Shown in pieces: positions 1-64,000 of a stretch of DNA of 64,000 nucleotides. A model generated the notes under the pieces. That model searched no databases and had not been told where the DNA came from. It worked only from the letters and a program-made list of their open reading frames with translations. The DNA comes from the human T2T-CHM13v2.0 reference genome, Homo sapiens. The DNA lies in NCBI RefSeq assembly GCF_009914755.1, contig NC_060928.1. One strand, given 5' to 3'. Numbering within the stretch: position 1 is the first letter of the stretch; each line of letters begins with the position of its first letter. Made by a program: the position numbers and the translations under genes.

Positions 1-127
1 TATATATGCACAGAGGAATTTTCTTCACCATGGCTTTGCTCTGACTGTATGAGAATCAACATCCAAGTGTAAGAGATCTGTTTATATAGTCAGACATATC
101 ACTTAAATCTGATTTAATTTGGGAAAA

Positions 128-217
128 CATATCTATTTATAGATAGATATCTATTTATATCTATTTATAGATATCTATTTATATCTATTTATAGATAGAT
201 TTCTATTTATAGATATC
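128..217. repeat. AT-rich degenerate tandem/palindromic repeat (ATATCTATTTATAG-type units)
   Basis: Repeated atatctatttat / agatag motifs visible directly. Confidence 0.85.
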
Positions 218-347
218 TGTTTTCTCTGGGTATGCTAGTTTCCTCCTACACCTTCAGAAATGGGCATGTTTGGTTAATTGCTGTGTCTAAATGGTCCAGT
301 CTGAGCAACTGTGAGTGTGTGTGTGAGTACACCCTGTGATGGGATTA
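218..347. mobile_element. MER6-like DNA transposon fragment (TcMar-Tigger)
   Basis: gttttctctgggtatgctagtttcctcctaca...ggttaattgctgtgtctaaatggtccagtctgag...gtgtgtgagtacaccctgtgatgg resembles the recalled MER6 internal segment. Confidence 0.6.
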
Positions 348-384
348 AATAATGTAGTTTAATGGTTAATGATAATAATACTAA

Positions 385-640
385 TTAATAATAATAATGA
401 CATTGGCTGACACAGAATGCTATGTTACAGGTGCTAATGAATTGTAACATTTTATGTTGTCAATAATCTTTCATAACAGGTTTTTGTTTTGAGTTTTGCA
501 TAGATCAGGTAACTAGAGCCCAAACAGGTTATCTTTCTTAAGGTCACACAGCTAATGAGAGAGAAGCTAGTATTAGAAGCCTGCTTTGCTTAACTTCAAA
601 TCCAAAGTCTTTATTATTTTCATTGCATTATGCTGCCTTC
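385..640 (-). mobile_element. MIR SINE
   Basis: aaggtcacacagctaatg and flanks match the reverse-complement MIR core. Confidence 0.65.
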
Positions 641-1467
641 TTGGCTAGGGCCTACCTAGGCACAATGGGGAGGAATATAGCATTTTTATTTCAAAGATAA
701 AGGTTAAGTTTTCAGTACAATAATTTTTTTCTTCATTTGTACATTCATATCTTTTAAATCTCCCTCCCTTCTACCACAGGTATCTAGTTCCTTCATGCTA
801 CCACAGGCCCTGCCACGTATAAAGTTATTAATTGGTTATTTTAAAGATGGAAACATTTATGACAATTTTATAAGAATATAGGGAATGGGCAAGGCTTATG
901 CAAATCAGTGAAGTGTAAGTTACAGAATTTTCATTATCGCTTTAGGTTTTAGGGGAACTGGATATTTGCATGAAACTGAAACACTCTAAATATTATCTCT
1001 TGACTAATTCCCTTCATGCAAGGATGACTGTGAGGGCGTGGGCTCACCTGGAAAGCTGAAGCTAAACTATCATTCCTCACCACACCCACACACCCACTAC
1101 CCCAATATCAGGCTGAAGATTTGCTGAATCTGATTTCAGTTCAAATCCCAGAAAGTCCTATGCTTGTAAGCATTTCTATAGAGTACAAAGCATTGGTTTT
1201 TATTGCAAGTGCTTCTAAAAAGGTGATGTGAGTCAGAAGAATAAAAGGATGGTTGCACTGTAAGAATTAAGTGTTCTGGATGCAGTGAGACCATTCTTTG
1301 CATAAATATGACATTTACAGCTTGTGTTTCCTATTAGGCCTTCGCATAGCTAGGCTTTCTCACAGCTTTGCTTTTTTTAAAAAGCAAAGTTGAGGCTACT
1401 TTGCTTTTTAAACATACTTTGTATTCTTAGATAACTGGTTCCAGAACATAATCTAGTCTTATGGACT

Positions 1468-1546
1468 ATGTGTGTGCGTGTGCATATGTGTTTGTGTGAT
1501 ACATGTGTTTGTATGTGTATATGCGTGTGTATATATACGTATATGT
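1468..1546. repeat. Degenerate (TG)n/(TA)n microsatellite
   Basis: Alternating purine-pyrimidine run. Confidence 0.85.
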
Positions 1547-1914
1547 CTCAGGGATAGGGCTTTTCCTCAGCCTGCCAGATATGTTACAATGTGTAAAGCT
1601 GACATGCTATTATTCAATGATGAAACAGTATGAATATTTTGTATGGGCTTTTACACCATTTAAGTAAAATATTTTGTGTCTTTCAAAAAATTTTGAATTT
1701 ATTTCAGAGTGAGAACTGGTAAAAAGTTGGAAATGGCCAACCATGTCTTTTACACTAGACAGTGCCTCTCATTAGCATGGCTCCCAAATAAGTCATTATC
1801 CAAGAAGTCCGTATTATTAAACAAAGTAGAAGTGTATGTCAACAATTGTCAAGAGTTTGAGATTTTATTCTACTGGCAACCTGACAAGTTATCATGCCAC
1901 AGTTTTATTGATGC

Positions 1915-2545
1915 CCTAAGTTGTCTCGGGTTGCTATAACAAAATATCATAAACCAGGTGGCTTAAACAACAGAAATTTATCACAGTTCTAAAGGCCGGG
2001 AAGTCCAAGATCACAGTACCAGTAGATTCAGTTCCTAGTGAGGGCCCACTTCTTGGTTTGCAGTTTGATGTCTCCTTGCTGTACCTTCACATGGTAGGGA
2101 GAGAAGGAGCTCTGGTCTCTTTGTCCCCTTATATGGAAACTGTCTTAGTCTGTTTTCAGCTGCTATAACAGAATACCACAGATCGGGTAATTTATAATAA
2201 ACAGAAATTTATTGGCTCATGGTTCTGGAGTCTGGGAAGTCCAAGGTTGAGGGATCAGCAACTGGATAGGGGCTTCTTGCTGTGTCATCACATGGCAGAA
2301 GGGTAAACAGAGGGCAAGAGAGTAAGAGATTGAACTCATAGCTTCAAGCCCTTTTATAATCAACATTAATTCATTAATGACGATGGATCTCTTATGACCT
2401 AAACACCTCCCATTAGGCCCCACCTACCAATACTGTTGCATTGGAGATGAACTTTCAAACACATGCTTTTTGGAGGACACATTCAAACTGTAAAAGGTGA
2501 CTATCCTATCATGGTCGGGGGCACAAACATTCAGCCTACAGTATG
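1915..2545 (-). mobile_element. MLT1A-type MaLR LTR interrupted by an MST LTR
   Basis: gttgctataacaaaatatcataaaccaggtggcttaaacaacagaaattt at the left; ggggcacaaacattcagcctacag resumes at about 2517-2542. Confidence 0.7.
2141..2493 (-). mobile_element. MSTC-like MaLR solo LTR nested in MLT1A
   Basis: tgtcttagtctgtttt...gagattgaactcatagcttcaagcccttttataatc...acacatgctttttggaggacacattcaaac. Confidence 0.8.
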
Positions 2546-2663
2546 TTGGTAGCATACACAAGTCTCTTGGTATGCTTGTGTATGCTACCACATACACATA
2601 TGTGGTATACACAGATCATAGTTTCATACTCAGTTTATTATACAGTTTATCACAGCCAATACC

Positions 2664-2984
2664 TGTGACAGATAATTGGCATGTATGCCATTGCCTGAGT
2701 CTCAGTTCCTGCAAGGTAATATGAAATGAGCCAGATGACACATCCACACACATAGGGGATTGAGTTATGGAAGAGGAATGCTGAATTTAGGGACCAGGAA
2801 TATTTTATAATGGGCAGTAAGCAAACACACCCTCTACTTTTGAGAAAAGCTTTATCTCTATTTTCCAAGGCTGCTCACTATACAAAGATTCTTGAAAATA
2901 TAGTCTTTATCAAAAAGGAATAAGTGCCTATGCTTTTAAGACATACAGAAATGTAAGAGACTGATGGGGAATTATCCCTCAATA
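2664..2984 (-). mobile_element. LTR40-like ERVL LTR fragment
   Basis: tatctctattttccaaggctgctcactatacaaagattcttgaaaatatagtc...gggaattatccctcaata resembles the recalled LTR40 end. Confidence 0.55.
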
Positions 2985-3419
2985 ATTCATTTTCCTATTT
3001 TCCATTTCTCAGTGTTTATTTTTTCCCTTTCCACACTATCTCTCTGCACTTATGACCAAAAGCAACAAAGAATAAAATGTTCATTCTGTTATTTTAAGTC
3101 TTAATGATAAATTTGGGCCAGCTTTACAGCTGACATGATAATTTGTACAGGAATTGGCCATTAAGGCTGTCAAAAATAATAATCATGCAAAAAACAATCT
3201 TCTGGAAGAAGTTCTCCCTTAGAACCAAGGTTTGAGGATCAAAGAGCACAACCTGACTTGGTTAAAGCCTGACAAAGATAGTCAGGAACTAGAGAACTTA
3301 GGGCTCAATTTCAGGAGAACAGATTCAGAGTCAAGAGAGGTAGCTGAGCATCTGTAACTGTGGCAGCTGTAACTCTAAAGTAAAGAATTGGATTATACAA
3401 GAAACTGCTTAAGGACTGG

Positions 3420-3890
3420 CATCCTGGATATTTTCTGCTTGGCATTTCCCTGAGGTCCATTTTTCATCCTTTTGGCCTCTCTATCTGCACTGATAAGTCT
3501 ATCGCTATGAACTTCATTTCCCAAGAATTTCTTGCCAGCTGACTTCCACTGGGAGGCACCAGTAGTGATTGAATGTGGGGAAGAGAGAAAGGTAGGGAAT
3601 TTCTTTCCCATGCTTTATTTGGGCCATGTTTCTGGAAGTGACCCCACTTCTTCATAAGAGCAGCTCTAGTTCCTATTAGACAGCTCCTCCCCTACAGCTT
3701 CAGTTGTCATTAGATTCCAGGGTTTCAAGACTAGAGTGGTAATGGCTTCCAACTGTTGCTTGTGTTCAGGGGCCTCAAAACCCCTTACCCTCCTAGCCCT
3801 ACCTACACCTCTATATGTTCCTTGAATCTTTCAAGTCTTTTGAATCTTCTGGGTTGTATTCTGTCTCCTGCTGGGATTCTGACTGATATA
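3420..3890 (+). mobile_element. LTR33-like ERVL solo LTR
   Basis: Starts ctggatattttctgcttg, contains gggaggcaccagtag and ggtaatggcttcc, ends ctgactgatata. Confidence 0.65.
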
Positions 3891-3969
3891 GCTAGGGAAA
3901 AAAGACAGAACCCTAGTCTCAAAGGATCTAAGGTAATAAATGGTTACAGAGTGATTAATATGTGTTATT

Positions 3970-4120
3970 TTAAACCTTATAGCAACCTGATGAGGTAGAA
4001 ACTATTACTAGCTCCATTAGACAAGTGAGAAAAGTGGGACACAGAAATCTAGCAATTAGGGGAGCAAGAATTAAATTCCAAACATTTGGACTTTAGAGCC
4101 TTCGCCTTTATCACTACACT
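3970..4120 (-). mobile_element. MIR fragment
   Basis: caacctgatgaggtagaaactattactagctccattagacaagtgagaaaagtg. Confidence 0.55.
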
Positions 4121-4719
4121 GTAAGACGTATCTCTAAGATTATATTCTAATAAATACTCCCTTGTAAGACAGAGGCTTAGTCCTTGCAATCAGAGGAGGA
4201 GGCAGGCATCCTTTCGGGAAGAATAAGGAAAGAAAAAAATTATAATTTCTGGTGTTCAGGATGAGTTTTTTGACTTAAGACTGGTCCTGCAAGTAGGCCT
4301 AGATGGAATCAGTTTTGAGGTTAAGACTTCCTAGCTATGGGAATTAAGAAATATGTGGGCAAGGAGTCAGGTGGTCATTACTGTGTCTAGGTTTTAAGCT
4401 ATAAAGTTGTATTTTTTTAAATATGTTTATCCAAGAATGCAAAAATTAACCATTGAATGCTGAGAGTATTTAGTACTATTTAAAACTACTTTGAGTGTCA
4501 ACATATTTTGACAGTGCGTTGTACATTAGTAAAATGAACTGAATTGAGTCAAACAGAATGAGCAAAATAAATAGCGTGTACAGTTGGGAGGTTATCTGAC
4601 TTTCAGATATCTGGCATTATTAACTTTCTAAAACAACAATGAACACAAAAATAAGAAAAAGGCTAATATTTCAAAATATTTAACATGGCCCATAATATAT
4701 TTAATATCATGTAGTGATT

Positions 4720-5798
4720 AAACAGAAAACATTGTTCAATTCCCACCTATGAGTGAGAATATGCGGTGTTTGGTTTTTTGTTCTTGCGATAGTTTACTGA
4801 GAATGATGGTTTCCAATTTCATCCATGTCCCTACAAAGGACATGAACTCATCATTTTTTATGGCTGCATAGTATTCCATGGTGTATATGTGCCACATTTT
4901 CTTAATCCAGTCTATCATTGTTGGATCACATGGACACAGGAAGGGGAATATCACACTCTGGGGACTGTGGTGGGGTCGGGGGAGGGGGGAGGGATAGCAT
5001 TGGGAGATATACCTAATGCTAGATGACACGTTAGTGGGTGCAGCGCACCAGCATGGCACATGTATGCATATGTAACTAACCTGCACAATGTGCACATGTA
5101 CCCTAAAACTTAGAGTATAATGAAAAAAAAAAATTAAAAAAAAAAGAAAGAAAATTAAAAAGTAAAAAAAAAAAAAAAAGAAATAAATCTTCCTTTGCTA
5201 TTTCTACATAGAAAGATAAAAATCATGCAATTTCCTATGATTTTTCATCTCTCATTGGAATTAGATATCTAAATGGCCAGTTTGCTGATCTGTTGATAAT
5301 TTTACATACTAGAAGTCAGGTTTCAAGATATAGTTTTTCGAGTCAGATTAGGTTAGATGTTTTTAAGATGATGTCTTTGTCAACTTTTCCAAAATTTGGA
5401 TACATAAAATGCAAAAGGAATATGAGAGACTATTCTTAAATTATAAAAGAATGTTCGGTTACCTGCAGCAGTTTCTATGAGATTGTTTTTGTCCCAGAGC
5501 AGCCAGGAGAGAAGACAGCAATTGTGTGGTAAAATAAGACATAATTGGAATTGAGAGTCCAGATTGCTAAATTAGACTTTTTTTTTAGCTTTGTCACTAA
5601 TTTGTAATTTGACGTCTTTGACGTCATTCTATCTTCCTTGGTTTCATTCCTTGTTCTCTAAATAAAATATTAGGTTTACATAGAACACGAAGCATCCTTA
5701 GAAATTTTTATATGTTCAGCTACCACTTTTAATTTAAATAAAATGTTAGCTGTTCAAAAAGCAAAAAAAAAAAAAAAAAAAAAAAAACAGAAAACATT
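4720..5798 (+). mobile_element. L1HS pre-Ta insertion: 5'-truncated, 5'-inverted, with 3' transduction
   Basis: TSD aaacagaaaacatt at 4720-4733 and 5785-5798; inverted ORF2-end segment 4730-4925; sense 3'UTR 4924-5121 with diagnostic ACG (5028-5030) and G (5113); A-rich tail 5123-5183; unique sequence to 5762; second polyA 5763-5787. Confidence 0.93.
4736..4925 (-). pseudogene. L1 ORF2p C-terminal fragment (WIKKMWHIYTMEYYAAIKNDEFMSFVGTWMKLETIILSKLSQEQKTKHRIFSLIGGN)
   Basis: C-terminal half of ORF 4736..5095 matches the L1HS ORF2p C-terminus; non-functional fragment. Confidence 0.9.
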
Positions 5799-6649
5799 AT
5801 CTCACTGGCTTATAATTACAATAGAAGTCAGTTCTCATTGACACCAATGCCTCGAAGCCCTGGAAAAATAATAGGGTAAACAGTGAAAAGGTTGAGGAAA
5901 GAATATTTTGAAATATCTGCAGGCTAGTTCATTTCAGAAAGACAACTGGATAGTCTCATTGCAAATGCGATGTGGCCAGAAGAGAGAAGAAAGTAATGAA
6001 ATAGTTGTGAGAGATTGTGATAAGAAGTGACAGCCAGTAACAGAAATCCTCACTAGGGAGGAGGTGGAAGAAATACCAATGAGCTGAATCCAGCAGCCAG
6101 AGATCATCACTATTTTGGCAGGATTACCTCAGCCTCCCCTGACACTTCCCAGGGTCCTATTTAAGATGTTCCAACCAGCCCAGGATAGGAGCCTGTGGTT
6201 ACTGGCAGCCATGACTCCCATCAAATCCTTCTACATTACCTCCTTTAGGAGGATGCAGCATTAGTCTACTAAAATCCCACCTTGATTCTGCCCTTATAGT
6301 CCTAGAAGCTGCTCTGGGGGAAAAATAAAATTTAGAAAATTCTGCTCACCATTTCCTTCTCTTATAGAGTCTCAGTGAATATTTATACCCCCCAAAGTAT
6401 GAGATTCAAAAGTAAAAACACATTTAATTTTGCTTAACCTAGTCTGTGAAGCTAATTTAACATTGAAGTTTTTTTATTTCGATCTCAAGAACAGTCTTTT
6501 GAAAATGCTGTCTCTGCAGAGCACAGACAGGCATATCATGTAGTCACTTGTATTAATCAGAGTTGAGTGATATAAGGAGAGTTTAATAAAGGTGCTACTT
6601 GTGAAAGGGTGGGCTAAACTTTGGTAAAAGAACAAGGGAGAGTGAGGTA

Positions 6650-9047
6650 GAGTCAGACCTCATTTTATTGTGCTTTATTTTATAGCACTTTGTAGATACT
6701 GCAGTTTTTACAAATTAAAACTTGTGGCAACCTTGCATTGAACAAGTAAGTCTATTGGTGTCAAAATTCCAACAGCATATTCTCACTTTGTGTCTCTGTA
6801 ACTCTCATAGTATTTCAAACTTTTTCATTATTATTATATCTGTTATGGTGATTTGTGATCAGTGATCTTTGATTTTACCATTGTAATTTGGGGAGGGAAG
6901 CCACAAACCACCTCCACAGAAGACAGCAAACTTAATCGCTAAATGTTGTTTGTGTACTGACTGCTCCGCTGACTCATTCAACAGTCTCTCTCCTTCTCCT
7001 CAGGCCTTCCTATTCCCTCAGACACAACAATATTGAAATTAGACCAACTAATAATCCTAAAATATTCTCTAAGTGTTCAAGTAGAAGGAAAATTTGCATA
7101 CCTCTCATATGAAATCAAAAGGTAGAAATGACTAAGCTTAGTGAGAAAGGCAAGTCAAAAGCCAAGATAAGCCAAAAGCTATGCCTCTTGCATCAAACAG
7201 CCAATTTGGGAACCCAAAGAAAATGTTCTTGAAGGAAATTGAAAGTGTAACTCCAGTGAACCCATGAATGATGACAAATTGAAACAGGCTTATTGCTGAT
7301 ACGAATATAGTTTTAGTGATTTAAATGAAAGATCAAACCAGCCACAACATCCTCTTAAACCAAAGCCCAATCCAAGGCAAGGCCCTCTCTACAATTCTAT
7401 GAAGGCTGAGATCGGTGAGGAAGCTGCAGAAAAAAGTTGGACGATAGCAGAGATTGATTTATGGGGTTTAAGGAGAGAAGTTGTCTCCATAACATAAAAG
7501 TGCAAGGTGAAGCATAAAATGCTGTTGTAGAAGCTAAAACAAGTTATCCAGATCCAGCTAAGATCATGGATGAAGGTGGTTATATAAACAACAGATCTTC
7601 AGTGTAAAAGAAACAGCTTTCTGTCAAAAGAATTTGCCATCTAGGACTTTCATAGCTAGAAAGGAGAAGTCAGCACTTTGCTGACTTTGAAGCTTCAAAG
7701 AACAGGCTGACTCCCTTACTAGGGAATAATGCAGCTGGTGACTTTAATTTGAAGCCATTGCTCATTTACCATTCCCAAATTCCCAGGGCCACTAAGAATT
7801 TTACTAAATCTAATCTGTTTGTTCTATCTCTATATAAAACAACCAAGTTGGAATGACAGCACATCTGTTTGCAGCATGGCTTACTAAATATTGTAAGCCC
7901 ACTGTTGCGACCTTCTGCTCAAAAATAAAAAGAATTTCTTTCAAAATATTACTGCTCATTGAAAATGCACCTGGTCACCTAAAAGCTCTAATGGAGATGT
8001 ACAAGAAGATAGATGTTGTTTTCCTGCCTGCTAACACAGCATTCATCCCGCAGCCCATGAATCAAGAAGTAATTTTGACTTTCAAGTCTTATTATGTAAG
8101 AAATATATTTCTATAGATTATAGCTGCCATAGATGTGGTTCCTCTGATAGATCTGGCCAAAAAAATCGAACACCTTTTGGAAAGGATTCACCATCCTAGA
8201 TGCCATTTAAACAATTGCAATTCATGGGAGGGGGTCAAAATATCAATATTAACAGGAGATTGGAAGAAGTTTATTCTGACCCTCATGGATGACTTTGAAG
8301 GGCTCAAGACATCAGGGGAGGAAATATCTGCAGATGTGATACAAACAAGAAAAGGGCCAGAATTAGAATTGGAGACTGAAGATGTGACAGAATTATTGCA
8401 ATCTTGTCATAAAACTTGAACAGATGAAGGGTTGCTTCTTATGGATGAGCAAAGAAAGTGGTTTCTTGGGATGAAATCTGCTCCTGGTGAAGATGCTGGG
8501 AACATAGTTTAAGTGACAACAAAATATTTAGAATATTACATAAACTTAGTTGATAAGACAGAGGCAAGGTTTAAGAGAGTTGACTTTAATTTTGAAAGAA
8601 GTTCTACTGTGGTTAAAATGCTATCAAACAGCATTGCATGATACAGAGAAATATTTTTGTAGAAGGAAGAGTCAATTAACATGGCAAATGTCATTGTTGT
8701 TTTATACTTAAAAATTTCCAGAGCCACCCCTGCCTTCAGCAGCCACCATCCTGATCAATGAGCAGCCATCAACATTGAGACAAGATTTCACCAGCAAAAA
8801 GATTACAGCTCACTGATGACTCAGATGATCTTTAGTATTTTTTGGCAATAAAATATTTTAAATTAAGGTATGTACATTGCTTTTTTAGACATAATGCTAT
8901 TGCACCCTTCATAGACCACAGTACCATGTAAATATAAGTTTTATATGCACTAGGAAACCAAAAATTTTATGCGATTTGCTTAATTGCAATATTCACTTAA
9001 TTGAAGTGATCTGAAATGGAACCTGCAATATCTCTGAGGTATGCTTA
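6650..9047 (+). mobile_element. Full-length (~2.4 kb) Tigger1 DNA transposon
   Basis: Degenerate TIRs gagtcagacctcattttattg and caatatctctgaggtatgctta, TA on both sides (6648-6649, 9048-9049), internal pogo-like transposase remnants. Confidence 0.92.
7075..8700 (+). pseudogene. Decayed Tigger1 transposase (CENP-B/pogo-type, DDE_1 domain)
   Basis: ORF fragments 7853..8116 ([12 protein letters not shown]...[25 protein letters not shown]) and 8135..8419; multiple stops and frameshifts. Confidence 0.85.
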
Positions 9048-9456
9048 TACCTGAGCAGTAATATCAGAATCGTTACTTCTGCCAGGGTACTACAACTGCA
9101 GTAAGAGAGGTGTATAAAGACAGCTGGCTTCTGAAAAATGCAGCTTACCTGAGGTGACACAGTAGGAAGGAGAGAAGGACATAAGTGCATGATCTTTCTC
9201 TCCTCCCTCCTTTTGATCCTGCTGTTGCCTCCACTCTATTCCAGTGGCTGCCTTGCTGGAGAGCAGAGGAGACAAGGTAACTCCCAACACAATCTCTGTA
9301 GGGCAGTGTCCCAGGGTGGTAAAGGATGGAGAGCGGCTGTGAGGGGCAGAGAAGATATTCAACACAACATCCTATATTTTCAAGTCAAAACTTCCTATGT
9401 CAAAAGCAAACAATCTGTGGAAGTAGTGTTATATTTTAAAAGATGATTACAGAGAT

Positions 9457-10102
<646 letters not shown>

Positions 10103-10509
10103 GAAATCTTCCCTGGACTCAAGGAACAGAGACATCTTGATGAATCAGTGTAATGTTATTCATGCTTGCTGTGTTATACAACTCAGAAAGGACAGTTCCT
10201 GGCAGACCTTGAATCAAATAGAGCTGTTGACTAGCTTTGTTCATCCATGAAGCGAAATGAGAGTCATGCTGTGTTGCATATGAGATCAGAAAATGTTGCT
10301 ATCCTTGGCTAACTGCTTGCTGAAAAGTATGCAAAAGTCACTTGACTGAACTTTCAGAGCAAATCACGGCACTAGAAGATAAAAATACAATGAGCGTACT
10401 TGATGCTATAGGCAAATATTTTGATAAAAACAATTAATTGATCTATTGAGATACATAATGCATAATTACAGTTTATCTTTCGAGTTGTAAAGCACATGTT
10501 TCGTCATTT

Positions 10510-10930
10510 CAGGGAGGCAGTGACTTAGAGTAGTTAAATACAAGAATTTAGAGTCAGACTTGTGTCACTCCTAGCTCTCCTACTTACATGGCAGCACCCA
10601 CCTGGTAAGCTCATCAATTTCTGCAAGCAGTGGTTCCTTCACCTTTAAAGTGGGCATTGTCACTTTGTTTAAATTACAATCTGATGATAATAGGAGCTAA
10701 TGTTTTCCAAGCTCTTATTTTATGCTAGACACTGTGCTAAGGACTTTGTGTGCATTTTACCAATAATCTTCACAATAAACCTAGCAAAGTTGCAGTTATT
10801 CTTCTAATTTTCAAATGTAGATAATGAGTCACATGCCCAGGTCTCACTGTTAAAATGTGTAAGCCCTTGATGTGTTGCCTGGTAATGATAAGAGCTCAGA
10901 TAAATATTAGCTACTGAAATTGTTTATTAC
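10510..10930. mobile_element. MIR fragments in both orientations
   Basis: gaggcagtgacttagagtagttaa...(+); gctaatgttttccaagctcttattttatgctagacactgtgctaagg (-). Confidence 0.55.
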
Positions 10931-11614
10931 TATCATTGTTAATATTACTTGTCAGCCTCTACCCTAGAAATCAGAAGTAGACAAAATGCCTTTGTAATTA
11001 AGCAAATGTGGTTAGCTTGATCTCGTACATGTGAGAATATTATAGGCCCCCATTAAAATAAAATGTAATGGTAATTATTCTTTTTAAAATGTAATTGTTC
11101 TAAAATTTGCTACTTGGGAGATGTCATATATTTAGTTATTTATGGTAATTTAATACATAAAGGGACAAGTTATCTATGTTTTTCTGATTTGTTCCCTAAA
11201 TTTTATATCCTTAAAAGGAATATTTCAGTACTCACCTAGATTCCAGAGAAAAATAAACACTGTCCAAGCATTGATCTTGAAGATACAGGTTTTAAGAGTC
11301 TGAGAAAACACTGAAGATCATTTATTCATTTACTTAGCCATGCAGTTATTAAGCTACTGGTATGTTCTAGGTAGATCAGAGATTATGAAAACATATTACT
11401 AAAGACTGGTCATTGGTCTGTTATATAGAAACTGTATGTTAAGACCTACTGTGCTGCTGGATTCTTTGTAGGTAAGCCCCTTAATAAAAGAGAGAACACA
11501 CTGTTTATTCTAGAAGTTTCAGAATAGGTAAAAGTAAACTATGATGAAAAGCATGAAGAAATCTTCTGCAGTGGTTAAAATGTTCTGTATCTAGATAGAG
11601 GTGTGCATAACACG

Positions 11615-11790
11615 CAGGACCTGCTACATAATTGGTAGGCCCATGCAAAATGAAAACATGGGACTGCTTGTTCAAAAGTTACTAAGAATTTCAAAGTGGC
11701 AATAGCAAAGCATTAAACCAAGAACAAGGTCCTGCTACGCATGGGTCCCTTTGCAACTGCACAGGTCTTACATCCTTGAAGCCCGGCCTG
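11615..11790 (-). mobile_element. MER45A (hAT-Tip100 MITE) inside an old L1M 3' fragment (about 11540-11870)
   Basis: caggacctgctacataatt...gcaaaatgaaaa...agcattaaaccaag...tgaagcccggcctg is the reverse complement of MER45A. Confidence 0.8.
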
Positions 11791-12099
11791 GTCACGTGGT
11801 GGCATTCGTTAAGTCAGTGAACTAAATCCTTCAGATCCATATGTAAATTATATCTCAGTTTTAAAAAGTTAAAATAGAGTACAATGAAATATAAAATTGA
11901 GTGGACAATTGGGGATTGAGGTCTAGTTCTCAAGTAAACCGTTGGTGCAAATTATTTATTCTTTATCAAACATTAATTGAATGACCCCCTCAGACAGGGA
12001 TATGTGTCTGAGGTATATATGTATGTTTATGGTCTAAGCATAGCTGTTAAACTCAAGAAGCTTACAGTTGGAGGAGGTTTCTCTTTAAGCCCTGGTTTA

Positions 12100-12450
<351 letters not shown>

Positions 12451-12972
12451 TTATATACCTGGTCTGTGCTTTGATCTACTCCTCTTTCTAGTTTGCTACT
12501 CCTCAGTCAGACCTCAGCCATCCTGATATTACCTTGTTCCTCCTCCAAAGCAGCAATTGCTTGGTCAGTGTTTGTGGGTTTCCAGCAAGTGGCTGCAGTC
12601 CCATATCCAAGAGATTGGTGTCCTTGTTTTACTCAGTCTCATCTGGCCAGGAGTCTGCTGTTTCCTGCTGTCACCTGGAACCTCATCTCCCTGCTCAAAT
12701 TTGAAAATCATGTAATACTTCTAATACCACATTAAAACTTAGGTTGTATTTTAGATAATATATTTTTTGCCCAGAATTCTGTTAAAAGTCAAATATTAAG
12801 GATGACCTGGGAAAACCCAGCCTGTCTATGTTTGGAAGGTATATCTTCTAGTAATGTCATTTGATGAAGAGGAATCACAACACATAGGCTTTATGACAAT
12901 ATCCACCATCATAAATGAGATGTGGCTGAAATATGGGTGATAACATCTTCATTTAATTAACACTGGAAGCCA

Positions 12973-13053
12973 AGATTTCACCACTATACAATAAATCCAT
13001 GTAACCAAAAACCACTTGTACCCCTAAAGCTAGTGAAATAGTAATAATAATAA
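12973..13053 (+). mobile_element. Short L1 (L1PB/L1MA-type) 3' end
   Basis: gatttcaccactataca...catgtaaccaaaaaccacttgtacccctaaagc. Confidence 0.7.
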
Positions 13054-16000
13054 ATTGAACAAAAGGATAGTGAATTGAGGGTGACAAAGTGTCTACAAGA
13101 GGTACATTTATTGCCAGTGGCCATGGAAATGAATGCTGGCAATAATGGAGCAGGGAAGAGACAACCAGGAGTTCAGCCTGCCCTGGTGTCCTATGAATTC
13201 TCCATCACAGAGGGACCAACCAGAGGCTGAAGAGACAAACATTTTCTAAAAACAATGTATAGAAATTTTGACTTTTAAGTGGATTCTTGAAGTAAATAAC
13301 TTTACATTTTTCTCTAATCCAGAAGTTTAATTAGTTTATGATTTCTTGAGGAGCAAACCAATTATTTGGGGAAAAGTTATTTCATTTTTTTAATTCAACA
13401 ACTGATTGTGCTTAGGTATATATGTGTATAGTCTATAGCTATATACATAACCAAAATTATTCACCAGTTCTCAGTTACCTACAAGACAGCAGCCTTATTT
13501 TGAAATATATTACCTAATTTTCCATTTCCTCTTTCTGGACTCCCTTTTTCCATGAATACATTTTTACTAACTTTATGATATGTGGCCTTCAACAAGATCA
13601 TGGGCCCATTATTGAATGTGAACTAAGACAATCAGCAAGTGTGAAAGTATTTGTTCAAAACGGATTCTTCCTCCATCATAGGCACTGTTTACATCAATTA
13701 TCTATTTATCTTTTTTATATTCCTGTGCATATTGAACAATTCTTTCAAAAATACTCACATGATATTGTGTGAAAATAAAGTATTTGTGGGATTACATAGA
13801 TATTCCACAGAAAGGGCAAAACAAGATTCTGGAAATTATAATCTTGATTTCTTTCATTTTGTGTCGTTTACCTTCCCAGTCAAACTTTAGATTTTCAAAG
13901 AATTAGGTGGTGTCTTTTTAGCACTGTTTTTATCCATAGCAATGCTTACTGCCAAATGCCAAAAGTGCCTGAGGCAGTACTGAATTCAATACAGTCTCAT
14001 TAACTGAAGGACTAAGCCTGGAATTGATATTTCACAGGAACTGAGAAATTAAATTCATTTTGAGGTTTACAAGATAATGTTTCAAGATTAACCAATGCTA
14101 ATTTTGCTTAAATTTTTTGAAAGCTCCCAGAAAAGTTAATTGAGATAATTGATTATCTCCACTCCTCTTAAGTATAGAGAAAATTCCGACTCTTACTGAA
14201 TAAACTATAAACTACTATGCTTTTTTTCACTCTCAGAAGAATTTGAGTCAGATAGATCAGGAGATATTTGTGAGCACCTAAGTCTAACTGGTGAATTTCT
14301 GTTCATCTTCCAAAACCTTGCATAGTGCAGTATACTTTATAAATGATTGATAAATATCACCTACCTGATGGGCCACCCTGTTGTTATTGTTCCTAATAAG
14401 TGTTTGTTCTGTGAATATGGTTTCTTTGCAATTACTCTGCTGGCAAAGATAAACCATGGATGTTTAATACCCTTGTTTCAGAAATGGCTTTGTGATTTCA
14501 GTTTGGGATTAAAATAAAGTTACTCCTTTTTTAATACAATACAAATATCTATAGGCCTCACCAGTTTGTAACAATTCCATCAGTTGAATCTAAATTTCAC
14601 TGGCTAAAGTTTTGTACTATATTATCGGGCATTCCAGCCCTGCAAAGTTCTACCCAGATATATCTGAGATTCTTCAAGGATATTTTCCATGTACCCCTAA
14701 ATGAGTCCTGCTTTTTGCTGCTGCCTCTGTTGTCACTGCAGAAGGCCTGCTATGGGTAGTCTCAGCAACAGAGACACACAACCTGTTGATTTAGGATTCA
14801 ATAGCACCACTGTCCTTGCTTCTACTCTCAGATCTAGGGATCTTCAGTCACTGATGCCATCTAACTGAAGGCACACACTTACTGCTGTGGATGCTAGGCA
14901 GGGCTACAACACTTACCTCTACTGAACAGGACCCACTGCCAGAGAAGGCAGCCAGCCTGATGGCTCAGGTCATCAGTGCTCTCATCCCACCCAATTCTTC
15001 TGCTACAAAGTGGGCATGGGAATGGCATTCCTCCTGTAGAATATGTTTGGTTATGGAGATTCCTTAGCAAGGAACTTAGACTCCTAGGTGTTAAGTAGTG
15101 GGATAGCTCCTTTAGTTAGCAAAAATGGCCCTTTTCTCTTTCTGGTATATCTAAACCAACGCAGAGGCTAGGTGGGAGAGATTACAGTATTAGCTGTGTA
15201 TCTGAAACTACTTTTCCTTTCCAACTCTGCAAATTCTCCTCAACCTTCCTATATTTTGTCCTTGATATTAAGTCTCTCTCAAGCCCCTGCTGACTCTACT
15301 TGAAATTTGACTTCTATTAGTCACTCTTTCCTGTGTCCTCAGTTTGCCAGACACGTTTACGTATGATCACACTTCAAAAGCTCCCTGGCATCTGTGTAAA
15401 TCAATTAGATATGGGGTGGGGAAGTATTTTGCAAAGGTGTCATATAACTAAAAAATTCTAGTCATAACTATGCGCTACTGGGATGGACTTTAGATGTGGA
15501 AAGATGTGAAAATGTGAGTGCATATACTCTTTGATTCTTAGAATTTCTGGGTGTACAGGGGTAACTGAAAAGTTCCCTCACGTGATCCTGATACAATTTT
15601 CTGTGATGATAGAATGGAAGTGAAAGGGAAAGGTGGTACCTCTTGCCCCATGCACACTATACCAAAAAATCGCTATCACTAAAAGAATGTCTTATAAATC
15701 TCAAGTTGCAAAATAATGTGCCTAACTTAATTGCTCTTGGAGATTAAAGTAGGTTCAACAGTATTCTCAGAATGGATACGAGGAATTTGAAGAGTAAGAG
15801 GCTGGGAAACTCTGCTGATAGTTTCTCTAGGGTTTTAGTTTATCTTGGTTTTGTTATGCTCTCTATTCCAGCTCCTCTAAACATCATGTTTTAATTAAAT
15901 TATATACTGTCTGAGATCATGTCTCAGGTGGGCTTTTATATTTTTCTCATTCTATAGTTTGGCAGGATGACTTTTTTACCTCATTAAAAAAAATCTTTTT

Positions 16001-16310
16001 TTCTCATTTTACACAAAACAGTTGTAGCTATGTAGTCCAGTTTTATCTTAGCTCTATTGGTCAGCGAAAAATACCAGAATCAGGTCATAAGAGAAGAAGA
16101 GGCCAGAAGAGGCCACAGGAGATTGGGCAGTTCTGGAAGCATAAACATTCTTTAGAATATGCTGATAATGGACACATCTGGTGCTTGACTCTGTAGCAAA
16201 GCAGAAACAAATTTGGATTTGTTAGTATCATGTGGTGATTTACAAGGTCAGTAACAGGTGAGGTGAAATCACAGAATTAGAGAAACTTAGAGCTGAAAGG
16301 TCTTCTAAAT

Positions 16311-16540
16311 CAGTGACTTTCCAACTGTGTTGACTAAAATCTACAATAAGAAATACATTTTCATGACTCAGTATCTACATATGTATATCTAGAACAAACA
16401 TATACACAAAATACACACAAAATAAAAATGTTTATAGTTATTATAAACAAGAATGTTATTATTATTTATTTGATTCTTGAGTCACTATATTAATTTCATA
16501 TTCCACATAGGTTTGTAAACAAAAATTAGAAAATATTATT
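16311..16540. mobile_element. hAT-Charlie MITE (MER112/113-like) inside a MIR (about 16270-16690)
   Basis: cagtgactttccaactg...taagaaatacatttt; MIR pieces on both sides. Confidence 0.45.
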
Positions 16541-17307
16541 GTAGGTCAATTTGACCAGCCTCTCATTTTATAGAGGAATTGGATATCCCTGGCAATTAAG
16601 TGAATTTTACAACCTCTATGGCTAGTGACGCCTGTAAAACCCAGGTCTTCTGGTTCTTCCAGCAATGGTCTCTCCTTAACACCAGTGTATAATCAGTGTT
16701 CTAGGGCATTAGTTTTTAATGTTTCTGTTGGACAATACACTTTATAAGGGTTATAATTTTAATCATATAGTAGTTTTAAAATTAATGGACATTGAATTTT
16801 TATTATTTAGATAACGATACATGCAAAATCTTTGGTTGTCATTCATATTTAATATCCAGGCAAATGGAACAGGCAGAATCTCAATGTGGGGAATGAAAAT
16901 AGAAACTACTGCTAAGAACTAAAATTTTGAGTTTCTCATCCTCCATGGCAGTCAGATTTTCTTGATTCTCAGTCAGGCCATTCCGCAATGAGTCAAGGTC
17001 CTGCATGGCCTCTAGAGGAATTAACTAGGAAATAGCTTTTACGTGAGTAGCAAAAGGCTTCCTGTTGGAAAGGGGCTTTGAGTATTCCTGACTCCTAACT
17101 GGTCTCTTATTAGGAGTTAATGCCCATCAGATAACCTTTCTTGCTTAAGTGCTACTCTGATATTCTCCCTGCCCTTAATGAGTCAATTGTCTAGTATGTA
17201 GCATATATTTCAAATTGCTTTCCCAGTGATGGTTATTGAGTTGTAATGAACTCATGTGGTCCCATTTCAACCCAGTAGCACACCTTACAGAACCAATGAT
17301 TGACCAA

Positions 17308-17470
17308 TTGTTCTGCAAAGTACTGTCATCAGACCATCTGCATCAGACACTAGGTATACATATTAGAAATGCAGAATCCTGAGCCCTGCTACAGATAAAC
17401 CAAACTGGATTCTCAGAGATGAGTCTGGGAATTCACATCATTTACAAGCTTTTCTTTTGTGCATACTAGC
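17308..17470. mobile_element. MER5A-like MITE
   Basis: gcatcag...ttagaaatgcagaatcctgagccc. Confidence 0.6.
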
Positions 17471-17518
17471 TGATGTTGTAAGTTACATGTGGGCAGGTGC
17501 CATATCTGTTTCACTCAT

Positions 17519-18320
17519 TGCTATGGTTTGAAGGTACATGTGTACCTTGTTTTATTGCACTTCACTTTATTGCACTTCACAGATGTTGCATTTTTTCCTT
17601 TTCTTTTTTCCTTTGCTTTTTGTACAAACCGAAGGTTTGTAGCAACCCTGCATCAAGCAAGTCTTTTGGCGCTATTTTTTCATTTCATCAGCATGGGCTC
17701 ACTTTGTGTCTCTGTGTCAGATGATCGTTAGCATTTTTAGCAATAAAGTATTTTAAAATTAAGGTATGTACATTGCTTTTTAGACATAATGCTGTTGCAC
17801 ACTTAATAGACTACAGTATAGTATAAACTAACTTTTATATGCACTGGGAAATAAAAAAATTTTTGAGACTCACTTTATTGACACATTGTCTTTATTGAGA
17901 ATGAAGAGGTGGTCTGAACTGAACCTGCCATATCTCCAGTGCATGTCTGTATCTTCTCCAAAATTCAGGTGTTGCAACTTAATGGCCAATGTGATTGTAT
18001 TTGTGATTTGTATTAAGAGGTAGAGCCTTTAAGAGGTGATTAAGTTATGAGGGCTCCTTCCCTTGAAACCGAGATGAAGGCCCTTATAAAAGGCTTCGCA
18101 CAGTGTTGGGTTAGCTTGCTTTTTGGTTTTCCACCAAGTGAGGACACGGCATTCCATCCCTCCAGAGGATGCAGTAATGAAGCACCATACTGGAAGTGGA
18201 GAGTGGCCCTCTTCATACAACCAAACCTGCCAGCACTCTGATTGTGGACTTCCCAGCCTCCAGAATAATAAATTATCCAATAATTACAGGTATTTTGTTG
18301 TAGCAGCATAGACTAAAATA
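17519..18320 (+). mobile_element. MaLR solo LTR (MLT1A1/MSTD-like) inserted in L2 and interrupted by a Tigger1 derivative
   Basis: tgctatggtttgaa start, ccaaaattcaggtgttg resumes at about 17958, ends gactaaaata; 5-bp TSD ctcat at 17514-17518 and 18321-18325. Confidence 0.85.
17537..17949 (+). mobile_element. Internally deleted (~410 bp) Tigger1
   Basis: Both Tigger1 ends, colinear with the ends of the 6650-9047 copy, joined at about 17720 (tgtgtca|gatgatcg); flanked by TA. Confidence 0.85.
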
Positions 18321-18429
18321 CTCATTACTCTAGCTCTAGTGACTAGCACATAGTAGACACTTAAGAATAATTTGTTGACCAAACAGTTCTCCTCCTACTT
18401 AATTATCTTTAATGTCTGAGGCAACTGAT

Positions 18430-18920
18430 CAACCAACACTTCTGAAAAACTTAGTGAGAGTGTGTGGGCTCTGTCCTTCAATCTTAAGAGAGTCATTTAA
18501 TACCTCTATGCCTAGATTTGCCTATCTGATAAAATGGAGAAGATACTACTACCTAACCCATCTTTGATTATGAGACTGAATGAGTTAATACATACAAAAT
18601 GCTTAGAACAATGCCAAACAGTAAGAGCTCCATAGATGTAAGCCATGTAGTTGTTGGTATGTGCCAGACACATTCTTGGATGTTATCTGTTCTAGTCCTT
18701 TACCCTATTAGATTATTTTCATAGATGAGAAAACTAGATTAGTGACATTTTTAGTGACTTGTCCAAGTCACCAGTACTTGTAAATGTGGGGCTGGATTCA
18801 AACCCAGGTATCTGAGGATGTGAGGCTGGATTCAAACCCAGTTATCTGAGGATGTGAGGCTGGATTCAAACCCAGGTATCTGAGGAGCAAGCAGCCCAGT
18901 GCCTTTGACAATACATAGCT
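18430..18920. mobile_element. Two MIRs (+ about 18430-18650; - about 18650-18920)
   Basis: tctgataaaatggagaag...tgaatgagttaatacatacaaaatgcttagaaca; atagatgagaaaactag...gtgacttgtccaagtcac. Confidence 0.65.
18784..18885. repeat. 34-bp tandem repeat, 3 copies
   Basis: atgtgrggctggattcaaacccagktatctgagg at 18784, 18818, 18852. Confidence 0.95.
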
Positions 18921-19125
18921 GCTCTCTCTCCCTTTCTCTCTAGTTCTCTTGCCACCTTGTTTGTATGAAAAGAATTGTGTTGTTTCCTAAACATTGACAG
19001 AATGTTATCAGGACTTGTCTTCCTATAGAACATAGGCCTACTCTACCATTTACGAATTGCTATCTGATCATCACTGCCATGGTATGCAATGAAAGAAAGA
19101 AAATTCATACTCATTCCTTTAAACC

Positions 19126-19338
19126 AGAGTTTCTCCAGTTGCAACAATATTGACATTTTGGGCTGGATAATTTTGTCATGGGCGCCGTCGAGTGCATGGC
19201 AGGATGTTTAACAGCATTCTTGCCTTCTACTCACAAGATGCCATTAGCACCACCTGGCCTGTGTGACAACCAAACATGTCTCCAGATATTGCCAAACGTC
19301 TCTTGGGAAGCAAAATCAGCCATGATTGAAATCCTGCT
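19126..19338 (+). mobile_element. MER20 (hAT-Charlie MITE)
   Basis: tattgacattttgggctggataatt...gtgacaaccaaacatgtctccagatattgccaaacgtc. Confidence 0.85.
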
Positions 19339-20214
19339 TTCACCAGTTCTATCTCATTCTGTCTCCCCCTTTTCAATCACCTCTACTTTGCTGTCTACTG
19401 TTGCCTCTTCTCTAGCTTCCCATTCAATCCCAGCACAGACAGAGGCAGTGGTCCCTTTCAAAACATATTTCTTCCTGGTGCCTGAATTCTACCACTAGAA
19501 GTTAAAGCGTAGCTTTGAAAAACCTTAAAACATGCAAATCTCTGGAAGAAATTACATGTAATCAATTATTAAATTATAATGATTTAGTCTTATTGAATCA
19601 GTTTTTTATTGAAAGTAGATGATAGGATAAACATGGGACACAATTATTTATATATATATTTTTCCAACAGCACTTACTGCAATGTTTTATGTATAGTACA
19701 TACTTAATAATAGTTGTCGAATTAATGAATAGATGAATAAGTGAGTATTTTAAAGAATTATTAGAAGTGAAGACACTAAGAATAAACTGTTTTTCAAAAA
19801 GAAGTGAAGGAAAGCATTGTTAAAAATAATTTTATTTTTTTAAACAAAAGAGGACATCTAGATATGTTCAAATGAGCTAAAAATATATAAACCAGTGGAG
19901 AGGAAGATACTATAGATACAGAAAACAGTGATGTACTTGAAGGAGTCAGGTGCCAGAGAAAATGTAACAGCAGGATAAAGTTCCCAATCGGAAGAGTTAT
20001 CTTTGCAAAGATGTATTTTCGGTGCTTTTCCTCTTTCAGAATAAAAATTATCTGCATTTTGCAAATAAATGCAGATTCCAGAAGAAATGTCACGCATAAT
20101 TTTCTCTATTTTATTTATGTGTTTTAAGCTTGGAATGGCTTATTTGTTCTCTTACACATGCCACTGATAATTAAGGACTATTCAGCATCAGTCATTGACA
20201 CGTATTTGTCTTAG

Positions 20215-20536
<322 letters not shown>

Positions 20537-22814
20537 TACCTGGAACTATTTTCAAATGTTCGATTTGTAAATTACAGATTTCCCTTTAGAAAGGATACAA
20601 CCCTAATTTGCAAAAATAGATGATGTGTAATCTAAAAAGCAAAATTCACTGGCTTGTGAATTCATGTTTTAGTTTTTAAATTCTGTGCATGAAAGTAAGC
20701 ATATGTGGAATGGCTCCTGGTTTCTGTATTAGATGACGACATGTTGCATTGCAAAAAAAAAAAAAAAAAAATAGCCCTTTGCTGGGTGGAAATCTGAAAA
20801 TTTTGAAAGCAATTTATGCATTTGTCTGAGATCAGCTAAATTTAATCTGTCTGACAAGTTACAAATGACTTGTTTAATAGATCAACTGTGTGAGATGAAA
20901 TGCAAATTAGAAAATGATGAGTGCGGGGTAAATCCTCTGTTCTTTGCCAACAAAAAAAAATGGCTAAGCAGATTTTGATTTATACTTGCTGGACCAATTC
21001 AGGATGGGATTAATAATGCTAACAGCAAAAAGGGTAATCCTTTTTTGTTGCTGTTGTTTTTTAATTGATAAGGCATAGCTTGAAAGTGGGTGCTGGGACT
21101 GTAGAAAAGGGAACCACTATTTTCCTACAGCTGCAGGATTGAAAGGGCTACAAAATATTAGTTTAGTGGCAAGGTGCAAACTGAATTGGAAGTGGCTACA
21201 ATTGCTGTATCCACTCTTTTATGGAAGTACCTCAAGAATGCCCACTCCGAAGTCTACTGCTGGCTACTTCTACCAATCCAGCCACCTCTAATGGCTAGTT
21301 GTTTGATCTGCAATGCATGGCTAATAATAGAACCTAATTTGTGGAATTTCTGTGAGGGCGAAATAAGGTAACCCATGTAAAGACACAGTGCCTTAGAATA
21401 AGCCCTTAGTAAATGTTAGCTGTCATTATTTTTTCTTTTGATGATTAAAAGTAGAAAATATGAAAAGTACAACCCATGCAATGGAAGGAAACTCAGAAAT
21501 TATTTTTGGCTCTAATTTTATTTCAGAAAACCTGTCTTGATCAATCTCTGAGATTTAAAAATCAAGCAAGCAAACAAACAAATAAACAAAAAATGAGTAG
21601 CAGCAACAACAGTGATTTAAAAGCTGAAAGCCTAGACGGGTACACCCCAACCACCTGCAAGCTAAGATCTCTAATAGTAGGGGAATTTGTCTGCTGCGGG
21701 ACCTCCTGTACCCCCAAATTGTATGGTTCTATGTTTGTCACCAGTTCTGCATCTCATTTATACCATGAGTCCATTCCTTATACTTCAGAGCACTCTAGAC
21801 AGGAGTGGCCCTATGACTAGAAGATGACATGGACAATTGTCTCTGGGACTAGACACAGCAACATGTAGGAGTGGTGGGAGAAGAGTAGGCACTAGGGGTG
21901 CATTTTGGGTGACTTATTATTTGATTTTGATTGGGAGCAGGGGCAGAAATATACTGGACTTGCATCATGTTCAAAGCTGAGCAACATCACATTCATTTGT
22001 CAATAAATAGATGCTGTCATTAGAATAATGGAAGAAAGCCACCACTCGGGGGCTGACAATTCTGTTAGCCATTGTGGGCAAAGAATGAGCTGTGTTTCCA
22101 GAATTCTGCCTTCTGGTTCTGAGTGCAGGCACAAGCCGGGTGATATTGGGAAATTCACAATCTCTCTGGACCTCAGCTTCCTCGCCTGTAAAATAATGCT
22201 TCTGACTAGATGGTCGCTAAGATTCCTTTAAAGCCATAATCTGATTATTTGAATGAAAATAATCAGTACACAGGCACCTGTAGATGTAGAGTGGAAATGG
22301 GAAAAATAAAGAAAATGTGAGTATCTAAAAGTAAAGGAGGGTATGGAGATGAGAGAGAGAAAAACAGAAAGCAAGCAAAGGCAGGAGCAGATCAACAACA
22401 GGAAAGAACACAAGACAAAACAGGCAAATGGTGGAAAGAGATGTGGTGAACAAGCACTATAGCTATTTTGTTGGTCAACAGAAGAATTGATTTAAGAAAA
22501 ATCAAGATTCTTGTGCCATAAAATATCTTTCTTTAAAGGCCGCACAAATCTGCTAGCAAGCCAGATGCTTGCTGTTAGAGGAAAAGTTAAGAAATTGAGA
22601 TAATTTCAGTAGGAAATGTGGACACTGAGGAACAGAGGGAGGGGAGGTTTAGGGTAGAGGGAGTGATGCCAAAGAAATGGGCAAAGAAATCAAAGGTGAG
22701 GGATGAGGCATTCCTCCTCTCCTGCACAGCCTGGCTTATCGAAGGCTCTGTAGGTCCAGGAGCCCTTCTGTGCCAAATGTTTCCTACCTCTGCTATAGTC
22801 AGTTCCTGTAAGTC

Positions 22815-23166
22815 AAGATGCTTCTTGACTTACGAGGGGATTATGACTCAGCAAGCCCATCATAAGGTGAAAATATCATCAAGTCAAAAATGCATTTAAT
22901 ACACCTAACCTACTACACATCATAGCTGAGCCTACTTTAAATGTGCTCAGAACACTTACATTAGCCTGCCATTGGGCAAATCATGTAAGAGAAAGTCTAT
23001 TTTATAATGAAGTGTTGAATATATCATGTAATTTATTAAATACTGTACTTGAAGTAAAAAACAAAATGGGTGTATGGTACTCACCATTATTAATGTACAC
23101 AGTTGAAGGCACTATCACAAAGTCAAAAAAATGTTAATTGAACCATCATAAGTCAGGGAATGTCGA
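22815..23166 (+). mobile_element. MER47A (Tigger-family MITE)
   Basis: agatgcttcttgacttacg...aaaatgcatttaatacacctaacctac...gaaccatcataagtcaggga. Confidence 0.8.
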
Positions 23167-24629
23167 TATTTACACATGATGAAAAAAATGGAGGTTCTTT
23201 TCTCTGATATTTTTGACTCTCTGAACATAGCAAGTCTTCAAAATTTCGTTGATCCTTATAGAGACCGGGATTCCTAGAAATCAATATCCAGGCATGCCAT
23301 ATTCAGATTTCAACTACGGTCTGCCCCAGCTGCTTTTAACTTAGGATTCTCAGGAAGAATGTGAAAGATACATATTTTGTATTTATGTCTGGATGTGCAT
23401 CGTAATGGATAAATCTGTTAATTAAGGGGCTTTCAATAAGGCAGGGTTTTATTGTTCCAAAAAACTCTGTGGAATATCCCAGCCAAACTCTCTACATTAT
23501 GCAACAACAAGAACTACAAAGAAACAAAGACAGTACCAAGTTCTCAGAAGGAATAAGATCAGTACTATTGAGCTGACATTTATACAATATCAGAAATGAT
23601 TGCTGAAAAACTTGCCTTCCTGTGAAGTGCAGGTGTCTGTGTTCCTGGACAAGTGGCTGATGCTCATCATCCAAATGTACAAATTGCAAACACCCTAACT
23701 TCTAGAATCTTAAGCAGTTTCTAGCATTTTTCATTTTTATTTTACTTTTTATTTTTTCTAATATATTCTAATACATTAATTTTCATTAATCTACCATGGA
23801 AATGTAGTCTTGCTTCAAATGGCATGCATTAGAGAACTGGTCTACGTGTGAAGACCTGCAATGAGAATGACTATTCAGACATTGCTCAAGGTTACTTTCA
23901 CATTCAATAACCACTAAACTGGACAACTGGTTAGGCAAAGGTTATCTAGCAGAGAAGATTACCAATGAGTGAACAGAACACTCTGATACCTCCTATCTAT
24001 TCACAAAAGAGTATCCAGATTTCAGTGGTCAGTGCTGCTTGAATTACTGAGAGATTCTCATTAGAAGGGCTTTCGAACCTGGTTTTTAACACAGCACCAT
24101 ATCAGTGCCCAAGGTCCTATCTGTACCGTCTAAGCCTTAGATGCTTTGCTGTGCTACTACTTCCATGTCTGTGATCTCTTTTTACTGATCACTTGTCAAA
24201 GTAAATTTCACCATGGCCTAGTGTAAGGTAATAGGCCTTAGAGATAGTCTTGTGAATTTCTGTAATATGTAATGTTGGCTGACTGGTGATATCTTAACTG
24301 TCCAGCTGACAAAGATGATTGCTTTTATTAACTCAATAGAAACTCTTATAAAAGTCAAAGTAATAATTTTATATTATTGTTCAATCACCTGAAAGACAAA
24401 TAATTAAGACATATTCCCTTTGAATTTTATACCTCATTATAAAGATAGAAATGGCTAGCAGGCACAAATCCATGTTTATAGATGCCACCTCTTGTTAAAG
24501 TTCCTAGAAATCGGGGCATCAAGGCAGGAAATTCATCTCTACTCCCAAGTACTCTAGAAGATGTCATAGCCACAGCTACCAAAAAACTGTTCTGATAAAT
24601 TATATTATTATTCCCCAACTTCACTCTCA

Positions 24630-25043
24630 CCCTGTACTTGACTATACATTTACAGCCTTTGCATTACTTCCCAGTAGAGTAGGTGGGGTATACATCCTGC
24701 CCCACCGACTTCAGATTTGGTGATGAGCCTTAGTTTGGCTGATGAAATGTTAGCAGATGTCACGTGAACTGAGGTTCCAAATGTGTGAGCATGGTTAGGT
24801 GTGGTTTCTTGTCCTTCTGCCATCTAGATGATAAGACTGTGCTTTCGGGAGCCACTAGATCCAATACTAGAGGCATGCAGAGCAGACCTGAACCTGAAGT
24901 TGACCCACAGCCTGAGGTAGACCTATCCTGGCCAACCTGCATACCACCCCCCCGAGACAGAAATAAACATCTGTTGTTGTGAGCTACTGAGATTTGGGGA
25001 TTGTGTATTCGATGGCATTATCATACCAGAACTCTGGCCAACA
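24630..25043 (+). mobile_element. MLT1H-like MaLR LTR
   Basis: tttggctgatgaaatgttagcagatgtcac...aaataaacatctgttgttgtgagctactgagatttgggg. Confidence 0.65.
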
Positions 25044-25309
25044 TATCAGAACATTTTCCTTTCTAAATTCTGTTTTCAATGAGGTTTATAAATTCTCCAA
25101 TCCTTCTAATGAAGGGACATATCTAAAGAGATGTGGGGAGGTTACCTCTGCCACATCTCAATAAACATCAAGGCTTTCTATTATTTTTGCACCAGCCTAA
25201 TAAAATGGGCTTTAGAAAGAAAGCAGAAAGCTTATTTGATTTGCTCCTTCTTTTCCCTCACACACAAAATAATTTTTAATGCCATACTCAGTCCCAAGGT
25301 AAGGCCTGA

Positions 25310-25794
<485 letters not shown>

Positions 25795-26328
25795 TGTTAC
25801 AATCATTTTAGCTATGGACACTGACAATTCCTGCCACTGGCTGGCTCAGCTCAATCCAGGTCTTGGAACAGCCCTGGCAAATACAGGCAGTAGGTTAACT
25901 AATCCCTACCTATGCCAGAAGAAGGCACTATAGAGTTAGCCATGTTTCAACCAGTCAGTTTATACTTTCTACCACACGGCTGTCTTCCCATAAGCACTTT
26001 TGCAGCTGGCCCAACTCAGCTGGTCCAGTGATTAAACTGTGTGTGTGGCTGAGCCTTCTGGTTTTCATATGGGATTTGACTACCTACCTACCCTGACACT
26101 GATCAGCTTCACTGGAACTCTGCTATCCTCCCTTACTTTTCACATCCTCTCCTCTCAGGGAACCAGACTTTTCTCCATACCTACAGATAGATATGGTTCA
26201 CTCTGTATAAATTTAGCATCCCAGAAAGGACCCCATCCACCTGACTCTCGGCATCATCCCAAGATTGTACCTGTGCATACGCTGAGGTTCCCTGCATTTC
26301 AGACTGGACTTCATCACACCTACAGTGA

Positions 26329-27061
26329 GTATAGGTTAGAAGGTGAGATATTTAAGAAGGGAATTCATGGCCTGAGTTGTTGGCCACACATTTGGATATC
26401 CTACACTGTCCTATAAGGGAATCAGTCATGTTGTATTAGGACCCACCCTAATGCCCCTATCTTAACATAATTACTTCTTTAAAGACTTTATCTCCAAATA
26501 CAGCCACATTCTGAGGTACTAGGGGTTAGGGCCTTAATACATGAATTTTAGGAGGACAAAATTCAGCCCCTAACATTAAATTTTTCTCAATCAAAATAAT
26601 TTTTAGTTTTTGCTATTTGATTGAATCAGATTTATTTTAAAGCATTTTAGTTGAACTTCAAATACTGTCATGGGACATGTGATGCTGAGAAAGGAAAGGG
26701 ACTCTAATAGTCTATATTTCCAGTGATGGATGTCATCTCTTGCTTACTTATTTTGAAGAATTTGCAGGAATGTTTCAATTGGATTCTCATTTCATAGCAA
26801 TAGGTAGGTGAAAATCATCCAGTAAGTAGTAAACCATGTGTAGTATTTCTTGCTAGGTAATTCAGAAATGGATGAGGAGGAAAGTGTGTGGTGATAAATG
26901 AAGTGTGACTGAACACAGGTCTCTTAGCAACAGCATTATTTAAGAGGGAATCAATCAAAGCTTTGGCACTCTCTTCAGTCTTCTGACTAATCTCCGGATT
27001 ATGAATCTGAGTCTTCAGGCCATGAATTCCCTTCTTAAATATCTCACCTTCTAACCTATAC
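26329..27061. repeat. Perfect 47-bp inverted repeat (26329-26375 / 27015-27061)
   Basis: gtataggttagaaggtgagatatttaagaagggaattcatggcctga and its exact reverse complement. Confidence 0.97.
26408..26575 (-). mobile_element. Truncated MLT1B/C-like LTR
   Basis: ctataaggggaatcagtcatgttgtattaggacccaccctaatg...tatctccaaatacagccacattctgaggtactaggggttagg...aattcagcccctaaca. Confidence 0.8.
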
Positions 27062-27214
27062 ATTTATTCCATCTACGTCTATTTCTCTGCATTTTCTTAA
27101 AATCTCAATCTTTAATATTTTCTTACTTGCCTTGCTTTACTATCCCCTTTTCCAAATTCTAAGACTCTTTCTCTTCCCTAACTCCCCTTATCTATTTTTA
27201 TATATGATTTATAC

Positions 27215-27400
27215 AATATTGACTTTGCTGCATTAAAAATCTGCCCAAAATTCAGTGACTTAAACCAAAATCATTCATTTAGGTCATGAATCTGTGGGTG
27301 GAGGTGAATTTAGGCTGGGTTCAGCCGAGCAGTTCTTCTGGTCTCAGATGGGTTCATTCACACACATCTGGTCGATGGGCTGGGGAAACTACATCCTCGT
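27215..27400 (-). mobile_element. Old MLT1 (F/G/H-like) LTR fragment
   Basis: cccaaaattcagtgacttaaacc...ggctgggttcagccgagcagttcttctgg. Confidence 0.55.
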
Positions 27401-27439
27401 CCCTTTTGCCTCAGCTCATTACCATCTGGCCTAGGTTCC

Positions 27440-28560
27440 ACCCTCCACCAATTCCACAGAAACAGATCCTACAAGAATGCAATGACCTGTTTAATTGCTA
27501 AAAACAATGGAGTGTTTTCAGATCTAATTTTATTTGACTGTACATGAGCATTTGAAAATAATGATGGCCATTCTCTTCTTGACTTACTTTTTCCTTCTTG
27601 ACTTCCAAGAGTTCTTTTCTTCTCTAATTTTATCTTTTTAGTTTCTCCTCACTTATTCTATTTTTTCTCATCTCTTAAATTCTACTACTTGCCAGGGTAC
27701 CATGCTCAGAATTTGTCTCAATCTATCCTGTCTCCCCAAGCAGTTGTATTTATTCCCATGGTGCCAATTGCCTGCTGTATTTCAGAAGCAGAGAGTTGAG
27801 AGTACAAAGTATAATGGAGGTTCTGTCATGAGGACTGATGGAAACACTATGCCTAAGATAGTTTACAGAACCATATTTTAAAAAGAAGTCAAGGTGGAGA
27901 AGCTGAGGGAGGAAGTACAAAGGGGTCACTCTGAGAAAGAAGACAAAATGCAGATCCTGAACATATGAGAATAGTGCATAAGATGAGAGAGGTCAGGATG
28001 AGAAGAGAGAGAATAGGCAAGCAGAAAAATGGGAGGGAATGGAGACTCTAGCATGTGTGTGAATGACAGGGACAGGCATTGTTGCATACAGCAGGCATTT
28101 ACAGAGTTGTTCTCTAGTGCAAGAAGGGCCAGTTTTATTTAAAAGGCCAGATATTTATTTGTCCAGAACAGAGGTATCAAGCATTAACTATAGTCCAGTC
28201 TCTGTTCTAGACACTTGGCATATGGCAGTAAAAAAAGAGAAAAACAAACTCTGTGTTATTATATAGCTTACATTGGGTAGGAGGGTGAGGACAGAAAATA
28301 AACAACATGATGAAAAAGTGAAAATATATTAAAAGATAATTACTATGAAAAAATATTAAGTAAGAAAAAAGTAGTAGAGGGAATCAAGATTACAAGAGTG
28401 TGTTAAAATTTAAAGGATGATTAGGATTGGCTTATTAAGAAGGCAATATTTTAACAGAGTGAGAAGGCAATATTTTAACAGAGTGATATAAACCACAGGA
28501 CAGAGGGAAGAGCGAGTACAAATGTGTTAGGCCTAAGACCTTAAGAGTTTAGAAGATAAA
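27440..28560. mobile_element. L2 fragments (+ about 27440-27780; - about 28150-28560)
   Basis: caatgacctgtttaattgctaaaaacaatgg...gcatttga; tctgttctagacacttggcatatggcagtaaa...agcttacattgggtag. Confidence 0.5.
28438..28486. repeat. Perfect 24-bp tandem duplication
   Basis: agaaggcaatattttaacagagtg x2. Confidence 0.95.
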
Positions 28561-29380
28561 ACTGCAGACAGTATCACAGGAGCCAGAGCTCCCACGCATA
28601 GCACACGAAACCATCTGAAACCCCCACATACTCCAAGAAGATACAAAGTAAGCTGACAGTGGGCGGGTGTACCAGGAGAGAGCTTGAGGCTGGAAACAAG
28701 AGACCACAGCAGTGCACACAAATCAGCCTGAGGCCTGGGCAAGACTAGGGATGCAAATGCAGACAGGACAGACTCTGACTACCGGCGCAGGTGAAGGCAA
28801 AGGCCAGCACCCAGACCAGACCCTCCTTCACAGGGCCAGGATGACATGTAAGCCCTTTAGTAACTCATATTACCTTGAGGCAGTAAAGGGGAGGTGGGCT
28901 GAATTTAATTATTCACCCCAGGAGACTAAATTTTAAATGAAAAGGAAACAGTTGTCTCTAATTGGAAACATTTTGTTGGTTTGCATTTTTATTCCTGAAC
29001 AAAAATTATAGCTCATAATCCAACTTAAATTTATTTTTAGACACATGAAAAATATACTTGGCATGTGAATAGTGTATAGATAAAGAGAGAGGAAACAAAG
29101 GGCTAATTGAAAAAAAGTCATTTCAACTTTAAATGATTGAAGGCTACACATCAGCTTGTTAAAAATATAATATTCCTTCATCCATCTGCTATTTATTGAA
29201 TATTTATTGGGTACCTCCAATATATAAACACTCTTAGATTCTAAGTGAATTATGAAACTTTGGAAGACCCTGTCTTCAAGGGGCCTATAATGTATAGTAT
29301 AAAAAATTTTGTTATTGGCAACCTATTAAATGGTCTTCGAAAATTTGAAGAGGGGCAGAGACAGATTTGAAGGTGAAAGT

Positions 29381-29960
29381 TATTATTATTATTATTATTA
29401 AACAGCTTTAGGCTTACAGAAAAATTGAGTAAAAGTTACAATTCCCATAACCCCCCTCATCCAACTCCCAGCGTCTCCATTAGTAACATCTTGCATTAGC
29501 GCAGTACAGTTTTCACAACTGATCAGCCAATATTAATATGTTATGATGAATTAAAGCCAAAGTTTACATTGGGCTGTGTATTGGGTTTGGACAAATTTAT
29601 AATGACTGATTATCCACTATTACTGTATCATAGAGAGTAGTATCGCTGCCCTAAAAATCCTCTGTTCCCTGACTATTTACACTTCCTTTCCCCTAATGCC
29701 TGGCAACCGCTGATCTCTTTACTGTCTTCATAGTTTTGCCTTTTTCAAAATGTCATATAGTTGGAAGCACACAGTATGTAGCCTTTCTTTTCAGATTGGC
29801 TTTTTTCACTGAGCAATATGCCTTTAGGATTCCTTCATGGCTTTTTGTGACCTGATATCTCACTTCTTCTTATTGCTGAATAATATTCTAATATATGTAT
29901 GTACCACAGCTTATCCATCCACCTGTTGAAAGACATATTGATTGATTTGACAATTATTTT
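29381..29960 (-). mobile_element. L1MC-type 3' end
   Basis: tttaggcttacagaaaaattgag...ctgccctaaaaatcctctgt...tttcagattggcttttttcactgagcaatatg. Confidence 0.75.
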
Positions 29961-30067
29961 TTAACTTAGACTTTCTTCTGCTCTATAGCTGAATCTTACT
30001 GTTTTCTCATTTAAATTTGGTCATCCCATGTTCTAATTGGAAAATCACTGATATAATATTATATTAA

Positions 30068-30480
30068 AATTCATTTGATTGCAAGTGACAGAAACCCAAA
30101 TTGAACTAATTTAAGCAAATTGCTTAATTTACTCCAAGGGTGCAGTGATGATACATGGAGTCTGAAAGCAGGAACAAGTCTGAGCCTTGGGAATAAGTGA
30201 AATTTACTCAGGACATCTCATCTTTATTGTGAAAGTAGATTGCATATGTGTAGCTATTAATCATTTATCTACATATACAGTGTAATATATACATACAGAA
30301 ATGTACATAACAGATTCTTTTCAGTTTTTTTTTTAACAATCCACTGCTTTAGGCAATGGGGGAAAAAAGCTGGTGCAATTTTCTCTTTTGGTACCAAATC
30401 TAGATTCCTTTGAAGACCCCCGGAGACCCAGTCCTGGTGCCCTCCTCTGGGCCAATCAACCATGCCATTGAAATAGCATC
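30068..30480 (-). mobile_element. Old MLT1K/L-like LTR remnants
   Basis: tttgattgcaagtgacagaaacccaaattgaact; ctgggccaatcaac. Confidence 0.45.
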
Positions 30481-30561
30481 AAGAGAAGATCACAGCTTGC
30501 ACCTGTGACCACGCAGGAGTGTTGGACGGGGTTGGGTGAATGGTACATGGTATGTGGTCAG

Positions 30562-30605
30562 AAGAAAATAATGCATCAAAACAAGAAAATAATGCATCAA
30601 AACAA
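30562..30605. repeat. Perfect 21-bp tandem duplication
   Basis: aagaaaataatgcatcaaaac x2. Confidence 0.95.
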
Positions 30606-32234
30606 CTATGAAGTTTTGGAAAGCAGAATTCATATTTTAAACATAAATTGACTAGAACTATACAAAATAACAATATGGGAGAAGAACAAAGATACAAATA
30701 GCAAAGCATTTTCATGATTGCTTTATTTTTTGCTTTTCTAGATTTTACAAAATTTTGTCGCTATTTTCATCATGAAAGAATATATTAAAATTAGATTCTT
30801 TCTTAGGCATTAGAATAGTTTCTATTGCAGAAAGTAACTTTACTCAATGCATTTTTGAGATCAATAATTCAGAGCACCATGCTTGCTCTTTTTTTTAGCT
30901 TGCTACTGAAAACAGAAGGGTAATTAAGACAATCTATTTTCTTTGAACAAATTTAACTCCCTCCAGTATACACATCTGCTTTGATTTTCTTGCACTTAGT
31001 TTATGAACTTGTGATTACAGTCATTTTGGAATGAAGGAAGCACAATAATGATAACCTGCTCACATGGCATCACAATTCATGAATAGCATTTGCTGGCTGA
31101 TTGATTTAGCAGGTATGGGTAGAAGTATCAATGACAAAGAACACAAATATGTTGTGGTTTTGTGTTTCAATACAGAAAGGCAGAAATGTAATTAGACAGG
31201 AAGCAATGATGTAGGAGTAACTAGTCATTTGCCATTATTCATCTATCAATTCAACCAGCATTTACAGAGTGTTCACTATGAACAGTTGTCACTGTCTGTT
31301 GAGTCTTTTACTAGTTTGAACTCCCTGAGGAATTGTCCCTGTCATGTGTCATTTCTATCTTTGTATACTCAATATATAATACTGTACTGGCTTCAGAGTA
31401 AGGACATAATGAACAAGCATCGAGTTGAACCGAATTGGGTTGTCTGGTTCTGGCAAATAGGGGGTAATTAAAAAGTTCATGGGTTCAGTGACCTCTGCCT
31501 AATAGGGCAGGAATTATTGGCAGCAAGTAAGCAACATATGACAGCAATGAGTTGCTACTACATGCTAAGTACTTTTATTTATAGCAATTTTAACCTCAAC
31601 AACCCTGTGTGTGTGGAAGGGGGGCGGAGGGATTACTATATAGAGAAACTAAGACTGAGAACCTTTTTTTATTATTTTAGATTCAGGGGGTACATGTGCA
31701 GGTGTTTTTTACATGTTTATATTGTATAATACTGGGCTTTGAGCTTCTGTTGAACTCATCGCTTAAGTAGTGAATGTACATTCAATAAGTAGTTTTTCAA
31801 CTCTTGCCCCTCTCTCATTTTGGAATCCTAGTGTCTATTGTTTCCATTGTTTATGCCAATATGTACTCATTGTTTATCTCCCACTTATAAGGGAGAACAT
31901 GCAGTGTTTGATTTTCTGTTTCTACGTTAATTCACTTAGGATAATGGCCTCCAGCTGCCTCCCTATTGCTACAAAGAACATGATTTTATCCTTTTTTATG
32001 GCTGTGTAGTATCCCATGATGTATATGTACCACATTTTCTTTTTCCAATCTAGTGTTGATGGACACTCAGGTTGATTCCATGACTTGGTATTGTGAATAG
32101 TGATTGAATAAACATATGAATACAGGTATCTTTTTGATAGAATGATTTCTTTTCCTTTGGGTAGATAGAAGTAGGATTGCTGGGTCAAATGGTAGTTCTA
32201 TTTTTAGTTCTTTGATAAATCTTCATGCTGTTTT

Positions 32235-32526
32235 TTGTTTTTTGAGACAGGGTCTCACTTTGTCACCCAGGCTGGAATGCAGTGGTGTGATCTCAACTCA
32301 CTGCAACCTCTGCTTCCAGAGTTCAAGTGATTCTCTTGCCTCAGTCTCCTGAGTAGCTGGGACTACAAGCACACACCACCACGCCTGGCTAATTTTTATA
32401 TTTTTTGGTAGAGATGGGGTTTCACCATGTTAGCCAGGCAGTTCTTGAACTCCTGACCTCAAATGGTCCACCCGCCTCAGCCTCCCAAAGTGCTGGGATT
32501 ACAGGCGTGAGCCACCGTGCCTGGCC
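32235..32526 (-). mobile_element. AluS inside L1
   Basis: Full Alu; TSD ttcatgctgtttt / ttcatactgtttt. Confidence 0.92.
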
Positions 32527-32742
32527 TTCATACTGTTTTTCCACAAGGATTGAACCAATTTACATTCCCACCAACAGTGTATTAGCATTCCCTTTTCTCT
32601 GCATCCTCACTAACATCTATTATTTTTTGACTTTTTAAATTATAGGTTTTCTGACTGGTGTGAGATGAGATGGTATCTCATTTTGGTTTTGATTTGCATT
32701 TATCTGATGACTAGTGATGTTATTCATGTTCTTTGCCCACTT

Positions 32743-33051
<309 letters not shown>

Positions 33052-33060
33052 TGCACAGTT

Positions 33061-33353
33061 TTTTTTTTTTTTTTCAACTTTCATTTTAGGTTCAGGAGTA
33101 CAAGTACAGATTTGTTAGATAGGTAAATTTCATGTCGCAGGGGTCTGGAGTATAGTTTATTTCATCACCCAGGTAATAAGCCAGTACCTGACAGGTAGTT
33201 TTTCAGTCCTCACACTCCTCCCACCCTCTACCCTCAAGTGGGCCCCAGTGTCTGTTTCCTTTGTTGTGTCCATGTATACTCAATGTTTAGCTCCCACTTA
33301 AAAGTGAGAACATGAGGTATTTGGTTTTCTGTTTCTGCATTAGTTCACTTAGG
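33061..33353 (-). mobile_element. Second, 5'-truncated L1PA (13-15-like) 3' end nested in the older L1
   Basis: caactttcattttaggttcagg...ggtaaatttcatgtcgcaggggtctgg...gtgagaacatgaggtatttggttttctg. Confidence 0.8.
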
Positions 33354-34369
33354 TTGATTCTGCCCACATTTTAACGGGGTTATTTGTGTTTTTCTTGTTA
33401 AGTTTCTTATAAATTCTAGATATTAGTCCTTTGTCAGATGCATAGTTTGCAAATATTTTCCACTCTTCTCTAGGTTGTCTCTTTACTCTGTTGATTCTTT
33501 TGCTATGCAGAAGCTCTTTAATTAAATCCCATTTGTCAATTTTTATTTTTGGCATTTGCCTTTGAGGTTTTAGTCATAAATTATTTGCCTACACTGATGT
33601 CCAGAAGAGTTTTTCCTAGGTTTTCTTGTAGGATTTTTATGGTATGAGGTCTTACATTTAAGTCTTTAATGCATCTTGAGTTTAGTTTTGTATGTGCTTA
33701 GAGATAGGGGTCTAGTTTCATTCTTCTGCATATGGATAGGGAGTTTTCCCAGCACCATTTATTGAATAGGGTGCCCTTTCCGCATTGTTGATTTTTGTCA
33801 ACTTTGTTGAAGATCGGTTGGTTGTAGGTGTGTGGCTTTATTTCTGAGCAAGACTAAGACCATTTTAAATAACTTGTACAGTGGTGCTAGCTAATAAATG
33901 TCAAAACTTGGATTCAAAACCACGTTCTTTAAGAATTTGTGTTTAAATTCATTACTGGCTTATATGGCGAGCTTGGTTGGCTTGTTTATGTTTTCGATAT
34001 AAAGCAGCTCCCATACCTTTGTATACTATCAGAAAAATAATGCCATTGATTTTCAGTAATGCATTTGAATTGTTTTTCTAGTTGGGATCATGAGACTCAT
34101 TAAAATGTTCATGCTATCTCATTTGTGACCAATAGCAGACATTTCAATGTCAGGGCCAAGCGTTCCTTAAATAGCAACTTCTTTCTCTGTGTGACACTAA
34201 ATAGCTCTATGGGGGTGGGGCCAATGACCTTGGCATTGTTAATGCTATGCCTTAGTAAACGGAGGTTTAGTCCACTATAGTCTCATTATTTCCTACAGCA
34301 TCTCTTTAATTTGTATAACAATTAGCTTCTAGATTTTAGTAATCCTTCTTACTAGGAATTAGATTCTGA

Positions 34370-34719
<350 letters not shown>

Positions 34720-37130
34720 CATACTCTATAGGAGTATGTGCATAAGAGTACATGCACTCCTATCGAAGCATATTTAGTCAGCAAAGCAGTAACATTTATA
34801 GAAATGTGATTCTGCAGTTAAGAAGAAGGGCATTCTTAACACAAGAAGGGCTTCAGATCAGTTCATTCTACAGACAACAAGAACCTGAGGCATCTGTGAC
34901 AGATCATGCAGGATTTTTAACATCCTCTTTTGTCAAAATATCTCTTTATCACTCAATGATGTGATCACTAACAAGACCTGCTGTAGTGGATAATCATTCC
35001 TTTTGTTCCTGTAATCACCACTATTCATTGACACACTATTTAGCAATGACAGATTTTTCTTAACAGAAAAGCCTGAAGCTAAATTTATCCCCAATCTATT
35101 GCCCTAAGTGTGTTGAAAATCAAAAGCTGAAATAAGGTGGTATGAGTTAAGAGAAAAAATGGGTATCCTTATAATTCAGCATCTTGGAAAATAAATATCT
35201 TCAGACATCAACCAATATCCCTTAAAATGGCATTGACACAAAGCACCACTCAGTCTGCCAAATAAAAGCCACATTTCTTGAATCCAGTATATAATTCATG
35301 ATGTCAAGAGATTAAGTGTAATTTTCATTCTTGGAAAATTAAGATTACTTAGTATCTTAATTGTATCTGCTTTAGTAAAGATTTTGAATTGTTGGATCTT
35401 TAACCTGACAGAGGCATTGCAATCCTAGTGTAATTACCAAATTGTATTGTGTAAATTCAAGTGCTGGGATGAGTCTGAAGAAAATTTTAATCTCCAGATT
35501 TTTATTAAAATTAGTATGTCCATGTTAATGTTTGAGAGAGTTTAAACATTTTCTAAAAGAGAATAGAAAAATTATTACAAGTTGAAGAATTTTTCTGAAC
35601 CGAAATGAATGGACATGAAGTTAAGGAAACAGCATCGTCCAAATAGCTGGAAATAAACTGTGGAAGTTTAATAAAGGGATATGACAACTCAATAAATATC
35701 CAATTTCCTTTACACTTATGTTTATATTCTTCTAGTCTTTAAAGTGAAAAGTAAATATGTGAAGAGTTAGAAATGGCTAAATATATATTTTCCATATGTA
35801 AATACAACTGATTTTCATTTTAAAACAATCCTTTAATATATCCTCATATGATGAGTACATGTAAGAAGGAGTCCATGTTTTATCACTTTGGGGAATTTTC
35901 AACAAAGAGATACTACAATTTTGCCTCATCGCTGTCTTGTACTAATGCCTTCTCTGTGCCCTTGATCATCATCGTCCTTCTCCCACCTTCCACCATGACT
36001 GTCCTTCAGTCCCCTTTCTAAGCGTTCCTGGCATCAGGGTTGAAATATTCTGTAGGCCAGGTTGAAAATTTTCTCAGGACATCCACTTAACATTTTCATA
36101 GATGCAAGGTAGTGCCACCCTGAAGAGGGCTGAACATTAAGTAACTGCTCAAGAAATACTTGATTCCATTTACTGTTCCCTTACATAAGTATGGAAAGTC
36201 ACTCCACACACTCACCAACCCTGTCTCCCAAATAAAAGCTAGATACCAGTGGGCAAGTGCCCATGTACTTTCTTAGATAATCCTGCAAACTTCAGCAAGT
36301 CAACATACATCCTCTGAGTGGGAGGAAACAAAAATTTTTCATATGAAGCCTCAATTCATAAACATTTGTAATCTGAAGTATAAATATATTTATTGTTCAT
36401 TCCTTCATTCAACAACCACACATTGAGTGTTTCACGTACAATAACCAATGCTGGGATCATAACCATAAGTCGTGAATAAAACATGTTTTCTTTCCTTTAG
36501 GAGCCATCGGTCTAGGAAAATGTAAGACATTATCAAGGAAAGAAATCTCATGTGTCACAGCCATTCTGGGATTAAATGCACCAACTTATTTATAGCCTTA
36601 CTATTAGGATTCTTTTGGGCTGTAGTTCCTTTATATGTGCTGATCCATGGGTCTTTGATTAATAAATGCACTGAAGCAAAGGGAGCCAGAGAGAATAACT
36701 TAAAGAGGAATTTCTAGGGAATATGCATTGTTGATAGACCCTTCTTTATCTGAGTCATTCACTTATTCAATAAATATTTTTTGAACACATTATGTGACAG
36801 ACACTGTTGGATTGACATAATCATGAACTAGATGGACATGATTTCTGTCATGGGGAAGTCAAGCAAAATAATAAAAACAAAATTCCCAAACAAAAATCCA
36901 AAGAGTAAGCAAAATATCATACACAAACCCCCAAATTATGGGGAAGAAACCAAATAAGGGGCTTATGTAGTAGCTTGAAAGCAAAATGAGGGAAGGTATC
37001 TTTGTCTATTTTGTTCACTGGGTATATCTAAAGAAGCAAGAATGGCGTTTGATACATGGAAGCTACCCAATAAGGATTTATTGAATAAATCTGGCAAATA
37101 ACAGGAAGAGGCTGTATTAGTAAGAAGGTC

Positions 37131-37628
37131 TAGATCAGTTTCCTATTACTTCTGTAACCAATTGCCAGAAACTTAGAGGCTTAATTAAAACAACACAAAC
37201 TCATTATCTTAGAGTTCTATTGTCGGAATTATAAAATGGGTCTCACTGAGCTAGAATCAAGGTGCCAGCAGGGCTGCCTGCCTTCTCGAGGCCCTAGTGA
37301 AGAAGTAAACCACATTTACTTGCCTTTTCCTGCTTCCAAGCAACCACATTTCTTGACTACTGTCTTCAAGGATGTGGAGTCCTTATGCTGCCATCTCTCT
37401 GGTTCTCTCTTACATAGTGGTTTCTTCCTCTTCCTCTGTTAAGGACTCTTGTGATTGTATTGGGAACACCAGTGGAACACAGGATACTCTCCTTATTGAA
37501 AGTAAGCTGATGAGCAACCCGAATCTCTCTGCACTGTAATTCCCCTTTGCCACTTAACCAAGTACATTCTCAGGTTCTGGAGATGAGGATATAGATGCCT
37601 AGGGAAGGTTATTATTCTGCCCACCACA
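37131..37628 (-). mobile_element. MLT1D-like MaLR solo LTR
   Basis: agtttcctattacttctgtaac...aaaatgggtctcactgagctagaatcaaggtg...attattctgcccaccaca. Confidence 0.8.
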
Positions 37629-37871
37629 GTTCTCTCTCTGAATAGTGATGTTAAGAAGCTAAGATCTGGAAGGTGGAAGACGCCAGTCGTGTAAGGGGTG
37701 TGTGTGTGCACATGCATTGCCATGCATGAGTGTGCACATAAACTAGTAGTGAGGCAGTGGTCGGCACAATAGAGAGGGGAGACAGCCCTGTAATATAGGC
37801 CGTGGGAAGGAATCTAGATTCTATTATAGGTACACTTGGAAGCAACTGTTTGGGTTTTGTGTGTGTGTATG

Positions 37872-38214
37872 CTTTGTTGTTTTGTTTTGTTTTTTGTTTG
37901 TTTGTTTGTTTTTGAGACAGGGTCCCTGTCACCCAGGCTGAAGTGTAGTGGTGCAATCACAGGATCACAGCTCACTGCAACCTGGAACTCCTGGGCTGAA
38001 GCAATCCTCCGGCCTCAGCCTCCTGAGTGGCTGGGATTATAGGCGTGCACTACTACACCCTGCTAATTACTGCTTTTTTGTTTTTGTTTGTTTGGTAGAG
38101 ATGAGATTTCACCATGTTGTCCAGGCTGGTTTTGAACTCCTGGGCTCAAGTGATCCACCTGCCTGGGCCTCCCACAGAGCTGGGATTGCAGGCTTCAGCC
38201 ACCATGCCCGCTGG
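37872..38214 (-). mobile_element. AluJ with a (TTTG)n tail
   Basis: cagctcactgcaacctggaactcctgggctgaagcaatcctcc. Confidence 0.88.
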
Positions 38215-41044
38215 AAACTGGTTTTAAGAAAGAAAATGGTCTGATTTATATTTTAATGGGGTTATTCCCAGGAGAAGTTGGAGGAAAAGAGATGTATTAC
38301 ATCAAATTAAAAAACAAGCAGATTTTTCTTTAACTGCAGGAACATGTGATGATAGGGTTTATGAGGGAGGCGAGCTGGGAGCAAGTTATGGACATGGCAG
38401 GGCTGAAGAATTTGTTCGGGTCAGTCCGGGGATCATTCTCCCTGCTCAGTCATAGATCTAGTAAACAGAGTTGAAGGTTTGAAGCGGGGTGGGGAAAGGA
38501 AGGGCCCCATGCAAGGGGCAATTGTTTCCTCTGTAAACACATTCTTCACAGGTGAATCCTTTCCAGATTCCAGTCTGCAGGCAACTAAATATTGATAGCA
38601 GGACCTGGATCTGGGTCTGCTCTTGGCTTACAGATTCCAAAGCAGATAAATGAGGAATTGGGTCATGAGAGTGAAGATTCCAGGATCTGAGAAGCTGATA
38701 ACGTTGTGGCCATTTAGAAGTAGCCAAATTTCTCAAGTATATAACTTTTTGGAGTATGTGCCTCAAAGGCGGTATGGATTGGGAGAATTGAAATGAGAAA
38801 ATGAGCCGTGAAGTTTCTTTCTATTTTAACAACCTTTTTTTTTTTTCAGCACAGAAAGAGGGAACCACATTTTGCTTCATTTTATTATTATTCAGGAAAC
38901 TTATAAGAAAGGTTGGCAGGGGGTGGCACTTGTCATCACTTACTCATCACAGGGAGAAATCTTGGAGAACTGGGAGTAGTATCTCTGGTGTGTCCTGAGG
39001 TGTCTAGAGCAGCCCAGGCCAGTCAGTGCCAGAGCTCTAGGTGGCATCTGTATTTGTTTCATACATTTGAACCATCATTATCTTCATCCTACATTGTTTA
39101 TTAAAATGCCTGTAGGTAAAGCAGTTTATCAGTGAGGGAGTACATACGGTGCTCTGTGCTGTGTTGCGATATTAAGGGATTACTCATCAGACTGAGGATA
39201 AAGTGAAGCCACCAATATCTTCTGCTATTAAGATATCCAAACTTGTTCACCACTCCAAGTGTGAACTGGGACAGGTGACTTGGCAGAGTCTCAGCCACAA
39301 ACAGTTGCTCATTTGGATAACGATTAAAATTTATAAACCATGTGCCATTTTTTGTTACACATTTTGATAAGTCATTTTTTGAATATCTTACAAGTACATC
39401 CATTAGTAACAGATCAAAACTCTAAAAAGAACTTACTATCTTAAAAGGAATATATTGTTTTGTATGTGTCAAAAGGAGGTTAAGAAAGTCTCCTGCACAG
39501 AGATATTAGGCATGGGATAAGTAAAAGCAAAATATAAATAACAAAAATAAACAAAATTCAGTGGACAGACATGTCAGATGTTTGGTGTTGAGAGGTCCAA
39601 ATAGCACACCAGCGTAAGAACCTGTAATTCTACCCACACTCTGAAGCACTTTGTCTTTAAGTGCCACCACCAGTGGGACTCTGCTGTGTGTGACAGAGGA
39701 GTTAAGTGGTTCATTTTCCTCATGTATTCCTAGCTTCTCTCCAGTCATTCATCATTCTCAGAGGAAGACCAAATGCAGACATAGAAAAGCCAGGATTATT
39801 TTAGGAGAGGGAACAAATCATTGGCAACAGCAGGCAATGCACACAGCAGAGTTAGTAGGAATTTCTTTGGAAGGAACTGTTGAGAGCATGTATGTAGCAC
39901 ATGGTTAGGATCTGTAGATGGAGGGAAGAGAACTTTGGAGCAACTTGAACTTCTTTACACTGCCTAGGCCTATAGGGGATTAGAGAATGCAAGTAGAGAT
40001 AGAAGGACCAAATGTACCTTGGAATGTTTGGCTCAACTGATGATGGGCTGGGATTGGCACCAGATGAACACATATTTTCTTTTCTTTTTTACTTTCCTTG
40101 ATCCATTTCCCTTTCTTTCAATATTTTTCTGTAATTTTTATTTTAAAATAAGCAGTACATTCCAATCTCAGTAATGCTTAGAGGCAAAGATAGAGACAAT
40201 TTATTGTGGTTAAAAATAATGAACTTAATTGGAATTTTCATACAGTGAAAGAAATAGAGAAATAATAGGTTCGTTGTGACTGCCAAGGAGGAAATTCTGC
40301 TTAGAAAAGTTTATGGGGTAATAAACACCTAAAAACAATAACATCCTTAGAATTTTCTCTCTCTAATCTTGCATCAAGGCAACTGATAGAATCATTCTTT
40401 CATTTATTAAATCAACAGTATTTGAGTATCAGGCTCTGTGTTTGGTGCTATGTGTATAGTGAAAAAATGGGACATGAGCCCACCTCTCACAGATGTCACT
40501 TCTTAACCTCAGGGAGAAGACTTGGCTCTGAAGTTTCATCTTATGCAGAAGGGTTTCATTATGCCAACTTTGAGAACATATTGATTTTACTGACCCCAAT
40601 AAGTAATCATTCATGGTCTCACAATTATTATTAGAACTGGAAATGCCCTTATCCAGTGCAACTCGGAAACAATGTTAAATGAACATCCATGATTGTAAAC
40701 GTTGAATGCATGCAGGTCATGGCAAAAAAGTGTGTATGTAAATGTGCTATGAGAACAATTATGTATTGGTGTATTTTTTACTTAATAGATGTTTTTATTT
40801 TAAAACTATGGTTCAAAGCTCTTTAAGAATCTACCTTTTTTACAGAAAGAAAGAGATCTCTTTTTTCAGCATTTTATTGATAATTGAAACAATAACATCT
40901 TTAGACGTGTAAGAATGCATTAAAGAAACAAAATGATAAATAAGACTACTGGCAAGATTTAAAATAACAATAATATATATAATATAAGTATGTACCAACT
41001 GGAAAAATTATATTTATGGCATTACAAAAAAATTAAATTACATA

Positions 41045-41605
41045 TTCATTAATGCATTCAATAACTCTGATAAAGTACTGGACTATATACTAGGTAGTGA
41101 GAGTCTACCAATGAAAAGACACAGTCCTTATCCTCAGGGAGCTCACACGCTAGTTGGAGTTAGATTTACCATGAAACAATTGCAGTATATAATACATGTC
41201 ACAATAAAGATTTCATGGGATTTTCAAAGAAAGGGTCCGGACCCCCATTGAAGAGAAGGCTTTGCAGAAGAGGTGATGATAGATCTAAAACTTTAAGAAT
41301 AAGCAAACATTTACCTACTAAATAATTAGGGGAAGAAGCCTCAGAGCAGAAGTCACAGATTTGGGAAAGAGTATGAAATATTGGGAAATCAAGAATAGTG
41401 TGCTAAATAGACAGAAAAGTACTCTTAGGGAGAGTGGTGGCCATAATTCTGGACAGTGGGATGGGGCTGAGAGGGAGGGGCTTTATGCAACATGGCAGAG
41501 TTTTGATTTAATACTGGAGAAAACGTTCAAGCAAGGTATTGAGGAAAACCAACTGTCAAGTCAAAATGATCTTTCTGGTGGCAGAAAGAATGAATTGGAC
41601 AGTTT
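41045..41605 (-). mobile_element. L2 fragment
   Basis: aagacacagtccttatcctcagggagctcacacgctagttgg. Confidence 0.55.
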
Positions 41606-41612
41606 GGGAGAG

Positions 41613-42032
41613 TGTAAATTAGTTTCCTATTGCTGCTGTAACAAACTATCACAAACTATGTGGCTTAAAAAAAACACAAACGTATTTTCTTTCAGTTCTG
41701 CAGGTCAGAGCCCTAAAATCAAAGTGGGGTCAGGATTATGTTCTGTCTGGAAGCTCTAGGGCAGAATTGAAGCTGGCTCCTTCCAGCTTCTAGATGCCAG
41801 CATTCCTTGACTTGTGGCCCCTTCTGCTATCCTCAAAGCCAGCAGCGTAACATCTTCCAATCACTCCCGATGTCTCTGACCTTCATGCTTGCTTCTTATG
41901 AGGACCCCACATGAATAATCCAGAATAAGGATTAAGAGTCTTAATCACATCTGCAAATTCCCTTTTTCCATTCACAGGTTCCAGAGATTAGGGCATGGAC
42001 ATCTTTAGGGGGACAATATTCTCTCCACCACA
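41613..42032 (-). mobile_element. MLT1C/D-like MaLR LTR
   Basis: ttagtttcctattgctgctgtaacaaactatcacaaac...cttaatcacatctgcaaa...atattctctccaccaca. Confidence 0.8.
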
Positions 42033-42114
42033 GAGTAAAAGGAGATAAATGGAATAGTGATATCATTTAGGATATCTCTAATCCAGGTTAGCAATGATAA
42101 GGACTTAGAGTCAT

Positions 42115-42965
<851 letters not shown>

Positions 42966-43648
42966 ATTTTAAAAATAAGATCACAGCAATAAGGACAAAA
43001 AGGAGAAGAAGGATCAAGAGATATTTTGAATCTAAAATTGTCAATAATTTTTGGGCCATTGAATGCTAGTGGAAGAATACAGGAGAAAAAGAGAAAGGGA
43101 CAGGAAAATAAATTCCCAAACAGCATTAAGAAAACAGCATTAAAATCAACCACTATTGTTTTTACCAACACTTTGAAAATAAGACACAGTACTGACTAAT
43201 GACATACAAAATAGTAAAAATAAAAGGCATTTAAGAATTCATTTCTTATTTTTCTCTCTGTGCTTTAATTCACAGGATTCAATGTTAGTTATTAACCTCA
43301 GATGGGAGCAGTGGCTGAGTTTAGATCTGTGGTGTAGAAAGTAGGGCTGATAAGATTCAAGTTTATTGTTAAATGGAAAAAATATACATAATTAACACTA
43401 ACTCTGCTGTTTTCCAGAACCAGTCTAGGAGGCAAATAAATTAAACAATTAGTGTGTTTATTTGGAACATGAACTGAAGCTATTTCATGAACTTCCCAGG
43501 GCTTTTGCCTGCTGTGAACACCATCATGGGCATGAAAGCATTCAAAACCATTTGAAGAATATTAAATTCAGTAAAACAGCAAATTACTTGGAAAATATGT
43601 AATACCCAGTACCTTCACTTTGAAAATAAATTGCTTTAGAGGATCTGA

Positions 43649-44045
<397 letters not shown>

Positions 44046-44341
44046 TGAACAGACACCATCTGAATTTCTGTTATAATCCCATTGGTTGTCTAACTCCAAC
44101 ACTCATTCCTCTGCCCTCTCCTCTCCTCCCTGTAAGCTCTTTTTCTCTCTGTCTCTCTTTGTACCTGCTCTTAGCCAGTTCCACATACCATCAATTCCAA
44201 GGTTTCTACCTACAGTTCAGACCCCTCCACCAAGCCTGAGACTTATGTATCACATATTATGCAGAAACTTTTGCAATTCAGGGATTTGCAGGTTCTAAAT
44301 AAGGGAACTGTAACTGCTCCAATGATCAAGAGTCCGAGTTT

Positions 44342-44555
44342 CACAGGGAGGAAAACAATACACACTGGGTCCTGTCAGGGTCGGGGTAGGGACAGGGGAG
44401 GGAGAGCATCAGGATAAATAGCGAATGCATATGGAACTTAATACCTGGGTGATGAGTTGATGGGTGCAGCAAACCACCATGGCATATGTATGCCTATGTA
44501 ACAAACCTATACGTTCTTCACATGTATCCCAGAACTAAAGTTAAAAAAGAAAAAG
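44342..44555 (+). mobile_element. L1PA (about 8-11) 3'UTR fragment
   Basis: gggagagcatcaggataaatagcgaatgcat...ggtgcagcaaaccaccatggca...gtatcccagaactaaag; flanks gagtccgagttt / gaatccaagttt enclose the L1 plus the adjacent Alu. Confidence 0.85.
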
Positions 44556-44556
44556 A

Positions 44557-44849
<293 letters not shown>

Positions 44850-45929
44850 TGAATCCAAGTTTGTCTTCAAATTAAACAGAAGTTCAAGCCATTCAGTGAA
44901 AATGGCTTGGGCTTCTGTTTATATAATGCACTCCTATTTCTCCGTATCTTTTCATACGTCCTCCAATAATTTTTTGGAGGGAAGCTGGAGTCAAAATTTC
45001 TAACAAAAAAATTGTTCTTCCCTTCTGACCAATAAAGCCTAGCTTGGAGCCCCTGATTTCCTAGCTGCCTATGTTTTATAATCAGTGTAACTACCCGGTC
45101 TTTATTTATGACCTAAGTCGTTTACTATTTTAATTAATGAAGTTTTATGTGTATCTGCGCCCTGAGGCAACTTAAAGCAGGGGTATAATTTCTGAGCCTT
45201 TGCAAAGTAAATTCATAAACAGAAAGCCATTTTCAGCCAGGCTAATAAAAACACACTGATTTTAATTGACCATAAGCCATAGTGCAAGCTGAAGACCTTC
45301 ATCATATCGACCTTATGGAGTCTCTGGTGAAACAATTCAAACTAAGAGCCAAACAAAGTTTTATACAATTTTGTTAAATGTTGTAATTGAGTTCGGTCTT
45401 TTAAGCATGCAGAGACATGAATATGGATTTATATGGAAGGAGTGAAACTATACCTTGTGTATCTGTAGAGTTCCTCTGGTGCTTCCATGAGGAACCACGA
45501 TTCCTGCATTAGTATTTTCACAAAGCCATTTGTAACAGGAAGAACCATGGCTTCTATGAATTTTTCATTATAAACTGGAAGAAACAGTTCATTTTTTGGT
45601 GTCAGCTTGAGAGCAAACGATTTTGAGAAATCAGAAAGGAAAATTCCTTTGTGTCATGTTTTGAACTTTTACTGCAGGGTCTGGTTAAAATGGATAAAAT
45701 GTTGAGAAGTTTTTAATTTCTCCCTACTTTTCTAAAATGTAAATGACATTTAATGTTTTATTAATAAGAAGGCAGTTAAGTTGCCCAGAGGTTAAGATTT
45801 ATTGTTTCAAATATAATGTCACATGACTGGAGGCCTTATTATGCTGAGAACGAGCTAAAGACTGAGAAATTAGATATTATCACTCAAAAGTAAACTCTCC
45901 TTTGAACTTGCAGAGAGTCACGTACATAA

Positions 45930-46105
45930 TATGGAACTGGGCATGTTTCTTCACCTCTGTTTTCTTCACCTGTAAAATGAGATTAATAATAACAATAGCA
46001 CCTGCCTTATGGGGTTTTGGGGAAGATTAAATGAGATAAAACCTGTAAAATACTTGGAACTGAGTCTGACATGTGATAAGTGTCAAAAAAAAATGTTAAT
46101 TATAT
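45930..46105 (+). mobile_element. MIR
   Basis: ttcacctgtaaaatgagattaataat...gattaaatgagataa. Confidence 0.7.
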
Positions 46106-46189
46106 TTATTCACATTTACAACTTCTCTTTAGTGCCCGCTTTGAAACAAAAGATTCCTTAAAATAGTCTATTGCTAAGGGATATTGGCT

Positions 46190-48085
46190 TATTTTTTCCC
46201 CTTTTATTTTTACTTAACACAACCATTGTACATATTTGTGGAATAGAGAGTGTTATTTTGATACATATATACAATGTATAATGGTCAAATCAGGGTAATT
46301 AGCATATCCATCACCTCAAACATTTACCATTTCTTTGTGTTGTGAGCATTCAGAGTCCTCTCTTCTAGTTTTTGGAAATATACAATAAATTCTATATCTG
46401 TAGCACTGTAGGGTGAATATGGTTAATTTTCATACAATAAATTATAGGTGCAGCAAACCACCATGGCACATGTTTATACAATAAGTTATAGGAAAATTAA
46501 CCATATTCACCCTACAGTGCTATAGAACACCAAAACTCATTCCGCCTGCCTAGCTGTAGTTTTGTATTTGTTAACTAACCTCTCCTAATCCTCCCTTCTC
46601 TCTTAGCCTTCCCAGCCTATGATACCTATAATTCTGTTCTCTACTTCTATGAACTCAAAATGTCTTTTAGCTCCCACATATACATGAGAACATGTGGTAT
46701 TTATCTTTCTGTGCCTGTCTTATTTAACTTAACATAATTTCCTCCAGGCTCATCCATGTTGCCTCAAATGCAGGATTTCATTCTTTTTATGGCTGAGTCA
46801 TATTCCATTGTGAATGTATACCATATTTTCTTTTTCCGTTCACCAATCAACGGACATCTGGGTTGATTTCATATGTGAACTATTGTGAATAGTGCTACAA
46901 TAAACATGGGGGTAGGTATTCCTTTGATATACTTATTTTCTTTCCTTAGGATAAGTACCCAGTAGAGGAATTGACTGGATCATATGATAGTTACATTTTT
47001 TAGTTTTTTGAGAAATGTCCATACTGTTTTTTATAATGGCTGTACTAGTTTACATTCCTACCAAGAGTGTATAAAAATCCCTTTTCCTCCACATCCTTGC
47101 CATCATTTGTTATTTATTGTCTTTTGTTAATAACCGTTCTAATTTGGGATGCAATAATATCTCATTGTGGTTTTGATTTGCATTTCTCTGATTAGTGATA
47201 TTGAGAACTTTTTCATAAGTTTGTTGGCCATTTGTACATCTAAAAATGTCTATTCAGTTTCTTTGCCCACTTCTAATTGAATCATTTGGGATTTTTGCTA
47301 TTGAATTGTTTGAGATCCTTGTATATTCTGGATATTAGTCCCTTGTAGGATGAATAGCTTGCAAATATTTTCTCCCATTCTATGGGTTATATCTTCACTC
47401 TGTTGATTGTTTCCTTTGTTGTGCAGAAGCTTTTTACTTTAATGTAGTCCCAGTGGCCTAGGCAAAGACTTTATGGCTAAGATTTCAAAAGCACAGGCAA
47501 CAAAAACAAAAAGAGACAACTGATTTTTGACAAAGACACCAAAAACCCATCTAGGGGTGTATCAGTCTGTTCTCACACTGCTGATAAATACTTACCTGAG
47601 ACTGGGCAATTTACAAAAGAAAGCGATTTATTGGACTTACAGTTCCATGTGGCTGGGGAGGCCTCACAATCATGGCGGAAGGTGAAAGGCATGTCTCACA
47701 TGGCGGCAGACAGAAGAAGACAGCTTGTGCAGGGAACACTCTCATTTGTGAAACCATCAGATGTCGTGAGATTCATTCATTGTTATGAGAACAGCTCAGG
47801 AAAGACCAGGCCCTGTAATTCCATCACCTCCCACTGGGTTCCTCCCATGACACGTGGGAATTGTGGGAGTCACAATTCAAGATGAGATTTGGTTGGGGAC
47901 ACAGCCAAACAATATCACGGGGAAAGGACACCCTCTTCAATAAATGGTGCTGGGAAAACCAGGTAGCCTTATGCAGAATGATGAAACTAGACCCCCTATC
48001 TCTCACCATATGCAAAAATCCACTCAAAATGGATAAAAGACTTAAACAGAAGACCCCAAACTATGAAACTACTAGAAAAAAACAT
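46190..48085 (-). mobile_element. L1MA-type element: antisense 46190-47452 plus two sense-oriented ORF2 segments (47454-47519 and 47520-48085)
   Basis: 3'UTR aatcagggtaattagcatatccatcacctcaaacattt; ORF2 remnant [13 protein letters not shown] on the + strand. Confidence 0.85.
47558..47917 (-). mobile_element. THE1 (THE1A-like) solo LTR inserted in L1
   Basis: tgtatcagtctgttctcacactgctgataaa...ggggacacagccaaacaatatca; TSD agggg / cgggg. Confidence 0.92.
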
Positions 48086-49454
48086 CCTATCCAAGGTCTG
48101 CCATGCATCAAACAGGGTTATAGACCATAAGAATACAGCCTGAGTAAAGCCAATGAATCCTTGCCCCCATGGAGCTTACCTTCTAGTGGATGAGATAGAT
48201 AATAAAACAAATAAGTTACTATCTCGCATAGTTTCAGGTAATAAGTGCTATGAAGACAAATAAGGCAAAGCAAAGAAGCAGACATGTACACTAATATCCT
48301 AAAACAATTATTTTGGCATTCTCCTGCCTCTCAAGCCAATATACATACTGAACATGATGATATCAATTAAAAAGTTTTCTCATGTATTTGTAACCAGTGA
48401 AGGCATTAACCCCCGAGAAGATATAGTCTTATAGCACCTAAAAACTTTTTAAGTTGCCTTAGACTGACATTTGCTGCAATTCTGAAGCATAGAAGTCATG
48501 AGGAACATGCAGTCATATTCTCTAAGATACTGTTTTCCAAGTCCAGCTGACACAGAGAGCAAAAATGAGTTAACATGGAGGTGGAGATTTTCATCCAGTC
48601 TTCCCACTATCCTTTCTATAAGGGTGAAAATGACTTTTAAGAAAGCTACTTAGCCAAAGCTAAAAGCATAGTTGTTTTGTCTGTATTTGGGAGGCCTTAG
48701 TTTACAACAGAATGGCAGCAACTGTGTTTGGCAAAGTAGTAGAGAAAGAAAGGCCATCTTTCATCTCGATTGTGAGGATATATCACTTGGAAGGCCATCT
48801 TGGTACTCCTTGCAGGATCCCACATCAATCTTTTGAGTCACATGTGGACTGAGATCTCAATGTGCTACCCAGCCGAGAGAAGATGGAATGGCCTTAAAAC
48901 CTAAGGCAAATCAACAGACAACTAAAAAACTGAGATGATTTCTATAGCCATGTCCTTGATAGAAAAGAAAGTGGAGCAATAAAAACATTTTGAGTTGCAG
49001 TTTTTTTTTACTCTGTACTTTTGCATTATTAAAGTAAAATTATTCTATAGCAAATCACTTACAAGGAACTTCCTGTGCAATTATTAACATTTATTTTCTA
49101 AAACTGTAAAAATTCACAGACTCAGCATTGTGAGACCAGGCTCACTTATTCCAACAAATGGAAGATGCCACTCTTGACAGTCACAACGTGGCAATGATCA
49201 AATAAGGTTTAATTTTAATTGTGTTGCATCATAAAAGAGAGAGAGAGTTAAACATATATAGACTTGTAAATAATTGTCTGATTTTTTTGACATCTTAAAT
49301 AATTTTACAAATGTATCAATTTAATTTGCTAATATAAGTTTTTTTTTAAAGAATATAGCTGTATTAATCCTCTCCCAGAAAGGATCATTTAAAAGGCATT
49401 CCTTGAATGCATTGAGTCTTTTTTCTGTTTGACAAGCAAGACCACTTTAGCTTG

Positions 49455-50850
49455 CAGAGAGGCATGATGAGTAGTGGTTACCAGCCTAGGTTGGTGCTAT
49501 ATTGCGGGTTTGAAACCAATCCACCTCTTAACAACAGTGAGACCATGGACAAGTTTCTTAATCTCTCTGTGCTTCATTCTTTCCATATGCAAGATGCGGA
49601 TAAAAATATCTACCTATGGGTTCTATAATAGGGTTGTTATAAAAATAAAAAGAATTAGACAAAATATACCTAGAAAACTGCTAAACAAGTTATTACTATG
49701 ACAACTAATCATTATTATTAGCTTTATCACTCAAGTGGTATGACAGAGTGAACTTCTCCTGAAATCATAGCACTCAACAGTATAAAGAAAAGAAATCCAG
49801 AGACAAATAGAAAGAAATCTAGTATACTATTAGCATTAATGAATAAAGACAATTTAGAGAGGGAATTTCATAAATCTTTGAGTGTTATTAAACATGGGGA
49901 ATAATCGCAAAGGGGCCAAAAGACCAATTATGTTAGCATGTGACGTTGGATGGCTCTTTGGGAGAAACAAGCACACTTATTTATTCTCAGCTTTCTCCTT
50001 GAGGTACAAGTAAATGACAATTATATTTTGCACATACTGAATTCAGTATGTGAAAAAATATCTGCTTGTGTTTGGCTTCAAATTGACTTCTCCAATACCC
50101 TTAATCTTTATAATTTAGTAGCACTATTTAATTAATATTATTCCTTTGGAGACCTCCATTTTCTATTCTCTGTTTCTATTTCTAAATGTAGATGCAAATG
50201 TAGTTCTCTAAAGCCACATCTATTCAGATTCAAAGAGAAGGGGCTCAAAATTATTAAGTGAACACCTACTCTGATCAAGTTTGTTGCATACACTTTACAT
50301 AAATTAATTTTATTTAAGTATTACAATAGCACCTGGACATGCCTATTATCATTTTTGGAATATTGGAAAATTAAGTAGCTTACTCAAGATCGCTCAAATA
50401 GAAGACGATGCTCATTCTGTTGATTGAACCAAGTTTGTTGATTGTAAATGCAGGGCAACTTTAATTCAACAATTGAATTCAAAAGGCACAGATTTTTAGA
50501 CTCGGAAACTCTCAGTTTGTTACTTACTGTGTTTCTTTGGCAAGTCACTTGAACTTTCTATCTTTACTTTCATATTCTATTAACTGAAACAAAGACCAGC
50601 CACCCACCTAGTTTAAAGGATTGTTATGGGGATTAAATGAGGCAATAAATAGAAAATGCTTCAGAAACAGACAGAGTTGGTTTCAAATCCCTACTTTACC
50701 ACTTAGGAAATTGGCCAAGTTATCTAAACTCTCTGTACCTACGTGTCTTGATCTGCAAAACTGGATGAATTGTGCCTGCTTTGAAAGGTATAGAGTCAAT
50801 AATGTATGTTTCAAACCCCAACACTAGACCACAAACACTTAACTGTAGTG
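49455..50850. mobile_element. Cluster of MIRs (about 49455-49720 +, 50255-50440 -, 50480-50660 +, 50665-50850 +)
   Basis: gggtttgaaacc...ggacaagtttcttaatctctctgtgcttc; tggtttcaaatccctactttaccacttag. Confidence 0.6.
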
Positions 50851-51196
50851 GTGGTTGGTATATTTCAATAATCTAAAACATGTAATACATGTAATTCCAG
50901 GGGCCCAATCCGCTCACACCTCTGTATAGTTTTTGAATATGAAAATTTGCAAATGTAGGCACATTTCTGAACAGATGGCAAAAATTAAAGTCTAAACTTC
51001 TCCCTATAGTTTGTATATAAATTGTCATAATAGATTTTTTAAGTCTAAAGACTAAAAACTATAATTTACATATAATACTTCAATTAAACCCAGCAAATGG
51101 AAAGGTTGTGACTTATTGCCAGGATGATCTACTGTATATGATAAAAGCTACTCATGCATCTTTCTGTAAATAGAAAATAGAATATGAAACAGAAAT

Positions 51197-51617
51197 GCTG
51201 GTGGTAGACTACTAGCTGTCTCTCAAATCCATTCATTCTCCCTGTTTTCCTTATTAAAGGAGTTTTACCTGGGTGGCTTGGCACGGCCACGTGACAGTGT
51301 GCCTGCCAATGGGATATGAGCAGAAGTGAGTGCCCCTTCAGGTCTTGTCCTTAAAGCACGCTACTTGTACTCCATCTAGCTCTCTCGCCTGTACCTCCAG
51401 GCTATGGTGACCATCACACCATACTTGGAAGCCATGTGCTAAGGACAGCAGAGTTGCCACGCTAGTCCGGGTTCCTGGAAAGCCTTTTGATGTGAAGGTA
51501 TCCCACATTCCTGGATCACATATACTGTTGCATTGAAGAGATGTAAACGTCTGTCATTTAAGCTGTGGCATTTGAAATCTCTTTGTTACAGCAGTTTAAA
51601 CTTTATCCTAATATACA
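51197..51617 (+). mobile_element. MLT1J-like LTR
   Basis: ggccacgtgac...gccaatgggatatgagcagaagtga...tctctttgttacagcagtt. Confidence 0.7.
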
Positions 51618-53367
51618 CTTAAAGTCAAAATATGGGCAGTATAGGTTTGGCCAGCTATGCCTTTTTCTTTTTCTGAGAGGCATGACTCCCATCAAAGAGA
51701 AACTTACAAAGCAGAAGAAATTATAATAGAAATAAATCATAAACTTACTGAAGATAAGCTTAATTTACACTAACAAAGGTAAAATACAGGCTTTTGTTGA
51801 ATTCTTTAATCGTCTAAAATTTCTTCATGTGAACATGAAGATCTAAAAATTGCTGTGAACAAGAAATGATACATGACTTTTCCATTACCAAAATGTTATT
51901 TTATCTTAAATTATTTAGTCCAAGGTGAGTTTTAACAGCATGATTCTGGTAATTTTCACCTCAGTGGCTGGGAGAACTTACAGGAAATGATGAGGAGGCA
52001 AATAATTTAAGAAGTTCCTTCCTTAAATGTTTTACAGACTTGAGACTTATCTTCTAAAAGATCGTGGCTATTTCAGCCTCTGGGAAAAAGTCTTTACTCA
52101 ATAAATGTTTTGAGAAAGAGCGAATAAGTGATGCAGTAATGTTACAAACACAATAGGGGACTACAGCATACTCAGTGAATTCAATGAGGAGATAAAATTA
52201 TACTTTCTACCCTAAAAAATATTTTTAAAAAATACTTTCCTCTTTTCCCATTCTTTTCCAAGATGATTCAAGAAATCTACTTCACAGTTTTTAAGACCCA
52301 TTGAGAACAATTTTGGGGCAAAATACATAATGAAATAAACAAATATACAGTCTAATATAAATCCATGATCCCAAATAAGGATCTAAATCGTGGGGACCTA
52401 GCAGTCTAATCAAAAACCACCGTGTGCCTTTCTGCCTAAGTCAGTTGTATGATACCTTCAATAGTCATGGAGGTCACCAAACAATAATATGCATATCCAT
52501 AAGGAAAAGGAAACGTGAAATATTAAGTTCTATTTCAAATCTAAAGCTTTTTTTCAAAGAACGACTCTAGAATTCCTCTTAAGAATCCATTACACAGGCA
52601 AATCTTTGAAGCAATTCTCTAATTCGATCAATTCATTGGAATGCAAATCACAACATTATCCAATCCTGCCTCCATATGGCCAGCTGCATCAAAAGCCACA
52701 TGGCCCCAGCACTGGGGATAGGCTTGGAATCTGCAGTTCTCTGGTACAGTAAAGGAAATGCTGCCAAAACCAGAAAGTTGGGAATAGGAAATATCTGAGC
52801 CAAAGTGTGGGCTGCTTTCCCTCTTTGAGGCCACAGCAATTCAAATTATGAGTTCAGAGCATCATAAACCTAAGAAAGGACTTCTAGATTTTGGTGGTTT
52901 CCAATGCAATGAACATCATGGTTATATTTCCTGGATGATTTTTTTTTTTGTGGTGAGGACCTTGAGTTAGAACTGTTTCTCAACATAATCGGTTTCCTTT
53001 ACAATCCTAAAGAACCTGGTGATAAGTATATCCTGAGAAGGAATCCACAGTCTTCACCAGACTGCCAAGGAGCTCACAGCATAAAAATATTTAAGAAATT
53101 CTGATCTTAAGCACAGGGGACTAGTAGGTATTGGCTGGGGTTCAGCACTCCATTCAAGCATGTGCAAGAACAGAGAAGAATTCTACTTCTAGCAAGGAAC
53201 CAGCCTGGCAGGAGGTAAATAAGACATTGAAGTTCAGTGTACTCTTAGGCCTCAAGAGCTCAATTGAACACCTTCCCCTTCTCTCTTTTTCTAACCAGCA
53301 TATACATTCACTGTGGCTGGTAGACCACACTCAATTCCACACCTAGCTTTAAAAGCATTCTTTTTCA

Positions 53368-53731
<364 letters not shown>

Positions 53732-54977
53732 CTAAGCTTGATATAAATATAAATATGAGAAAGTATTATTTCACAGGAATAAAAGATCAAATTCTAATTT
53801 GTGACTATATGAATGAGATAAAATCGTTGTCAATTACTAGATATTCTTCCCTGTTTTCTTGTTCTGAAAATTCAGTCTATTTTTGTGGATTATATTGATG
53901 GGGACTTTTTTTAGGCTAAATAAACTCAACTACTGTGTTTTACAAACACTGGGGGAACAGCCAAACTTTGATTATCCTTTGCCAAAAACTTGGTCACTTC
54001 TAAATGCATTTATACTTGAAAAAGAAATTTTCCTTACACATACCTAAATGGTTTACCCACCCAAAAACTGTGAAAACTCATTCAAAGCCAAATCTGTTTT
54101 ATTTATTGATATATCTCAAAATATATGTGATATATTTTGTCTTCCAGTGGAATGCACGGTCCACATTCACATTTTTCCCTCTAAACACCAATTAAAATTC
54201 AGAACTTCTGGTGAAATGGAAGGAAGGAAGTCCAATGTGGCTGAGAAATTCTGGATTCAGATGTTGCTCTAGGACTCAGCAGCTGGAAAAATTTGGCCAT
54301 GTTGCTTAATCTGGTGTTTCTCAACCTAGTGACACCTTAGAAACATCTAGAAGCTTTAAAACATGATTACACAGGTCTCACCCTTCTCCCAGGCATGGTT
54401 TAAATAGGTTGGCATGGAATCTAGGCCCTTATATCTCTTAAAAGCTTCCCTTGTAATGGTCAAGCAGAGTTGCTAGAATCTGAGGCAGGGTTAATAACCC
54501 CTTCTGTGGGGGAAAAAAAAAAAATCTTTGAGACTCAATGGAAATAATGCATTTTAACATTTAAAAATTTTAAAACACTGTAAAGTTAACGATGATGAGG
54601 TAATATGACAGAAGACCAATAAGACCAATAAACATTGCCTGATTTTCAGTTTCAGTTTACATAATGAGTAAAACCACCTCAAAATATTTAATGGGCAAAG
54701 GTTTATATTATCACTGTTATGGTTTTGTTACTTCATTTATTTGTCCAAGAAGTCTTGGCTTATTTATTATTTCTCACAGGATATGTGACAAAAATAATTT
54801 TGTAATATTGCTAATATAAAAGATTCTTTCTATTATTTATTTAGACATGAAATGACTAGACAGAGCCTTACCCTTATTATGAAATTGGCATTTTTATTAC
54901 CATGTAAATTTTTTTTTACTTGTGTATCTTAGATTTATTAAACAGTTTGATAATCTTTCTCAAGACTTACATGCTAT

Positions 54978-55299
54978 TATTTTTGTTTTTGCTTTTTTTT
55001 TTTTTTTTTTTTTTTTTGAGATGGAGTATTGTTCTGTCACCCAGGCTGGAGTGCAGTGGCATGATCTCGGCTCACTGCAGACACTGCCTCCTGGGTTCAA
55101 GTGATTCTCCTGCCTCAGCCTCCTGAGTAGCTGGGATTACAGGTGCCTGCCACCAGGCCTGGCTAATTTTTGTATTTTTAGTAGAGATGGGGTTTCATCA
55201 TGTTGGCCAGGCTGGTCTCAAACTCCTGACCTCAGGTGATCCTCCCACCTGGGCCTCCCAAAGTGCTGGGATTACAGGCATGAGCCACTGCGCCCAACC
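54978..55299 (-). mobile_element. AluSx-like
   Basis: Full Alu with a long T tail. Confidence 0.92.
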
Positions 55300-55372
55300 T
55301 GTTTTCACTTATTTTTAAGCAAGAAGAACATGCATATCCTGTAGGTTATTGGCTCCCTATGATTATTTGAGA

Positions 55373-55750
55373 TGTCTTGGGTTGGATTCCCTAGAAGCAG
55401 AGCCTGAGATAGGGATTCAGATGTATGTGACTTATTGAAGGAGTGCTGCCAGGAGAAAGGGAGGAAGGAAAGTCAGCTTGGGCAGGGGAAGAAACCAAGC
55501 AAGGATGGAACCTCAGGAGGACTCCAGCTTTAATCTGGTCCCACAGAAAGCTGGAGAGGACCGAATTTGTCCTACTTTGAGGCAAGGGGGCTGGGCTTTT
55601 GTACCCCTGTGACAGTCAGATTTGAGCTGAGGACAATTCTCTGGAAAAGTGGAAAAGAGGGGTAGTTGCAGCCCAGCAGCCAGACAGTGCAGCTGGAGGG
55701 TGGTACACTGGAGGAGAAAGGACCTGGGAGAAGCACTGATGGCATTTAAT
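55373..55750 (-). mobile_element. LTR16-family ERVL LTR
   Basis: tgtcttgggttggattccctagaagcagagcctgagatagggattc...gaggcaagggggctgggcttttgtacccc. Confidence 0.75.
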
Positions 55751-57473
55751 TTAGGGACTGTTGCCCCCTTTAAAATGTTTTCCTCATCATTTGCCATTCC
55801 ATGTTAATAGTTTCGTTCCTTTGGATACAGTAAAAATGGGCCATGCCATAGGTTGACAACTATCAAGGGAGATAAGACAGATATTTACTGAGCACCTACT
55901 AGCTCTCAATATGCACTCAGATGATGACGTGCTGATGTTCCATTATCATTCATCAGTGTTTTCTCATGTAATTCAAGAGGTACTTTAGTGAGAAGCATGT
56001 AGTAGTCTGAGAGAAAAAAAAATCTAAGATGGGTATTTCAAGAAGAGGAGTAATTTCCAAAGAGATAATATTATATACTTTTTGAGGACATGAACCAAAT
56101 GTTAAACATTTTTGTGTATTCCCAGTGCAACATAAAAGCTATTCAGGAAATCTATGGTAAACACAGGAATATGTAAATGGTACTGGAAAATAGAATGATG
56201 ACAGAGAAGAGCTGTAAACAGAATTTTATCTATTCACAATTTTTCCTAGAGTCAAACCTGCTAAAAAAATTTAGTGGTGGAGGCGGGGAACCAAAAGGCA
56301 TGAATTATATTTAGACTTAACGAAACACAGAAGCTCCTATTAAAAAAAAGAAACTCATATTACACAAGGACAATATAGCTTTCAGGATAGCTTTCTTTTG
56401 TTCATTGAAAGAGAGTCGGTGTTATCCCGGGGAATTTTTCTTGAAAGATGATTGATTTAATGCAATTTTCTACAATTTACCAATCGTGTCAATATTCTTT
56501 GGATTCCTTCTCTGTTAACCAAAGTCAGAGTTTTGTTGATTTGATAATCATAGTGGAAAACATTTGTTTATTTCCTTACATTGTTCCCAGGCAGAATGCC
56601 CATCAGATTTTCATCAGACTTGCAAACACACTCTTCTGCCATGGAACGTGATTTCATTAAATTGTGCTGAACTTTCTTCCAGGGTCACATGAAACAAACT
56701 GCAGGTGTGAGTCAGGGTGTACCGACTCTCCTCCACTGCAGCCTGCATCCTTCTAAACTCCCATCAGCTGCTACCCGATCAAAGGCCTACAGAAAGCCCT
56801 CCTTTTCCCTGTCATCCACAAGTCCCTTTAACAATAAAGAATGCTGGTCTGCACATGGCAGTACTGGTATTTTGATCTTTTTTCATTCTCGAACTTTTGT
56901 ACCAGAAAGATCACACATTTGCAAGAATAAACACACCCACTTATTTAACTTCCTCATCTTTACCATCTTGCAGCTGTCTGAAACCTGTGATTTTTCTCCT
57001 ATGGCTCATTCAACTATTTGAGGTTTGCACTATTTTCTAGTCAAAATGCTAGCACATGTGCAAATGCAAATGTTTTATTAAAATTTAGTAAGATGCCAAG
57101 CAGCTAAATACATCTTGAGCTCAGAAATACAGATATAAATATGCTGGCCTTCATCTAGGAATAAAGCACTGTGATAAGCCAGGGCTCTCCTTTATGGGTG
57201 ACAGATTTATGGTAGTCTGTTTCTAATCTCTACATAGATGCTTTGGGCTCTCAGGAGGATGCTAGAATTGCTTGGATTGGTGAGGTCTCTAGTCACGGAA
57301 CAGAATAAAGCTATTTCACTTAAGTGCAGTGCTGTTACCTACTGGTTTTCTATTTTTCCCTTTGCTGTCCCAAGTGGGAGATGAATTTGACATGTCAAAC
57401 ACTACCCCATGTGGGATATCCAGAGTGAAGTAAAGTCTTGGCTGAGCAGCTGTAACTCCAGTACGCTTTTTAA

Positions 57474-57783
<310 letters not shown>

Positions 57784-58309
57784 AATTCTGTCCCTTTCTT
57801 TCTCACTAAAGAAGAAGATCACAATGAAAGACAAGGCAATTGGAGATCTTACAAAGAAGTATAATCTCGAATCCACTGTGCTACTATTAATTTTAAAATG
57901 TTGTTTCTTTAACTATTATAAGTACCACATGACCTGTGGTATATACTCTAATGCACCATAGCTCTGCAGATGCTGAGACCAATACAACAGGCTACTTCTA
58001 TGAAGTGGTCAATGGTTCACTGCTGATTCCTAAACACAGTCACAAGAGATAATGGGGTATCAGTGAGGACATGACTAGAGAGCATCTGAACTAGTTCTAC
58101 CTGTGCAGACACAAGTAAATCTTTCCAAGTTTTACTTCGATACCATGAGACCGGATTCGAAGATTTTCTAAAATCTCTGAACAGAATCTTAAAATCACAG
58201 TCTTAGATATGCAATAAGCAACTAATTATTCCTTAGTGATCAGCTAACAAAACTCTCTTTTACATAAAAATACAGGCCTAGAGAAGTAAGGTCAGTGGGG
58301 ATGCACACA

Positions 58310-58990
58310 GTGTTACTTGGTGAACACATGTTCTATGTCCAGTACCCAATGAGGAACTTTGCTTGGATTACATCTAATTCTTTTGACAATTGGGAAGGGT
58401 AAATGACAATCTCATTTTACAGATGAAGGAATAGGTTTTAAAAGGTTAAGTGACTTAACCAGGTTCTCACATCAAGCTAGACAGAGAATCCATCTGTCAA
58501 AACCACATATTTTCAAGTACATCCCAGGTTTTGGCAGACAGGCTCCTCCTCTTTTGAGCCTTAAAAATTCCACGAGTAACCTAAATGTCCAAAATAGGCT
58601 ACCTTAAGTACATGACTTAAAATGATGTGATTAAAAATGATGCGAATCATTCAACTATATTATTGAGTGGAAGGCAGATAATATAACAAGTTGTCCTATA
58701 AATCTACATATGTAGATAAATAAACGCATCACAATGTTCATATTGGTTGAGTTTAGGAGGTGTGATATCAGGTGAATTCCATTTTTCTTCTTTTTCTTTT
58801 TTGGAATTTCTAGTATTCTACAAGAACAACCGTGACCTTGGGAAATTTGCTTAACCATGTTGAGTCTCAGTTTGCTCATATTTAGTATCAAAATAACAAC
58901 AGAGCCTACCTTGGTTGTTGTGAGGGTTATGTGACAACAGTCTCAATCTGGTGCCTGGGTTGTTGTATGCATTAAATGTCAGTCACTTGG
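58310..58990. mobile_element. MIRs (- about 58310-58520; + about 58825-58990)
   Basis: ctcattttacagatgaaggaa...ggttaagtgactt; gtgaccttgggaaatttgcttaacc...ctcagtttgctcat. Confidence 0.7.
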
Positions 58991-61877
58991 GTAAAGGGGA
59001 ACTTTGTTTTGAAATGAGTCCTATTTTCTCTTTAATTGGTATATAATATATATTTACTTTAAAAGTCAATTAAATTAAAAATAATGTTTAAATTCTTTGA
59101 GAGATTACCATCTTTCTGGAAGATAATTGCAGTCCCTGGGAGTTACAGCCTAACCAAAGCTGGACCATAGCCTATTTTTATTGAGGCCAAGGCTTTAAGT
59201 AGTGATGTATTTAATGCCATATAATTAATATATAAAAGTTCAAAAGCTCCAGCTGGAGGCTAAACTGTGTTGTTTACCCTGTGATTTAGGTTGTGTCTCT
59301 GCATGTCCAGGAGACTAGTAAAGACTACATCTCATGTATCTGTTTGCCTGAAGGACTGAGGATTCTTTTTGGAAAAACCCTGGGGGAACACTGTAAAGAC
59401 ACTCCAGTATGAATAAAAGGCAATGAGCAGGTTTGCAGGACAGGGTTGATTTTGAGGTGTGTTTACTATACTTTGGCAAAGCAACTACAGTGTCCCACTG
59501 ATCATAATTCAAGGGGGTATGGTCCAGAGACAGCTTTAGAGAAGGTTATGCAAATTTAACAAGACTTTAAGGACTCTCCCTGAAGCAACAGTGTTCATGG
59601 ATCAATGAGTCTGTGGGCCTGCTGGTTCGAAATATTTTGGAGAAGAAAATATGCTTTCTTGTTAGGTAAATTTCAGAACCAGCTAATGTGACCCCTAAGA
59701 TCAAGAAGATGCTGTTAGAATCTCAGAGAATGTGTTAAATCAGCAACCCCTTTCCCTGGCTAATCTACCTAAAACACAGAGTGCAGCACAAATCCTCTGC
59801 TCATGTTTTAAATTTTCTCAGTGTCTTTTTAGGATGAGCCCTGACAGATAGTTGAATGACTGCCCTTTGGACAGTGGATGCAGACAGCTGAGCAAAGGGC
59901 CTGGGAATTTTGAAATACAGATCAGATGACATTCTTATAACTTAATTATCTTGAGTTCTCTAACATTCTTTTATCTGTCAACATTACCATATTAAAATTT
60001 TATCATGCCTGAAATGTTTATTCCTGCAGTCAAAATCACTCCAAGTTGCATTTTTCCCCCTCTCAAATATATTGCTATTTCACTAGATGGTTGCTTTTAT
60101 TTTATCATCCATCATGATAAAAGCCAGCATAACCTCCAGCTCAAATGTTTACTAGCAACAGATTAGCGTGTCTTACAGTGACACGACCACTCCATCGAAT
60201 GCAATTCAGAGCCTCAGCAGGCTGGAAGCTGTGACTGCCAGCATACCAAAAGGGGAAATATAAATGGCTGTGATGCTTAAACAGTCAGTTGTCAGAGCCT
60301 TCCTGGTCCCAGTAAAAAAAGACTTTTGCCATAAACATCACAGGGATGTAACATCCTTGTTTCATAAGCAAATTATGCACCTCCAGGTATGCCACTCTTT
60401 TACACTGGTCAGCATCTTTCAGAGGAGAGGTCCCTGTCTTCCTCTCCCTCATGTTCCTGGAAGGGCCTAATACCTTGAACATCTGCACTGTGTCTCATTT
60501 TTATTCCTAAAGAGAGGAGATGTGTTAATAGCTATATAGAAAGAAAATTGTTTTCAGAAGGAGTTGAGAACAGAGCTGGAAAACGATAATGTCTTCCAGA
60601 CCAGACCAACTTTTTGTCATTCAGGCAATCAGAACAGACATTTAGGATTAATGAGACAAGAGAGCTTTTCTCCGCCTGCCCCCTCCCCCCCAAATTTCTT
60701 ATTCCCCTCTAGAGCTGATTTCTTTTAATAACATCTCTTCATACTTGAATTCCCAAGCAAGAGACCCATCTTAATATTTTTAAAAGTGAGCTTTCTCTAT
60801 CAATCGGCTTATCTCACAATTTCTGACATCTGCCCTTCTCCTCCATCTATGATAATTTTAGATTGTTTGAACTCTTTTCTTCTCACAACCCTTTTGTCCT
60901 CATTTGCAACTATCCAAAATATCCTTAATACCTAATACCTACATCAATTCTCCATTGTTGAATTGGGATTCTGAATCCACTTAGTTGTATAAATACCCTT
61001 CTACCTTCTTGACTGTCTGCAGAACCCAGTCATTTGAACCTGTTTACAAATCCCTTGCCTTTGTTTCAATTTTTTCTTGTCAAGTAAAGTTCCCTTTATT
61101 TTACAAGTTTCAACTCTTTGCTGACTTTGGAGAGAAAATATGTGCCTATCATTCAGATCCAACCTGCATCATTCATGATTGTGAAGTTATTCTGATTTCA
61201 CTGAATTAGTCTCACTTTACTCCTTGTTATGTTCTCTTTCTGACATTTTAAGTGATTTGGGGGAAGTTTTTTCCTGGCTATTTTAAAGTTTTAAGTTCTT
61301 GCCTTCTACGTGGGGCCAAACCCTCATTCTTAAGAGCCTCCTGTAATATTTTGTGGTCACAGTAACTCACAAGGGTAGCTGGTTCTCCCATTGATCTTTG
61401 CTATCGCTAAGACCTATCCATCTTCATTTATCAGATACATATAGCTAGTCTGTCTCCCGCCCCCTGAGAAAAAAGAATCAGTGGGATCCCAAGGAATAAC
61501 CTAACAACATGATCATGCCACAGAATCTCCAGATACACAGTGTCTTCATCTTTCTATTTCTCTTTTGAAGTGGTTTTTGCTTTTTTCTCTCTCATCCTTT
61601 AATTTTTTAAGGCTTTTCTAAAATCTGTCTTTTTAGCTATCTTTTTATTTTCCCTTTCCTCGATAATGTTATATATGTCTTTGGGGGCTATTTTTAGGAT
61701 GTCTACACATATTTGGTGTCAGATGAAGAAATGTTTGACTGGAAATGTCAGTTGAAAGAATTAGCCAGGATTCTTCCGTAGAGAGACAGTATTAGACTAG
61801 AACTTAGATGGGTTTTTGTTCTACACAAAACTGATCTGCTCAACTCAAAGTTGCAGTGTATTAAGAAGTAACTTCGG

Positions 61878-62294
<417 letters not shown>

Positions 62295-62732
62295 TCAGTA
62301 TAGATTTTATTTTTTTAGGCACAGCAATAAAATAAGGCCCTGAGCTTATGTGCCTTTTGCTTTTTATCTTCCTTAACAGGATTTCTCAAACTTTCTCAAA
62401 TCTGCTTATCCCTCCTTCCTTTCCCTTTTCTCACATAGCTTGCTACTTCTAATCTCCTGTAGGTGGAGAAATATTCAGGTAAATATTACATGTTAAATCA
62501 TATTTACTAAGGTTCTCAGTGAGTGATCAGGAATGTAAATATAAGCTTTCATGCTAGAGTAACCCCTTTCCTGTTTATCCTGAAGTCTCAGTGATGATCT
62601 TGAGATCTCCAAGACAGCAGAAAATAGGGCATTTCTCTCACCTAAACCTGCCAAGAGAGCATTTGTATTAACCTGTAATGGTTAAAGAAGGTCTCCTATC
62701 TGTGCATTCTGAATAAATCCCCAAAATATTAG

Positions 62733-63559
62733 TGATGTGGACAGGAGGCATGGAAGTACTGGGTAGAAGAGGGCCGTCTCCAGTGAGGGCCACACTCTCA
62801 AGCCTGGGAATGTGGCCCAAAGTGAGAACCTACATTATTATTTTCCTGTTCAAATGTTGCTTTTTGGCACCCCTCCACTCCCACCCCCTCATACCCATAA
62901 ACACCCCAGGCTCCACTGGCAGAGGGGTGGCAGAGAAGCAGAGCAGCTGAGTGGCAGAGCAGAGCAGCAGAGAGGGAGAGAAGAGAAGCAGCTCGACGTC
63001 AGAGAGAAGCAGCTTGACTTCAGAGGGACGGCTTGATGGTGGGACTTCGGAGAATAGTTTGGCTAGCGATGGCCAAACTCCAGGGGAAGACCACCTCCCC
63101 ACTTCATCCCCTTTCTAGCTCCCCATCCCACTGAGAGCCACTTCTACGGCTCAATAAAATCCTCCACATTCATCACCCCTCCATTCATTCATGCAACCTG
63201 ATTCTTCCTAGATGCTGGACAAGAACTTGGGTACCAAGAGGGCAGCTGCAACAGATTGTCACCCTGACCCTCCACTGAGCTGTTAAACACTTAAGCCATC
63301 CATGGACAGCAAAGCTAAAAGAGTACACTGTAACACATGCCCTCTTGGGGCTTCAGGGGTCATGGATACCCCCCTAGATGCTGCCGTGGGGCCACACAGA
63401 GTTCTACTCCTGCCAGTGCCCAGAAGCACTCATCCTGGCTCCTGCACCCCCCCACCTGTGTGCTCCCCCTCCCATGAGGGGTTGAGAGCTATGGCCTGAG
63501 TAAATGAGGCAACCCCTTTGCAAGTCCCACAAAGGGGTGAAGGGAACTATCTCATTTTA
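62733..63559 (+). mobile_element. LTR1-family (ERV1, HUERS-P2-related) solo LTR
   Basis: tgatgtggacaggaggcatggaagtactgggtagaagaggg start; AATAAA at about 63153; 4-bp TSD ttag at 62729-62732 and 63560-63563. Confidence 0.85.
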
Positions 63560-64000
63560 TTAGTATTCTAACTTGTAGGCCTGGGAGAAAACTGAAATCC
63601 CACTCTTATAAACATATTTTTAATTTATAATTTTGGACTGCCTCCTATGTTCTATTATTTTCCTCAGCCTGGTCAACTGCTCCATTTAGAAAGGAATGAA
63701 CAAAGTACACTCATTGGTGAGCCATTGGGTGAGGTGTGTTCAGAGCTCCTGCACCCTTGATCTAGGTGATGAAAGAAGCACTTTGTCAGAGAGACTGGCT
63801 TCCTAGGCCTTCCCTTTGCTGAGCAGGTAAATGGAAATATTAGAGAATGGCTGACAGAACAGAAACACTACTGGGAAGATCTTTCTTGGTGAGTAATGAA
63901 GCATGATTCTTTCTAAATGTCAAGGTTCCCCAAGCAGGTTGAACCAGAGCAAATGCTTTCAATGATCCTTTTCACATCCTGGCTTCTCTCCTTATAAAGA

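What the first reader, a model, noticed from the sequence alone, without database searches (positions are those of the whole stretch)
4720..5798. Human-specific L1 pre-Ta insertion carrying a ~580-bp 3' transduction
Seen: the 14-bp left flank aaacagaaaacatt (4720-4733, preceded by tt, giving a TT/AAAC endonuclease-like site) does not recur after the L1's own A-tail. It recurs only at 5785-5798, after about 580 bp of non-L1 sequence, an AATAAA (5737-5742) and a pure 25-nt A run starting 20 nt later. Known: this is the signature of L1 3' transduction, and ACG plus the 3' G mark the L1HS pre-Ta subfamily. Inference: 5184-5762 is foreign DNA copied from downstream of a source L1 elsewhere, so it barcodes the parent element. 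The whole ~1.06-kb block should be absent in other apes and may be polymorphic in humans. A repeat annotation would show only an L1 fragment followed by apparently unique DNA.
Basis: partly seen in the sequence, partly recalled or inferred. Interest (0 to 1): 0.8.

Follow-up and report, generated by a model that had tools for sequence, protein, structure and literature searches.

The report
Inverted L1 copy carrying chr17 DNA
This is an ordinary but well-preserved young human L1 jumping-gene insertion that dragged about 580 bases of chromosome 17 with it, recording a parent element no longer present at that chromosome 17 site in this genome.

Summary
AAACAGAAAACATT flanks a 1,051-nt insert (4734-5784) and occurs only twice in the window.

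Window 5179/5180-5762/5765 matches chr17:71,703,891-71,704,478 of the same genome (2 substitutions and 1 T-run indel in about 585 nt). That is the only other copy. On chr17 no L1 lies upstream: it is an empty site with a TT|A junction. Homology stops about 20 nt after the chr17 AATAAA, where chr4 has a pure poly(A). This is an L1 3' transduction.

Two things were missed:
- The L1 part is 5'-inverted. 4734-4925 is antisense L1, adjoining direct L1 4926-5121, with 4-nt microhomology at the target site (twin priming).
- The "own A-tail" is an inherited ~42-nt extension ending in AAAAAGT. It follows pre-Ta 3' ends at 10 loci in CHM13.

At least four of those ten carry further traced transductions. 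All 5 traced parent sites are empty in CHM13.

ACG marks it as pre-Ta. Divergence suggests roughly 1.4-3.4 My, with a wide interval. Absence from apes was not testable. No deletion allele or chr17 source L1 appears in the held part of a 1,019-genome catalogue.

It is a known kind of event and of low interest.

The parts
4720..4733 (+). 5' target-site duplication AAACAGAAAACATT. It is preceded by tt, giving TT|AAAC. Its last 4 nt, CATT, also pair with L1 RNA (AAUG) where the inverted cDNA starts.
4734..4925 (-). Inverted (antisense) L1 segment. Window 4730-4925 aligns as the reverse complement of L1 nt 5817 to 5622 in the numbering of a full-length sibling (about 6 less than published numbering), 195 of 196 identical. 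The GA at 4924-4925 is shared with the direct segment.
   Evidence: first seen against an old minus-strand L1
4926..5121 (+). Direct L1 3' end. Window 4924-5121 aligns to L1 nt 5819-6016 in sibling numbering. ACG is at 5028-5030. One private change at 5066 (A>G) against the majority of 19 other ACG copies.
5122..5163 (+). Patterned A-rich 3' extension ending in AAAAAGT, with ATTAAA at 5133 and 5154. It is shared with 9 other pre-Ta copies. G at 5122 turns the L1's own AATAAA into AATGAA (5119-5124), which is unique in CHM13.
5164..5179 (+). Pure A16. Read as the poly(A) tail of the lost chr17 source element. The last A could instead be chr17 DNA.
   Evidence: inference
5180..5762 (+). Transduced DNA copied from chr17:71,703,891-71,704,478. 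Differences: 5340 G/A, 5719 G/A, and one T fewer in the T run at about 5578-5586.
5737..5742 (+). The AATAAA that was used. Earlier AATAAA hexamers at 5182 and 5661 were read through.
5763..5784 (+). New untemplated poly(A), 19-22 nt. chr17 reads gcaaatatt here, so up to three of the A could be templated.
5785..5798 (+). 3' target-site duplication AAACAGAAAACATT.

Best explanation
One L1 target-primed reverse transcription event inserted a 1,051-nt chimeric cDNA at a TT|AAAC site on chr4.

**The template RNA.** It came from a full-length pre-Ta L1 that once sat at chr17:71,703,890|891. Transcription ran past five signals: the element's own signal, two ATTAAA in its inherited 3' extension, and two AATAAA in the chr17 flank. 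The RNA was cleaved about 20 nt after a third AATAAA, 560 nt downstream, and polyadenylated.

**The insertion.** Reverse transcription from the nicked bottom strand copied the poly(A), the chr17 flank, the source's A16 tail, the extension, and the last ~198 nt of L1. The free 3' end of the top strand (...CATT) annealed to AAUG inside the same RNA and primed a second cDNA of ~192 nt. Joining the two cDNAs gave the 5' inversion (twin priming).

**Fate of the source.** The chr17 source is absent from CHM13 and is probably lost or very rare. The chr4 copy is dead: 5'-truncated, inverted, and without ORFs.

**Shown:** the anatomy, the second locus, the empty site and the shared extension.
**Inferred:** the source's former presence on chr17, the order of the priming steps, and the loss of the source.
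For: 1. A 14-nt direct repeat bounds the whole block and is unique to these two places in the window.
2. 5179-5765 aligns to chr17 at 99.5% over 588 columns. A whole-genome search with window 5190-5760 found only the query's own chr4 locus, this chr17 locus at full length, and a 65-nt 89% hit 0.8 kb upstream on chr17.
3. The chr17 flank beyond the homology is single-copy.
4. chr17 reads ggtggttt|agaaataaatc with no L1 upstream. Homology ends at gcaaa|tatt, 20-23 nt after its AATAAA, where chr4 has pure A. The copy therefore went through a polyadenylated RNA, in the direction chr17 to chr4.
5. The inverted and direct L1 segments abut in L1 coordinates, with only nt 5818 missing. There is 4-nt microhomology with the target end and 2 nt at the internal junction.
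6. The inner tail is heterogeneous while the outer tail, of the same age, is pure A. So the inner one was templated from DNA.
7. The same extension follows pre-Ta 3' ends at 10 of the 13 places where its 21-mer occurs. The backwards control matched 4 times.
8. At least three other members (chr5, chr14, chr18:41.97) carry their own traced transductions, from chrX, chr1, chr2 and chr4:157.55 Mb. Together with chr17, all 5 of 5 traced parent sites are empty in CHM13. All five junctions open onto A. Three are directly preceded by T (chr17, chr1, chr4:157.55), and chr2 also is if its flanking A run is counted as target DNA.
9. [quoted passage not shown]
Against: - No source L1 was seen. CHM13 has an empty site on chr17.
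- The held part of Table 18 of PMC12350158 lists no mobile-element insertion with a position beginning chr17:71.70 or 71.71 Mb. It has one row each under chr17-716 and chr17-717, both Alu. It has no row whose target duplication starts like the chr17 site.
- That file is cut, and the paper's L1 source catalogue (Table 19) is not held.
- The chr17 junction is TT|AGAA, a variant of the endonuclease consensus rather than the consensus itself.
- No second offspring of the chr17 source exists in CHM13, so the source rests on this one copy.
- No outgroup was available, so the pre-insertion chr4 site is inferred only from the duplication.
Confidence: 0.93

Rival explanations
1. Template-switch chimera. 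L1 reverse transcriptase first copied the 3' end of a polyadenylated cellular transcript from chr17, then jumped onto the poly(A) end of an L1 RNA from any member of this lineage. No L1 ever sat on chr17.
For: No L1 is present at the chr17 site in CHM13 or in the held part of the 1,019-genome table. Chimeric retrocopies made by template switching are known (recalled, not looked up here).
Against: - The chr17 part begins exactly at a T|A-rich endonuclease-like junction.
- So do the other transduced pieces of the same lineage: all five junctions open onto A. Random jump points would not do this.
- The A16 and the extension sit in the order expected for read-through.
- Read-through transduction is common, at about 15-25% of L1 insertions (passages in PMC10883270, and PMC13009371).
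Confidence: 0.04
2. Two separate events: an L1 fragment and a retrocopy or DNA duplication of the chr17 segment landed side by side.
For: The block contains two A-rich tracts.
Against: - Only one pair of target-site duplications exists, and it encloses everything.
- There is no second repeat pair around either half. One search lists only short imperfect repeats.
- The chr17 piece starts directly after the inner tail, at the chr17 nick site.
Confidence: 0.01
3. The source L1 on chr17 is not lost but still segregates at low frequency in living humans. This is a variant of the main reading, not a different mechanism.
For: - The table examined is cut, and the cohort has intermediate coverage.
- The paper reports that only 24% of its L1 source elements were previously known as active (passage).
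- A pangenome preprint describes the pool of intact L1 alleles as highly undersampled (passage in PMC13192797).
Against: - No insertion row with a position beginning chr17:71.70 or 71.71 Mb, although chr17 insertion rows are held.
- The estimated age of about 1.4-3.4 My is long for a neutral or deleterious polymorphism to persist. That last point is an inference.
Confidence: 0.15

Closest known systems
L1 3' transduction ('partnered' type)
   Same: L1 3' end, then its tail, then unique DNA from another locus, ending about 20 nt after an AATAAA with a new poly(A). All of it lies inside one target-site duplication. The mechanism is as described in the introduction of PMC13009371.
   Different: Nothing in kind. 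The parent locus is an empty site in this genome.
Twin-priming 5' inversion (Ostertag and Kazazian 2001, as cited and described in PMC12016303)
   Same: The inverted 5' segment and direct 3' segment are adjacent in L1 coordinates. PMC12016303 reports 5' inversions in 18% of germline L1 (165 of 897), and finds the two cDNA ends within 20 bp in 46% (132 of 287).
   Different: Here the gap is a single nucleotide, and the priming microhomology (CATT/AAUG) can be read directly. The original 2001 paper could not be opened.
'Proxy elements' (PMC13009371, section 10)
   Same: A truncated reference L1 that carries transduced sequence from a source absent from the reference.
   Different: The two published proxies stand for sources still active in tumours. 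No activity of the chr17 source is known. This locus was not found in that paper's main text: a search for 4q21 and 17q24 gave 0 hits. Its supplement was not read.
Multigenerational transduction cascades (PMC13009371, section 10; 'TD+POLYA+TD+POLYA' rows in PMC12350158 Table 18)
   Same: Successive 3' tags separated by poly(A) runs record successive parents.
   Different: Here the first tag is a low-complexity ~42-nt A-rich extension shared by 10 copies. Its genomic origin could not be traced.
L1 pre-Ta subfamily
   Same: ACG at the diagnostic 3' UTR triplet. The element has 1 difference in 394 nt from the majority of 19 other ACG copies.
   Different: The G in AATGAA is private: 1 match in the genome.

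Membership tests
L1 insertion by target-primed reverse transcription | Target-site duplication enclosing the insert | tested here: met
   14 nt exact, with only 2 copies in the window.
L1 insertion by target-primed reverse transcription | Endonuclease-type target, TT|AAAA-like | tested here: met
   gtgatt|aaacag. The consensus itself comes from the Table 1 legend of PMC12016303.
L1 insertion by target-primed reverse transcription | 3' poly(A) abutting the 3' duplication | tested here: met
   Pure A at 5763-5784.
L1 3' transduction | Non-L1 DNA between the L1 tail and the terminal poly(A), ending 10-30 nt after a polyadenylation signal | tested here: met
   AATAAA at 5737-5742, with the A run starting at 5763.
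L1 3' transduction | The same DNA present at a second, parental locus | tested here: met
   chr17:71,703,891-71,704,478, 2 substitutions and 1 indel. It is the only other full-length copy.
L1 3' transduction | Source L1 directly upstream at the parental locus | tested here: not met
   CHM13 has an empty site. No chr17 insertion is listed in the held part of the 1,019-genome table. The literature accepts absent sources, so this lowers certainty about the source, not about the mechanism.
Twin-priming 5' inversion | 5' segment antisense and 3' segment sense, adjacent or overlapping in L1 coordinates | tested here: met
   The alignments cover L1 5817 to 5622 (antisense) and 5819 to 6016 (sense).
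Twin-priming 5' inversion | Complementarity between the target 3' overhang and the L1 RNA at the start of the inverted cDNA | tested here: met
   CATT at 4730-4733 pairs with L1 5814-5817. Four nt alone could be chance.
L1 pre-Ta subfamily | ACG at L1 5929-5931 | tested here: met
   Window 5028-5030. The 28-mer around it has 427 exact copies in CHM13.
L1 pre-Ta subfamily | G at the second 3' UTR diagnostic site (position 6015) | tested here: inconclusive
   cttaGag is present (5113), and all 19 comparison ACG copies match ours there: that column shows no variation. That this G is diagnostic is recalled, and no paper was found for it (0 papers).
Human-specific insertion | Empty orthologous site in chimpanzee, gorilla and other apes | not testable with these tools
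   No ape genome is held. Divergence of 0.34% from the parent copy is only consistent with it.
Polymorphic insertion | A deletion allele in human call sets | tested here: inconclusive
   No row with 'chr4-887' or 'chr4-8872' in the held part of PMC12350158 Table 18, although chr4 deletion rows are held. The file is cut, and the method may miss it.

The most novel reading that the evidence does not exclude
The chr4 copy may be the only surviving record of a vanished chr17q source L1.

It belongs to a small pre-Ta sub-lineage of at least 10 copies in CHM13, 4 of them full length. The 3' end of this lineage has been lengthened by a heritable ~42-nt A-rich extension carrying two ATTAAA signals.

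On this reading the extension moves the usual cleavage point to after AAAAAGT and makes termination leaky. That would explain two things:
- At least 4 of the 10 members carry further traced transductions, some two or three generations deep.
- All 5 traceable parents are absent from CHM13.

This would be a direct picture of rapid turnover of source elements.
Probability: 0.35. Interest if true: 0.4.

Novelty: new member of a known kind. Interest (0 to 1): 0.22.

Why it matters
The mechanism is textbook, so the locus teaches nothing new about how L1 works.

It has two practical uses:
- **Annotation.** About 605 bases that look unique at chr4 (5194-5798, unmasked in NCBI's file according to the hub note) are in fact a retro-copied duplicate of chr17 DNA. 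The masked L1 is two oppositely oriented pieces. Read mappers and transduction tracers can mis-assign such a 'proxy' copy.
- **L1 genealogy.** The chr17 tag and the shared extension place this copy in a small pre-Ta lineage whose parents have all disappeared from this genome. That is a modest data point on how briefly active source elements persist.

Tried and rejected
- **Papers on the second diagnostic site:** a search for pre-Ta with ACG and 6015 found 0 papers.
- **Original papers:** the twin-priming paper (PMC311219) and Szak et al. 2003 (PMC156586) are not held.
- **Other papers read in passages only:**
  - PMC9311842: 0 occurrences of chr17 or chr4 in its main text.
  - PMC13192797: 0 occurrences of chr17.
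  - PMC10883270: nothing found about either locus.
- **PMC12350158 supplement.** Cytoband names 17q24, 17q25 and 4q21 gave 0 hits. Both target-duplication strings, in both orientations, gave no relevant row; the single hit was a chr16 Alu.
- **AATGAA as the cause of read-through.** The idea was that the private G in the L1's own signal caused it. The variant is unique to this copy, and the sibling copies read through with an intact AATAAA. It is therefore not needed, and it may have arisen after insertion.
- **More offspring of the chr17 source.** The 571-nt search found only the query's own chr4 locus, the chr17 locus and a short 89% hit nearby on chr17. The downstream chr17 flank matched only itself. 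A 20-mer at the start of the flank matched only chr4 and chr17 exactly; its 3 one-mismatch hits are not next to L1.
- **Founder of the extension.** It is too low in complexity to trace. No lineage-specific substitution was found in the last 394 nt of L1.
- **An early misreading.** An apparent internal deletion in the L1 was my own misreading before the inversion was recognised.

Full report
**1. The observation**

The window is human, T2T-CHM13 chr4:88,722,001-88,786,000 (hub note; confirmed).
- The 14-mer AAACAGAAAACATT lies at 4720-4733 and again at 5785-5798.
- Allowing one mismatch on both strands, these are the only two matches in 64 kb. Dinucleotide-preserving shuffles gave a mean of 0.16, and 1 of 100 reached two.
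- The left copy is preceded by tt.
- AATAAA is at 5737-5742. A pure A run starts at 5763, 21 nt after the hexamer's last base. It runs to 5787, and its last three A belong to the right repeat.

The description is accurate.

**2. The foreign DNA has a parent**

The assembly is held, so I searched it with window 5190-5760.
- Besides the query itself, there is one full-length match, chr17:71,703,902-71,704,473 at 99%. There is also a 65-nt, 89% match 0.8 kb upstream on chr17.
- A direct alignment puts window 5179-5765 on chr17:71,703,891-71,704,478.
- The differences are two substitutions (window 5340 G against A, inside a CpG; 5719 G against A) and one T fewer in a T run.

The chr17 sequence reads ...ggtggttt|agaaataaatcttcc....
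- Upstream of the bar there is no L1.
- The nearest L1 in the 10 kb fetched is an old, unrelated minus-strand copy 4.5 kb away.
- Downstream, homology ends at gcaaa|tattgc, 20-23 nt after the chr17 AATAAA. chr4 continues with pure A.
- The next 524 nt of chr17 are single-copy.

So the chr4 copy was made from a polyadenylated RNA of the chr17 strand, and chr17 is the parent, not the copy. The T|A junction on chr17 is what an L1 endonuclease site looks like. CHM13 therefore carries the empty site of a source L1.

**3. The L1 part is inverted at its 5' end**

I used a full-length sibling (chr5, locus L027) as a ruler. Its ACG falls at 5923-5925, about 6 below published numbering. All:

| Window | L1 (sibling numbering) | Note |
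|---|---|---|
| 4730-4925 | reverse complement of 5817 to 5622 | 195 of 196 identical |
| 4924-5121 | 5819 to 6016 | sense |

- Only nt 5818 is missing between the two pieces.
- They share GA at the junction.
- The last four bases of the target duplication (CATT) are complementary to L1 5814-5817.

This is the anatomy of twin priming. The top-strand 3' end primes on an internal site of the same RNA while the bottom strand primes on the poly(A). PMC12016303 (passages) describes the model. It reports 5' inversions in 18% of germline L1 (165 of 897), with the two cDNA ends within 20 bp in 46% (132 of 287).

NCBI's mask (4728-5193, hub note) does not distinguish the two pieces either.

**4. Subfamily and age**

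- ACG (5028-5030) is the pre-Ta triplet according to passages in PMC7026601 and the Methods of PMC12350158.
- The 28-mer around it has 427 exact copies in CHM13, 201 forward and 226 reverse.
- I took the first 20 such copies listed on chr1, unselected. One, L035, was dropped because its alignment has a gap. Our copy differs from the majority base of the remaining 19 at 1 of 394 positions (window 5066).
- The G that turns the L1's own AATAAA into AATGAA (5119-5124) lies just beyond those 394 positions. It is unique in the genome.
- Two substitutions in 583 nt between daughter and parent copies give 0.34%. That is about 1.4-3.4 My at 1.25 to 0.5 x 10^-9 per site per year. The Poisson interval runs from about 0.2 to 12 My. 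The rates are recalled values.

This fits an insertion after the human-chimpanzee split but does not prove it. No ape genome could be consulted.

**5. The inner 'A-tail' is inherited**

The tract 5122-5163 reads G A11 TT A10 G AAA G AAAA TT AAAAA GT, followed by A16.
- A 36-mer from it recurs, with one mismatch, at two other loci.
- Its 21-mer core occurs 13 times in CHM13, against 4 for the backwards control.
- At 10 of those 13 places it directly follows a pre-Ta 3' end, or the L1 3' terminus of a copy cut too short to show the ACG. The other 3 are unrelated DNA.
- The ten places are this locus, chr4:133.32, chr5:13.36, chr8:105.87, chr11:90.32, chr12:19.10, chr14:45.26, chr18:41.97, chr18:70.91 and chr21:27.03 Mb.
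- In all ten, AAAAAGT is followed by an A run of different length (7 to 27), then either local flank or further foreign DNA.

So the extension is copied from parent to daughter, and the poly(A) is added after it.

It contains two ATTAAA hexamers, here at 5133 and 5154. The first ends 25 nt before the final T of AAAAAGT. That they direct cleavage there is my inference.

Four members are full length: chr5, chr8, chr11 and chr18:41.97.

**6. A transduction-prone lineage with vanished parents**

| Member | Extra transduced DNA | Parent locus |
|---|---|---|
| chr14:45.26 | 19 nt | chr1:215,263,817-835, the only other exact copy |
| chr5:13.36 | 137 nt | chrX:87,112,977, 99% |
| chr18:41.97 | 126 nt, then 240 nt, each after its own A run | chr2:84,550,200 (98%) and chr4:157,550,232 (100%) |
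| chr4:133.32 | shares the first 9 nt (TTAAACCCC) of the chr2-derived tag | not traced separately |

- None of these parent loci has an L1 upstream in CHM13. With chr17, that makes 5 of 5 empty.
- All five junctions open onto A. Three are directly preceded by T (chr17, chr1, chr4:157.55). chr2 also is, if its flanking A run is counted as target DNA. chrX is preceded by ag.

This regularity argues that real L1 insertions once sat there. It argues against random template jumps.

The chr4 element is thus a two-level record: lineage extension plus A16 from the chr17 parent's own birth, then the chr17 flank plus a new poly(A) from its own.

**7. Is either allele still segregating?**

Table 18 of PMC12350158 lists mobile-element insertions and deletions in 1,019 long-read genomes. 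Its coordinates are T2T-CHM13. A chr9 position of 142.85 Mb exceeds GRCh38 chr9 (length recalled), and Table 1 reports T2T bases.

The held copy is cut. It holds deletion rows for chr4, and insertion rows for chr1, chr10-19 and part of chr2.
- No row begins chr4-887 or chr4-8872.
- No row begins chr17-7170 or chr17-7171. There is one row each under chr17-716 and chr17-717, both Alu.
- The only row beginning chr1-21526 is an Alu.
- No target-duplication string matches either site.

So there is no sign that the chr4 insert is polymorphic, or that the chr17 or chr1 parents survive. The limits are a cut file, intermediate coverage, and a source catalogue (Table 19) that is not held.

[quoted passage not shown] Both the inversion-plus-transduction class and the multi-level class are therefore routinely catalogued.

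**8. Rivals**

- **Template-switch chimera.** This would need no chr17 L1. It does not explain why all five transduced pieces of the lineage begin at T|A-type junctions.
- **Two independent insertions.** Excluded by the single enclosing duplication.
- **DNA-level duplication from chr17.** Excluded by the poly(A) placed 20 nt after the signal.

**9. Comparison and verdict**

This is a partnered 3' transduction with a twin-primed 5' inversion, in a pre-Ta L1. It also fits what PMC13009371 calls a proxy element, and it resembles the multigenerational cascade that paper describes (section 10, read whole).

I found no mention of this locus or of the extension-marked lineage in the papers opened. 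Those were read only in passages, and locus-level supplements were mostly out of reach, so I do not claim it is unpublished.

The finding is real and correctly interpreted, but it is a known kind of event with no evident functional consequence. It lies about 77 kb upstream of ARHGAP24 and 3 kb from the nearest RefSeq enhancer element (hub note). The lineage observation adds modest interest.

Noticed in passing
10 loci in CHM13: window 5122-5163; chr4:133,320,319; chr5:13,359,370; chr8:105,867,255; chr11:90,320,323; chr12:19,095,564; chr14:45,259,976; chr18:41,972,704; chr18:70,906,933; chr21:27,028,519: A pre-Ta sub-lineage is marked by a shared A-rich 3' extension ending in AAAAAGT, with two ATTAAA hexamers. 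Four members are full length. The count is a lower bound, because only the exact 21-mer was searched.
   Followed up: partly
L008 (chr14:45.26 Mb) and L024 (chr1:215,263,817-835): The chr14 member carries a 19-nt transduction whose only other copy is on chr1, at an empty site. No L1 insertion is listed there in the held part of the 1,019-genome table.
   Followed up: partly
L030 (chr18:41.97 Mb), L060 (chr2:84,550,200), L059 (chr4:157,550,232): This full-length member carries two successive transduced pieces (126 nt from chr2, then 240 nt from chr4:157.55 Mb), each after its own A run. That makes a three-generation record, and both parent sites are empty in CHM13. The chr4:133.32 Mb member shares the first 9 nt of the chr2 tag.
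   Followed up: partly
L027 (chr5:13.36 Mb) and L067 (chrX:87,112,977): This full-length member carries a 137-nt transduction from chrX (99% identical). The parent site is empty in CHM13. Its target duplication is GAAAATCACGTCAACC.
   Followed up: partly
L032 (chr21:27.03 Mb): This lineage member has a complex structure: two antisense L1 pieces (about nt 5644 to 5338 and 5975 to 5839) ahead of a 50-nt sense 3' end. That is more than a simple twin-priming inversion.
   Followed up: no
L003 / L004 8071-8139 (chr17:71,703,070-134): A 65-69-nt stretch of the transduced DNA (window about 5265-5332) has an 88-89% copy 0.8 kb upstream on chr17, so part of the chr17 parent region is itself an old local repeat.
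   Followed up: no
window 5119-5124: The L1's own polyadenylation hexamer reads AATGAA, and the 21-mer around it is unique in CHM13. Whether the change arose in the chr17 source or after insertion on chr4 cannot be told.
   Followed up: partly
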